Assembly: GCA_043815505.1 (NCBI GenBank)
Contig: JBDRIV010000003.1
Coordinates: 128,239-183,517 of the forward strand
DNA: 55,279 nucleotides
Direction: 5' to 3'
Source: a bacterium
GTDB lineage: Bacteria > Patescibacteriota > JABMPQ01 > JBDRIV01
The notes beneath the pieces were generated by a model. It was not told the DNA's origin, did not search any database, and worked only from the letters and a program-made list of their open reading frames with translations. Shown here piece by piece: positions 1 through 55,279 of the stretch (its first letter is position 1; every line of letters starts with the position of its first letter). The position numbers and the translations under genes were made by a program.

Positions 1-159
1 TTTTCATAATTATCTAATTGTGCCTTGAGCTCTTGTGTTGTGGTTATCATAATATTATTAATTATTCCTCTTAAAATTTGGAGGTTTTTCATAATTACAG
101 GCTTCCATTCAGCAATAGATATTGATGCCCCATCTCTTCAGTATGAAGTTACATACTAT

Positions 160-645
160 TTAGTATGCATTACATGCACATCCGGGAGGTTTGTGGCACG
201 TGTAAGATTTTGAAATGCATGAATCCCCACACGCCTTTCCTGTTGAACACATTTTACAACAACTGGTTGTTGGTTCAGGTTCAGGTTCAGGAACAGGTGT
301 TGGAGCTGATTCAAAAACTGGAGCAGGTTCGGGTTCTGGTTCCACGACTGGGATGGGAGCTGGTTCTGGTATTGATTCTACAATTGGCTCTGAATATGTT
401 TCGGTTTCTACAGACTCTTCTTCAATAGTATCCTCAACTACTTTTTCATCAATATCCTCAATAATCTCTTCTTCTACAACATCCGCTTCAGGTTCAATTT
501 TTGGAATTTCTGTTTTTATCTCCTTTACCTGATTTATAGCCGAACCATCAATGCTACTATCATTATTATCTATTGCAACTCCTACAATTCCGAAAAGTAT
601 CATTCCCCCAACAACTAGCAGTACGTTTATTGAACCTTTTTTCAT
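160..645 (-). CDS. Membrane-anchored protein with acidic/Pro-Glu stalk and C-terminal 8-Cys domain
   Basis: N-terminal hydrophobic helix; E/P-rich linker; CCKMCSTGKACGDSCISKSYTCHKPPGCAC tail. Confidence 0.8.
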   Translation of the reverse strand: MKKGSINVLLVVGGMILFGIVGVAIDNNDSSIDGSAINQVKEIKTEIPKIEPEADVVEEEIIEDIDEKVVEDTIEEESVETETYSEPIVESIPEPAPIPVVEPEPEPAPVFESAPTPVPEPEPEPTTSCCKMCSTGKACGDSCISKSYTCHKPPGCACNAY

Positions 646-794
646 GTATTTTTATTAAATATAAATTCCCCAGAGTTTTTATATTAAATAAAAACCCAGC
701 TCGAATTGTGGGTTTGTTTTTGTTTTCGAATTGTTTTTAAGTGATTACTTAAATTTTATCACTTAATACTTTGAAGTCAAATTATTTAGTGCTT

Positions 795-1496
795 TTATAT
801 AATTTTATCGGATTTTTTTAAGTTGTGCTTACTGCACAGTATTTGAATGTTTTTATCATCTGTACTTGAACCACCTTTGGAATATGGAATTATATGATCA
901 AAGTGTAAATCCTTATTTGATTCACAGTCTGGATGACTACATTTACCACCATCTCTTTCCCAAACTTTCCTTTTTATGCTAGTTGGTATTCTTCTTGAAA
1001 ATTCGAATTCTTCAATTTCTTCTTTGGTCATATCCTCCTTAGAACCATCTGGCAATAGTATAAATTTAAATACCTTTCTTTTCTCTAGTTTTGAATATTC
1101 AAATTTCACATCAACCAAATTAAACCATCCTTTGTCTGACCATACATTCGGATTTATTTTTTCATAAACCTTGATAGTCTCCGGTTTTTCTCGTCTTTTT
1201 GATTTATAATCTTCTGCCGCCTTGAAAAACAGATTGTTGTTTGTAGGCTTCCCATTTTTTGTAAATAGTGGCTGATCTATCTCTTTCGGATGATGACTTT
1301 CTCTTTTACTAATGTCTTCTCCTTCATAAATTAGCTTCTCTCCTTTTTTATCAAAACCATCATTATATGGTGAGTTCTCTCTAACGGACATGAGTAAGAT
1401 GGAATAGTTGTTGTTTTGTGGCCGAAAATTCATTCCTCTTTGAACGTTAAACCCTTCTCGCTCGACTATCTCATTGTATTTTAAAATATCTTTCAT
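795..1496 (-). CDS. HNH endonuclease with SRA/PUA-like N-terminal domain (putative modification-dependent restriction enzyme)
   Basis: C-terminal CxxxxC..HFDHIIPYSKGGS..NIQILCSKHN; N-terminal RGMNF..ILLMS..YND..LIYEGED resembles SRA-type domains. Confidence 0.8.
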   Translation of the reverse strand: MKDILKYNEIVEREGFNVQRGMNFRPQNNNYSILLMSVRENSPYNDGFDKKGEKLIYEGEDISKRESHHPKEIDQPLFTKNGKPTNNNLFFKAAEDYKSKRREKPETIKVYEKINPNVWSDKGWFNLVDVKFEYSKLEKRKVFKFILLPDGSKEDMTKEEIEEFEFSRRIPTSIKRKVWERDGGKCSHPDCESNKDLHFDHIIPYSKGGSSTDDKNIQILCSKHNLKKSDKII

Positions 1497-1498
1497 AA

Positions 1499-2617
1499 CT
1501 ATTTTTCTACCTTTTCCGCTTTATCTTTAAGCCAAGTTACATCAAAATCATAATTATCTTTATGTTTATCGTCCAATTCCCTAACACTATCATATGATAA
1601 ATAATGAACTACTTCATCTAATTTTAGGAAATTATTCGAAAATGTTGGTCTTCTTAATTCATTAAACACTTTGTTTTTCCTGTCTCTAGAAGCAACAATG
1701 AACAATGGGTAATTTGAATTTGGAGTTAAGGATCTTAGATCTGATAATCTTAAAATGCCTGAGTAAACAGAGGTTGAGTGCTCTATTTCAAAAGCCGATT
1801 TTACTGATTGGCCCAATTTCCAAACCGTATCAATGTTTTTTATGTACATAGGAACATCTAAAGATTCTTGATATTCATCTAAAACCATATTTTTGAAAAT
1901 CTCTCCATTATAACTTTTATTTTGATCATTACGCGGAACCCATACATCGAAATGTGATTTGTTGCCTAATCTAATAAGGCGCCATTGCATTTCATCATGC
2001 TCTGTTGGCGCTTTTTCTATTTTTTCTTCTAATATTTCTTTGAATTCTGTTTTATCTTCTATATCAATTTTTTCAGGCTCTTCACCAGATTCAATAACTT
2101 GTAAAAATGAAAGCAAGTCGCCATATATGGAAAGTAGTTGGTTTGTTTTCTTTTGATCAATAGACATAAACCCACGTGGAAAATAGAATTCACTATAACC
2201 AAGATACTGATTTAAATCCGACTGTTTAACATTGACTTTGACATCATTTATTAAAAAATAAATATATTCCCAAGTTTTACCCTCCGAATCTTCATTCCAA
2301 AAATATTGAGCCATTTTTGGGCTTCTAACTTTCATAGCTACTTCGGCGGCATAGATTATCTTCCCAGACTTATAGACCATTATATAATCACCCTTATCCA
2401 TCACTCCCCATGTTCTAATATTTCCTTCTCCCGGTACAGCGCCCCAAACAGCAAAGCCTCTTCCTTTGGTATAACTTTCTAATTCTTTGACTTCATTTTC
2501 CGTGATAAACTGTGACACTTCCTTAATAGTTCTTTTTGTTTCAATTGTATCGCGAAAATGGCGGTCGGTATCTTGACCACCGCTTGCTACTACAAAAAAT
2601 ATTTTTCTTTCTTTCAT
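1499..2617 (-). CDS. PUA/EVE-like domain fused to PD-(D/E)XK-type nuclease
   Basis: N-terminal WGAVPGEGN..W..MDKGD; C-terminal IDTVW..AFEIEHSTSVYSGILRLSDL restriction-endonuclease-like motif. Confidence 0.65.
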   Translation of the reverse strand: MKERKIFFVVASGGQDTDRHFRDTIETKRTIKEVSQFITENEVKELESYTKGRGFAVWGAVPGEGNIRTWGVMDKGDYIMVYKSGKIIYAAEVAMKVRSPKMAQYFWNEDSEGKTWEYIYFLINDVKVNVKQSDLNQYLGYSEFYFPRGFMSIDQKKTNQLLSIYGDLLSFLQVIESGEEPEKIDIEDKTEFKEILEEKIEKAPTEHDEMQWRLIRLGNKSHFDVWVPRNDQNKSYNGEIFKNMVLDEYQESLDVPMYIKNIDTVWKLGQSVKSAFEIEHSTSVYSGILRLSDLRSLTPNSNYPLFIVASRDRKNKVFNELRRPTFSNNFLKLDEVVHYLSYDSVRELDDKHKDNYDFDVTWLKDKAEKVEK

Positions 2618-2638
2618 AAAATCCCCAGAATTTATAAG

Positions 2639-2986
2639 TTATAATTCGTTATATTTATTATGTCTACCGAATGCTTTCTCAACCGGATATTTGTTTTCGT
2701 TTTTTACAATTTTGTTTTCCAGAGCTTCAACAATATTAATATCTAAATCTTTGCTCATTAATAAAACCCAATACAGAACGTCAGCTAGTTCCTCTCCAAT
2801 TTCTTTTTTGTGAGTTTCAATATATTCTTTCATTTCTTCCTCCGATTTCCATTGAAAATGTTCCATTACTTCCCCGGCTTCCAAAACTAAAGACAGGGCC
2901 ACGTCTTTTGGATTGTGAAATTGTTTCCAATCACGCGCGTCCCTAAAATCTACTATTTTTTGTGTTAATTCGTCTATTTTTTTCAT
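2639..2986 (-). CDS. MazG-like nucleotide pyrophosphohydrolase (DCTPP1/RS21-C6 type)
   Basis: RDWKQFHNPKD..EAGEVME..EELADV..KNENKYP signature. Confidence 0.9.
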   Translation of the reverse strand: MKKIDELTQKIVDFRDARDWKQFHNPKDVALSLVLEAGEVMEHFQWKSEEEMKEYIETHKKEIGEELADVLYWVLLMSKDLDINIVEALENKIVKNENKYPVEKAFGRHNKYNEL

Positions 2987-3099
2987 GTCCCCAGAATTAG
3001 TTTTATATGTTATTAAAATAACACCATTTTGTGCTTAAATCAAATGAAAAACGGATGAAGCTTTTTAGGCTTCACCCGTGTTGTTTGTTATAAGTATTC

Positions 3100-4698
3100 T
3101 TATTGCACGCCCATCACAACACAAACATCAGTGTCTGTTTGACCAGAGGGCGGATAAGGAGGTTGGTTGTAAGGAGGGGAGGTGATGTCTTCAGCGTAGA
3201 TCGTGAACACATTATTCCCGAACACACTGGCGGATCGAGGGAGCATCTGGCTGAAATGGTATGAAAAGTAATTGAAACTGCTCAATGTTTTCACACCTTG
3301 TTTCCAATTCTCAAAGACCACTCCATTTGCTAGATCCACCCGTATATTTGCGTAGATCGTACGAAGTGAATTGGGATAGTGTTTACTGAGGAGGATGTAG
3401 AAATCGACATCGAAGGGAAGAATACCAGCTGGCGGTAGACATTCCAGATCCGCGGAGATCACTTTGTAATCGGGATTGAATGTGCTGCAGATGTATGCGG
3501 CTCCAGAGTCTGTTCCGATTTCGTCATTCCCCCAAGCGCCAACTGCGACATTGTATCCTGACAACGAAACTGCGCTACCAAACCAATCATTTACAGCTCC
3601 ATCAGAAGCGAGTATTTTATCTTCTTCTATCCATCCAGTTCCGTTCCAGCCATAAACATACACTGATCCAGCATGAGCATCAGTATCATTGTCATGTCTG
3701 GCACCAAGTATGGCGAAATGTGGACTGACTGCAACTGAATATCCCAATTCATCGTTGGGCTCGCCGTCAGATGCTACAAACTTATTTTCCTGAATCCATG
3801 TGGTACCATTTCTTCTGAAGGCATAAGCGGATCCAGAACTCGTTCCCATGTCATCGTCTACATAAGCGCCGATTACAACCAGATTTCCACTTATTGAAAC
3901 GGCTGAACCGAAATGGTCTTCTGCGCTTGCATCATTAGCAGTCAGTTTCTGTTCTTCAATCCAACTTTCTCCATCAAAATGGAAGATGTAAGCTGAACCA
4001 GAATAAGGTCCACTTTCGTCAGTGGCCCAAGCTCCGACAACTGCCAGGTCACCATCAATAGCGACAGCTTGACCGAAGTAATCCTGTGTTTGCCCGTCGC
4101 TGGCAGTTAGTTTCTGTTCTTCTGTCCAGCTCATTCCGTCATAGCGGAATACATAAGCCGAACCTGAATCGGGACCATTGTCATCATCGCCGTGGGCTCC
4201 TGCTATAACACAATCTCCGTCAAAGGATACAGAATAGCCTAGATAATCACTGGGCTGAGCATCTGATGCTCGAAGTTCAGTGTCCTCAACCCATTCCGAT
4301 TCATCTTTCTTGAAGACGAATACTGCGCCAGAAGCATTTGTGCCATGAATAATACCATGACCATGTGCTCCAACAATGCAAACATCCCCTTTAATTGATA
4401 CGGAACTTCCAAAGGCATCATTTTGACCACCATCACTTGCGAACAGTTTTTGTTCTTGCGTCCATGCTCCATTTGCGTAATGAAACAAGTACGCTGAGCC
4501 TCCGTCATGGCCAATATCATCGTCATAATTAGCCCCGATTACCACATATTCACCACTGATTGCGACAGACCAACCAAACCAATCGGCAATTTCTCCATCG
4601 CCAGTGGTAAGTTTGACGATTTCGGTGTGTGCGCCGAAAGCTGTGTTACAGACCAAAAAGGATAAAATCACCAACATAAAACTCATTTTCTTGAACAT
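3100..4698 (-). CDS. Secreted FG-GAP repeat (beta-propeller) protein with C-terminal beta domain
   Basis: Signal peptide; about 7 repeats of KL.ASD....D.FG.SV.I.G...VVGA..DD....SGSAY; AGGAG RBS. Confidence 0.9.
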   Translation of the reverse strand: MFKKMSFMLVILSFLVCNTAFGAHTEIVKLTTGDGEIADWFGWSVAISGEYVVIGANYDDDIGHDGGSAYLFHYANGAWTQEQKLFASDGGQNDAFGSSVSIKGDVCIVGAHGHGIIHGTNASGAVFVFKKDESEWVEDTELRASDAQPSDYLGYSVSFDGDCVIAGAHGDDDNGPDSGSAYVFRYDGMSWTEEQKLTASDGQTQDYFGQAVAIDGDLAVVGAWATDESGPYSGSAYIFHFDGESWIEEQKLTANDASAEDHFGSAVSISGNLVVIGAYVDDDMGTSSGSAYAFRRNGTTWIQENKFVASDGEPNDELGYSVAVSPHFAILGARHDNDTDAHAGSVYVYGWNGTGWIEEDKILASDGAVNDWFGSAVSLSGYNVAVGAWGNDEIGTDSGAAYICSTFNPDYKVISADLECLPPAGILPFDVDFYILLSKHYPNSLRTIYANIRVDLANGVVFENWKQGVKTLSSFNYFSYHFSQMLPRSASVFGNNVFTIYAEDITSPPYNQPPYPPSGQTDTDVCVVMGVQ

Positions 4699-4971
4699 TT
4701 CTCAGTCTCCTTTTCTTGCTTCTTTGAGCTAGAGTTTAGTCACAAATAAGGCCTTTTCTCCTTCCTTTTCTGAAGTTATTGATTAACCAACCAGTTGTAA
4801 AAGAGCGATATTACTTCAGATTAAGATACCACCATTCAGTTCCAGAGTCAACAAAAACCGCCTTTTTGGCAGTTTTTGTTTACTCTTAAGATGTAAATCA
4901 TAAAATCCTTACTTTATGGCTTATTATAAAGCAAACTTTGTTATTAACTCAAAAAATACCTCGGCATAAAA

Positions 4972-5057
4972 TCCCCGAGCATGTGGGGTAATTAGCATAT
5001 AGCTAATGGCTAATGGCTAATAGCTAATAGCCCGTATTTCCCGAGCCTATGGTGAGC
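4972..5057 (+). repeat. Dispersed repeat copy 1 (head module with heptamer array)
   Basis: CCCGAGCATGTGGGGTAATTAGC + 5 x (T/A)(A/T)AT(A/G)GC + CCGAGCCTATGGTGAG, shared with 5811 and 7608. Confidence 0.95.
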
Positions 5058-5115
5058 ATAATTGGCATATTGCTTATGGCAATTAGCGAATAGCAACGAT
5101 CCAACCTGGGGTGAG

Positions 5116-5190
5116 CCCTCCTGCACTAAAGCTCCGGGCGGGCAGGGTTTGTAAACTTGACTTGATGAGCCTGCCTGCCGGCAGGCAGGG
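5116..5190. repeat. Two GC-rich REP-like palindromes
   Basis: CCCTCCTGCACTAAAGCTCCGGGCGGGCAGGG and perfect CCTGCCTGCCGGCAGGCAGG. Confidence 0.75.
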
Positions 5191-5298
5191 AAGAGCGATG
5201 CTGTTAGTCATTTTTGCATCGGTTGACTTTTTTGAGAAATCAACATATCATAATAAGCTCACTAAATACGATGATCTTTTAACATAGGGAGGTGCACT

Positions 5299-5736
5299 AT
5301 GGATAAGAAGACGTTTTTTGTTAAGTCACTCATTGGTCTAGTTGTAACAATTTGGCTTATTGGTATCTTTATGTTCATATTTAGATACAAAATGCCAGTA
5401 GTTCAAGCTAGCGATGGATTAACGGATCTGGTAAAAATGTTTTGTGTTTTATATTTCTTTGGGCTCTTATTCATTATTTGCATTCTTCTTAATGAATTAA
5501 CTCCGGCATCACGAAGAAAAGCTAAAGAAAGAAAGCTACATGAGGAAGAGCTAGAAAGGGAAAGACAAGAGAGTTTAAGAAAAACGAAATGCCCAATTTG
5601 TGGAAGTGGCTACTCGTCTATTATATCCATCTCCGTTCCAACCAAAAATCCATATGAAGAGGAAACGCTGGGATACACAAAAACGGTATGGAAATGCACA
5701 GCATGCAATAACGTTTTAAACAATTTCTACATGTAG
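5299..5736 (+). CDS. Two-TM membrane protein with C-terminal zinc ribbon
   Basis: Two hydrophobic helices; CPIC...CTAC; GGGAGG RBS and TTGACT-N17-TATCAT promoter. Confidence 0.8.
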   Translation: MDKKTFFVKSLIGLVVTIWLIGIFMFIFRYKMPVVQASDGLTDLVKMFCVLYFFGLLFIICILLNELTPASRRKAKERKLHEEELERERQESLRKTKCPICGSGYSSIISISVPTKNPYEEETLGYTKTVWKCTACNNVLNNFYM

Positions 5737-5810
5737 ATATTCAATAACTGACCTCGAGCATGTCATAAAAAGGCTCTTTTTGTTTGCTCGAAAGTAAATC
5801 GTCGTAATGC

Positions 5811-6122
5811 TCCCCGAGCATGTGGGGTAATTAGCTTATAGCTTATAGCTTATTGCTTATTGCTAATAGCTTGTAGCCGTAAATATTCCGAGCCTATGGT
5901 GAGCTTGGATAGCCACCGCCGCAAGCAGCGGCGGGGCGAAGCAGTTCGAGATAAGCTTGAATGTTCACGAAGTGAAAAATGCCACTGTTTGACACAAGCC
6001 CCAGTTTTCGAAAAACTGGAGCTGGGGAGTTTGGTATTTTAATGAAAGCGAATCCGAACTGGCTCCGACCGAATCCATGTGCTCGCAGTTTTGGCCCCAC
6101 CTTTTGCTGCCAAAAGGTGGGA
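5811..6122 (+). repeat. Dispersed repeat copy 2 (head module + about 180 bp structured module)
   Basis: Head as at 4972; 5941-6122 closely matches 7688-7866. Confidence 0.95.
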
Positions 6123-6350
6123 GATAATAATTAAAAAAGTGAAAAATAATAAAATTTTGTTTCTTTTCAAAAAAGAAAAAACCCTGCACAATGCAGGGCC
6201 TAAACTAGTCCTAGATGCTCATCCACCGGCGGATGAGAAATAAATTCTGTATCATTACTACGGATTTTTGAGATGCCACATATTTTGTATCTCATCCATG
6301 ATACTCAAAAATGCTAGTGTCTCATATTATTAATTATATGATACACTAAA

Positions 6351-7442
6351 TTACATTACTATACTCAGTAATTTAGTAAAGATGTATGTTGTGGGTCGAC
6401 TCCCAATACCCTTTTGAATAATTCTGATAACTCCACCTTTAGTTAATGCTTTTAAAATTCTAGCGGCACTCGCTTTGGGTATATTGGAATCCTTTACAAA
6501 CTGAGGACTGTTAAATATTGGGTTGCAAAAAAGAAAATCCAAGGCTTTAATTGAGAATTGCGACCGCGTAAGCTCGGCTATTATTAATTTTTTTGTATCA
6601 TACAATTGATGTATAGCTTTGGCCTTGTTGATATTTTCTTTTGCTTGAATTGTAACAGCATTTAGAAAATATTCTATCCATCCTTCCCAGTTATTTTTTT
6701 GTGAGACTCTAAGTAATTGTCCATAATACTCCTCACGATGAGACTCAAAATATGCACTTAGATAAAACATTGGACTCGATAACACCTTTTTGAAATACAA
6801 AAATATTGGCATTAATATTCTTCCCACCCTACCATTACCATCAAAAAATGGGTGAATTATTTCAAATTGAGCATGAACAATTGCCAATTGAACAAGTATG
6901 TCTTTTTCATCACTATGAATATATTTTTCTAAATTAGTCATTAAAGCATTAATTTTATCAGCTGAGGGAGGAACATAACTCGCTTGTTGAATTGTGGTGC
7001 CTAGTTTACCAATAAAAACTTGTTGTTTTCTAAAATTACCTCGGTCTTTATTTTCCCCCCTGACACCATGCAATAGAATTTTATGAGCATTTTTAATTAC
7101 TCTATTGGAAAGTGAAAATTTTTCAATTTCTTTTACTGCTGATTGTAGAGCTTTTCTATAGTTTATTATTTCTTTTATATCTTCATATTTTTTATTCTCC
7201 TTCTGTGGATCAGCTTCATATTCTAAAACCTCTTGCAGAGAAGCTCTAGTTCCTTCAATTTTAGATGACAAAACAGCTTCTTGAGTTGTTAATGGTGATA
7301 GAAGCACTGCTGGATTAGGCATACTTTGTAAAAGTCCATCAAATCGAGCAATTTCTGCATTTGCTTTTCCAATAAGATGAACAAAAGATTCCCACTTTAA
7401 ATTTTCAATTGGTAATAATTTTGGTGTGTAATTATCTGTCAT
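6351..7442 (-). CDS. Fic family protein (class II, with C-terminal HTH)
   Basis: HPFFDGNGRVGR Fic motif; SSKIEG autoinhibitory motif; C-terminal wHTH-like segment. Confidence 0.93.
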   Translation of the reverse strand: MTDNYTPKLLPIENLKWESFVHLIGKANAEIARFDGLLQSMPNPAVLLSPLTTQEAVLSSKIEGTRASLQEVLEYEADPQKENKKYEDIKEIINYRKALQSAVKEIEKFSLSNRVIKNAHKILLHGVRGENKDRGNFRKQQVFIGKLGTTIQQASYVPPSADKINALMTNLEKYIHSDEKDILVQLAIVHAQFEIIHPFFDGNGRVGRILMPIFLYFKKVLSSPMFYLSAYFESHREEYYGQLLRVSQKNNWEGWIEYFLNAVTIQAKENINKAKAIHQLYDTKKLIIAELTRSQFSIKALDFLFCNPIFNSPQFVKDSNIPKASAARILKALTKGGVIRIIQKGIGSRPTTYIFTKLLSIVM

Positions 7443-7607
7443 TATTTTCCATTTCTCCCAGTTCTTTAGTAATTAGTATGCTAAATATAGCACCAATTTA
7501 AGCCAAAATCAAGCGGTAGAACCATGGGTTTTAGCGTATGGCCAAGAGCAAATGGCGAATAGCTATAAAAGAGCAAAAAGAAAATAGTAAAAAGTAAATA
7601 ACTAATT

Positions 7608-7866
7608 TCCCGAGCATGTGGGGTAATTAGCTTATAGCTTATTGCTAATAGCCTGTCGTACCTCCGAGCCTATGGTGAGGTTGGCTAGCAGTTCGAGATA
7701 AGCTTGAATGTTCACGAAGTGAAAAATGCCACTGTTTGACCCAGCCCCAGTTTGAAAAACTGGAGCTGGCGAGTTTGGCATTTTAATGAGAGCGAATCCG
7801 AACTGGCTCCAAGCGAATCCATGAGCGAGGCAGTTTTTCCTCCAGTTTTTGCTGCCAAAAAGTGGA
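7608..7866 (+). repeat. Dispersed repeat copy 3 (head module + structured module)
   Basis: Near-identical to 5811-6122, with fewer heptamers and lacking the GC hairpin at about 5915-5940. Confidence 0.95.
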
Positions 7867-8083
7867 ATAAAAAAAATAATCATAATAAAATTTGTTACTT
7901 TATAAAAGTAAAATATCCCTGATTTGACTTACCTCACATACCTGCTATACTGTACTCAGTAATAAAAAGAAAAGGTCTCTGGCAAGGCACGTCCAAGTTT
8001 AAGAGGCTTTTTCTTTTTGTTTAATTACATTAGTTTGAACTGTTGCAGAAATTGCAACAATTGTCTTTTAAACTAAATTAAGT

Positions 8084-8506
8084 TTAAATATCTATTAAAT
8101 AAGTCTTTAGGAATTTATTAATCGCAGCTACGGTTTCTTCTTTCAGCTTCGGATTGCTCTCAGCCACCCAAACAGCAAAATTATATAACTCTTGATTATC
8201 AACTCTAATCCATTTTTTGTTTTTATACAAAAATATAAAAAGTGTAGTTATGGCAATTCTTTTATTGCCATTTTCAAAAGGATGGTTTTTGACCATTAAA
8301 TAAAACAGGATCGCTGCTTTATCAACTAATCCTTTATAAAGATTCTTTTTAGCAAAAGTTTGAAACGGAACTGCTAAACAACTTTCCAAGGAATTTGGGA
8401 ATCTCGTATCAAAATCTGGAATTGGTTCATTCCATTGCATATGTTCTTTAGCAAGTTTGTGCGCACCATGTTCAACTTCTGTAAATGTTATATTCTTGAT
8501 GGCCAT
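8084..8506 (-). CDS. Doc-type (death-on-curing) toxin
   Basis: HPFENGNKR motif; KAA.L..L.KNH; small single domain. Confidence 0.9.
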   Translation of the reverse strand: MAIKNITFTEVEHGAHKLAKEHMQWNEPIPDFDTRFPNSLESCLAVPFQTFAKKNLYKGLVDKAAILFYLMVKNHPFENGNKRIAITTLFIFLYKNKKWIRVDNQELYNFAVWVAESNPKLKEETVAAINKFLKTYLIDI

Positions 8507-8508
8507 AA

Positions 8509-8763
8509 TTATTCTTTACCTAACAAGCGCAAAGTTTCTCCGTATTCATCTACAGTTTTTTTAACTGCTCTATCAACCAAATCATTTTTAAAACTTTCTT
8601 CTTTTACTGCGGGAAGGTCTTTAATGTCATTTCTATCAATAACATAATTTCTACCAATTTTTATGGCTTTAATATCACCCTTTTTAATACGATTAAAAAT
8701 AGTGATACGGCTAACACCAAGTAGTTTAGCTAATTCGTTTGTAGATATAAATTGATTCTTCAT
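8509..8763 (-). CDS. Excisionase-like HTH protein, probable antitoxin
   Basis: STNELAKLLGVSRITIFNRIKKG HTH; C-terminal EYGETLRLLGKE helix; 2 nt upstream of Doc. Confidence 0.8.
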   Translation of the reverse strand: MKNQFISTNELAKLLGVSRITIFNRIKKGDIKAIKIGRNYVIDRNDIKDLPAVKEESFKNDLVDRAVKKTVDEYGETLRLLGKE

Positions 8764-8769
8764 ACTTTC

Positions 8770-8815
8770 ATGTTAACATATGTTAATCTTGTTGTCAATA
8801 GTTAACATAGGTTAA
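8770..8815 (-). promoter_or_regulatory. TA promoter with two palindromic operators
   Basis: TTGACA (8798-8793), N17, TAACAT (8775-8770); TTAACATATGTTAA 8773-8786 and TTAACATAGGTTAA 8802-8815. Confidence 0.75.
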
Positions 8816-9139
8816 TGTTATCCCCTAATAAAATGGGTGTTTCCTAATTAAATTCACGGTATATGGTCAATAGAGCGTGAATATTGTTGATTTATCCCCT
8901 ATATTCACGGTGTTCTAGTTGGCATATTGCTTATAGCTAATTGTAAATGGCCAGAATTTTATTCTTGACACAAAATAAAATTTTGCTATAATTAAGGCAG
9001 AATACATATGAAACACACCTCTTTGGGTTTTGTCCCCTAGCGGTGTTTTTCTTTATACATTTGACAACTAAGCTTATTTAAAGTAATAATATAAGGCTGT
9101 ATAGCAATAAATGTTCTTTACAACAAGGGAGGATTAGTT

Positions 9140-10633
9140 ATGAGAAGAATCTGTTGTGCGATGTTTGCCGTTCTGTTCCTGTCACTCGTGCTTCACTCTT
9201 GCGGCGGTAACGAATCCGCCATTCTAGAAAAGGCCGAGGTGAAAAAACCGGTTAAGACAGATGAACAAATCAAGGCAGAAACACTAAGCCTCAATGACGC
9301 ATTTGAATCTGCAACAACTGATGAGCAAAAAGTGACTGCTCTAGATAATCTTCTTAGATTGGATCATCGTCTGGGAAGTGTTGCTTTCTATTATTTGTTC
9401 GACCATAGTGATTTAAATTCTCCTAGAGAATTGGGCTGGTTCAAAAACGCTTTGAACAGCTCGGGAAACTGCGAATCAATTATTGGCGCCGGTTATTACA
9501 TCTTCTTTAAGATTAGTCCGATCATTAAAGAAGCTGCAAATCTAGGTGAGGAAAATGGCGACACAGACGATTTGACCGATGAAGAAAAGGTCAAATTTGT
9601 TCTTCTCTCTCGGCAAGCCGAAGTTGTCTGCAATGAATATAACGAAAAGCTCGGTTTGATTCAGGAAGAGTTCAAAATTATCACTCGCCGGAATTCGGCT
9701 TCTCTGTTTGATGTTCTTAGAAAAGAATGGTCAACGGATGAAGGTACAGCGATCGAACTCGACATTCCTCTGTTGGGCTTCCTTTCTCTCAAAGAAGAAG
9801 GATTTGAAAAACTGTTGATGTTGGTCCGAGAAGATCTGGATAAAACGATAGTTTTTGCCGCCACAGAATCTTTCGGTCCGCACGCTGTTTTTCCCATCCT
9901 GAAAACCATTGAGTATGAGGGAGCCACTCCTATACAAAAAAATACGGCGGCAATTTGTCTAGTCAAATTACCTGAAACGATTGAAGTCTACGATAAGGTT
10001 GTTGAAGCTTGTAGGCGCGGTCATTTCTATGAATCCAAAAAAAAGATAACCGACATCAAAGGAATGATGGCTGCAGTCACTTCAAACTGGATGAACAATC
10101 TAAAACAGAGGTATCACGGCAACACAGATTTCGTTAATCATTTGGGCCAAAACCACCTATCGAACTCGCATGGTCTGGACAAAGTGGTTGAAATGATGTC
10201 CGAATGCTGCCTCCAAACAGCCTATCCGTATCTGGAAAAGCTTCTCAATTCAACCAAACCTTCTTTCAACTCAGAAGATGACAAACTCTTCATTTCTCTT
10301 AAAATGGCCTGCAATGGTTCTCTTCTTCATAAGGAAGATGACAGAAAAACACTGGAAGAAAGGTTCAAGCTTTTCTATTTGTTGTTTCAATATACTCAAC
10401 CTAAGATGAGAGAAAGCGATCTTTTGATTTTCTCCTGTAAGAAATTTCCTCCTGAGTATCAGGAGGCACTAATTACCTCCTTGTTCAGTTTGATGACACC
10501 CGAAGAAAGAAGGAGGGCTATCGGTATCGCTGAGGATCTTCCACAATCACAACGCAATGCGGTTTTTGATAAAATTCGACCGCTATGCAATTCGGAGGAA
10601 AGAGTGCTGGTAAAGATTAATTATTCCAACTAA
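9140..10633 (+). CDS. Hypothetical alpha-helical protein, possible lipoprotein
   Basis: 497 aa ORF; GGGAGG RBS; signal peptide ending LHSC-GG; terminator hairpin at about 10643-10690. Confidence 0.75.
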   Translation: MRRICCAMFAVLFLSLVLHSCGGNESAILEKAEVKKPVKTDEQIKAETLSLNDAFESATTDEQKVTALDNLLRLDHRLGSVAFYYLFDHSDLNSPRELGWFKNALNSSGNCESIIGAGYYIFFKISPIIKEAANLGEENGDTDDLTDEEKVKFVLLSRQAEVVCNEYNEKLGLIQEEFKIITRRNSASLFDVLRKEWSTDEGTAIELDIPLLGFLSLKEEGFEKLLMLVREDLDKTIVFAATESFGPHAVFPILKTIEYEGATPIQKNTAAICLVKLPETIEVYDKVVEACRRGHFYESKKKITDIKGMMAAVTSNWMNNLKQRYHGNTDFVNHLGQNHLSNSHGLDKVVEMMSECCLQTAYPYLEKLLNSTKPSFNSEDDKLFISLKMACNGSLLHKEDDRKTLEERFKLFYLLFQYTQPKMRESDLLIFSCKKFPPEYQEALITSLFSLMTPEERRRAIGIAEDLPQSQRNAVFDKIRPLCNSEERVLVKINYSN

Positions 10634-10730
10634 TTCTCACAAGAGTACACGCTGAAGTTTAACTTCAGGTCAGTGGCTCTTTTTTTATTTGACATTAACT
10701 GATATTTTAAGTAATTCCTTCTTTTGGCAA

Positions 10731-10754
10731 TAAAAAGGAGCGGGCGCCCGCTCC
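10731..10754 (-). terminator. Intrinsic terminator of the DUF4430 gene
   Basis: GGAGCGGGCGCCCGCTCC palindrome followed by a T-run on the minus strand. Confidence 0.7.
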
Positions 10755-10780
10755 AATTTCAAAATCAAAATAAAATTTAT

Positions 10781-11245
10781 TTACTGCAATTCCGTATAAA
10801 CCCAAGCAACCTCATCTCCATCTTTCACAGTTTGAGCATCGGCTCCCATTTCTGCCATCTCGCCATTAACTTCCAGTGACCAGAAATGAGCATCATCCGC
10901 TTTCATACCATTAATAGAATTTACCATGGTACCGAAATCATAATCTTCAGCTTCATAGAAAAATCCTTCGCCTTCATCAACTGCTTTCATAACATCCATA
11001 ACGGTAGCGCCTTCGTTCACTTTGGCTTCGTAATCTAAAACGGCTCCTTTTACCTCAACTGACATAGTAACGTCAATTTGAGCTACTTTTTTATCAACCA
11101 CCGAACTTACCACCGCACCTTCAGTTGAAGTGTCAGGTGAAATGAGGAAATAACCGCCGGCAAATCCGGCTGCGGCTAAAATTAGAATGAGGACTGGCAT
11201 TAATAATCCTCGTTTTTTATTATTTGGCGTTTGTTCTTCTTCCAT
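10781..11245 (-). CDS. Membrane-anchored DUF4430 (transcobalamin-like C-terminal domain) protein
   Basis: One TM; GATVMDVM..FGTMVNSING..FWSLEVNGEMAEMGA...V..GD.V.W; riboswitch upstream. Confidence 0.88.
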   Translation of the reverse strand: MEEEQTPNNKKRGLLMPVLILILAAAGFAGGYFLISPDTSTEGAVVSSVVDKKVAQIDVTMSVEVKGAVLDYEAKVNEGATVMDVMKAVDEGEGFFYEAEDYDFGTMVNSINGMKADDAHFWSLEVNGEMAEMGADAQTVKDGDEVAWVYTELQ

Positions 11246-11329
11246 GCTTGTTTGTTAAATGTAAAATAAAACTGCTTTTACAAGCAGGGATAATAAAGAT
11301 AAATCTTTGTTATCCTGCTCGGGATCCAT

Positions 11330-11465
11330 TACTTACTTCGAAGGTAGGTTCTCTGGCTTCCCCGCTCCAATTTTTAAAACTGGAGCTTGGTTACAGTTGC
11401 GGCACAGCACCGGATTTTCACCGGATTTCCCCCACAGGCTTCGAATCGCCATTGGTAAGTGTGGT
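11330..11465 (-). ncRNA. Cobalamin riboswitch
   Basis: Minus strand GGGAAATCCGGTGAAAATCCGGTGCTGTGCCGCAACTGTAA ... GAAGCCAGAGAACCTACC; TTGACA-N17-TAATAT promoter at 11500-11472; downstream hairpin 11283-11319. Confidence 0.92.
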
Positions 11466-11500
11466 AGATAGATATTAATTCAAATATTTGGTTTTGTCAA

Positions 11501-11599
11501 CCCAGCTCCAGTTTTTTTCAACTCAAAATCTATTAATCAATCGATGCAAAAATGATTTTATATTTCAAATTGTTTAAACTAAAAAAAACTGGGGCTAGG
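11501..11599. repeat. MITE-like element with terminal inverted repeats
   Basis: CCCAGCTCCAGTTTTTTT ... AAAAAAAACTGGGGCTAGG. Confidence 0.7.
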
Positions 11600-11604
11600 T
11601 CAAT

Positions 11605-12540
11605 TTATTTAGCTCGTTTTAAAAGCTCGGTTTTGGTGATTAAACCTTTCTGCGCTCCCACTTTTTGAACAACGGCCGCAGACAACTGTGCTCCCCATTT
11701 CATAGCAGCTTCCAAATCCTTACCATCAATTTGAGCAGCGATAACGGCGGCGGCATAAGAATCACCCGCACCAGCTTTTTCACGCGTTTTAACTTTTAGA
11801 GATCTGACAAAATAGAATTTTGTGCCATCGAATCCATGCGAACCTTTAGTACCATTGGTGATAATTATATTTTTTGCACCTACTTTAGAATAAAATTTTA
11901 AATATTCTTTAGCAGTCATTTTCTTAACAGCAATCCGATTAGCTTCTTCTAAATTTAAAATGAAAAGTTCTGCCGCTTTGATGGTTGGTTGTAAATTTTT
12001 CAAATTAGTTCTAACTTGGCGTGATCCCGGGGCAAAAATTATTTTAGCACCTGTCTTTTTAGCATACTCTCTCGCCTCTTTGTAAAGAGAGGCGAAATTG
12101 TTGCCACAAGATGTAAGATATAAAAATTTGCTTGGGGGAAGTTTAGGCAATTTGTAATCCCATTTTTCGTGGTAAGAAAAAATAGTTCTTTCTTTCTCAA
12201 AAGTAATTACTGCTGAAGTGCTGGTAATTTTTTTATCGTTTTTTACAACGTAAGAAGTAGCAACTTTGCGGTCGCGCAAATTTTTTATTGTTTGCTCACC
12301 TTCGGCATCACCACCGACGTGAGTATAAATAGCAGTTTTGTAACCAAGGTGAGCGGCGGCTACAGCCACATTAGCAGAATTACCACCGGCCGTTTTAACA
12401 ATGGACTGCACCGGAATTTTTTCACCGTAATCAACACACAATTTACAATTCTTGCGATCAATATCGCAAGATACTTCGGCTTCATTAATTACATAGAAGA
12501 TGTCGAATACGGAATCGCCGATGGTTATAATGTCAAACAT
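11605..12540 (-). CDS. PfkB family carbohydrate kinase
   Basis: GGNSANVA and KAGAGDSY motifs; start moved to MFDIITIG just after the upstream stop. Confidence 0.92.
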   Translation of the reverse strand: MFDIITIGDSVFDIFYVINEAEVSCDIDRKNCKLCVDYGEKIPVQSIVKTAGGNSANVAVAAAHLGYKTAIYTHVGGDAEGEQTIKNLRDRKVATSYVVKNDKKITSTSAVITFEKERTIFSYHEKWDYKLPKLPPSKFLYLTSCGNNFASLYKEAREYAKKTGAKIIFAPGSRQVRTNLKNLQPTIKAAELFILNLEEANRIAVKKMTAKEYLKFYSKVGAKNIIITNGTKGSHGFDGTKFYFVRSLKVKTREKAGAGDSYAAAVIAAQIDGKDLEAAMKWGAQLSAAVVQKVGAQKGLITKTELLKRAK

Positions 12541-12542
12541 AG

Positions 12543-13499
12543 TTATGAAAATAATTTTGAAATGTCTTCGCCAAAATTTTCTTGGTATCTTTGGCAAAAT
12601 TCCTCTGATGAAAACTTATGAGTTTGCGTGCCATACATTTCTACGGTGTAAACGCTGGTTACAGCACCCAGCTGACCGCAAATATAAAGTGGTTGTTTGT
12701 GAAGTAAACCTTTGATGAATCCTGCTCGGAAAGCGTCGCCGGCGCCCGTCGGATCAGAAGTGTTTTTAGGTTTGGCGGCGCCGACATCAATAACTTCTCC
12801 TTTATTATAAATCCTAGAACCTTCTTCACCAAGAGTGGTGACCAAAATTTCTGTCAGGTCGGCCAGTTCTTTCACGGTTTTTTCGGTAGCTCTCATAATA
12901 AGTTCTATTTCATAATCGTTACCAATGGTAACATGGCTACCAGCAATAATTTCTTCAAATTCTTCTCCTGAAAATTGTGGTGTCATTTGGCCAGGATCGA
13001 AAATGTACGGAATGCCCGCTTCCTTTAATTCTTGAGCACGAATTAGCATACCTTCTTTATTGGTGGGAGCCAAAATTGCCAGTTCCGGTTTTTCTGTCTC
13101 CAAAATTTCTTTAACAGGAAAATTGTCGTCTTTGATGGCACCGACATAAAAAGCTGTAATTTGATTGTCCTTTTGGTCGGTAATAATTTTAGCCGTGGCG
13201 GTGTCATCGCTGGAAATTTCTTTGATGTATTTTAAATTGGCGCCGTTTTTTTCTAAATGCTTTTTGTACTCGGCAAAATCCTTACCCACAGCGGTAGCAA
13301 TTAAGGGATCTTCTTTGAGCAAACTTAAGTTGTAAGCAATGTTGCCGGCTGTGCCGCCAAATTCTTTTTTATGAGTTTCTACAACAAAACTCACATTTAA
13401 AATGTGAAGTTTGTCGGGCAAAATATGATCTTGAAAGCCGCCCGGGAAATTCATAATGTAGTCATAAGCCACAGAACCTGTGACTAAAACTTTTTGCAT
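12543..13499 (-). CDS. PfkB family nucleoside/adenosine kinase-like protein
   Basis: VTGSVAYDYIM, FGGTAGNIAY, FDPGQ, DPTGAGDAFRAG. Confidence 0.9.
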   Translation of the reverse strand: MQKVLVTGSVAYDYIMNFPGGFQDHILPDKLHILNVSFVVETHKKEFGGTAGNIAYNLSLLKEDPLIATAVGKDFAEYKKHLEKNGANLKYIKEISSDDTATAKIITDQKDNQITAFYVGAIKDDNFPVKEILETEKPELAILAPTNKEGMLIRAQELKEAGIPYIFDPGQMTPQFSGEEFEEIIAGSHVTIGNDYEIELIMRATEKTVKELADLTEILVTTLGEEGSRIYNKGEVIDVGAAKPKNTSDPTGAGDAFRAGFIKGLLHKQPLYICGQLGAVTSVYTVEMYGTQTHKFSSEEFCQRYQENFGEDISKLFS

Positions 13500-14021
13500 T
13501 TATTCTTTGTTAGTTGAGTCGAGGAGAGGAGAATTTGTTTTGTCGGAATTTTCGGTTGGTGAAATTATTGTTTCAGCTTCTGTCTCTCCAGTTGTGTTTT
13601 CATCTGTCGCATCAGAGGTTTTGTCTGCAAAGGTTTCGTCTGTTTCTGTAGTTTCTTTTGAAGATTCTGTTCCTTCAGCTGGAGTAAGAGGATCAAAACC
13701 ACCATCGATTTCTGTCTTATCATCAAAACCATCGCCGTCCGTATCTTTTAAGTAAGGACTTGTCTGATATGTGTTGTTTTCTTCCCAGTCTGTTAAGCGA
13801 TCACCGTCTGAGTCTGAAGTTTTTTGATTAGCTTCAGTGTCAGCATCTGTATTAGTTTCTGTATCTTCAGTTGAAATATCTTCCATTTCCGGCGCTTTAT
13901 AACTATCTTGTTCTTGCTTCCACAAAATGTAAGTTATTACGCCCACCACAATTAAAAGTGTTGCTATAGCGGCAATTATAACATAGGTTAGGGTATTCTC
14001 TTTTTGTCCTCCTGTCGGCAT
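13500..14021 (-). CDS. Membrane-anchored protein with DxDxDG Ca-binding repeats
   Basis: TM helix; DSDGDRLTDWEE..DTDGDGFDDKTE; T/E-rich flanks. Confidence 0.82.
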   Translation of the reverse strand: MPTGGQKENTLTYVIIAAIATLLIVVGVITYILWKQEQDSYKAPEMEDISTEDTETNTDADTEANQKTSDSDGDRLTDWEENNTYQTSPYLKDTDGDGFDDKTEIDGGFDPLTPAEGTESSKETTETDETFADKTSDATDENTTGETEAETIISPTENSDKTNSPLLDSTNKE

Positions 14022-14114
14022 AAATTTGTTGTTAATTTATGAGTTTATTATACAACAATTTTGAGATATTAAAAACGGCGGAGATTCTAATTGAATTCCC
14101 GCCATTCAACTTTG

Positions 14115-14693
14115 TTAATTATTTAACAAACTATCCAGTGACTGACAATCATAATATTCTCCCTCCACTGCCATTTCACAACAACCGGTGTTTTCGTATT
14201 TGTAATCGTCAGTTTTCTTGCAATAGGGACGCTCCGAGTTGCAACGCTGGATAATTTTTTTAGTGTTTTTATCAATAATATTTTGTGGCCAGGACCACTC
14301 GCAATAATATTCCAAGTCTTTGAGATCAGTTGAAGTGGTGGTTGAAGTTTTAGATGAGTTTGATGTTGAAGTAGAACTGCTTGTGGTTGATGAATTGGAC
14401 TCGGTTTTGGTTGTTGGGGTTGTGGTAGTTTCAGTATTAATTTCTTCAGCCTGCGAATCGTCTTCTATATATTTTTCTGTAGGAGTATAACCAGTAACTC
14501 TAGTGCATTCGTCGTCACAATAAGCCTTGGAGCTTTCCATAATTAGCATTTCGTCGCAGGTTTCCATACAATTATTGTATTTGGCTTCTTTAGTAAAACC
14601 GACAGCTAAGCCATAAATAACAACTCCGCCAGCAATGATGACGACAACTAAAATACCTAAAACTATCAGGGTAATTTTTAAACCTTTTTTCAT
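14115..14693 (-). CDS. Membrane-anchored Cys-rich protein with S/T stalk
   Basis: N-terminal TM; two Cys clusters separated by an S/T-rich linker. Confidence 0.78.
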   Translation of the reverse strand: MKKGLKITLIVLGILVVVIIAGGVVIYGLAVGFTKEAKYNNCMETCDEMLIMESSKAYCDDECTRVTGYTPTEKYIEDDSQAEEINTETTTTPTTKTESNSSTTSSSTSTSNSSKTSTTTSTDLKDLEYYCEWSWPQNIIDKNTKKIIQRCNSERPYCKKTDDYKYENTGCCEMAVEGEYYDCQSLDSLLNN

Positions 14694-14738
14694 GTTTTTT
14701 GTTTTAATTATTATGTTCTTATTTTGCTATTAATTACT

Positions 14739-15164
14739 CTAGCTACTCTTGTTAGATTCTTCTCGTCGGCGACGCCAAAATTTGATAAAAATATCTATAT
14801 AAACATAAATGTAGAAGACAATGATTACTGAATAAATGCGATGCAAAAATGTTACATTTTCCATTCCAAAATAAAAGTTGTCTAACAACCAATCGCCGAA
14901 AATAAGTCCTATTAAAATAGAAATAATTGCTCCGTAAATCGCGTTGCGAAATATTTTGGGAAAATGCTGTTTTAGAAATAAAAGATAAATTAAAATTCCG
15001 AAACCAGAATGAAAAATGGTAATATTGGGAATCCGCCAAGAAAATAAGTATCCCACTCCTAAAAATAATATGCCGTGAAAAAACATAAATCCTAAAAGAA
15101 ATCCTGGTGATGTTATTTTCTTGGTATCTATGTATTTTGAGTTTTGATTTGGCTTGATTTCCAA
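14739..15164 (-). CDS. Small 4-TM membrane protein
   Basis: Four hydrophobic segments; same orientation as neighbours; TTG start. Confidence 0.65.
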   Translation of the reverse strand: MEIKPNQNSKYIDTKKITSPGFLLGFMFFHGILFLGVGYLFSWRIPNITIFHSGFGILIYLLFLKQHFPKIFRNAIYGAIISILIGLIFGDWLLDNFYFGMENVTFLHRIYSVIIVFYIYVYIDIFIKFWRRRREESNKSS

Positions 15165-15238
15165 GTTAAGAAACTAATTATTAGATTATATTGATAACCA
15201 TACTTTACCAAAAAATCGCCGTTTAGGCGATTTTAATT

Positions 15239-15664
15239 TTAGTGAAAACCATGAGCGTGGTCTCCAAATTCAATTCCTTTCGCCTTTCCCCAAATATCTA
15301 TATTTATAAATTTATTTTCAGCTACTTTTATTTGTAGATATTGATGGGGTGAAAAATAAAATATCAGTGTCCATTTTGTAACAATATCTTTTTCCAAAAA
15401 ATGTTTGCTTTCCAAAAGCAAAATTTTCAGTAAATAATTTATTTTATTACAATGCATAAAACCTTCCTTGCTCCAAAGTTTATGATAATCTTTTTCCAAA
15501 GCGTTTAAAAGTTTTATGTAAGTGAGAACGCGCCGACCATAATATTTTTCCGTCAAAATATTGTAGGCGCGACGCAGACATTCTTCTTTGCTTTCACATT
15601 GTCTTAATCCATTAATCACAATCTGCATTCCTTTGGGTAGATTTTTATATTTGGGTATTGTCAT
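15239..15664 (-). CDS. Transglutaminase-like (papain-fold) protein
   Basis: Candidate triad HC.., HQYL, DIW. Confidence 0.6.
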   Translation of the reverse strand: MTIPKYKNLPKGMQIVINGLRQCESKEECLRRAYNILTEKYYGRRVLTYIKLLNALEKDYHKLWSKEGFMHCNKINYLLKILLLESKHFLEKDIVTKWTLIFYFSPHQYLQIKVAENKFINIDIWGKAKGIEFGDHAHGFH

Positions 15665-16447
15665 CTATTTTTCATCCCTTTCTTCCTGTAATCTTTTCCA
15701 GGCCCATTCTAACATTTCTCCTTTGGCGGTGCGACGTAAAAATTCTAATTTTTCTGCCTCGTTTTCGTCCTGTTCTAATTTTTCAATTTCATCTTTATTA
15801 ACTTCCGGATATCCGAGAATATTTATTTTTCTGATTTCTTCAGCTGCTTCTGGATCTGCTTCTAATAAAATGTCTTTGTGCTTTTCAGCCATCGCTAAGG
15901 CTTTTTCACAATCAACACTACAGGGAGTAAAAGTTGGTGGTAAATAGTCAAGCTCTTTAGGATAAGTTCCTGCTTCTTCTATTTCCTGATCAATGTTTAC
16001 ATTCTTTTCTCCCGTTTCGTATTCTACGAGACTCGCTCTTTCATATTCTGTTACACAACAATCTGGATAACCAAGAAATTTGCCTTCGCGTTTAAAACCT
16101 TCGGTTAAACTTTCTTTTTTGTCTGATGCCATTATTTCCTCTCTAATATTTTCTGACATTGCCTCAGGCTTAGCAACTGTAAACACTGGATCTAAATCAC
16201 CTTCTTCAGAATTCATGCTCGCTTCCAGTCCTAATTTATCAATAATGGAAGCAAAGTTTTTATAATCCCCCCGAGTATAAGCTCCATTTTTTGCGCCTTC
16301 TGCAACCAGTATTAAATGAGCCCTGGTTATAGGATTAAGTGTTTTCCATTCTGGAGAATTATAAACATCTCGATGCTTAAGTTCTACTTTTTCTTTTTTT
16401 TCAGGATTTGAAAGTTCTTCAGGACTGAGATTAAAACCTTCTCTCAT
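15665..16447 (-). CDS. DUF483-like protein
   Basis: GKFLGYPDCCV and PCSVDCEKA motifs. Confidence 0.65.
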   Translation of the reverse strand: MREGFNLSPEELSNPEKKEKVELKHRDVYNSPEWKTLNPITRAHLILVAEGAKNGAYTRGDYKNFASIIDKLGLEASMNSEEGDLDPVFTVAKPEAMSENIREEIMASDKKESLTEGFKREGKFLGYPDCCVTEYERASLVEYETGEKNVNIDQEIEEAGTYPKELDYLPPTFTPCSVDCEKALAMAEKHKDILLEADPEAAEEIRKINILGYPEVNKDEIEKLEQDENEAEKLEFLRRTAKGEMLEWAWKRLQEERDEK

Positions 16448-16456
16448 TTTTTGTAT

Positions 16457-17230
16457 TTAAGATTTATCATTGTCTTCAACCCATTCAATTATAACTCTTT
16501 GCAACTCACTAAGTGATTTTGACTTTCTAAAAGTATGCATACCATTTTTGATTGTCACCAATTTCTTTTCTCCTGGTAAATTGTCATAGAGAAGCTTTTG
16601 ATTTTTATAAGGAGTAATTTTGTCTTTACTACCAACAATTAATAATGTAGGCATAACAAGTTTTTTCACTTTTTTTAGTAGATTATATTTCTGTGCATCT
16701 TCTACAAAACGCCACAATAGTTTAATGATCGCACCCGGTTTACTGTGACTCTCTCTTATCCACCAACCCGTTTGCTTCCATTCTTTAAGAGCATTAGTTG
16801 AAAAAGATTCTCGGATTAGTTTTCCAGATACCACCGCTGAGGTGGGAATTAAGTATTTTACTTTTTGCGGATGGTTCTCGGCATAATAAGCAACACAAAA
16901 ACTTCCCAAACTATGTCCCACTAAACAAAATGGTTCTTCATAAAAACTTTGCTGTTTGGCCCATTTAATAACATCTAATAGATCTTTGTAATAATTTGTG
17001 ATGGTGGCATATTTGTCATTTCCTTCGCTTTCACCAATTGTATTTCTGGCATCATAGCGAATGGTTGTATATTTTAGTTTTTGAAAGGCTTTAGCCATGG
17101 CTGTAATATGTTTTTGTTCTTTAAAACCACCCAATCCATGAGCTATAAAAACTAAACCTCTTTGGTTTTTCTTCTTTTCTATTAGCAGACAAATATTTTT
17201 GCCTTTGGCATTTTTAATAAATGTTTTCAT
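16457..17230 (-). CDS. Alpha/beta hydrolase
   Basis: HGLGG, GHSLG nucleophile elbow, GSKD, H near the C-terminus. Confidence 0.92.
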   Translation of the reverse strand: MKTFIKNAKGKNICLLIEKKKNQRGLVFIAHGLGGFKEQKHITAMAKAFQKLKYTTIRYDARNTIGESEGNDKYATITNYYKDLLDVIKWAKQQSFYEEPFCLVGHSLGSFCVAYYAENHPQKVKYLIPTSAVVSGKLIRESFSTNALKEWKQTGWWIRESHSKPGAIIKLLWRFVEDAQKYNLLKKVKKLVMPTLLIVGSKDKITPYKNQKLLYDNLPGEKKLVTIKNGMHTFRKSKSLSELQRVIIEWVEDNDKS

Positions 17231-17313
17231 AAATTTAGTGTAACAAAAAACCTCTTTTTAAGCGATTAAATAAAAAATCAGGGCGGTGGTACTTGCCCTG
17301 ATGTAATTATCAT

Positions 17314-18027
17314 TTACGCTTGTTGTATAGATTCTTCTGTAATAGCCTCTCTTCTGATCGGAAATCCATCTCTGACCTTAGGACCAAAACGAGGAATCCG
17401 TCGCGAGTGGCCGTGATAGTCACCCTGTGATTTCAATAAGCCAAAAGGTCCGGACACGCTCCTGATGTGGTCATATCTACTCCATTCGATATCGAGATCT
17501 GGATGTTTGTCTGAAGGAATAAAATACATAAATGTGTTTCTGGTATTGGGATTAGTAATTGCTTCGGTAGGTACAAACAGTACACTTATTTTTTTCTCAT
17601 TCCGACAGATTTGCTCATAAAGCTTAGCACTAATCCACGACTTTGGCATTTCGAGATAATGCTCCAGAAAGAAAATCAGTTCGTTGGTCACCTTATAGCA
17701 CGACGGCCTTAAGCTGTAGGCAAAGAAACCTGATTCAACAACCCAAATATCAAGTCTTTCTAATCCATCCTTGTTTTTATGACTCATGTGAGAAAGTTCC
17801 ACCCAACCAGGATTTGTTATGAAAACATCGTGAATGCGTGGACGCATGGCTTTGGTGGCCTGTTCCAAAGTGAGACCAGGATAATGCTCCAGATTTCTGG
17901 CCTGATCAACCAATTCAAATGGTTTGATTTCCTCCAGAGTGTGATTGAAAAATTCTCCAATCCATCTGAGCAAGGCCATGGTAACAAGCTTCTGCATTTC
18001 AACAAGATTCTGAACTGGTCTACCCAT
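17314..18027 (-). CDS. Hypothetical protein
   Basis: 237 aa ORF; AGGAG RBS; own promoter; hairpin at 17279-17300. Confidence 0.7.
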   Translation of the reverse strand: MGRPVQNLVEMQKLVTMALLRWIGEFFNHTLEEIKPFELVDQARNLEHYPGLTLEQATKAMRPRIHDVFITNPGWVELSHMSHKNKDGLERLDIWVVESGFFAYSLRPSCYKVTNELIFFLEHYLEMPKSWISAKLYEQICRNEKKISVLFVPTEAITNPNTRNTFMYFIPSDKHPDLDIEWSRYDHIRSVSGPFGLLKSQGDYHGHSRRIPRFGPKVRDGFPIRREAITEESIQQA

Positions 18028-18217
18028 TGTTCATCTCCTTTTAAAAAATTGTACGGCTATTTTTGGCAACTACATATTGGGTACTTATGATGGAAAGAAC
18101 GATTCTTAAATATAGCTTTTTATATATCATAATGTCAAATTGTTTTGCTTATTTTAGCGTTTTAACTTGACGTATGAACCAAAATCTGATATTTTAAGTT
18201 TCGTATAAACATTTTAA

Positions 18218-18292
18218 GGCGCCTTCGTCTAGTGGTTAGGACACCAGGTTTTCATCCTGGTAACAGGGGTTCGATTCCCCTAGGCGCTACCA
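18218..18292 (+). tRNA. tRNA-Glu(TTC)
   Basis: GGCGCCT/AGGCGCT acceptor stem; CCAGG-TT-TTC-AT-CCTGG anticodon arm; GTTCGATTC; encoded CCA. Confidence 0.97.
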
Positions 18293-18329
18293 AAAAACCA
18301 CTTCTCTATGAAGTGATTTTTTGTTGGTT

Positions 18330-18363
18330 AACATTCCAACATTCGCAAGAATGTTGGAATGTT
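18330..18363. repeat. Perfect 15-bp palindrome with GCAA loop
   Basis: AACATTCCAACATTC-GCAA-GAATGTTGGAATGTT. Confidence 0.8.
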
Positions 18364-18769
18364 TTATTGGGCGATTTTTTAATAGGTGGAATAAAAATAA
18401 CCACCCGTAAGTTGAGAGTTAGTTGGCAAAAGTTTTACAGAACCTTAGAAAATGTTTAAGGAGAGAGATTTGTTTTCCTACTTAGAAAGCTGGAAAACAA
18501 ATCTCTTTCCTCAAAAGAAATCAGAGATTTCTTTTGCAAATTGTCAAAGTTCTTTCCCAAGATCCAATTTCATCATAACAGCCTATTATATATCATATTG
18601 ATTATCTTGTCAAGTGTTTTTAGCATTTCGTGATTAATTATGGCTTATATAAGCCAATTTGTGAAATTTACCATTTCCCTATTTTATAACATTTCCATAC
18701 TAGTTTTTTCGATATTATGATTAAATGTGGTATAATGAAGAACACAAAAATTTCTCTCATCACCTTATA

Positions 18770-20281
18770 ATGAAGCTAGTTTTCCGAACAATTTTGTTGG
18801 TCGTAATTGGTTGCGGTCTCATCTTCCCTTCTTTAACATTTGCTTACGCTGAGGCTAATGATTTTATTTATCCTTTAACAAATTGGAATACCAGTACCTG
18901 TAATAATTTTGGTGAATTACGTTATGGAGGTACCACTTATCATATTGGCGATGATTGTGGCAACGAAGTTGGTCAAGCCGTTTACGCTGTAGCTAACGGA
19001 CGTGTAAAACATATTGGTGAACATACTCGTTTTGGGCATGTTATTTTAATTGAGCACACATTAACTAACGGAACAAAGGTAGTTTCTCTTTATGGACATT
19101 TGCGCGGTACCGATATTATGGTTTCAGAGAATCAACAAGTTTTTAAAGGACAAATACTCGGACGTACGGGAACGCGAGCTCAAAATGGTAGCTGGTCTCC
19201 CCATCTACATTTTGGCATTCGCAAAGGCGCTTATGTTGATGTTAATTCCGGCTGGGTTTATTGGGGAATGACAACCAGCTCATCAGTTTTAGCTCAGTGG
19301 CACAATCCCACAGAATTTATTTTGAATCATTCCCAAACAACTTATACCAGACAAACCAGAATTGTGACTGGCCCCGGAATTTCGGGACGTGCTCACATTC
19401 GCCAACTAAAAGTTAACGGCCAGTCTACCAACGGTGATATTTATGCTTTCTCTTCTGATTTTTTTGGTGGGGCTGATGTAGCCACCGGTGATACCAACAG
19501 AAATGGTAAAGATGAAATTGTGGTTGGCGCTGGCCCTGGAACAAGACCGGAAGTAAAAATATTTGAAAAAGATACTGGTCGGCAAGTGTTGGCTTTTGAA
19601 GCCTACGCCAGTTCTTTTCGTGGTGGTGTTAGGGTAGCTTGCGGTGATTTAAACGGTGATGGCTTTGCTGAAATTATAACTGGTCCCGGCCCTGGTGGTG
19701 GTCCACAAGTGAGAGTTTTTTATTCCAATGGTGATGTTTACAATGGTAGTATCTTTCCTTTTTCAGAAAATTTGCGAACCGGTGTGGATGTTACCACTGG
19801 TGATATTGATAATGACGGTAAGGATGAAATTATTGCCGGCCTCGGACCTGGATCACAACCACAAGTAGCAGTAATTTCTGAATACGGAAAAGTAAAAAAG
19901 AAAATGACTATTTTTCCTGCCGGTTTTCGGGGTGGCGTCCGTGTCTCGACTGGTGATATTGATTTAGATAACAAAGCCGAAATTATAGCAGCGGCCGGCC
20001 CTGGTGGTGGACCACATGTTAGGGTTTTTGAAGCAGACGGTTCTCCGCGACCGCTAGATTTTTTTCCTTTTCATCCTGATTTTCGTGGTGGTGTTGATGT
20101 CGCTTCAATTGATACCGATAATGATGGCAAAGATGAAATTATCGCCATGACATCGTCTCTTGGTCAAGCTTGGGTCAAAACTTATAAGTATAACGACGCC
20201 CGTTTAATAGTTTCTAATTTTATGGCTTACGATGCCGGCTTTGAGGGCGGCGGTAACGTAGCTACAGTAAGAAATCCTTAA
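18770..20281 (+). CDS. Secreted M23 peptidase with FG-GAP (GPGGGP-type) repeats
   Basis: HIGDD, YGHL, PHLHF M23 motifs; repeated GDxDxDG..EII.G.GPGGGP.V; start at MKLV because a -10 box overlaps the upstream ATG. Confidence 0.9.
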   Translation: MKLVFRTILLVVIGCGLIFPSLTFAYAEANDFIYPLTNWNTSTCNNFGELRYGGTTYHIGDDCGNEVGQAVYAVANGRVKHIGEHTRFGHVILIEHTLTNGTKVVSLYGHLRGTDIMVSENQQVFKGQILGRTGTRAQNGSWSPHLHFGIRKGAYVDVNSGWVYWGMTTSSSVLAQWHNPTEFILNHSQTTYTRQTRIVTGPGISGRAHIRQLKVNGQSTNGDIYAFSSDFFGGADVATGDTNRNGKDEIVVGAGPGTRPEVKIFEKDTGRQVLAFEAYASSFRGGVRVACGDLNGDGFAEIITGPGPGGGPQVRVFYSNGDVYNGSIFPFSENLRTGVDVTTGDIDNDGKDEIIAGLGPGSQPQVAVISEYGKVKKKMTIFPAGFRGGVRVSTGDIDLDNKAEIIAAAGPGGGPHVRVFEADGSPRPLDFFPFHPDFRGGVDVASIDTDNDGKDEIIAMTSSLGQAWVKTYKYNDARLIVSNFMAYDAGFEGGGNVATVRNP

Positions 20282-21322
20282 ATGAAAATATTAGGTATTG
20301 AATCCTCTTGTGACGAAACCGGAATCGCGATTGTAGAAAATTCTGACAACCGTGTTTTTATTGTGGCCGAAGCACTTAATTCGCAAACTGAAGTTCATGA
20401 AGAATATGGTGGCGTGGTTCCAGAAATGGCTGCCCGCAAACATATTACTGCCATTACTCCGCTACTTAAAAAAGTTTTTCATGATAGTAAATTAGAAATA
20501 AAAGATATTGATGCCATTGCCGTAACTGCCGGACCCGGACTTGTTTCTTCACTTTTAGTTGGTATTGATACTGCTAAAAGTTTAAGTTTTGTTTGGCATA
20601 AACCTTTAATTCCTATTAATCATATTGCTGGTCATATTGCCGCCGCTTGGATTGCAGAAAACAAAGCGGACAAGTTGCCAAAATTTCCTTGTCTAGCTCT
20701 AGTTGTTTCGGGCGGACACACGGAACTGGTTCTAATAAAAAATCATGGGCAGTTTAAATATTTAGGTGGCACCAGAGATGATGCCGCTGGCGAAGCTTTT
20801 GATAAAGTGGGGAAACTGCTCGGCCTACCTTATCCCGGTGGACCAGCTATTGCTAAATTGGCCAAAACTGGGAACGATCGCGCCTTTGATCTTCCCATCC
20901 CGATGTTAAAATATAAAAATTTGGACTTTTCTTTCTCCGGTCTAAAAACTGCTATGCTTTATATTGTAAAAAGACGTACCCAAAAATTAACTGTCAAAGA
21001 AAAACGCGATTTGGCCGCTTCTTTTGAAAGAGTGGTAGTTGATGTTTTGGTGCAAAAAACTTTGCAAGCCTTGGAGCAAGTTAAATGTAAGTCAGTAGTA
21101 CTGGTTGGTGGTGTGGCAGCTAACAACAGACTGCGTCAACAGCTGGCCAGCTCAATTTCTCTTCACAATTTACCTCTTTTTGTACCGGCCAAAAAACTTT
21201 GTACGGACAACGCAGCCATGATAGCAGCTGCCGGTTCTTTTATGTTCAACAAACATCTCTTAAGCACTTGGCAGGACACCAAAGTTCGCGCTAATTGGGA
21301 ACTTTACGAACCAATAATATAA
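20282..21322 (+). CDS. tsaD: tRNA N6-adenosine threonylcarbamoyltransferase
   Basis: ILGIESSCDET, HIAGH, SGGHT, DDAAGEAFDK, TDNAAMI. Confidence 0.97.
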   Translation: MKILGIESSCDETGIAIVENSDNRVFIVAEALNSQTEVHEEYGGVVPEMAARKHITAITPLLKKVFHDSKLEIKDIDAIAVTAGPGLVSSLLVGIDTAKSLSFVWHKPLIPINHIAGHIAAAWIAENKADKLPKFPCLALVVSGGHTELVLIKNHGQFKYLGGTRDDAAGEAFDKVGKLLGLPYPGGPAIAKLAKTGNDRAFDLPIPMLKYKNLDFSFSGLKTAMLYIVKRRTQKLTVKEKRDLAASFERVVVDVLVQKTLQALEQVKCKSVVLVGGVAANNRLRQQLASSISLHNLPLFVPAKKLCTDNAAMIAAAGSFMFNKHLLSTWQDTKVRANWELYEPII

Positions 21323-21343
21323 ACCTCTCTATTTGTCACCCTT

Positions 21344-21433
21344 GCCCAGCTCCAGTTTTGTTAATTTCTTAGTGTTAGATTGGTAAATCTGAGTTTATGA
21401 TAATTTTTTTATATAAAAAACTGTGGTCTGGGC
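21344..21433. repeat. MITE-like element, same ends as 11501-11599
   Basis: GCCCAGCTCCAGTTTT ... AAAACTGTGGTCTGGGC. Confidence 0.65.
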
Positions 21434-21495
21434 TTGACAAAACCCTAGGGATAGCCATAATTGTCATACAGACTCTTATCCCCAGTTTTTCCACA
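21434..21495 (+). promoter_or_regulatory. dnaA promoter with two DnaA-box-like sites
   Basis: TTGACA-N16-CATAAT; TTATCCCCA 21476-21484 and TTTTCCACA 21487-21495. Confidence 0.7.
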
Positions 21496-21588
21496 AACAG
21501 TTTATTGTTCAAATAGAGTCATCTGCCAACTCGTATGATATACTAAGCAGACGAGACTCTAATTTTCAGTTAAAAATTTAAAACCAAC

Positions 21589-22965
21589 ATGACTCACGAC
21601 GAAATTTGGCAAGCAGCCCTGGGCGAGCTTGAACTAAATTTAAGTAAAGCTAACTTTACCACCTGGTTTAGAAATACTTCTATACTAAGTAATAACGATG
21701 GGGTTGTAACTATTGGTGTACCCAATGGTTTTACTAAAGAATGGTTAAAAAATAAATATCATAAATCAGTTTTCAAAGTTTTACAGAACGTTACCAATCA
21801 TGGTGTGCGAGAAATTCATTATGAAGTCTCAACCATTAGAAGAATGGAAGAAGTCAAAAATGTGGAAGCGGGAACGGTCGAAGTAGAAGTAGCACCAGCC
21901 ATGAATAGTACGACCATACCAATTAATGGTATTAATAAAAAATATAATTTCAATAATTTTGTGGTTGGTTCTTCTAATGAACTGGCGCGCGCGGCTTGTC
22001 ATGCTGTTAGCCAAAATCCTGGCACGACTTACAATCCGCTTTTTATTTATGGTGGTGTGGGCTTAGGTAAAACTCACCTTCTTCAATCTATCGGTAATGA
22101 AGTATCTCGTAATAATCCTAATTATAAAGTGGTTTATGTTACTTGTGAAAAGTTTACGGAAGATTTTATTTATTTTATTCAAAATGAATCGGGAAAAAAT
22201 GGTGAATCTAAATTCAAAGCTAAGTATCGCTCAGCCGATGTACTTTTAATTGACGATATTCAGTTTTTAGGCAGTAAAGAAAGAACGCAGGAAGAATTTT
22301 TCCATACTTTCAACACTTTATATCAAAACAATAAGCAAATTGTTTTGACTTCTGATAGACCACCTAAAGCTATTGCTCGCCTGGAAGACCGTTTAGTTTC
22401 ACGTTTTCAAGGTGGTATGTTGGCCGACATTGGCATGCCGGATGTTGAGACCAGAAAAGCTATTTTACAAAACAAATGTCGCGATCGCGAAATAGAAGTT
22501 GATGATGAAGTTTGTACATATATTGCCGAAAATATTCAAAACAATATTCGTGAACTGGAAGGAGCACTCGCTCGCGTGCTCGCTCACGCCCAATTAAATA
22601 ATATTCAACCTGATTTAGAAGTTACCAAACAAGTTCTCAAAAGTGTTTTGGCCGATCCGGGCAGAAAAGCTCTTTCTTCTAAACAAGTTATTTCTACTGT
22701 GGCCGAATTTTTCAATATTAAAACGGATGATCTTTTAGCTAAAAACAGAAAGAAAGAAGTGGCTTGGCCACGCCAAATTACTATGTACATCATGCGCGAT
22801 GAAATGAAAGCTTCATATCCGATGATTGGACAAGAAATTGGTGGCCGTGATCACACCACCGCCATGCATGCTCATGATCAGGTTACCCGCAGATTAGAAA
22901 TTGATGATAACTTGCGCCAAGAATTAGAGCTTATAAAACAAAAGCTTTATCTAAATAATCGTTAG
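21589..22965 (+). CDS. dnaA: Chromosomal replication initiator
   Basis: YNPLFIYGGVGLGKTHL, LLIDDIQF, RELEGAL, GGRDHTT. Confidence 0.99.
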   Translation: MTHDEIWQAALGELELNLSKANFTTWFRNTSILSNNDGVVTIGVPNGFTKEWLKNKYHKSVFKVLQNVTNHGVREIHYEVSTIRRMEEVKNVEAGTVEVEVAPAMNSTTIPINGINKKYNFNNFVVGSSNELARAACHAVSQNPGTTYNPLFIYGGVGLGKTHLLQSIGNEVSRNNPNYKVVYVTCEKFTEDFIYFIQNESGKNGESKFKAKYRSADVLLIDDIQFLGSKERTQEEFFHTFNTLYQNNKQIVLTSDRPPKAIARLEDRLVSRFQGGMLADIGMPDVETRKAILQNKCRDREIEVDDEVCTYIAENIQNNIRELEGALARVLAHAQLNNIQPDLEVTKQVLKSVLADPGRKALSSKQVISTVAEFFNIKTDDLLAKNRKKEVAWPRQITMYIMRDEMKASYPMIGQEIGGRDHTTAMHAHDQVTRRLEIDDNLRQELELIKQKLYLNNR

Positions 22966-22974
22966 TCTAAACTT

Positions 22975-24078
22975 ATGAAATTTATCTGCACTAAAGAAAA
23001 TTTAACCAAAGCTTTAAATACCGTGGCCAAATCTGTCGGCCACGATGTTAATCTTCCGGTGTTGGCTAATGTTTTATTAAAAGCAGAAGATAGTCGCTTA
23101 AAGTTGGCTGCCACCAATTTAGAAATTGGTATAACTTGTTATGTTGGTGGTAAAGTCGATAAAGAGGGTGATATTACCGTTCCCGCTAGATTATTAACTG
23201 ATTATGTTGCTACCTTGCCTGATGATAAGGTTACCATGGAAGTTAGTGAAAGCATTTTGCGCTTGTCAGCTTCTCATTTTGCGGCTGATATTAAAGGTAT
23301 TGAAGCTTCAGAATTTCCCCTTATTCCCGAAGTAAGGGGCGAACCAATTTGTTCACTGCCGGCCAGGGAATTGAAACGGGCCCTGTCGCAGGTTGTTTTT
23401 GCTGCCGCTCTTGATGAATCTCGTCCCGAACTAAGCGGAGTTTTTATCAAATTTGAAGACAATAAAATGGTATTGGCCGCCACCGATGGTTATCGTTTGG
23501 CTGAAAAAACTGTTAAGTTAGCAGCCACAACCAAAGAAGAAACGGACATGATTGTTCCCGCTCGCACTATTCAAGAAATAATTCGCATTCTCCCCGACTC
23601 CGACGAAATTACTTCTCTCACGGTTTCCGAGAATCAAATCAAAGTTGAAGTAGCAGAAATTACCATTATTTCTCGTTTGGTGGATGGAAAATATCCAGAT
23701 TACAAAGGAATTATTCCAGCTGAATTTATTTCTCGTACTAAATTACAAGCTCCCGATTTAGCCAATAGTTTAAAAGCGTCTTCGTTATTTGCCCAAAGTG
23801 GAATTTATGACGTGCACATGCTAATTGATGCTGAGGATGGTAAACTAAAACTTTCTTCTGAGTCAGCTCAGGTGGGCTCTAATATTTCCGATGTACCAAT
23901 TGAAGTTGAGGGCAAACCTTCAGAAGCAACTTTCAATTATCGTTATGTTTTAGATGGATTAAATAGTCTAGGAACCAAAGAGGCGGTGCTTGAACTTAAT
24001 AGTGATTCTGGTCCCGGTGTGTTACGTCCCACTGAAAATGATGATTACATTTATATCATCATGCCGATCAAACAATAA
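22975..24078 (+). CDS. dnaN: DNA polymerase III beta clamp
   Basis: ATNLEI, ATDGYRLA, G.YPDY, IMP tail; follows dnaA. Confidence 0.98.
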   Translation: MKFICTKENLTKALNTVAKSVGHDVNLPVLANVLLKAEDSRLKLAATNLEIGITCYVGGKVDKEGDITVPARLLTDYVATLPDDKVTMEVSESILRLSASHFAADIKGIEASEFPLIPEVRGEPICSLPARELKRALSQVVFAAALDESRPELSGVFIKFEDNKMVLAATDGYRLAEKTVKLAATTKEETDMIVPARTIQEIIRILPDSDEITSLTVSENQIKVEVAEITIISRLVDGKYPDYKGIIPAEFISRTKLQAPDLANSLKASSLFAQSGIYDVHMLIDAEDGKLKLSSESAQVGSNISDVPIEVEGKPSEATFNYRYVLDGLNSLGTKEAVLELNSDSGPGVLRPTENDDYIYIIMPIKQ

Positions 24079-24290
24079 AAGATTAAAGAGATTAGATAAA
24101 AGAGCAAAGAATTAGTGTCCCGCCAAGGCGGGACATTTATTTTGAATTTTTCTTTTTTCTTTTTGCTCTTTTTTAATTGACTACTAAGGTAAATCCTTGT
24201 ATTCTATAGAGAGATATTCTCCATAATTTCACTTAATTCAAAATTAAATATTTTGATTTTTACATTTTAATATTTGAATTTACTTATTTT

Positions 24291-25016
24291 ATGTCCGGTC
24301 ACTCTAAATGGTCAACAATTAAAAGACAGAAGGCTACAACCGATCAAAAAAAGGGTCAGGTTTTTACCAAGCTGGCCCAAAACATAATTCTGGCTGCCAA
24401 AGATGGTCCTGATCCAGAAATGAATTTCAAATTGCGCTTGGCTATTGATCGCGCTCGCACCATGAATATGCCCCAAGAAAATATTAAGCGAGCTATTGAA
24501 CGCGGCGCGGGAACGGACAATGATGTAGTTTTAGAAGAAGTTTTATACGAGGCTTATGGTCCAGGTGGTTCGGCTATACTTATTGAATGTGTAACCGATA
24601 ACAAAAATAGAACTGTTACGGATGTGAAGCAGGCCTTGCAAAAAAATGGTGGCACTTTTGCTGGTAGTGGTAGTGTGCAATGGAAATTTGAACAAAAAGG
24701 ACAACTGGTGATTGAAAAAAGGAATTTGACTATGAACGAAGAAGAATTACAACTTCTCCTTATTGAAAATGGGGCCGATGACATTAATATTTATGATGAG
24801 ACTATTGAAATTATTACAGCGCCAAATGATTTAAAAAAAGTTCAGGAAATATTACAGGGGGAAAAAATAGAGTTATCCGACGCCTCCCTTTCTTATTTAC
24901 CAAAAACTGATATGAACGTTAGCGATGACGATAAAAGTAAAATTAATAAGCTGGTAGAAGTTTTTGAAGAAATTGATGAAGTACAACAAATTTATATGGA
25001 CGTAAACACAGATTAA
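24291..25016 (+). CDS. yebC: YebC/PmpR family protein
   Basis: MSGHSKW, YEAYGPGG, TDNKNRT. Confidence 0.96.
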   Translation: MSGHSKWSTIKRQKATTDQKKGQVFTKLAQNIILAAKDGPDPEMNFKLRLAIDRARTMNMPQENIKRAIERGAGTDNDVVLEEVLYEAYGPGGSAILIECVTDNKNRTVTDVKQALQKNGGTFAGSGSVQWKFEQKGQLVIEKRNLTMNEEELQLLLIENGADDINIYDETIEIITAPNDLKKVQEILQGEKIELSDASLSYLPKTDMNVSDDDKSKINKLVEVFEEIDEVQQIYMDVNTD

Positions 25017-25507
25017 TGACTACGATTTTAGGCATAGATCCTGGTTTGGCAACAACTGGTTTTGGTTTAATAAAAGCTGATAAAAAAGGCTTACAAATGT
25101 TAAAATATGGTTGTCTAACTACTCCTGCTCACGAAAAAATACCCACCAGACTTCTTACTGTTGCAAAGGATTTAAATAAAATTATTAAATTGTATAAACC
25201 AGAAATTGTTTCTTGTGAAGAACTGTTTTTTGCTGCCAACAGCAAAACCGCTATTGCTGTCGGCCAAGCTCGTGGTGTAGCTTTGTTGAAATTTGCTGAG
25301 CACCACTTACCTGTTTATGAATTTACACCCTTAGAAGTTAAACTAGCTCTTACTGGTTATGGCCGAGCAGATAAAAATCAAATGCAACAAATGGTTAAAC
25401 TCTTACTTAATTTAGAAAATATTCCTAAGCCTGATGATGCCGCCGACGCTTTAGCCATCGCGGTTTGTCTGGCCCATTCTTTGTCATTAGTAAAAATGCA
25501 TGCTTAA
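25016..25507 (+). CDS. ruvC: Holliday junction resolvase
   Basis: ILGIDPG, EELFF, GYGRADK, DDAADALAIA. Confidence 0.97.
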   Translation: MTTILGIDPGLATTGFGLIKADKKGLQMLKYGCLTTPAHEKIPTRLLTVAKDLNKIIKLYKPEIVSCEELFFAANSKTAIAVGQARGVALLKFAEHHLPVYEFTPLEVKLALTGYGRADKNQMQQMVKLLLNLENIPKPDDAADALAIAVCLAHSLSLVKMHA

Positions 25508-27008
25508 AAAAATATTCTTTTTTCTGATACTAATCGGTTTATTTATGCCCCTGCCATCAGTTGCACAAAGTTCAACTGAAACCTCTACTGAACTTAAAGC
25601 TATAATTGGCGAAAACCAAAGCGTGGCCGTGGACAGAAAAATTGTTCTTGACGCTTCTCGTTCCAAAGGCACAACCGATAACACCAATTATACCTGGGAT
25701 TTTGGGGACGGACAAAAAGATTATGGCATTGATGTTATTCATTCTTACAGCACACCCGGTGACTATACTGTGACCTTACAACTAACTGACGGTAATAAAA
25801 ATAGTGAGGCGGAATTAGTTGTTAGTGTTTATGAAGATTTAATTGTTTTACTTTCCGATCAGTCATATTCTGAAGAACAATTTCAGAATTTAAAAAACTA
25901 TGCTAACAAACAAGGGGTACTTTTAATAAATGTCACTACTACCAAAAAAGAAGCTGACTATATTGTGGAAGAATCTTTGGCTGAAGAACTTTTAACTAAA
26001 AAAGAAGATTTGCAGAAAGCTGATATTATTATGGTTTATACCAAAGGTAATACCGGCTTAAATGCCTTGTCAAATTTTGCTAAAAGTATTGAGAACTCTG
26101 CAGATTTAGACATAAACAACAAAGCGATTGTTTATATTACCAAAGAAAGTTTGTCACCAACTGCTCGTATTGCTCAAGGAACGTTTGATATTTTAGGACC
26201 GCAATATATATTACTGGCACGCGAAGAAATCATGCAACAAGTTGTGGATGCTACTAAATTAGATGAACCTGTTACTTCAGTACGCAGTATTAGTGGCGAA
26301 CAATATTTAGTTGGAATTCATAGTCACCGGGCTGTTAAAGAATTGGGTATTACCAATTTCATGTCCTACACTATAAATTATTTAGTCAATAAAGGTGTGT
26401 CCATTTCTAACTTGGTGTTAATTTTAATGCTCCCCATTATTGCCACCATTATTGCTTTTGCCCGCCAAATTTTGGGAATAAAAACTTTTGGTATTTATAC
26501 CCCTTCCATAATTGCCTTGGCTTTTATTGCCGCCGGTTTAAAATACGGTCTAACAATCTTTTTGTTGATGTTAGTCACGGCCACTATTTTCCGTTTGTTT
26601 ATCAAAAAATTTCGTTTAACCTATTTGCCTCGCATTGCTATTGTTTTAACAATCGTTTCTTTAACCATTTTAGGAGCTTTTGTTTTAGGAGCTTACACGG
26701 GTCGCACTGGTTTTATTGCCGTTTCGGCTTTACCCATTCTCGTTATGATTATGATGGTAGAAAAATTTATCGCTGTGCAGGCTGAACGTGGTTTGTTAAC
26801 AGCAATATTTTTATCTCTAGAAACGATTTTGGTTTCGGTGGCCTGTTATTTGGTTGTAAAATGGGAAGCATTTGAAACATTAATTCTTGGTTATCCAGAA
26901 TTAATTTTGCTTACTATTTTAATTAATATCTTTTTAGGAAAATGGTCTGGTTTACGTCTAAGTGAATATTTCCGTTTCAAAGAAGTAAGAAAATATATAA
27001 AAAGTTAA
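25500..27008 (+). CDS. PKD domain + 7TM membrane protein (7TM module of the inactive-transglutaminase family)
   Basis: Signal peptide; YTWDFGDG PKD; C-terminal RQILGIKTFGIYTP..LPRIA..GKWSGLRLSEYFRF. Confidence 0.85.
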   Translation: MLKKIFFFLILIGLFMPLPSVAQSSTETSTELKAIIGENQSVAVDRKIVLDASRSKGTTDNTNYTWDFGDGQKDYGIDVIHSYSTPGDYTVTLQLTDGNKNSEAELVVSVYEDLIVLLSDQSYSEEQFQNLKNYANKQGVLLINVTTTKKEADYIVEESLAEELLTKKEDLQKADIIMVYTKGNTGLNALSNFAKSIENSADLDINNKAIVYITKESLSPTARIAQGTFDILGPQYILLAREEIMQQVVDATKLDEPVTSVRSISGEQYLVGIHSHRAVKELGITNFMSYTINYLVNKGVSISNLVLILMLPIIATIIAFARQILGIKTFGIYTPSIIALAFIAAGLKYGLTIFLLMLVTATIFRLFIKKFRLTYLPRIAIVLTIVSLTILGAFVLGAYTGRTGFIAVSALPILVMIMMVEKFIAVQAERGLLTAIFLSLETILVSVACYLVVKWEAFETLILGYPELILLTILINIFLGKWSGLRLSEYFRFKEVRKYIKS

Positions 27009-27009
27009 T

Positions 27010-28455
27010 ATGGCCAATTTTGGAATTCTGGGTATTAACGCCAGAAATTTAAAATATATACGTCCTTCCAATCCTCGCCGCGCAATTCGGCGCATTGATA
27101 ATAAGCTTCTGACTAAGCGCTTGCTCAGAAGAGCGGGAATTAAAACACCTCGTAGTTATGGTATTATTGCCAGCGTTAAAGAGTTGGAAAAATTTAATTG
27201 GGATAAATTGCCAATTAGTTTTGTTGTCAAACCTTCTATGGGTTATGGTGGTGAAGGCATAATGGTTTTGCGCCATGAAGATAAGAAAAAAGTTTTCTTA
27301 AAAAAACCTGTTACTAAAAGAACTTGGTTAACTGATGGTGGCGAAAGAAAAACTTTTGCTGATTTACACCAAAGAATTTTGGATATTTTGGATGGAAACT
27401 TTTCTTTACATGGCACACCAGATATTGCGTTTATGGAAAAACGTTTAGTTAAAGCTCCGCTTTTTAAAAAGCTATGTAAGTCTGGTACACCTGATATCAG
27501 AGTTATTGTTTATAATCGTGTACCCGTTATGGCTATGATGAGAATCCCAACCGAACTTTCTGGTGGACGCGCCAATGTTTCTCAAGGAGCAATCGCTTGT
27601 GGAATTGACATTGCCACTGGCCAAACCACTACCGCCGTTATGAAAGGATTATTTCGAACGATGATTAGCAAACATCCTGATACTGGTGCTGATTTAGAGG
27701 GTATTGAAATTCCTTTTTGGGAAGATATCTTAAAAATGAGCGTTGAAGCTTGGGAAGTTAGTAATTTAGGTTTTTTGGGAGTTGATATTGCTATTGACAA
27801 AAAAGATGGTCCCAATATTTTAGAACTGAATGCTCGACCGGGACTGGAAATTCAAGTCGCCAATAGTGCTCGTTTAGCTAAACGTTTGGATCGTGTTGAA
27901 GGTTTAAAAATTAAAACTGCCGAAAAAGGTATTAGAGTTGCTAAAGAATTGTTCGGTGGTGATTTAGAAAAAAGAATTGAATCAGTTTCTGGTAAAGAAG
28001 TACTCGGTATTATTGAAAATATTCAATTGATTAGCAAAAAAGGCCGTAAAAGAAGTATTAAAGCAAAAATTGACACAGGAGCAGCGGTCACTTCCATTGA
28101 TGAAACCTTGGCTATCAAACTTGGTTTTAGAGACGCAGTTAGCCACGGAAAAAAATGGTTAAAGAAAAAAGTTTATTCTCAAGAAGAAATCAAACAACTA
28201 CGCAAAGATAAAGTACGACAACATTTATTGGAACATGAGGATATCGTTGGTGTAATAAAAAACACCTCCAGTCATGGCAACTCATATCGCATTAGAATTC
28301 CTTTAACCTTTTATATGTCAGGTAAAAAAATAGTTTCGCGTGTTTCGGTTATAAACAGAAAAGAATTATATTATCCCATTATTATTGGACGCCACGATTT
28401 ACAAAACTTTTTAATTGATCCAGGCAAAAACCCAGATCCTTATAGTAAATACTAA
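27010..28455 (+). CDS. Alpha-L-glutamate-ligase-like ATP-grasp fused to retropepsin-like aspartic protease
   Basis: ILGINARN, VVKP..GYGGEGI, DIRVIV, LELNARPGLEIQ; C-terminal AKIDTGA...IIIGR. Confidence 0.88.
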   Translation: MANFGILGINARNLKYIRPSNPRRAIRRIDNKLLTKRLLRRAGIKTPRSYGIIASVKELEKFNWDKLPISFVVKPSMGYGGEGIMVLRHEDKKKVFLKKPVTKRTWLTDGGERKTFADLHQRILDILDGNFSLHGTPDIAFMEKRLVKAPLFKKLCKSGTPDIRVIVYNRVPVMAMMRIPTELSGGRANVSQGAIACGIDIATGQTTTAVMKGLFRTMISKHPDTGADLEGIEIPFWEDILKMSVEAWEVSNLGFLGVDIAIDKKDGPNILELNARPGLEIQVANSARLAKRLDRVEGLKIKTAEKGIRVAKELFGGDLEKRIESVSGKEVLGIIENIQLISKKGRKRSIKAKIDTGAAVTSIDETLAIKLGFRDAVSHGKKWLKKKVYSQEEIKQLRKDKVRQHLLEHEDIVGVIKNTSSHGNSYRIRIPLTFYMSGKKIVSRVSVINRKELYYPIIIGRHDLQNFLIDPGKNPDPYSKY

Positions 28456-29930
28456 TGATTACCGATTTTGCTTCGGCAAAAAAATACGCTGAAGAAAATA
28501 TTAAACACTCCGTAGTGGGAATTGGAGTTAATGCCTATAATCGTGTTGGCTTGGAAAGAATTCTCCCCCATTATTCTTTGGCTTGTTTGGTAGAAACACC
28601 TGATAATAGAACTATTAGCCATGACGTTAATATTGTTACCGCCTATAAAAATCAAGATTATTTATTGCCGGTACGTTTTAATTCTACTTCCGTTCTAAAA
28701 AATAAAAAGGTTCAACGCTATATAGCTGCTCAAAAAAATCCAGCTATCTTTTTTTACACTGTTACTCATATTCTAGAAGAATTAGTTCAAGAGCATAACT
28801 GGCCTATGATTGCTAATCCAAAAAAGTTTGGCAAAGAAATTTATGAAAATAAAGTTTTTTTCCGTAAATTGCTGAAAACAAAAGGTTTGCCTGTCATTCC
28901 GGGAGAAACTAATTCTGTTAAAAATATTAATTTCTCTGATTTGCAAAAGAAATACCAGCGTTTTGTGGTTCAGATTCCTGATCTTGGTGGTGGTAAGGGA
29001 ACTTTTTTCATCAACAATGAAAAAGATTGGCAATATTTCTTAGACAGTTCTCACACCAGAAAACATGGTGATGGCGAATTGGTTATTACCAAATTTATAA
29101 CTGGTCCTTCACCATCAATGACTGGCGTTGTTACCAAACACGGCGTTGTTAGTAGTCGTTTGGTGCAACAAATGCTTTCTGCTCCTGAATGTGTGAGCGA
29201 AAATAAAGGCAGTGGAACATTTTTTGGCCATGATTTTGCCGCTTCTGATTTCTTTTCCGAATTAAATAATCAGGCTATTAAAATACTAAAAACTGTTGGT
29301 GAGGAAATGAAAAAAGATGGGTTTAAAGGAATTTTTGGAATAGATTTTCTAATTGATAAAGACGAACGCAAGGTTTATCCAGTTGAATGTAATCCGCGAC
29401 TCCTTGGCTCTTTTCCAGCCTACACTATGGCCCAAGAAATAAATAATGAAGTGCCTTTTGTTTTATTACAAGTTTTGGAATTTTTGAACTATGATTACGA
29501 AATTGCTGTGGAAGAAATTTCTGCACAAGCGAGATCTATTTTACCGGGTGCTCATTTCATTATTCATAATTTAGAAGACACTAGGGTAAAAGCGACTGGC
29601 CAAATTAAACCAGGGGTGTATAATTTAAAATCTGGTCAGCTTAACTGGTTACGTGAGGGTTATCATATGATTCATATTAAAAATGATGATGAATTTATAA
29701 TAACTGGTGGTTTACCAGAGACAGGTTCTATTATTTTATCTTTTGCCCGCATGGCCAGAGTTTTAACGAAAAAAGCGGTTTTAATTGGCGATAGTAATTC
29801 CACTTTAAATTCTTGGGGAAAAGAAATTGTTAGCGCTATTCGTAATGATTTACCCGTCAGACCGTTAACTACGTTAGAAGAATTAGATCCACGTTCCTTG
29901 TGGGGAAAATGGGCTCGTAAAATATTGTAA
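28455..29930 (+). CDS. ATP-grasp domain protein
   Basis: ENK, GGGKGTFF, GIFGIDF, ECNPR. Confidence 0.85.
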   Translation: MITDFASAKKYAEENIKHSVVGIGVNAYNRVGLERILPHYSLACLVETPDNRTISHDVNIVTAYKNQDYLLPVRFNSTSVLKNKKVQRYIAAQKNPAIFFYTVTHILEELVQEHNWPMIANPKKFGKEIYENKVFFRKLLKTKGLPVIPGETNSVKNINFSDLQKKYQRFVVQIPDLGGGKGTFFINNEKDWQYFLDSSHTRKHGDGELVITKFITGPSPSMTGVVTKHGVVSSRLVQQMLSAPECVSENKGSGTFFGHDFAASDFFSELNNQAIKILKTVGEEMKKDGFKGIFGIDFLIDKDERKVYPVECNPRLLGSFPAYTMAQEINNEVPFVLLQVLEFLNYDYEIAVEEISAQARSILPGAHFIIHNLEDTRVKATGQIKPGVYNLKSGQLNWLREGYHMIHIKNDDEFIITGGLPETGSIILSFARMARVLTKKAVLIGDSNSTLNSWGKEIVSAIRNDLPVRPLTTLEELDPRSLWGKWARKIL

Positions 29931-31072
29931 TGATTCAAAGTTTAACTATAGAAAATTTCCGTAACTATGATAATTTAAAACTAGCTCCTGTTTCGGGAGT
30001 AAATGTTTTTGTTGGACAAAATGGTTCGGGAAAAACAAATTTAATTGAAAGCATTTTATATTTGTCTAGGTCTTCTTCTCCAAGAACCAAGCGAGATAAT
30101 AATCTTATAAAATGGGGATCCACTCATACTTTTGTTGAAGCTTTAATCAAAAATAAGGAAGATGAACTAACAATTAGCTCGGTGGTTACTAATAATGGCG
30201 GTAGTGGACAAAAGGTTTTTAAACACAATGGCGTTATTTGTCCACAAGAAAAAAATACTGGCACTTTACCCGTAACCAATTTTACCCCCGATGATGTCAC
30301 TTTACTTGTTGATCCACCAGTTAAACGCCGTGCTTACATGGATTCGGTTTTAAGTAATTTAAATAGGAGTTTCCCTTTTCATTTGAGTAAATATAAACAC
30401 TCTTTAGTGCAAAGAAATTATTTATTAAAAAGATTTAAGCCGCCTTCCCCAGATGAATTAGAGCCTTGGAATAAAAAACTGGCCGAACATGGTTTAGCAA
30501 TTCTCGAAGCTCGTTTAGAACTAATTGGTTATTTACAAAGTTCACTAGGAGAAATTTATAACCATTTTGAAAAATCAGCCTTTAAGCCTTTATCTATAAA
30601 ATACTTTGATTCTTTGGCAGATAACGCCAACGAAACTCCTTTGTCTGAAGAGTTTTATTTACAACAATTAAAATCTTCTTTCTCATTAGATCTTCGTTAC
30701 AAGGCAACACAGTTAGGACCACACCGTGATGATTATTCGATTTGGCATGGTTCTAAAAATCTTTGTTTGTTTGGTTCTCGTGGTGAGTGGCGCAGTTTGG
30801 TTCTAGCCCTAAAAGTTTGTGAACTAAATTTTATTGAAAGGAAAAGAAATTTGCGACCAATTTTATTGCTTGATGATGTTTATAGCGAATTGGATAAAAG
30901 TCGCCGACAAGCTTTAATGGAAATTATCAAAGATCAACAAACTTTTATTACCACTACCGAAAGTAGCAATGTAACTCTTCCCCAGAGTTCACCAAGTGAA
31001 ATTTATGAAGTCGCCGGTGGAGAATTAAAATCAGCTCATGTCAAAACCAACATTAATAAAAAACTTGCTTGA
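29930..31072 (+). CDS. recF: DNA replication/repair protein RecF
   Basis: NFRNY, GQNGSGKTN, GPHRDD, GSRGE, LLLDDVYSELD. Confidence 0.96.
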   Translation: MIQSLTIENFRNYDNLKLAPVSGVNVFVGQNGSGKTNLIESILYLSRSSSPRTKRDNNLIKWGSTHTFVEALIKNKEDELTISSVVTNNGGSGQKVFKHNGVICPQEKNTGTLPVTNFTPDDVTLLVDPPVKRRAYMDSVLSNLNRSFPFHLSKYKHSLVQRNYLLKRFKPPSPDELEPWNKKLAEHGLAILEARLELIGYLQSSLGEIYNHFEKSAFKPLSIKYFDSLADNANETPLSEEFYLQQLKSSFSLDLRYKATQLGPHRDDYSIWHGSKNLCLFGSRGEWRSLVLALKVCELNFIERKRNLRPILLLDDVYSELDKSRRQALMEIIKDQQTFITTTESSNVTLPQSSPSEIYEVAGGELKSAHVKTNINKKLA

Positions 31073-31373
31073 TGCCAGCTTAAAAAGAGCCGGCGTCCAT
31101 AAATCTGTATCAGCTATCAAAATTTGTGAAGAGGTTGCATTAATTTTAGCCACTTATAATCTCCGGCAAGAGGATTGGGAGGTAAAATCTTTTAAAGATA
31201 GTACTTTGACTGTAATAGTAAAAAGCTCTGCCTTGGCTCAAGAATTGCAATTTAAATGTGAGGAGATTAAAAATCAAGTAAACAAAAAGCTGAAGTCGGA
31301 TAAACTTCAGCGGATAATCATTCGGGTGGGCTCTTTAACTAAAACTTCAGCATCTTTTCCAGAGGAACAATAA
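31038..31373 (+). CDS. dciA: DUF721/DciA family helicase loader
   Basis: L.V.V.SSALAQEL..I...VN pattern; directly after recF. Confidence 0.8.
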   Translation: MSKPTLIKNLLDASLKRAGVHKSVSAIKICEEVALILATYNLRQEDWEVKSFKDSTLTVIVKSSALAQELQFKCEEIKNQVNKKLKSDKLQRIIIRVGSLTKTSASFPEEQ

Positions 31374-31674
31374 AGACCACGGCGCCATCAATTCTTCTTT
31401 TGGAAGCTTTTTCAATCGCCTGAAAATCTCCCGGCTCTAAACTCTCTGCTGGTGGAATAGATTTGGTAGCACTTTTACCACTGCAACACTTATCTATTAG
31501 ACTCAAAGTATTTTCTACTTTTTCGTCATTAACACCAACTAATAAGGTGTTGTTTTTTTTCTGCATGATGCCACTGCGACTTTCCAGTTTTGTAAAAGTA
31601 ATTGTCGCTTGACGAAAAGTTTTTTCTAAGCGAGCGCTTTCCGAAGATGGTGTGATAATAATTATTAATTTCAT
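31339..31674 (-). CDS. PII-like cyclic-di-AMP receptor family protein (DarA/PstA-like), divergent
   Basis: MKLI..TKL....G......TLLVGV.DE.V...L.LI...GAVVFIVP.E...KF. Confidence 0.8.
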   Translation of the reverse strand: MKLIIIITPSSESARLEKTFRQATITFTKLESRSGIMQKKNNTLLVGVNDEKVENTLSLIDKCCSGKSATKSIPPAESLEPGDFQAIEKASKRRIDGAVVFIVPLEKMLKF

Positions 31675-31678
31675 ATAT

Positions 31679-32116
31679 TTAACATTTATGGTTAGTTTGT
31701 TTATTTAAATCGGCTCCACATGTTTGGCACAAACCCAAACAATTTTCTGTACATAAGTGCTGTCCGCTTAAATTGATAATAATTTCTTCATTTACTATTG
31801 GTAAAATATCCAATTGGCCATCATGAGGGTAAGGTAGTGCCAACTCATCATTAGTAGCAGCTTTGTCCTCTAATAGAATTTCTCGATGCCCAGTTACTTT
31901 AATTTCATTTTTGAAATCAATAGCACAGCGATCACAGATTAGAGGGATAATTGTTATAAATACTACCTCTAAACCAATGCTATCAACTTTTCTTGTGAGT
32001 TTTATAGTGACTTCTATTTGATCTTTTTCTCGGGATAAAATTAATTGTTTGGTCTTATTTTGACCTTCCTGACTTGAAACAATATCAGCTAAGCTTATTT
32101 TAGTTTTATTATTCAC
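31679..32116 (-). CDS. YceD/DUF177 family protein
   Basis: CDRC and LCTENCLGLCQTCGADLN; GTG start just after the PBP stop. Confidence 0.85.
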   Translation of the reverse strand: MNNKTKISLADIVSSQEGQNKTKQLILSREKDQIEVTIKLTRKVDSIGLEVVFITIIPLICDRCAIDFKNEIKVTGHREILLEDKAATNDELALPYPHDGQLDILPIVNEEIIINLSGQHLCTENCLGLCQTCGADLNKQTNHKC

Positions 32117-32117
32117 T

Positions 32118-34952
32118 TTATTCAACTTTAAATGACACAGACTTGGATTGCGCTTCCTCATTGCCAGTGTCAGTAACAACAACATAAATTTGATAATTTC
32201 CCACTCCCGGATTAATCATTGTTAAAGTGGCATCAAAACTGGTATTTTGTGAGGTAATTACTTCTCCTAAAAATGACTCTTCAGAAGTTTCTTTATTAAC
32301 CAAAAAGAATTCTAATTTTTTAACACCTACACTGCTTTCCGCATGAGCGCTAACTGTGTATGGGAATTCATTGGTATTAATAGTTTCATTGCTTACCGGC
32401 GAAGTTATGGTTGCTTCTAAAACACTTTCCTCTGGCGGATTAAGTGTTACTGAAATTTGATCTGAAACAACATTACCCACGTTATCAGTTACTACTGCTT
32501 TGAGATTGGCACTATCAGCTTTTTTAATATTATAAATTGTACGATATGGTGCATTACTATCCGTATCAATTAATTTATCGTTCACATAAAACTGCACGTT
32601 GGCAATTCCTTGCGGACCACTAGCCGAAGCGATAATTGTGACGGATTCTGCTGAAATAGTATCACCGTCGTCAGGCGCAGTAATGCTAACAGCTGGACGC
32701 TGATCTTCTTCGTGCAATAAACAATAATCTGTTGGTGGATCTTCGTTTATATAACCTTGGCCCTCGGCCCAAAGTTGCACTGGCCCTTCCCAACGTCCGT
32801 ACTGCGGATCATCTTGCATATTAGGAAAATCACCACGAGGATTGTTGCGGTAAACATAATATAAAATATTATGAACTTCTTTATAAATTTTTTCTTCAAC
32901 TAAATTAGATGGACAATTGGCATTGGCCAATTTATCTTCACAGGAAGAACAAATATTGACTGTGCGTTCATTTTCTATTTTTCCTTGTAAGACTGCTTTA
33001 TTAACATTTTCCGGTTTGGGATCAATAAAATATTCTTTTTCCATTTCGCTTGTTGCTTCACGCATAAATTGATTCCAAATTGGGGCGGCTACATTGGCTC
33101 CATAAGCACCATTAACCATTGGCGTGTTGTCATTATTACCAGCCCAAGTTCCAACTACTAAATTTGGAGTGTAGCCCATAGTCCAACCATCACGATATTC
33201 TTGAGTAGTTCCTGTTTTGGCAGCTACCGGACGATCGGGCAAAACCAAATAACTGCTAGCCCCAAAGACTGAAGCCCTAGCATTGCTGTCAGATAAAACG
33301 CTGGAAATCTGTCTAGCAACTTGAGAATCAATTACCTGCTCTCCTTCTGAATCTTTATACTCTTCTAAAACCTCCCCGTTATGATCTTCTACTTTAAGAA
33401 TGGCTGTTTGGGCTTGTTTTTTACCATCGTTAGCAAACACGCCAAAAGCACCCACGTGATCAAGTAATTTTAATTCTCCGCCACCAAGAACCAAAGATAA
33501 ACCATAATGATCGGGGCTATCATTTAAAGTGGTAATGCCCATTTTATGAGCAGTGTCTATAGTTTCTGCTACTCCAGCCAAATACAATGTTTTAACCGCC
33601 GGAATATTTAAAGAACCGGCCAAAGCTTGCCTCATGGTTACTGGACCATTTTCGGCGCCAGTAGCATTACGCGGAGCATAATTACCAAAATCGGTTACCA
33701 CATCAAACAACAATGTTTCTGGCGTGTAACCTTTTTTAAAGGCAGTGGCATAAGCATAAGGTTTGAAAGATGAACCTGGTTGACGATCTCTAATGGCAAC
33801 ATTAACATTGCCGTCATTCTCCAAATCAAAATAATCTTTAGAACCTTGCATAGCTAAGATCTGTCCAGTTTTAGGATCAGTAGCAACCAGTGCTGCGTTG
33901 GAAGCGCCATAACGCTCGTTTCTAGTAACGCCTTCGGGCACAGCCCGTTCTGCGATATGTTGTAGGCGAATATTAAGAGTAGTTGTAACTTTAAGTCCCC
34001 CATTTTCTACAACTTCTTCAGAATATTTATCAACCAGTTGCTGTTTCACATATAAAACAAAGTGCGGAGCAATAATTCCTTGAGAACTTTCACTATATTT
34101 AATTTTTTCGGCTTTAGCGGCTTCTGCTTCTTCTGTTTTTATAAATCCCATATTAACCATATTGTTCAAGACCGCTTCCTGACGACCTTTAAGAATTTCG
34201 GGATGAGAACCAAAAGGAGAATAATAAGTTGGTGCTTGGGGCAAAGCCGCTAAGGTAGCAGCTTCTGCTAAAGTTAAATCTTTGGCAGATTTTTCAAAGA
34301 ATGTTTGTGCTGCTGCTTGCACACCATAAGCATTAGAACCATAGGGAATTTCATTTAAATACATACTTAAGATCTCATCTTTCTCAAATTTCCACTCCAG
34401 CTCAATAGATAAGATTAATTCTTTTAGTTTTCTAATAATAGTTTTTTCGGGAGTTAGTAAGGAATTTTTTACAAATTGTTGAGTTATACCAGAACCACTA
34501 CCAGCATAGTCACGAAAAAGGTTCAACCACATGGCTCTTAAAAAACCTTTAACATTAAAGCCATGGTGACTATAAAATTCTTGGTCCTCGATGGCAATGG
34601 TAGCCTGTTTCAAATAATCAGAAATGTCTTCCAGGGGAACAACGGTACGATTTTCTTCTCCATGAATTTCATATAATAACGTTTCTCCTGTACGATCATA
34701 AATTCGGGTACTTTCAGGAATGTTGCGATTGGTTATGCTGCCAGCCGAAGGTAAATCCTTGGCCACAAAAGCAAAAATGCCGACGGTCAATAATATAAAA
34801 ACTGCCACGACAATTCCTAGGGTTATTAAAACTGTTTTTCTATCCAGCTTTTTTAAACGTTGCCAAAAACCCCGCCAGGAAAACTTCGGTAGTTTTTTAC
34901 CTTTCTGACGCCGTTTATTAACGACTTCTAAATTAGGTTTATAGTGTTGCAT
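32118..34952 (-). CDS. Class A penicillin-binding protein (PBP1A family) with C-terminal Ig-like domains
   Basis: ED..FY.H.G, ITQQ, RK.KE glycosyltransferase motifs; SSFK, SLN, KTGT transpeptidase motifs. Confidence 0.96.
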   Translation of the reverse strand: MQHYKPNLEVVNKRRQKGKKLPKFSWRGFWQRLKKLDRKTVLITLGIVVAVFILLTVGIFAFVAKDLPSAGSITNRNIPESTRIYDRTGETLLYEIHGEENRTVVPLEDISDYLKQATIAIEDQEFYSHHGFNVKGFLRAMWLNLFRDYAGSGSGITQQFVKNSLLTPEKTIIRKLKELILSIELEWKFEKDEILSMYLNEIPYGSNAYGVQAAAQTFFEKSAKDLTLAEAATLAALPQAPTYYSPFGSHPEILKGRQEAVLNNMVNMGFIKTEEAEAAKAEKIKYSESSQGIIAPHFVLYVKQQLVDKYSEEVVENGGLKVTTTLNIRLQHIAERAVPEGVTRNERYGASNAALVATDPKTGQILAMQGSKDYFDLENDGNVNVAIRDRQPGSSFKPYAYATAFKKGYTPETLLFDVVTDFGNYAPRNATGAENGPVTMRQALAGSLNIPAVKTLYLAGVAETIDTAHKMGITTLNDSPDHYGLSLVLGGGELKLLDHVGAFGVFANDGKKQAQTAILKVEDHNGEVLEEYKDSEGEQVIDSQVARQISSVLSDSNARASVFGASSYLVLPDRPVAAKTGTTQEYRDGWTMGYTPNLVVGTWAGNNDNTPMVNGAYGANVAAPIWNQFMREATSEMEKEYFIDPKPENVNKAVLQGKIENERTVNICSSCEDKLANANCPSNLVEEKIYKEVHNILYYVYRNNPRGDFPNMQDDPQYGRWEGPVQLWAEGQGYINEDPPTDYCLLHEEDQRPAVSITAPDDGDTISAESVTIIASASGPQGIANVQFYVNDKLIDTDSNAPYRTIYNIKKADSANLKAVVTDNVGNVVSDQISVTLNPPEESVLEATITSPVSNETINTNEFPYTVSAHAESSVGVKKLEFFLVNKETSEESFLGEVITSQNTSFDATLTMINPGVGNYQIYVVVTDTGNEEAQSKSVSFKVE

Positions 34953-35059
34953 TGAATTTCATAACAATTTAGTTATACCATATTTTGCCTTATTTTGGCA
35001 AAAACATTGCTAAAAGAGTGAAAAAAAGATAACATTAAGTTATTATTTAAGACAACTTG

Positions 35060-36262
35060 ATGGAAAAAGATAAAAAAACATTATTGCAGCGCGGTGTAGA
35101 TGAAATTGTGGTAGCTGCAGATTTAGAAAACAAATTACAATCTGGCAAACCGTTGCGTGTTAAACACGGAATTGATCCCACCACTAATCGTCTTCACCTT
35201 GGCTATGCGGTAGTTTATGAAAAATTGCGTCAGTTTCAGGAGGCTGGTCATAAGGTAGTTTTTTTAATCGGTGGTTTTACCGGACGCTTTGGTGACCCCA
35301 CGGACAAAACAGAATCGCGAACGCTAAGAAGTAAAAAGGATGTGGCCGAAGCAGCTAAAAATTATTTGGAACAACTTGGTAAAATTTTAGACCTAAATAA
35401 AATAGAAGTGCGCAACAATTCTGAGTGGTATGATAAAATGTCAGCCGAGGATTTGATTAAACTTATGTCCGAGTTCACCGCTATGCGCATGTTGGAGCGG
35501 GATATATTTCAGAAACGTTTGCAAAGAAAACAAGCTATTGGATTACACGAATTAGTTTATCCTATTTTACAAGGTTACGATTCTTATGAATTGGAAGCTG
35601 ACGTAACGGTAATTGGGTCTGATCAGAAATTTAACGAACTTCAAGCCAGGGGTTTGCAAGAAGCGCGCGGACAAAAACCACAAGATCTAATTATTACTCC
35701 CCTGCTAATCGGTACGGATGGTAAAGATAAAATGAGCCAGAGTTTAGGTAATGATATTGGTATCGCTGAAGAGCCAAAGGAACAATATGGAAAATTAATG
35801 TCGATACCAGATGAACAAATAATTCCCTATTTTACATTAATAACTCGTCTGCCACTTACAGAAATTTCAGAACTGGAAAAACAAATGAAAAATAATAAAC
35901 TTAATCCTCGTGATGCTAAAGCCAAATTGGCGTTTGAAATTGTTAAACAATATCATTCGAAGGCAGAGGCGAAAAAGGCTGAGGCAGAATTTAACAGAAC
36001 ATTTCGCGACAAACAAACACCTTCCGATATTCCTAAGATCACAGTTAATTCGCCTGTTCAGGATTTGGCGGGATTCTTGGTACAAATAAATCAATTCACA
36101 AAGATAAAAAGCAAAAGCGAAGCGAAGAGATTAATTGCGCAAGGCGGAGTAAAGATTAATGGCAAAATTTTTAAAGATCCAAATGCTGTGATACCAGCAA
36201 GAAATGGTATGATTTTTACAATTGGTAAAAAACGTTTTATTGAGGTTGATATAAGAAACTAA
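35060..36262 (+). CDS. tyrS: Tyrosine--tRNA ligase
   Basis: GIDPT..LHLG, YPILQGYD, GSDQKFN, KMSQS, C-terminal S4 domain. Confidence 0.97.
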   Translation: MEKDKKTLLQRGVDEIVVAADLENKLQSGKPLRVKHGIDPTTNRLHLGYAVVYEKLRQFQEAGHKVVFLIGGFTGRFGDPTDKTESRTLRSKKDVAEAAKNYLEQLGKILDLNKIEVRNNSEWYDKMSAEDLIKLMSEFTAMRMLERDIFQKRLQRKQAIGLHELVYPILQGYDSYELEADVTVIGSDQKFNELQARGLQEARGQKPQDLIITPLLIGTDGKDKMSQSLGNDIGIAEEPKEQYGKLMSIPDEQIIPYFTLITRLPLTEISELEKQMKNNKLNPRDAKAKLAFEIVKQYHSKAEAKKAEAEFNRTFRDKQTPSDIPKITVNSPVQDLAGFLVQINQFTKIKSKSEAKRLIAQGGVKINGKIFKDPNAVIPARNGMIFTIGKKRFIEVDIRN

Positions 36263-36282
36263 TTGAAGAATAATTTAACCGA

Positions 36283-36312
36283 AAAAGCGCCCAGAGATTT
36301 GCGGGCGCTTTT
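36283..36312. terminator. Bidirectional terminator between tyrS and the galT-like gene
   Basis: AAAAGCGCCC...GGGCGCTTTT. Confidence 0.75.
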
Positions 36313-36336
36313 ACATTTGGTCGTAAAATGGTTACA

Positions 36337-37281
36337 TTATTCCAGTATATTTTTACGGTAGAAATCAGGTACTCTTTCTGGTGGATAAGAATTGAAAATT
36401 ATTCCGCATCCCAATTCTACTCCTCCCCAAGTATTAACACGTGGTTGGATTTTTATGACAAAATGAAAATCTTGCTTTTTATTAACTATAAAATTCGAAA
36501 AGAATAAATTGTAGGAAAAATTTCTTCTATCCAAACGATTGAGAATTTTCTTTAAATTTTTTGCAATAGATAATTTCTCATTGTCAGTTAATTCAGAAAT
36601 TGTTTTTTTATGTTTAACAGGAACTATCCAAGTTTCAAGTTTATATTCTGAAGCGTACGGGGCAAAAGCAATCGAGTGATTATCAGCAAAAATCATTCTG
36701 TCACTTTTTCTTTCCTTCTTTACAATATCACAATAAGCACAAGTCTTACGTTTTTGCTTATATTTTTTCAGGCCATTTATTTCATTACTAATCTTAGGTG
36801 GCATAACTTCAGCGGCAAATATTTGCGAATGAGAATGGGAAAGAGAGGCACCAGAGCGCGGACCATCATTTTTAAAAACCAGCACATATTTTATATGACG
36901 AACTTTAAGAATTTCTTCTACCCTTCTTTGATAAACATCTAAAGTGTTTTTAATATTATTGATGGTCATTTCCGAAAATTCCTGATTGTGCACTGGAGTT
37001 TCAATAACAATTTCTTGTTTTCCGTAGGCACTAGAATTTTCTAAACTAACCGCTGGAAAAGCGTTGGGAATAACTTTAATCTTCCAGGCCCCAGTTTCTG
37101 GATAACGTAAAATCATAGGCCGATCTTCATCACCACAAAAGTGACAACGCTTAACTCTTTTGGTTTTATCAATGCGCATATAATCATGTGGTCGCCCAAA
37201 TCGACCATAAGCAACAACTACATATTTATCTAAAAAATAATGTTTTCTAATTTCGTTTTTATATTTTTTGGGTATGGTCAT
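36337..37281 (-). CDS. GalT-family sugar-1-phosphate nucleotidyltransferase
   Basis: CHFC, PNAFPA, IETPVH, GASLSHSHSQ. Confidence 0.9.
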   Translation of the reverse strand: MTIPKKYKNEIRKHYFLDKYVVVAYGRFGRPHDYMRIDKTKRVKRCHFCGDEDRPMILRYPETGAWKIKVIPNAFPAVSLENSSAYGKQEIVIETPVHNQEFSEMTINNIKNTLDVYQRRVEEILKVRHIKYVLVFKNDGPRSGASLSHSHSQIFAAEVMPPKISNEINGLKKYKQKRKTCAYCDIVKKERKSDRMIFADNHSIAFAPYASEYKLETWIVPVKHKKTISELTDNEKLSIAKNLKKILNRLDRRNFSYNLFFSNFIVNKKQDFHFVIKIQPRVNTWGGVELGCGIIFNSYPPERVPDFYRKNILE

Positions 37282-37289
37282 AATATTTT

Positions 37290-39446
37290 TTAATTGTTGT
37301 TTTTAATTTTAAAATTGTATGCATTAGTTCCTAAAACTCCTTTAGATTTACTAATAATTTTTACTTGTAAAGAAAAATCACCGGCTGATAATTTCTTCAA
37401 ATTTTCTAAAGCAATGACGGACTTGGCATCATTTTTTTCAATCTCTACTGAAGTTGAACCATTTACGATTGGCGTTGAACCTGCTCCTTGTCTAATTTCC
37501 CATTGCATTTCAGTGTCTGTATATTTATTGTCGGTATCATTGATTATCCACAAAGCGACGGAAAATTGCTCACGACTAGTAAAAGTCTCCTGAGTATATT
37601 CTACACTAGGAAGCACTGGTTGAAAACCTATTTTTAGGGCATCATAGCCTTTTTTTAAACCACGCTCATAATCTACTACCGACCAAGTAATAGCTGGCCA
37701 AGGATCAACAAACATAAATTGAAAGCAACCTTTCATACCATCACGTTTAGCACGACGGTATGATTCAATGGCAAATTTTATAAGTCGAGCTTGATACTCT
37801 TGGCTGTTTTTTACAAAATCACTTAGTTTTTGTCCTGAATCAACCTTAGCTATTTTTAACATTGGCTGCGCTTGCCAGTTGTGATATTTCCAACTCTGTG
37901 CTCCTTTATTGGTTTTAAAATCAAGCTCGTCGGGCGTAAACATTTTTTCCAATAATTCAATTCTGGGTAGACTTTGAGCTCCAAACTCTGACACTAAAGG
38001 AAAGCCTGGAGTTTGAGTAAATTCTTTGTAATTACCATAATACCAACCAGGGTATTTGTGAGCATCTGTTGATCCAGAATTTTTAAGAACATGGCGAGAA
38101 TAGTCGGTGGCTAAAACCTTACGATATAGCATTTTATCCAGTTGGTAGTTTTGCCAAGGATTTTTCAAACGCTTGGTTTTTTTCATGGTCATAAACCATG
38201 TGCTCCAAGGTGCTTCGTTGTGACAACACCACAAAAATATTGCGGGATGATTAAATAATAATTCCACCATCTCGCCAATTTGTTTGATCGCTTCTTTTTT
38301 AAAATTATCACTATCAGAATAGCCCCACTGCAAAGGAAAGTCTTGCCAAACAAACAATCCTGCTTCATCACACTGATTATAAAATATTTCTTTTTCAACA
38401 TGAGCATGAACTCTGACAGCATTACAATTAGCTTGTTTTATTAATTCTATATCAGTGGCATATTTTATTTCTGACATTTCTGATAAATACTGGCTACTTA
38501 TATAATTTGTTCCTCGTAAAAATATTTTTTTACCATTAAGTAAAACGTTCCATTTATTATCTACCTTAATTTCTCGGAAACCAAAAGTTACAAGCTGGCT
38601 GGCTTCCAGTTTTTTGTTATGATAAATTTCGACTTCACATTCATATAAATTTTGTTGTCCTAAATCGTGCGTCCACCAGAGCTGTGGTTTTTTTACTTTA
38701 AGAGGAAGTGTAAATTCATTTAAACCATGGGCGATAAGTTTTTCGGTTCTATATTCACTTGCTTGCCCGGTAAAATTTTTGGGACGGACATTTATTTTAA
38801 TATCAGTAAAAGTTGAATCGGGAGAGCGGTTATTTAAAAAGAGATTTACTTTTAGAAGCCCTTCTTTATTGTCTTTGGTGGGATAAGGTGTAATTAGGAT
38901 CTTGTTTAGAGCTAACGATTCTTCACAAGCTAAATAAACATCTTGCCAAATTCCACCACTATTTTTTTCCTGACCTCTTTTGCTCCAAGCACCACCTGGC
39001 CTGCAATCGTGATGATTAAGTACGCCCTTAATGTATTTCTTGTGATCAAACCATGGCTTGCCCTTTTCTTGCAAGCACTCAACCTTAACTACTAAATAAT
39101 TTATTCCCGTTTTGTTTAAATATTTTGTTACTTCAAAACTAAAAGGCTGAAAATATCCTTGGTGTTCACCAAGTTTATGTCCGTTTAACCAAACGGTGGC
39201 CTTATAATCCACTCCTTTGAAATGCAGCATTATAGCCCGAGCGGCACAATGTCTCTCTTCAATGGTAAATTTTTTTCTAAACCAAACTATTTCTTCTTCA
39301 ATATTTTTTATTGTCCAATTGGTAGGAATTATTATATCTGCCCAAGAATCATCAGTAAAGTTTGAATTTACAACATTATCAGAAACTGGCTCAGCGGAAT
39401 ATTTCCACGAACCGTTAAGAGAAATCGTGTTATGCGTTTCTTTCAT
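37290..39446 (-). CDS. Glycoside hydrolase family 2 (beta-mannosidase-like), no signal peptide
   Basis: FKGVDY, FLRGTN, WQDF, HNE acid/base, SEFG nucleophile. Confidence 0.9.
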   Translation of the reverse strand: MKETHNTISLNGSWKYSAEPVSDNVVNSNFTDDSWADIIIPTNWTIKNIEEEIVWFRKKFTIEERHCAARAIMLHFKGVDYKATVWLNGHKLGEHQGYFQPFSFEVTKYLNKTGINYLVVKVECLQEKGKPWFDHKKYIKGVLNHHDCRPGGAWSKRGQEKNSGGIWQDVYLACEESLALNKILITPYPTKDNKEGLLKVNLFLNNRSPDSTFTDIKINVRPKNFTGQASEYRTEKLIAHGLNEFTLPLKVKKPQLWWTHDLGQQNLYECEVEIYHNKKLEASQLVTFGFREIKVDNKWNVLLNGKKIFLRGTNYISSQYLSEMSEIKYATDIELIKQANCNAVRVHAHVEKEIFYNQCDEAGLFVWQDFPLQWGYSDSDNFKKEAIKQIGEMVELLFNHPAIFLWCCHNEAPWSTWFMTMKKTKRLKNPWQNYQLDKMLYRKVLATDYSRHVLKNSGSTDAHKYPGWYYGNYKEFTQTPGFPLVSEFGAQSLPRIELLEKMFTPDELDFKTNKGAQSWKYHNWQAQPMLKIAKVDSGQKLSDFVKNSQEYQARLIKFAIESYRRAKRDGMKGCFQFMFVDPWPAITWSVVDYERGLKKGYDALKIGFQPVLPSVEYTQETFTSREQFSVALWIINDTDNKYTDTEMQWEIRQGAGSTPIVNGSTSVEIEKNDAKSVIALENLKKLSAGDFSLQVKIISKSKGVLGTNAYNFKIKNNN

Positions 39447-39619
39447 AAAATTGTCTTTTTGTTTTGTTTTAAGTAAAAATGCTACTTGTTTAAGCAGCAT
39501 CATTTCATTAATTTCCTACCTTTATTATAACAAATTTTAATATATTTGTCCAGAGTTTTTTGCTTTCCAAACTTGTTAGTGACTGATATAATTCAATATG
39601 AACACCTTTAAGCTTTCTT

Positions 39620-42127
39620 GTGAGTAAAAACATCTCTCGTCTTATAATCGTAGTTGTCTTAGTAACTTGTCTTTTTAGTCCTGCTCTTGGCAAGGTTTTT
39701 GCGATTGATAATTCTACCGACCTTCCTCCTCGTACGCCCCAAGGTCTAAGAGTTTATTCTGAAGATTCGGCTTTAAAAATTGCTTGGCAAGAAAATTTGG
39801 AAGCAGATCTTTTTAGTTATCAAATTAGAGTTTTAGCTGAAGATGATACTGAGGTTTACAACGATACGGTTGGAAAAATTACCGAAGCTACAATTAGCGG
39901 TTTGACTAACGGTTCTTTATATCAAGTTTATTTACAAGCACTTGATATTAAACTACAAGCAAGCGCTGAAACTTCTCCCATTATTATTTCACCAGAACGA
40001 ACTTTAAAACCACGCGAATATCATGTCTCTGCTTGGTTAACAACCAATGAAGATGTACAGGATGCTCGCTATTCTTACGAAAACAACCGCGACTTATATG
40101 ACACTATTAGTCCTTTTTGGTACAACCAAGAAGCTGATGGTAATTTAACCATTAAAGGTGGCGCTCGTGATGTTCACTTAATTAATGATTTGAAAAAACA
40201 CAACATCACCATTATTCCTACCATCACCAACAATTATAACTCGGGAAATAAAACTGGTTTTATGTTAACTCACGAAGAGAGTCGTGCTCGTCATATCAAC
40301 AATATTGTTTACGAAGTAATGACGTATGGTTATGACGGGATTGATTTGGATTACGAAAATGTAAATCCGGAAGACAAGAATGGATTTTCAGAATTAGTGG
40401 AAGAACTAGCAACACTGTTGCATGAAAAAGGTAAACAACTGGTTGTTACTTCACAAGCGAAAAGAGCAGATGGTAATAATTGGCCGGGAGTGGGAGCCAT
40501 GGATTACGAACGCTTAGGACAAGTGGTTGATGAATTTAGAATTATGACTTATGATTTTTCCCGACCCAACACCGAACCTGGACCAATTGCTCCCCCAGAC
40601 TGGATTGGGCAAGCGGCTGACTATGCTGTTAGTAAAATGTTGCCCAGTAAAGTAGTAATGGGAATTCCTTTTTACGGCTATGATTGGTGTGTTTCTGGAG
40701 TTTGCCGTAATAGTGGGATTGTTTGGGACCGAGCTCAATCAATTTTAGATGAAACAACAGAAGAAATTGAAATTAAATGGGACGAATCGGGTCAGGAACC
40801 ATATTTTTCTTATACTGATGATGAATTCAACAACAACGTCGCCTACTTCCAAAACGTTGATAGTATCAGCAAAAAACTTGAGGCTATAACAGCTCGTGGC
40901 GTTAAAGGAGTTGTGATTTGGCGCTTGGGTAGTGAGGATCCAAAAATATTTGATATGATGCGCGACCAGCTTGGTAAAAGACTGCCAGCAATTTATGGCG
41001 TGAGCGTATCTGCTTTAGATAATGGCGTTGATTTAGATTGGGAGGCCACCACCTCTGAGGATTTATTTAATTATCGCGTTACCTTGCTCTCCACTTCTAC
41101 CGATGGTTATGAAACAGCGGTAAATTATGAAGTTGAGGTTCCTGGTTTACTTTTAAACGATTTAGAAAACGATGTAGCTTATTCTGCCATCATAACCGCC
41201 CAAACCGAAGACGGTTCCGAAATTACCAGTAGTCGAGTAATTTCTTTTACTCCTCATGATTTAGTTTTCCCTTACACTATTACTGATCTTGCTATTGAAC
41301 AAATTGGAGAAAATTCTGTTCAGGTTTCTTGGTCGGCTCCGGGTGATAATTTTAAAGACGGTCAGGCGAATCATTATGAAATTCGCTATGACACTGAAAT
41401 AATTACCAATGAAAACTTTGCTTCTGCTAATATTTATGAAGCTGCACCCGGTCCTCTAACCCCTTCTGAAAAACAAGTTTGGGAATTAAGAGATTTGGAA
41501 CCTGATCAAAAATATTATATTGCCATCAAAACCTTTGATGAAGTAGGAAATGTATCTGAAATTTCAAATGTAGTGAAAGCTGTTTTACCAGACAACACTA
41601 TTCCTTCTGCACCAACTGATTTACAAATTGTTCCGGGTGACAAGGAACTAAATTTGACTTGGGGAAAAAGTTCTTCCCAAGATGTGGTTGGTTACCAGAT
41701 TTCTTATCAGGTTTCTGGTGTTGATTATGTAGCGACAGAAACTACTAATTCAAATTACAAAATAACAGGATTAAAAAACAATGAAAGTTATAAAATCATA
41801 GTTTACGCTGTTGATGATAATAATAATTTTAGTGAACCTTTGGTTAGTGATTTTATGTCACCTAGAAAAACTTCATTAACTTCTAAAATGGCGGGATTGT
41901 TGGTCAGTTTTAGCCAAATAAATAGTTTTTGGTGGTATGTTTCTCTAGCCCTAATTTTAGCTTTTGTGTTCTCATATTATGTAGTTGTTATTGGCATGAG
42001 AACACCGCCAAAAGCCAAATCCTATAATTTTTCCTTACCTCAACCAAATTTTTCTGCCATAAATAAATCCTCGACTACCAAAATTAAAAAGAGTGAGGAT
42101 ATTAAAATTAGAAGGGTTGATTTATAA
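39620..42127 (+). CDS. Surface GH18 glycoside hydrolase with fibronectin type III domains
   Basis: Signal peptide; DGIDLDYE catalytic motif, MTYD, WRLG; about 4 Fn3 domains; C-terminal TM. Confidence 0.92.
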   Translation: MSKNISRLIIVVVLVTCLFSPALGKVFAIDNSTDLPPRTPQGLRVYSEDSALKIAWQENLEADLFSYQIRVLAEDDTEVYNDTVGKITEATISGLTNGSLYQVYLQALDIKLQASAETSPIIISPERTLKPREYHVSAWLTTNEDVQDARYSYENNRDLYDTISPFWYNQEADGNLTIKGGARDVHLINDLKKHNITIIPTITNNYNSGNKTGFMLTHEESRARHINNIVYEVMTYGYDGIDLDYENVNPEDKNGFSELVEELATLLHEKGKQLVVTSQAKRADGNNWPGVGAMDYERLGQVVDEFRIMTYDFSRPNTEPGPIAPPDWIGQAADYAVSKMLPSKVVMGIPFYGYDWCVSGVCRNSGIVWDRAQSILDETTEEIEIKWDESGQEPYFSYTDDEFNNNVAYFQNVDSISKKLEAITARGVKGVVIWRLGSEDPKIFDMMRDQLGKRLPAIYGVSVSALDNGVDLDWEATTSEDLFNYRVTLLSTSTDGYETAVNYEVEVPGLLLNDLENDVAYSAIITAQTEDGSEITSSRVISFTPHDLVFPYTITDLAIEQIGENSVQVSWSAPGDNFKDGQANHYEIRYDTEIITNENFASANIYEAAPGPLTPSEKQVWELRDLEPDQKYYIAIKTFDEVGNVSEISNVVKAVLPDNTIPSAPTDLQIVPGDKELNLTWGKSSSQDVVGYQISYQVSGVDYVATETTNSNYKITGLKNNESYKIIVYAVDDNNNFSEPLVSDFMSPRKTSLTSKMAGLLVSFSQINSFWWYVSLALILAFVFSYYVVVIGMRTPPKAKSYNFSLPQPNFSAINKSSTTKIKKSEDIKIRRVDL

Positions 42128-44869
42128 ATTTCCAATCTTTTTCTCGCGCCACCACCAATATGCTCCGACAATCAATAATAATAAACCGGCTGCTAAATAC
42201 AATTGGTTTTTATTTTGTGGCACTAAATTAATTGCACTGGCTAAAATATTTTTATTGGCTGGATTAGCAATTTGATTTTTTATAATATCACTTTCTGTCC
42301 TGCTCAGTATTTTAACTCCGCTTTTGTTTCTAACTTGCACGCCGGTTACGGCCACCTCTTCTTCTTTGGTTGGTTTTTCAAAATCTAAACCAGTTGGTAA
42401 ATTTATATTTATACTTTTTTCTTTAATCAATAAAACAAAACCGACGGAAGTTTTTTTGTCCGCTTGACCGCTTGTCATTACCAATTGACCATCATAATTG
42501 GCTGATAAGTCAGAGATTTTAGCAGTTACTAATTTTTTGTCTTGAATTATTTCAATATTATCTTGCCCTGAAATTATAATATGCTTCTCGCCGTCACGTT
42601 CAGAAAGTCTGCCAGTTACTAGAACCTCGTTTCCGAGTTTTAATTCCGGAAATTTTTCTTGATAGCAAGTTATTTTAATACCATTACTAGCATCTTGAAT
42701 GTAAAGATAATTATCACTATAAGTTTGTGGCTCTAAAATTACCGTTCCCGTTACTAGCACCGCTGAATTTTTATTTTGTTTTTTCGCTTCCGCAATAGAA
42801 ACTTTATTTTCTCCATTTTTACTCATATCCACTCCACTCTTACCATTTTCTTGCCACACATTAGCTGCGCCTGGAGTAAATGAGCTGGTCCATTTCCAGC
42901 CATCTGTGAATTTAGCAAAACTTACGTTTTCTTCAGCTTTTTCCTCATAAGAAATTTCTTCTATTAATTCTTCTTTGGTAGATAATAATCTAACACTATC
43001 ACCATCGTTATTTAGGGCTATTTTTGATTCGCTCCGACTAATAATTTTGTAACTGCCGGATTCGATTATTTGTTCTTCTTCTACCTCGTAAGCCCTACTG
43101 CCACCATCTTTATCATCAATAAAAAAACCAGCTAAATTGATATTGGTGCTTGTAGGATTATAAATTTCTATCCATTCGTTTTGAGTGTCATCACCCTCAG
43201 GATTAGGTAAAAATTCAGTGATTTCTAGGTTGTTTGCAAATGATTGGGTTGTATCATCTTCGTTTGTTTCTTCGTTTTTGTTGAGAGTTTCTTTTTTATT
43301 GTCGGTGTTAGGTGTTAAAATATTTGTCCATTCCCAAGCAGACTCGAAAAGAGAATAAGACTGTCCACTTTCAGCATTATTGTAAGAAATAGTTTGTAAT
43401 AAATCTGCTTCCGGAGAAAACAATTTTATTGTTTCGGCAGAATTGTTTAAAGTAATTTTGGAATCATTATAATAAAAAGTTTTATATTCATTTGGTGCAA
43501 GAATTATTTCCGGCAAAATAAATGTTTTGCCGGAAGCGTCTTCAATTTTAAACTGGAGTAAATTTCTGTTTTCTGTAGTTTGATTGTGAATTTCCAAATA
43601 TTCACCTTCTGTATCACTACCTTCGGGATCAGGCAGAAGTTCAGAAATTATAACACCATTGTGAGCTAGAGGAACAATTGTTATAGAAGAATTTTGTATA
43701 CCGTAGTCGCCGTCTGAATCTTCAGATCTAAATAAAACCTCATGTTCACCAGTCCGATTAATGTCAGCTGAATCAAAACTACCAACAAAATGTTCATCTC
43801 CAGCTATTTCGTCTGGCGCGATACCATCATCATAAAGTTCAATAGTGGTGTTAAGTAAGGTCACGGTAACGTTTTCTAAATCATCTTGGCTATCCGTATC
43901 TCTAACTTTGGCGTGAAACAAAAACGGCTTAGTACGTGGAACTAATATGACATCATCATGCCAAAAACGATAAATATTAGGTTTAGCGTTTAGAACTTCG
44001 ATTTCTGTTTCGGTACTCACCTCACCCCAAGGATCAGCCACATACAAAGTTACAGCATAGTTTCCTTTGTTTTTATAAATATGAAGGGGGTCGGTTTCTT
44101 CTGAAGTTGTTCCATCACCAAAATCCCATAAATATGAGAGCGTGTCGCCATCTGGATCTTCGGAATTAGAACCAATGAATCTAACTTCAAGTGGTGCTGG
44201 ACCGGGTGTATAATTGACTTCAATTACAGCTTCGGGTAATGTATTGCCTCGACTATTCTCGATTCCTGGTGTACCAAATTCTACATCTGCTTCTTTAAAA
44301 CCTTCACTTAAAATAGATGTGTGCCAAGCTGATTCTTCAGTGCCATTGGTAATTGTTTCATTTCTTTCCATGGAAGCCCAGAAATCACCAGATTCATATT
44401 CACCAGATAAAGGATTATCACCATTTCCAGCCTCATCGATTAAATCTCCTACTTCATTAAACAAGGAAATGTGCAGTTCACTATTAGACAAAGAAACTCC
44501 TGTATCCACAAAATCTGGTTCTTCTAAAAGTGCTGAATTAGCATGATTATTATTATAATTTGCTACTACAAAGTGGCTTTCTGCTTCTATTATCGTATTT
44601 GTTGGGAAGGTTATCATTTCCTGTTCACCACTTGATGTTAATCGCCAAATTTCCCAACCAGAAACATCAACGTCCTCTGTGGTGGTGTTTTTAAGCTCTA
44701 GCCATTCGTCAGCTGATGACAAATGTGAACCCATCCACATTAATTCATTAATTACAATTTCTGGTGTATTATTCGCTGCTTTAGCTGGTAATAAATAAAA
44801 ACACCATCCCAGTATTGTCCCCAGAATGGTTAACGCTAGACCAGCATGAAATAAAAAACGTGGTCGCAT
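42122..44869 (-). CDS. Surface protein with three lamin-tail domains, PKD and OB-fold
   Basis: INELMW/ISELLPDP/ITEFLPNP..EW.E repeats; YLWDFGDG; YIQD..GI OB-like; C-terminal TM. Confidence 0.88.
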   Translation of the reverse strand: MRPRFLFHAGLALTILGTILGWCFYLLPAKAANNTPEIVINELMWMGSHLSSADEWLELKNTTTEDVDVSGWEIWRLTSSGEQEMITFPTNTIIEAESHFVVANYNNNHANSALLEEPDFVDTGVSLSNSELHISLFNEVGDLIDEAGNGDNPLSGEYESGDFWASMERNETITNGTEESAWHTSILSEGFKEADVEFGTPGIENSRGNTLPEAVIEVNYTPGPAPLEVRFIGSNSEDPDGDTLSYLWDFGDGTTSEETDPLHIYKNKGNYAVTLYVADPWGEVSTETEIEVLNAKPNIYRFWHDDVILVPRTKPFLFHAKVRDTDSQDDLENVTVTLLNTTIELYDDGIAPDEIAGDEHFVGSFDSADINRTGEHEVLFRSEDSDGDYGIQNSSITIVPLAHNGVIISELLPDPEGSDTEGEYLEIHNQTTENRNLLQFKIEDASGKTFILPEIILAPNEYKTFYYNDSKITLNNSAETIKLFSPEADLLQTISYNNAESGQSYSLFESAWEWTNILTPNTDNKKETLNKNEETNEDDTTQSFANNLEITEFLPNPEGDDTQNEWIEIYNPTSTNINLAGFFIDDKDGGSRAYEVEEEQIIESGSYKIISRSESKIALNNDGDSVRLLSTKEELIEEISYEEKAEENVSFAKFTDGWKWTSSFTPGAANVWQENGKSGVDMSKNGENKVSIAEAKKQNKNSAVLVTGTVILEPQTYSDNYLYIQDASNGIKITCYQEKFPELKLGNEVLVTGRLSERDGEKHIIISGQDNIEIIQDKKLVTAKISDLSANYDGQLVMTSGQADKKTSVGFVLLIKEKSININLPTGLDFEKPTKEEEVAVTGVQVRNKSGVKILSRTESDIIKNQIANPANKNILASAINLVPQNKNQLYLAAGLLLLIVGAYWWWREKKIGNL

Positions 44870-45024
44870 AGGTTTTCCCTTCAGTGTCCCCAGACCACAT
44901 TAAATATTAGATTATATTTCTAATTTAGCAGATATATAAATTTTGGCAAATTATTTAATCCCCAATTTTATTGTACTTTTCCACAACTTATAAACAAATT
45001 AACATTTTTATCCCCAGATTCAGC

Positions 45025-46029
45025 TTAGTTATCCAACATTCTCTTCATGTTTTCCACCATATCAACAGGTGTCGGATCAATGCCATATTCCAATGCTAGA
45101 TAGTAAGATAACCAGTCTCCAAAAACTATGGCTGAGTAGGCTTTTTCTAATTTGTTCTCACCTAACATTTTAATCATGGTTGTTTTATGACCCTTTTCTT
45201 CATAAAGTTTATTTGTGACTTCCATTCTCTTTAAAATTCTAGGGTGGTCTTTGGGATCAAAAAAGGTAATGAAATAAAACTTTATTGGTGAATTTTCATA
45301 GCCATTTATTTCGTTGTGATTTGATTCTGGATAATAATTATAAAAACAAGGGGTTTTAGAATTTTCATTGATTTTAATTTTTACAATTCTTGCCACAGCA
45401 TTCTTGTAAGGATCAGAACAATAAATAATGGGAACCACGCCCTTTATTTCGCCAGCTAGCTTCTTGGCTTCATTTTTGACGTCATAAGACTCAAGGAACT
45501 TTATAAGGTTGTTGATTTCTTTGTCTTTTGGTAAAACACAACCACTATTTATTAAAACCTGTAAAATAGATGTAAATGCATATCCGTTTGCCATTCTTGG
45601 TTGAAAATATTCACCATCATTTGGATATTTCACATAAGGATAATTATTTTCCTCACACCATTCAACTACTTTTCCACCAACTGCAACGCCCACTATATCT
45701 AATCCTAAATTTTTAGCTTTTTCTGCAGCCTCAAGCGGTTCTTCTGTGTTTCCGGAATATGATGATAATATAATCAATACGTTTTCCTTTTCTAATCCCT
45801 CTGGTAAATCGTATGTTCTTACTACATCAAGTTTAAATTCACCAGAAATAACTAAATTAATAATATCTCCCGGGAGAGCGGATCCTCCCATTCCCAAAAT
45901 TATTGCTTTTGAATATTTTGAACCTTTAGCTTTTACACCTTTTGAAAACTTAAGTGCTTTTTTGAATTGATTCGGAAAATTATTTATAACCTGATACATG
46001 TTCGATTTATCTACACTTTGTTTATCCAT
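45025..46029 (-). CDS. Bifunctional phosphoglucose/phosphomannose isomerase
   Basis: GMGGS, SYSGNTEE, QPR, INENSK, PESNHNEI. Confidence 0.93.
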   Translation of the reverse strand: MDKQSVDKSNMYQVINNFPNQFKKALKFSKGVKAKGSKYSKAIILGMGGSALPGDIINLVISGEFKLDVVRTYDLPEGLEKENVLIILSSYSGNTEEPLEAAEKAKNLGLDIVGVAVGGKVVEWCEENNYPYVKYPNDGEYFQPRMANGYAFTSILQVLINSGCVLPKDKEINNLIKFLESYDVKNEAKKLAGEIKGVVPIIYCSDPYKNAVARIVKIKINENSKTPCFYNYYPESNHNEINGYENSPIKFYFITFFDPKDHPRILKRMEVTNKLYEEKGHKTTMIKMLGENKLEKAYSAIVFGDWLSYYLALEYGIDPTPVDMVENMKRMLDN

Positions 46030-46510
46030 ATAAGTTATCCCTTAGTAATAGTTAGTCTCTTATATATAAATTAATAATAACGTAATAAGTGATGTTGATA
46101 TCTTGATAAGTCATTTACTTGTTTTATTTTAGACCTTTTATAGTGTTTTGAAAATGGGTTTAACTTGGACAAAAGCTGTATATGTTGGAATAATTTATTT
46201 TACTTAAAATATTGCCATACTTTTGAACCTTTTGTGAACAATAAAAAGGAGAAATTCTTAACAGTAAAGGGATGGTTATTAAACAAATATTAACCGGCTA
46301 TATACAGTAAAAGTTATCCACAGGTTGTAAATAATAATAAATTGGCTTATTTAAAGTAAAATTAGCCTGTTTTGTGTATAAAGAAAAGTTGGTATATAAC
46401 TGTAGACGAAATTCTGACAAACAAAAGCTATATATTAAGCCAAGTAGTATATGTTTGTAGCTTGCGGTTGACAACATTTGAGCGTAACATACAATGTGTA
46501 TAACGTTTAA
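46030..46510. other. Candidate replication origin (DnaA-box cluster)
   Basis: TTATCCACA 46314-46322; TGTGTATAA 46373 and 46495; TGTGAACAA 46233; TGTAAATAA 46326; long AT-rich intergenic region. Confidence 0.6.
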
Positions 46511-46519
46511 ATTAAAAAA

Positions 46520-47257
46520 ATGATACTAAAAACCCTAGAATCCGTAGGTTTAAGCCAAAAAGAAGCTTATGTTTATATGTCTTCCCTGCAAATTGGTCCT
46601 TCACCAGTGCGAAAAATAGCTGAAAGTGCCGGAATTAACCGCGGAACAACCTATGATATTTTAAAATCCTTACAAGAAAAAGGGCTGGTTTCTTACTATC
46701 ACAAAGATAAAAACCAGTATTTTATTGCTGAAAACCCCCAAAGACTGCAAGAATACGTGAAAATTAGAAAACAAGAACTGGATGGCGTAAAAAGCAAATT
46801 AACAGAAATAATGCCAGAATTAAAATCTGTGCACAATGATGCTACAACCAAACCGGTTGTGAAATATTTTGAAGGTGATTTGGGGGTCGTAACGGTTTTA
46901 AAAGATGTAATTGAAACCTGTTCTGCTAGCATGCGCCATTATTATGCTTTTTCTTCTTCGATTGTAAAAGGATATTTGTATAAAGCTTACAAAGATTTTA
47001 ATAAAGATCGAATTAAAAACAGTATTAGCGTGCAGACAATTTCTATTGGACCGGGTGGTGAAACGGCTGGATTGGATGAAAGAAAGTGGTTGACGGAAAA
47101 AGAAGGCTCCCCCGCTTACATTTTAATTTATGAAAATAAAGTTGCCCAAATTTCTGTTAATGCTAGTGGCGAACCATTTGGAATAATTATGGAAGATAAA
47201 AATATTTACGAAACACAGAAACTTTTGTTTGAACACATTTGGAAAACATTGGAATAA
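46520..47257 (+). CDS. TrmB family transcriptional regulator
   Basis: GLSQKEAYVY..IA..GINRGTTYDIL..L.EKGLV; V.YFEG. Confidence 0.92.
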   Translation: MILKTLESVGLSQKEAYVYMSSLQIGPSPVRKIAESAGINRGTTYDILKSLQEKGLVSYYHKDKNQYFIAENPQRLQEYVKIRKQELDGVKSKLTEIMPELKSVHNDATTKPVVKYFEGDLGVVTVLKDVIETCSASMRHYYAFSSSIVKGYLYKAYKDFNKDRIKNSISVQTISIGPGGETAGLDERKWLTEKEGSPAYILIYENKVAQISVNASGEPFGIIMEDKNIYETQKLLFEHIWKTLE

Positions 47258-47362
47258 TCTAGAGAGAATAGGAGTTGGGAGGACGACTTCATTCCTTTCG
47301 AGATTATCTCGAAAACTGAACCTTGAAATCAAAAAACTTCAGATAGAATAGCGAGGTGAAAG

Positions 47363-48349
47363 ATGAGAAACAAAGCTGTTGATGTGGTGGTGGGATTTTC
47401 GGTCAATCCGGAAATTACCATGACTTACAAAAATCTAGGCAGAAAACTTCCTGTTCAGAAAAGAAAGGATGGTATATCTGGAACATCGGCCGACGTAGCT
47501 TTCTGGTTGAAAGAATTTGGTATTTCTACCAAACTTTTGGCCAGCGTTGGAGTGGGAGATATTTTTACCGAAATGGTGAAGAGTATTAAAAGCATTCCTG
47601 GTTTGTCAGTGAAGCTGTTACCAATCAGGGAACGGACACCACTGGCGGTTGTGACCATCGACGAAGACGAAAAAACAGTTCGGCATTACTCCGATAAAGC
47701 ACCCGTGCTAAAAGAAAAGGTTGCTGATGCCAAAGGAATTATTGGAGCTTTTGTCAGTCGAACCGAAACAAAGATTCAGGTGGTTACTGGTGTGATGCCA
47801 GAAGATGCCTTCCTAGTGAAGGCACTTTTTGCCACTCGTACCCGAAACCAGCCTTATCGCATCATGAATCCGCGCGCTGCTTTTCTTTTTCCTGAACACC
47901 GTTTTGCTTTGAGTAAAATCTTGGCAAGTGTGGACATAATTGTTCTGAATCACCTTGAGCTTGGTTGTTTTGCGGGCGAAGAATTAAATGGTCCCGAGTC
48001 AATTAAAGCCTCGGTTGGAGGTCTGCACGAACTTGGTCCGAAAGTGGTGGTGGTAACTTGCGCTGAACGTGGTGCTTGGCTTTTTGAAAAAGACCAACAA
48101 CCATTTCATCAGGAAGCTACCCTCGTCGGTTCTATCAAAGATGACACTGGATCCGGTGACGCTTTCATGGCTGGTTTAATCACTGGCAGGCTTTCTGGTT
48201 GGACTTTCCAAGAGTCTATGCCACTGGCCGCTCTCTTTTCTGCCTTTTCGCTCACGCACTACGGTGGTTCGAGTGTAACCAACGGCAAAGATGTGCTGAA
48301 GAAATGGCATCAGCTGTATCCTGAAGCAAGGAAGGTGTGTTGTGAGTAA
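47363..48349 (+). CDS. PfkB family carbohydrate kinase (divergent)
   Basis: N..E, VVT..ERGA, DDTGSGDAF. Confidence 0.85.
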   Translation: MRNKAVDVVVGFSVNPEITMTYKNLGRKLPVQKRKDGISGTSADVAFWLKEFGISTKLLASVGVGDIFTEMVKSIKSIPGLSVKLLPIRERTPLAVVTIDEDEKTVRHYSDKAPVLKEKVADAKGIIGAFVSRTETKIQVVTGVMPEDAFLVKALFATRTRNQPYRIMNPRAAFLFPEHRFALSKILASVDIIVLNHLELGCFAGEELNGPESIKASVGGLHELGPKVVVVTCAERGAWLFEKDQQPFHQEATLVGSIKDDTGSGDAFMAGLITGRLSGWTFQESMPLAALFSAFSLTHYGGSSVTNGKDVLKKWHQLYPEARKVCCE

Positions 48350-49103
48350 GATTAAGCGTCTACAAACAATCGTTCTTGCTGGCGGGAAAGGTACACGCAT
48401 GAAGTCATTTCTTCCCAAAGTGATGGTCGAGCTTGATGGGAAACCATTACTTGATCATGCTTTGGGAAATCTGATTGCTTCTAGTGTGGATGACAGTCCC
48501 CTAGTGGTGGTTGGATTTGGACGAGAAATTGTTCAAAAACATCTTGGTAATATGCGTACCTGTTGGCAATGGGAACAAAAAGGAACTGGTCATGCTGTAC
48601 AGTGCTGCCAAGAATTACTCGCCGGCAAGTGTGAAAACATTCTGACGCTGTATGGAGACATGCCTTTTGTAAGTCCTGCTACCATTCGAAAATTGGCTCA
48701 AACTCACATCAAATCAGAAGCCATTCTAACCATGGTAACAATCCAAGTTCCGGATTACCAAGATTGGCGACAGAGTCTTTATAGCCATGGACGAGTTCTG
48801 CGTAACGGCAATGGCGAGGTGATAGATGTCTGTGAAATAACGGATGCTAATTCCGAAATTCTTTGTCAGACGGAAGTTAATCCCAGCTTTTTCTGTTTTC
48901 AGGAAGAATGGTTGTGGCCAGCACTTCTAAAACTCCAAACCAATAATGCCTTAGGAGAAATCTATCTCACCGACTTGGTACGAATCGCTTTTTCTGAAGG
49001 TCGCACCGTAACCACAATTTTCGGTCAGTCAAGAGATGGTGTTGGTGTAAACAACTTGGAAGAGCTTGCAATCGCAACAAAAATAATTAAGGAGGAAAAT
49101 TAA
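48342..49103 (+). CDS. Sugar-phosphate nucleotidyltransferase (GlmU N-terminal domain only)
   Basis: LAGGKGTRMKS..PKV, QKGTGHA, YGD.P, EIYLTD, GVNN; no acetyltransferase hexapeptide domain. Confidence 0.88.
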   Translation: MSKIKRLQTIVLAGGKGTRMKSFLPKVMVELDGKPLLDHALGNLIASSVDDSPLVVVGFGREIVQKHLGNMRTCWQWEQKGTGHAVQCCQELLAGKCENILTLYGDMPFVSPATIRKLAQTHIKSEAILTMVTIQVPDYQDWRQSLYSHGRVLRNGNGEVIDVCEITDANSEILCQTEVNPSFFCFQEEWLWPALLKLQTNNALGEIYLTDLVRIAFSEGRTVTTIFGQSRDGVGVNNLEELAIATKIIKEEN

Positions 49104-49152
49104 CTGCGGGTGTGTCTAAAAGACTCACCCGCTTCTACTTTTTATAACCATC

Positions 49153-49761
49153 ATGAATATTATTCTAGATTTAGACCACACAATATATAATACTAACCAA
49201 TTTAAAAAAACGCTCGCTAAATGTGCTGTTGATTTAGGCGTGACTCCAAAAATGTTTTGGTTGGCTTATAACGAAATGAGAAAAAATGAAGCTTTTAGTC
49301 CAGAAATTTTAATTAAATATTTTCCGTCAGAATTTAAGAAAAATAAGTTAGCGCTGATTAAAAAATATCATCAAACCATAAAACAGGTTGGACAAAATAT
49401 TTATAAAGATGCGGAAACGTTTTTGCAATGGGCGAATAAAAATAAATGTTATATTGTTTTGTATACGTATGGTGAAATAAAAGTGCAACAAGAAAAAGCC
49501 CTGGCCCTAAAAAATAAATTTCAAATTAAAAAAGCGGTTATTACAAATGATAGAAAAAAACTCCGCGATTTTAATAAATGTAAAAATGGTAATAGCTGGA
49601 TCTGGATTGATGATTTTGATAGTGTTCCCGTTTCTGATAAGAAATTTAAAAGTGGTAAAATGATACAAATAAAACGCAAAAAAGATCGAGTGCGAAAAAA
49701 TAGAATTCCTCAAATTAAGAAATTAACTCAAGCCATAAAAATTATTGAAAAAATGGTATAA
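49153..49761 (+). CDS. HAD superfamily hydrolase
   Basis: DLDHT motif I, T.G motif II, K, IDD motif IV. Confidence 0.8.
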   Translation: MNIILDLDHTIYNTNQFKKTLAKCAVDLGVTPKMFWLAYNEMRKNEAFSPEILIKYFPSEFKKNKLALIKKYHQTIKQVGQNIYKDAETFLQWANKNKCYIVLYTYGEIKVQQEKALALKNKFQIKKAVITNDRKKLRDFNKCKNGNSWIWIDDFDSVPVSDKKFKSGKMIQIKRKKDRVRKNRIPQIKKLTQAIKIIEKMV

Positions 49762-50136
49762 TGGTAGAGAATTAAGTAATAAAAATAATTACAGTTTAAA
49801 CGAAGATCGAAAATTCGTTTAAAATAATATACAGTCAAAATTAGGAGCGGAGGTGAACATAGTGAGCCGAGCACGAATTTCGACTGAGAGTAAGAATTTA
49901 CGGAATTAAAAATTAAATATGGTGCGCAGTCGAGTGCAACGAGGCGAGCACATTTTTAATCGGAAAAAGGAGAAACAATACAATCAAAACTAGGCGCGGA
50001 CGAGTTTTATATTATTCAAATCAGGGGCGGAAAGCGAAGCTTGAGCACGGATTTGAATGGAAAGGAGAAACCGCTCGTAAGCGGAAGAAATCAAACATGT
50101 TTGATTTCGAAAGCTGAAGAGCTGTTTTGACGAAGA

Positions 50137-50217
50137 GCCGGGGTGGTGGAACGGCAGACACGCCAGCCTTAGGAGCTGGTTCCCTCTGGCGTGGAGGTTC
50201 AAATCCTCTCCCCGGCA
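50137..50217 (+). tRNA. tRNA-Leu(TAG)
   Basis: GCCGGGG/CCCCGGC acceptor; CCAGC-CT-TAG-GA-GCTGG; variable arm; GTTCAAATC; CCA not encoded. Confidence 0.95.
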
Positions 50218-50218
50218 T

Positions 50219-50320
50219 AAAAAAGAGTAAAGATTAAAGAGCAAAGATAAAAGAAAAAACCAAAAGAGTAAAGAGCAAAGAGTAAAGAGTAAAAAATCCG
50301 ATGACTGAAGGAGTAAAATA
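50219..50320 (+). repeat. Degenerate purine-rich heptamer array
   Basis: AAAGAGT/AAAGAGC/AAAGATT units; similar run at 24078-24110. Confidence 0.7.
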
Positions 50321-50513
50321 GCGACAACGGTTGTTATTGTTTAAACTATAATTTTAAAAGAAAAACCAATATAATATTGGTTATTTTTGTTAATAAGTGG
50401 CTTATTAGAGCCAAAAATATTATAAAAATCCAAAAAATATTGACAAATAATGTATAATATGACATACTCTAGTGTTAGTTTTAATGGATAAATGTATTTA
50501 GAAAGGACAAATA

Positions 50514-50777
50514 ATGAACTTTAAAACAATATCTGAAGTTGCAAAAAGAATGTCCTGGAAGGAAAGAATTTTTACCGTGCTTTTACTTGGTCTAATCTTG
50601 TCGCCAGTGGACATTTCGCCGGAGCTTTTTCTTGCGCCTTTGGGTCTTCTGCCTCTTGGTTTAGCAGATGATGCTGTTATGATTGCCACAGTGGCTCTCA
50701 GATACAGACATCATATAAAAAGCCTAGGGAGGCAACTAGAATTGGCTCAGAAAAAAATCACGAAACCTCAAAACTAA
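50514..50777 (+). CDS. DUF1232/YkvA-like small membrane protein
   Basis: LSPVDISPE....G..DD motif. Confidence 0.75.
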   Translation: MNFKTISEVAKRMSWKERIFTVLLLGLILSPVDISPELFLAPLGLLPLGLADDAVMIATVALRYRHHIKSLGRQLELAQKKITKPQN

Positions 50778-50930
50778 CATTTGGGAGAGGCGCTAATGTA
50801 GCCAACCTCTCCCCCATTTCCTTTTTCATCATTGTAAATCAAATTGGTTTATAAAAATGAGCAAAGAATAGTAAGTAGCTTGACAACTGAATAATATGGT
50901 TAAAACCATATAAATTACAAGGAGAAAGAG

Positions 50931-52172
50931 ATGATTGTGAAAAATCTGGTTACCAGTATTATGGGGAAAGAAAAAAACATCATTAACAAATTCATCGATG
51001 CGCTCGTGATCCCCGCTGATTGGATTCATTTCCGGTTCCTGCGGCTTCATAGAGTGCCGTGGTGGGTAAGAATGTTGATATGTTTCTTTCCTGATCTGAT
51101 TGACATTATCTCCCGGCTTACACTTGGTGTTACCCTTGAGGTGGCACTTGGTATGACGGGAATGGCCGCACCTATCCGGAATCTTCTGGATATTCCCATC
51201 TTGATCATCGGAGTTTTTTGTTGGGGATCATTTGGTCTCTGGCAAGCACTCGAAGGACTACTGACCTACCTACCTGGTATGGCTGGCTGGTTTTTCGACA
51301 TTGCTCCAACTTTGATGATCGGTGGTTACTTTTACAGAAAAGAAGTCATTCGCGGTCACTTTAATCCGGATGACATTAACGCCCAAAGGAGAAGAGCTAT
51401 GATGATGATGCCAGGTTGGGGTAGCAACTGGCCTTGGAAGGCCGGTTTTCCTGCTCTGCGTATTTCGATTTGCGCGGTAGGAATGTTCCTCATTTTTTGG
51501 GGAGTTAACCAGAATTGGGGAGTGTGGAAGTCAGCCGAATCCTATCGGGACGAAGTTTGGCAAAATGAAATCGTTTTCTCTCCTACCTACAAAATGGCTC
51601 ACGCCATTGATAGGGGTTCAGTGAAGAAAGATAAGGCTTGGTCGAAAACCAAGCAGGTGGTTGGCGAATATGCTGGTCCCGTTCTGGACGCAGCCAAGAC
51701 GGCGGCAAAAGGACTGGGAGAAGTTGCTGGTGAAGTCCGCAAGGATGTAGCCAACAAACTTAACAGTACGTATTCTACCGATCCGGGCGTCGATAAGATT
51801 GCCCACTATTTCGGTAGGGTTTTACAACCTTCGCCCGAAGAGGAAAAGAAGGTGGAAGTGCAATCACAATCACCTCCCGAAGAAGATGCTATTGAAATTT
51901 CCGACGAGATATCGGAGCGAAAAAGGGATGTTATGAAAAAACTTAAGTGCGGACCGGCAGTCGCCGACTTGTACTTGAGTAATGACGTCATGGAGTCAGC
52001 ACGCGATCGACGCGAAAGTGTTCGTTCGAGGGGGAAATATTACATTTTCCCAGGGCTGATTCTAATCTTCATTGGTTGTCTGGTTTACAATGCCGGCAAC
52101 CGGGAAGAGGTCAGAATCCCTCGCGGTGGAAACGCCAGCGGGAGAATAGATGACCTCGATATCGGATTGTAA
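50931..52172 (+). CDS. Hypothetical multi-pass membrane protein
   Basis: AGGAG RBS; several hydrophobic helices and a soluble loop. Confidence 0.75.
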   Translation: MIVKNLVTSIMGKEKNIINKFIDALVIPADWIHFRFLRLHRVPWWVRMLICFFPDLIDIISRLTLGVTLEVALGMTGMAAPIRNLLDIPILIIGVFCWGSFGLWQALEGLLTYLPGMAGWFFDIAPTLMIGGYFYRKEVIRGHFNPDDINAQRRRAMMMMPGWGSNWPWKAGFPALRISICAVGMFLIFWGVNQNWGVWKSAESYRDEVWQNEIVFSPTYKMAHAIDRGSVKKDKAWSKTKQVVGEYAGPVLDAAKTAAKGLGEVAGEVRKDVANKLNSTYSTDPGVDKIAHYFGRVLQPSPEEEKKVEVQSQSPPEEDAIEISDEISERKRDVMKKLKCGPAVADLYLSNDVMESARDRRESVRSRGKYYIFPGLILIFIGCLVYNAGNREEVRIPRGGNASGRIDDLDIGL

Positions 52173-52182
52173 GGAGGTTATT

Positions 52183-52788
52183 ATGGCGGACAAAGTGATA
52201 TGCAAAAAGTGTTCCGCAGAAACCTCTTCGATCGGAATAAAGCGAGAAGGTTACTGTGATGAATGCGGGTATCGCCTTCACGAAGGCGTACCCATGCTCA
52301 CGGTGGACATGTCGCATTTCGAGTGGACCTCATTGTGTCCATATTGTATGCATCCGCAGGACGACCCTATGCACGATTCCTGTGACAGGTGGAAATGTGA
52401 GAGTCCTTCTCTTACAATCGTCCTGTTCAACTACACACACGTTATTTGTGAGTTTTGCGGACGCGTCGACCAGATCGACGATTGGTGTGTAAAACACAAC
52501 CTTCCTTTTGTATTTACAACATACAAAGGAGAAAAGGTTGGTGTGTTTGGAAGCGAGAAATCGGCACTGAAGGTTTTTAACCGATTTTTCAGACCGATTG
52601 ATGCTCCTGTGAAAAATATCGGGGACGATAGTAAGCCCTGGCTTTTTCCCAATAAACACACTTGCAATGATTTCCTGCGCACGCAAATCTGCCAGCGCGG
52701 AAGTTGCCAACGCAAGGGTGGTTGCAGGCTGTACAGTCCAAACCCCATCGCAAGAGCGATGCAGGTTTATGGGGGTAAGAAAAAATGA
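52183..52788 (+). CDS. Cys-rich multi-zinc-finger protein
   Basis: AGGAGG RBS at 52172; CKKC, CDEC, CPYC, CEFC and further Cys. Confidence 0.72.
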   Translation: MADKVICKKCSAETSSIGIKREGYCDECGYRLHEGVPMLTVDMSHFEWTSLCPYCMHPQDDPMHDSCDRWKCESPSLTIVLFNYTHVICEFCGRVDQIDDWCVKHNLPFVFTTYKGEKVGVFGSEKSALKVFNRFFRPIDAPVKNIGDDSKPWLFPNKHTCNDFLRTQICQRGSCQRKGGCRLYSPNPIARAMQVYGGKKK

Positions 52789-54467
52789 GCAAGAATGATT
52801 TAATGAAAGCTGGTGGACGACTAGTGATGATTTCGATCATCCTGGGCGTCTTCTGTTTCTTCTTTTTCAAACTCAACTTCAGCTTTTGGAACTCGATTCT
52901 GGCTGAGGTTGCTCTGCTGGGTGCGCTTTACATCTTCATCAAATTCGACGGGTTCAGAAATGGGGTCGTCGATTTCTTCTCCACCTTGGGTGAGTCTCTT
53001 GGTGAAGATGGTGATAAAGCTGCTTCCACAGGCTCAATAGGGGGATCATTTGCTGGATTCTTAAATAGATTTTTCTCCTCCTTATGGCTAAAGATTCTGT
53101 CTATTCTGACCATGATAGCGGTGGCAATTGCCGCCTTCTATTTGTGGTCAGGGTTCAGAAACTGGCTTCTTTCCAAGGCTGGTATGGCGCTTATTGCCTG
53201 GTTGATTGTGCTGGCGGTTCTGCTTCTCATCATGAAGGCAAACCGCAAGGCCATGATCGCCTGGCTGATGATTTTAGCCATCACATTCCCTACCATCTGG
53301 CTTGTCCGGTATGGCTGGGAGAAAGCAACCGACGCATATACCGTCGAAGTAATTGTCGATGGTGCGAAGGTTTCGACCAAGCCCTTTGATCTTCCCTCAC
53401 TTCATTCTGGTGACAGAGTGGAATATCGGGTTAAGGGTAAAAGTCAGCTAACCAATAACCCCAACTCATTGAACGTTGGTCCTGACGGAGACGTTACCGA
53501 TGTTTGTGGAAATCGTCCCCGAGGCGAATTCCAGATTTTCCTCGAGAAAATCAATGTTGGCTCCGGGAGTGCTGGAGAGTTCACAGCGTTCAAATTCGGG
53601 AAACCGAACTTTGTCGTTAACAATCCGAACGCTGGCAAAGGTCACTTTACCGTGACTCTGACAGTGAACGGAGACAGTAAGTGGGCGCCCGCTCTGGTGA
53701 GTGAGGTGACTCCGACGGCAAAAAAAGTAATAACCGAGAAGAAGCGAATCTTCGGATTAAGTTTCTTCGTCCTCGTCATTTTGCTGATTGCCACTATTGG
53801 AATCAGGAAGGTGCCGTGGAAAGCTGCCCGAATCTTTCTCTGGATTTTCACATTCGTCATCCTCATTGGTTCGGTGGTATTGTCGGATGTGATGGAAGAA
53901 ACCAGAAATGATTTCAGGAATACGTATAACCTCTCCAATGCTGGAGAGGTGGATCTGGAAAAATTAATGTTCTGGAAGGGCGCGGAAATTGTCCCGGTTC
54001 CGATTGATATGGTTCCGGCAGTTGACGAAACAGAAATCGATACCTACGAGGTTCGAATTCCTGCCGATTTCAGCGATTGGGTGGAGGTGCCTGGTCTCAG
54101 TGAACTGCCCAACAACCACTATTTGGTAGCCACGGTAGTGAATGACTTCCAATACAAAATGGACCCAGAGAAGGAAGAATGGATCACGGCTGATGGTCTG
54201 CCGGGACAAATAGTTCGTTACGCGAACTTAACCGGCGGATCGAAGCTAAAAGCCCTTTTCCCTTGTCAGGATGCACTTCCGGGAGCGTTGATTGTTTCAA
54301 TTGACGACAAATCGTATTTAGCAGGGTCCGCATTTGCCGCCAAAGTTATCCGAGGCGGCAAAATCAAGGGGTTCGCGTTGAATCAAGTGTCATCGGCGGC
54401 CGTGGACAATGTTTCACGGAATGACCAACTGCTTATTCTAAAAGTGGAGGTTTTCTCAATCCCCTAA
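52785..54467 (+). CDS. Multi-TM protein with two soluble beta-sandwich (possibly LecA/PA-IL-like) domains
   Basis: About 7 TM; GD.VEYRVKG..GPDG and ADG..GALIVSI..YLAG segments; ATGA overlap. Confidence 0.72.
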   Translation: MSKNDLMKAGGRLVMISIILGVFCFFFFKLNFSFWNSILAEVALLGALYIFIKFDGFRNGVVDFFSTLGESLGEDGDKAASTGSIGGSFAGFLNRFFSSLWLKILSILTMIAVAIAAFYLWSGFRNWLLSKAGMALIAWLIVLAVLLLIMKANRKAMIAWLMILAITFPTIWLVRYGWEKATDAYTVEVIVDGAKVSTKPFDLPSLHSGDRVEYRVKGKSQLTNNPNSLNVGPDGDVTDVCGNRPRGEFQIFLEKINVGSGSAGEFTAFKFGKPNFVVNNPNAGKGHFTVTLTVNGDSKWAPALVSEVTPTAKKVITEKKRIFGLSFFVLVILLIATIGIRKVPWKAARIFLWIFTFVILIGSVVLSDVMEETRNDFRNTYNLSNAGEVDLEKLMFWKGAEIVPVPIDMVPAVDETEIDTYEVRIPADFSDWVEVPGLSELPNNHYLVATVVNDFQYKMDPEKEEWITADGLPGQIVRYANLTGGSKLKALFPCQDALPGALIVSIDDKSYLAGSAFAAKVIRGGKIKGFALNQVSSAAVDNVSRNDQLLILKVEVFSIP

Positions 54468-54479
54468 CACGTACCTTTT

Positions 54480-54533
54480 GCCCGCAGGTAGTTTTACTCA
54501 ACCGAGTAAGATTATCTTGCGGGCTTTTTCTTT
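54480..54533 (+). terminator. Intrinsic terminator
   Basis: GCCCGCAGGTAGTTTTACTC-AACC-GAGTAAGATTATCTTGCGGGC-TTTTT. Confidence 0.8.
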
Positions 54534-54703
54534 GTCAAAAAGTTATAAATAAAATAATTATTCCCTCCAACAGGCGGGCAGGCGGGCAGGCGCACGAATG
54601 ATTTCTTATAAAAATTAGCCCCAAAGTAGTTTAAAAATTTGGATAAAAGAAAACAGATGTCCATATGGGTACACCCGTTTTCTTATGAGTTTATGTAGTG
54701 TAG

Positions 54704-55096
54704 TTAAACTGTAGTTTCGTCGAATAGAGCAGATAGTACCCAGTCTGTTAGCAACCAGGCTATAACAACGATAACAACACCGATAATAGCGTACGTTAAA
54801 ATGTTTTTTCCTTGTTCGGCGCGCTCTTCATTGCCAGCAGCAGTGGCGTATGTTACACCACCATAAACTATTAAGCCCACTAAAATAATACCAACTATAC
54901 CAAGTAGCCAACGAATTATTGTTGCGGCAAATTCTTCCACTGTTCCAGTTCGAAGGTTTGAATCTTCTCCGATTTGAGTAACATCAGCTGGATCATCATT
55001 AATCTCAGCAGCATGAGATGTTAAAGGAACTAAAACAGGAACTGCTAGAACGGCAGCAATTGCCATTATTATTAAAGCTTTTTTCATTTTGTTCAC
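54704..55096 (-). CDS. CPR-type pilin (TrbC/VirB2-like)
   Basis: Signal peptide; IVYGGVTYATAAGNEERAEQGKNILTYAIIG; GGAGG RBS. Confidence 0.88.
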   Translation of the reverse strand: MNKMKKALIIMAIAAVLAVPVLVPLTSHAAEINDDPADVTQIGEDSNLRTGTVEEFAATIIRWLLGIVGIILVGLIVYGGVTYATAAGNEERAEQGKNILTYAIIGVVIVVIAWLLTDWVLSALFDETTV

Positions 55097-55117
55097 CTCC
55101 CTTCGAGTATTTTTTGA

Positions 55118-55279
55118 TTAAGGTGTTGGAACTGTATAAAACAAGGCACTTATGACAAAGTCAGCAATTATCCAAGCCACAACAACAATTACTACTCCAA
55201 TTATACTATAAGTTAAAACCTTCTTTCCTCTATCAACCTGTTCTTCATTGCCAGCGGATGTCATATATAGAAATCCTCC
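55118..55279 (-). CDS. Second CPR-type pilin (partial, 5' end outside window; absent from ORF track)
   Basis: Manual translation GGFLYMTSAGNEEQVDRGKKVLTYSIIGVIVVVAWIIADFVISALFYTVPTP-stop. Confidence 0.85.
   Translation of the reverse strand, partial: GGFLYMTSAGNEEQVDRGKKVLTYSIIGVVIVVVAWIIADFVISALFYTVPTP

Follow-up and report, generated by a model that had tools for sequence, protein, structure and literature searches.

Mosaic interspersed repeats around accessory genes in a defence-like island of a Patescibacteria genome

The window, a stretch of 55,279 nt (contig JBDRIV010000003.1, positions 128,239 to 183,517, assembly GCA_043815505.1), carries three co-oriented repeats placed around a zinc-ribbon membrane protein gene and a Fic gene and followed by a toxin-antitoxin-like pair. 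These gene assignments, proposed in a sequence-only reading, are borne out by an ORF and Pfam scan. The features are given by position in the window; R1 is the model of the folded core described below.

4972..5215, + strand: copy 1, a fragmentary mosaic that lacks the UGUUUGA/GAGUU core
4972-4996, + strand: head hairpin of copy 1
ending at 5031, + strand: first heptamer array of copy 1, 5 units
5040-5057, + strand: tail of copy 1
5059-5094, + strand: second heptamer array of copy 1
from about 5101, + strand: CCAACCTGGGGTGAG module of copy 1
5170-5189, + strand: GC palindrome of copy 1
5299..5736, + strand: orphan membrane protein of 145 aa whose C-terminus is zinc-ribbon-like, with 2x CxxC (Pfam matches all under curated cut-offs)
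5811..6134, + strand: copy 2, a full unit (R1 match, E 9.7e-16)
5811-5835, + strand: head of copy 2
ending at 5877, + strand: heptamers of copy 2, 6 units
5887-5904, + strand: tail of copy 2, the 5' base of the folded module
5911-5939, + strand: extra GC hairpin of copy 2
5979-6037, + strand: core of copy 2, P2-UGUUUGA-hairpin-GAGUU-P2'
about 6096-6122, + strand: terminal hairpin of copy 2
6351..7442, - strand: Fic_N + Fic protein, 363 aa (Pfam)
7607..7879, + strand: copy 3, a full unit (R1 match, E 7.3e-18)
7607-7631, + strand: head of copy 3
ending at 7652, + strand: heptamers of copy 3, 3 units
7663-7680, + strand: tail of copy 3
7726-7781, + strand: core of copy 3
about 7841-7866, + strand: terminal hairpin of copy 3
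8084-8506, - strand: Doc/Fic-domain toxin-like gene (Pfam)
8509-8763, - strand: HTH_17 antitoxin-like gene (Pfam)
8916..8951, + strand: solo heptamer array, directly upstream of a consensus promoter-like site

The 145-aa membrane protein belongs to no NCBIfam, PADLOC or PHROGs family in profile searches. The Fic protein matches the PADLOC SoFic defence model PDLC03963 over its full length (residues 4-362, E 8.5e-117), and its gene is patchy in the order (8/16 genomes, none of the 16 in the same family; best identity 65%). A terminator-like hairpin lies near this gene at 6179-6201 (- strand). The pair at 8084..8763 gives PDC-S23-like and mad1-like matches in PADLOC, and the surroundings are defence-like, with SoFic, Doc/PDC-S23-like, REase_II-like and HNH profiles. 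The promoter-like site at 8965-8992 (TTGACA-16-TATAAT, TG-extended) agrees at 12/12 promoter positions.

Exact matches confirm the proposed layout of head, heptamer array and tail: the head CCGAGCATGTGGGGTAATTAGC occurs at 4975, 5814 and 7610, all on the + strand (3 matches against 0 expected from 100 shuffles), and the tail CCGAGCCTATGGTGAG at 5041, 5888 and 7664 (3 matches against 0.08 expected in shuffles). The counts of 5, 6 and 3 TWATWGC-like units in the head-to-tail intervals of copies 1, 2 and 3 also hold, as does a remnant noted at about 8920-8950 as matching 5063-5093, with 78% identity over 36 nt between 8916-8951 and 5059-5094 (family D1). The units are larger than first described. 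Because copies 2 and 3 have ~190 nt in common downstream of the tail (5940-6134 and 7687-7879; 78-95% identity in blocks, 93.6% over 140 nt by BLAST), the real units span about 5811-6134 and 7607-7879, forming imperfect hairpins of about 270-325 nt. Copy 1 (4972 to about 5215) has the head, heptamers and tail, followed by modules unlike those of copies 2 and 3 and without the folded core; model R1 finds 0 matches in it, and its fold reaches a z of only -1.49. Its modules also occur at C2:219040-219087, C2:21463-21486 and C4:162179-162204 on two other contigs. The last 43-60 nt of copy 3 are 98-100% identical to C2:51307-51349 and C2:346334-346393 and only 78% to copy 2, and this closer relation to the C2 copies shows module exchange. 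Small ORFs within the repeats (5894-6100, 5965-6189 and 7632-7883, all on the - strand) were rejected as proteins, having no Pfam family and no common frame that survives the indels between copies 2 and 3.

Copies 2 and 3 fold much better than their shuffles. The RNA fold of copy 2, in which the head pairs with the 3' CCATGTGCTCG, reaches -124.8 kcal/mol (z -7.04), and copy 3 reaches a z of -4.50 on the + strand and -4.97 on the - strand. The tail is the start of a folded module that carries an invariant internal loop, UGUUUGA / GAGUU. In core model R1, 92.1% of cells are paired versus 72.0% in shuffles, a score reached by 0/500 shuffles, and both sides have changed at 6/6 pairs of the outer helix. 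On the strand reading UGUUUGA, 26 G-U pairs stand against 13 A-C mismatches, with 4 versus 4 in the core alignment. A search of the window repeats with Rfam 15 returned nothing at gathering score, nor any plausible family at E <= 1, and four related loci gave no match; hammerhead-like and cobalamin-box-like strings seen by eye have no Rfam support. RNase P RNA lies elsewhere in 5/5 genomes tested, and weak 6S RNA matches in two genomes also lie elsewhere. SRP RNA, which is characterised by GNRA/AGCA features, was rejected by eye since the motif lacks them, and the multi-copy, patchy spread also argues against it.

Across the 1.0-Mb genome, repeated rounds of BLAST starting from 8 seeds converge on 15 loci totalling 2,954 nt; 5 of these are additional large mosaics, located on contigs C2 and C4. 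The core is present 6 times. The head hairpin, tail, heptamers and downstream modules all recur outside the window repeats. Within the genome, the exact form of head plus TAATTAGC is confined to the three sites. Heptamer arrays of at least 3 units occupy 29 loci genome-wide, with 0 in shuffles; 25 fall between genes, 1 falls inside a gene and 3 overlap heuristic ORFs, with coding sequence making up about 88% of the genome. The largest array holds 12 units (C3:39008-39093). Tandem, variable in number, intergenic and genome-wide, these 7-nt units behave as heptanucleotide simple-sequence arrays, and the larger units are gene-less, multi-copy, modular in a mosaic alignment, intergenic and strongly folding, as are mosaic repeats of the BOX/BIME kind. 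Each large copy adjoins at least one orphan gene, which may reflect some link between the repeats and variable genes. Segmental duplication of gene-plus-repeat blocks was rejected: the 363-aa and 152-aa orphans between two inverted C2 copies are unrelated to the window's Fic and zinc-ribbon proteins. The 23S rRNA gene of this genome contains a GIY-YIG ORF (90-aa frame); the stem closing it belongs to the family of the tip hairpin of copies 2 and 3.

Relatives extend beyond this genome, with R1 matches in 10/150 other genomes of the phylum at E <= 0.01. The full motif, with different helices, is found in genomes G043, G083 (3 copies), G087, G131, G037, G110 and G101. An nhmmer profile built from the 6 own copies recovers 3/3 G083 copies, with alignments of 150-175 positions (E 6e-14 to 2.5e-10), and matches L040, L038 and L041 in part. 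Extended relatives are present in another Patescibacteria family. In Saccharimonadales-like genomes, the loop motif lies inside a multi-copy, pseudoknotted repeat of roughly 215 nt that is patchily distributed (13/26 genomes, with 7, 14 and 8 matches in G131, G037 and G150), even within genera (2/5 in genus g57). Across 13 of these copies, 87.6% of the structure is paired versus 72.0% in shuffles, both sides have changed at 30/52 pairs, and pairing in the helix of the co-varying H-type pseudoknot reaches 96.4%. In the complete genomes G131 and G150, every copy is on one strand. Model R2, built from the Saccharimonadales-like copies only (143 positions), misses copies 2 and 3 (best 6.9 bits, E 0.27, filters off), so full-length homology to this group rests on the loop motif, the shared architecture and the intermediates. 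Narrow word searches of the open-access literature found no description of such repeats in Patescibacteria or Saccharibacteria, and a metagenome scan with the tail and its next bases gave 0 matches.

In these relatives, the element itself, not a gene, comes and goes. In G131 one copy separates LeuRS from a 243-aa gene; the congener G168 (genus g34) lacks that copy and has 11 nt between the flank matches. This one filled/empty pair establishes presence and absence for the related family in that genus. Set beside MITEs, which have terminal inverted repeats, a target-site duplication and a related autonomous element, the units are long imperfect inverted repeats, and the one empty site shows no visible duplication of its target. 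In a second comparison of this kind, at L083, different sequence occupies the orthologous spacers of G168 and G037 (363 nt; rearranged). The 3' end of the element faces the 3' end of an opposite-strand gene in 21/25 copies, often 2-16 nt from its stop codon. Neighbours in other genomes include LeuRS, PGI, GatB, MgsA and glycosyltransferase genes, with no constant neighbouring gene among the related loci compared.

The sequence-only reading saw no integrase, and indeed no recombinase was found among the larger ORFs scanned in window positions 1-13000 and no integrase on the repeat-bearing contig. The genome (99% complete) has 0 matches to the Y1 transposase profile PF01797, for which controls ring in 6/14, and 0 to the reverse transcriptase profile RVT_1, and its 2 matches to PF00589 (Phage_integrase) are Xer-sized frames of 273 and 315 aa, both on contig C2. 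TnpB (PF07282) is found in 0/26 genomes of the Saccharimonadales-like order, 13 of them repeat carriers. Mini GIY-YIG proteins were rejected as mobilisers by co-occurrence, with genes in 26/26 genomes of that order and gene counts that do not track element counts; the genome of the window encodes three such proteins. No ORF-bearing relative of the element was found.

We consider it likely that the three repeats are interspersed repeats, selfish or weakly domesticated, that have accumulated in a variable defence island, and not sites for a dedicated cassette recombinase. The family is new and of the known BOX/BIME/REPIN-like kind, with a heptamer microsatellite added. In the proposed arrangement, the repeats would be mosaics assembled from several families of small repeats scattered through the intergenic DNA of this genome. 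Each mosaic would begin with a short hairpin head (ATCCCC-GAGCATGT-GGGGAT elsewhere in the genome), followed by a TWATWGC microsatellite whose proneness to slippage would account for the counts of 5, 6 and 3. Copies 2 and 3 would then continue with a full, gene-less element of roughly 220-250 nt that is predicted to fold into a long imperfect hairpin, with the tail as its 5' base, the invariant asymmetric loop (5' strand UGUUUGA, 3' strand GAGUU) flanked by two co-varying helices at its centre, and a small GC hairpin, itself dispersed in the genome, at its tip. Copy 1 would be a 5' fragment joined to other modules. The element family probably moves into gene ends, and disappears from them, as a whole unit, by a trans-acting activity or by recombination, and we infer that this genome's own copies have been mobile. 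The three local copies probably derive from each other through local duplication or recombination and do not represent three separate insertions, because they are each other's closest relatives and the head plus TAATTAGC form is confined to them. Being 250-nt direct repeats, they could allow ordinary homologous recombination to remove or double the intervening gene.

The sequence-only reading had offered two interpretations, and they fared differently. The idea of a non-autonomous mobile element building up in a defence hotspot finds support in outline from gene-less, multi-copy units with relatives in other Patescibacteria, one clean empty site and a defence-like neighbourhood. Recombination sites of a non-integron cassette-shuffling system found no such support, since no recombinase was seen among the scanned ORFs of window positions 1-13000 and modules lie beside housekeeping genes. 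The sequence-only reading had named scattering of the copies without regard to accessory genes as a refutation, and modules in this genome adjoin riboflavin kinase, class II aminoacyl-tRNA synthetase, CDP-alcohol phosphatidyltransferase, CCA-enzyme-like and NYN genes. A specific form of the cassette idea, in which the repeats are attC-like, structure-specific sites and gene-plus-repeat units (SoFic with copy 2, HTH/Doc with copy 3) are exchanged by a recombinase encoded elsewhere, draws on co-oriented imperfect hairpins each lying 3' of a minus-strand gene unit, on the single accessory or defence genes between them and on the two tyrosine recombinases of the genome. We regard it as highly improbable: both enzymes are Xer-sized and lie on contig C2, conservation across genomes appears to lie in the internal loop near the hairpin tip, with variable base helices, elements abut housekeeping genes here and elsewhere, and the element is gained or lost alone, with Fic homologues in 6 other genomes of the order carrying neither element nor heptamers at 7/7 loci. 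Two sequencing runs with small shares of the organism (0.08 and 0.07 of words) gave only short contigs, none bridging a repeat, and no joint skipping the gene between repeats, the repeats themselves having no organism-specific cover. The locus illustrates how ordinary interspersed repeats, crowded into a variable island, can mimic a cassette array.

The conserved pseudoknot and invariant loop exceed the needs of a purely selfish DNA repeat and thereby point to a possible function of the folded strand. The module could be a functional RNA: a small RNA gene present in several copies, or an element acting in cis at the 3' end of the faced gene (as terminator, stabiliser or processing site), with mobility secondary. 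The co-varying helices and pseudoknot, the invariant internal loop, the G-U excess on the UGUUUGA strand and the orientation fixed to the neighbour's 3' end agree with this, and BOX elements, the closest analogue, are described in PMC3049150 as transcribed and thought to affect co-transcribed genes. Yet the orientation and pairing signals disagree, because the neighbour's mRNA receives the reverse complement of the better-pairing strand, and the G-U excess is weak, with 4 versus 4 in the core alignment. Patchiness within genera and the clean empty site argue against an indispensable RNA, as do the lack of a constant neighbour and of an Rfam family against a functional one, and a few copies read by eye show no promoter-like site or T-run at their ends; on balance we find this reading unlikely. 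Somewhat less likely still is a new class of structured mobile nucleic acid in Patescibacteria, for which a conserved protein would recognise the loop and pseudoknot in single-stranded form (RNA or ssDNA) and place a new copy just past stop codons, with gene-plus-element units (SoFic with copy 2, HTH/Doc with copy 3) swappable between genomes by recombination at the element; if true, the element would be a recombinase-independent, attC-like vehicle for defence genes. The heptamer arrays might instead be binding sites for a protein, such as a transcription or translation regulator, and the three arrays would then co-regulate the defence genes, with unit number tuning expression. The solo array ends 13 nt upstream of a perfect -35/-10 pair, 10/29 arrays end within 31 nt upstream of a predicted (heuristic) start codon, and TAACTGA repeats just upstream of start codons in Beggiatoaceae are proposed as regulator sites in the account of PMC4679880. 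The arrays of copies 1-3 lie 200-480 nt from the nearest gene boundary inside a larger hairpin, and their unit sequences are degenerate, which makes this very unlikely.

Under the preferred reading of interspersed selfish or weakly domesticated repeats, several nested non-coding repeat families are retained despite a tiny, streamlined genome, and one of them is common to several families of the phylum, with its invariant loop and, in relatives, a co-varying pseudoknot. Loop and pseudoknot would mark a specific single-strand recognition event, and the loop motif is a concrete handle for finding the enzyme. For annotation, the mosaics account for many apparently empty spacers and spurious small ORFs, and as direct repeats they would be able to delete or duplicate defence genes such as SoFic.

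Integron attC sites carry recombination boxes (R/L) with extrahelical bases at the hairpin base. The window repeats resemble attC sites and cassettes as imperfect palindromes 3' of single co-oriented accessory genes, but there is no integron integrase or attI here, housekeeping genes are also among the neighbours of the elements, conservation appears to sit at the hairpin tip instead of the base, and the element is gained or lost without a gene. They differ from RNAs derived from TnpB/IS200-IS605 ends and from PATEs in that TnpB is absent from the 26 Saccharimonadales-like-order genomes and PF01797 from this one. Among insertions in CPR rRNA genes, GIY-YIG proteins occur in non-intron insertions, and numerous short, uncharacterised ones sit at stem-loop tips or bases, as portrayed in PMC11270868. 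The stem closing the 23S GIY-YIG ORF, of the tip-hairpin family, recalls these insertions, whereas the element here is intergenic and gene-less and the insertions treated in PMC11270868, whose text contains the word 'intergenic' 0 times, are those of rRNA genes only.

TAACTGA heptamer arrays of Beggiatoaceae, Cyanobacteria and Bacteroidetes comprise a few to tens of units, almost purely intergenic and often near start codons, according to the account in PMC4679880. The arrays here share the tandem 7-nt units and the almost purely intergenic location with these and with cyanobacterial STRRs, but the unit is a degenerate TWATWGC and the arrays sit between the hairpin modules that make up a larger repeat. 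STRRs are heptanucleotide direct-repeat arrays, and BIMEs are mosaic combinations of short palindromic units. REP and REPIN sequences are depicted in PMC3116915 and PMC3337134 as non-autonomous, hairpin-forming, often placed at gene 3' ends and long-lived within lineages. The window repeats are likewise intergenic, non-autonomous, hairpin-forming mosaics of a kind often found at gene 3' ends; unlike REP/REPIN-RAYT systems, this genome has no Y1/RAYT transposase, the units measure 220-250 nt versus about 20-40 nt for REP, the conserved part is an internal loop, and no conserved GTAG-type 5' tetranucleotide was seen by eye in the copies.

BOX elements have the layout boxA-boxB(n)-boxC. Those of Streptococcus pneumoniae, together with RUP and SPRITE, are presented in PMC3049150 as small, gene-less, modular, structured, intergenic, lineage-restricted and parasitic-looking, with rare new insertions. 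The window repeats are similarly small, gene-less, modular and intergenic, with a variable-copy internal part and strong secondary structure. They have no sequence relation to BOX, and their variable part is a 7-nt microsatellite in place of the 45-nt boxB. Their folded part carries an invariant internal loop and, in relatives, a pseudoknot, and the family spans several families of a phylum, whereas BOX belongs to one species group.

Three co-oriented repeats (W1, W2 and W3; 4972-5215, 5811-6134 and 7607-7879) lie in a genome of 1,008,203 bp (4 contigs, 99% complete, ~35% G+C) whose named relatives are Saccharimonadales/Saccharibacteria MAGs. Each begins with a head, a 5' hairpin module (22-nt exact matches at 4975, 5814 and 7610, all on the + strand; 0 expected), separated by a variable array of 5, 6 and 3 TWATWGC-like heptamers from a tail, which in W2 and W3 is the 5' base of a folded module (16-nt exact matches at 5041, 5888 and 7664; 0.08 expected). 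This layout agrees with the sequence-only reading, as do the genes among and after the copies, listed here with their neighbours, and a remnant, the heptamer stretch at 8916-8951, with 78% identity to 5059-5094.

795-1496: match to REase_II models, also with an HNH domain
1499-2617: match to REase_II models
2639-2986: MazG-like gene
5299-5736 (+): membrane protein, 145 aa, with two CxxC pairs
6351-7442 (-): Fic_N+Fic protein, matched end to end by the PADLOC SoFic model (E 8.5e-117)
8084-8763 (-): Doc-domain gene, matching PDC-S23 models, with its HTH_17 partner

Fic has a patchy distribution, present in 8 of 16 genomes of the order, and neither the element nor heptamers were found at its homologues in 6 further genomes (0 of 7 loci). 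Only this genome of the order (1/16) has the 497-aa gene at 9140-10633. Just past the Fic gene 3' end (6275-6350), a repeated, partly palindromic TAGTGTCTCAT-type motif is present that recurs at L031:2604-2675, beside a 65%-identical Fic gene in genome G005, and may represent an operator or small RNA of the SoFic unit. Contigs from an RNA-library run match the zinc-ribbon gene and, in part, the Fic gene (5296-5621 and 6807-6962; 0-1 differences), which is no proof of expression because DNA carry-over is possible. In the stretch 8965-9056 (+), a mismatch-free promoter-like site (TTGACA-16-TATAAT, TG-extended) has downstream of it, no more than ~60 nt away, a T-run and a small hairpin containing GGGTTTTRTCCC; a second promoter-like site lies further on, at 9061-9090. 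A similar promoter and hairpin follow the repeat copy on contig C2 (346200-346260, -), and the arrangement may encode a tiny RNA or attenuator. At 11326-11468 (-), a cobalamin riboswitch match scores 33.1 bits, barely above the gathering score of 31.5.

The repeat units of W2 and W3 are larger than had been described and form hairpins, their similarity running ~190 nt beyond the tail (78-95% in blocks; 93.6% over 140 nt by BLAST). As a single strand, W2 (5811-6136) folds at -124.8 kcal/mol (z -7.04 vs shuffled sequence), and its head pairs with a downstream CCATGTGCTCG, thereby closing the entire unit. W3 (7607-7880) reaches z -4.50 on the + strand and -4.97 on the - strand against shuffles. 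W1 has only head, heptamers and tail in common with these two, continues into other modules and folds at chance level (z -1.49).

The modules are dispersed through the genome. The exact head+TAATTAGC form is confined to the three window sites, and BLAST locates separate parts of the repeat elsewhere. Iterated BLAST from 8 seeds gathered 15 loci totaling 2,954 nt, and alignment of the large mosaics revealed modules that are shuffled, inserted and duplicated among them:

C2:51230-51574 (-): large mosaic
C2:219030-219170 (+): large mosaic
C2:346312-346680 (-): large mosaic
C2:348600-348954 (+): large mosaic
C4:161840-162220 (-): large mosaic

Among the genes adjoining the dispersed copies are those for riboflavin kinase, class II aminoacyl-tRNA synthetase, CDP-alcohol phosphatidyltransferase, a CCA-enzyme-like protein and NYN, along with orphans of 142, 152, 215 and 363 aa to which Pfam, NCBIfam, PADLOC and PHROGs assign no family. 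At C2:346312-348954, two large inverted copies enclose the 152- and 363-aa orphans and may form a composite unit with them. Heptamer arrays occupy 29 loci genome-wide, one with 12 units, and are mainly intergenic (25 intergenic, 1 genic, 3 overlapping heuristic ORFs), with ~88% of the genome coding; shuffled sequence contains none. The tip of W2 and W3 is a small hairpin, CCAGC-Y-CCAGTTT..AAACTGG-R-GCTGG, whose outer stem occurs in roughly 20-30 loose-pattern genome matches judged by eye, several copies resembling terminator stems. A stem of this family also closes a GIY-YIG ORF (90-aa frame) within the 23S rRNA gene (C2:16706-16921, -), where CCCAGCCCCACTTTTAG...CTAAAAGTGGAGCTGGG forms the stem and a heptamer array comes after the ORF.

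Six copies in this genome possess a folded core, arranged as hairpin, AAAAT, helix, (N)UGUUUGA, variable hairpin, GAGUU and helix. The helix varies among copies with complementarity kept (ATGCCA/TGGCAT, TTTGTG/CACAAA, TTTCCTG/CAGGAAA). Scanning species-representative genomes for the pattern yielded 4 loci vs ~0.4 expected by our own estimate, all with the motif between new complementary flanks. Across 8 sequences, 92.1% of cells in the core structure are paired vs 72.0% in shuffles (26-61% with partners slid), and the outer helix covaries, with both-side changes at 6/6 pairs. G-U pairs and A-C mismatches on the UGUUUGA strand number 26 vs 13, and 4 vs 4 in the core set. The core structure model identifies 4 strong copies in this genome, including W2 (E 9.7e-16) and W3 (E 7.3e-18), and matches 10 of 150 other genomes of the phylum at E <= 0.01. 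By inspection, the full motif is present in seven (G043, G083, G087, G131, G037, G110 and G101), revealing a phylum-wide spread; G150 and G063 match by the small hairpin only, and G132 is doubtful.

At the sequence level, extended homology appears confined to a G083-like group. An nhmmer profile of six own copies recovers 3/3 copies in G083 (150-175 positions; E 6e-14 to 2.5e-10) and, in part, L040, L038 and L041, with a marginal match to a single G037 copy (E 0.0067). In a Saccharimonadales-like order, BLAST with one G131 copy matches 13/26 genomes (7 matches in G131, 14 in G037 and 8 in G150), patchily even within genera. Thirteen such copies align over ~215 nt and all contain the loop (UGUUUAA in two, UGUCUGA in one). 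Their hand-drawn structure of 52 pairs, including an H-type pseudoknot, is 87.6% paired vs 72.0% in shuffles, with both-side changes at 30/52 pairs and the pseudoknot helix 96.4% paired. A model built from these copies alone finds G087 (E 3.6e-20) and, with filters off, misses W2 and W3 (best 6.9 bits, E 0.27); therefore, only motif and architecture are claimed as common to these copies and those of the window genome. The SRP RNA models RF00169 and RF01854 match none of five Patescibacteria genomes (G000, the window's own, G131, G037, G087 and G110), all of which contain RNase P RNA, and both models may fail because SRP RNA has diverged too far in such lineages. A second, unrelated ~100-nt repeat (L083:2535-2640 in G131) occupies several loci of G131, G037 and G168.

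One empty site lies in a related genus: a G131 copy separates LeuRS from a 243-aa gene, whose flank matches stand only 11 nt apart in the congener G168, with no target duplication seen; the G150 LeuRS spacer is likewise short. In the G037 spacer (L101, C1:415900-416470), a GIY-YIG mini-cassette replaces the repeat, its 97-aa gene flanked by inverted ends GTCATCCCGAGC...GCTCGGGATGAC with a hairpin resembling the window head hairpin. Element neighbors are varied (LeuRS, PGI, MgsA, GatB, cyclophilin and glycosyltransferases), and in 21/25 copies the element points its 3' end at that of an opposite-strand gene, often 2-16 nt from the stop by heuristic ORFs. All copies occupy a single strand in the complete chromosomes of G131 (12/12) and G150 (8/8), and 9/11 do in G037; one strand along a whole chromosome is not as expected of a replichore-linked bias.

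Genes lying among co-oriented copies had suggested recombination sites of a cassette system, a reading that fails by its own test because the copies adjoin housekeeping genes. Nor is a recombinase present among the scanned ORFs of window 1-13000; the genome has no Y1_Tnp or RVT_1 match, two Phage_integrase matches (both on C2) and four GIY-YIG matches (three small, one UvrC-sized). TnpB is absent from all 26 genomes of the G131 order, and GIY-YIG gene counts do not track element counts. The other proposal, a non-autonomous element accumulating in a defence hotspot, fits mosaic repeats dispersed among genes and a variable defence island, within which W1-W3 probably multiplied by local duplication. 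The copies in this genome are presumably mobile, and direct repeats would recombine with one another.

Narrow word searches of open-access literature did not turn up any account of these repeats from Patescibacteria. Published work on comparable sequences covers BOX/RUP/SPRITE repeats (PMC3049150), TAACTGA heptamers (PMC4679880), CPR rRNA insertions (PMC11270868) and REPIN/RAYT systems (PMC3116915, PMC3337134). W1-W3 belong with the interspersed mosaic repeats typified by BOX, BIME and REPIN elements, every copy here carrying a heptamer microsatellite as well.
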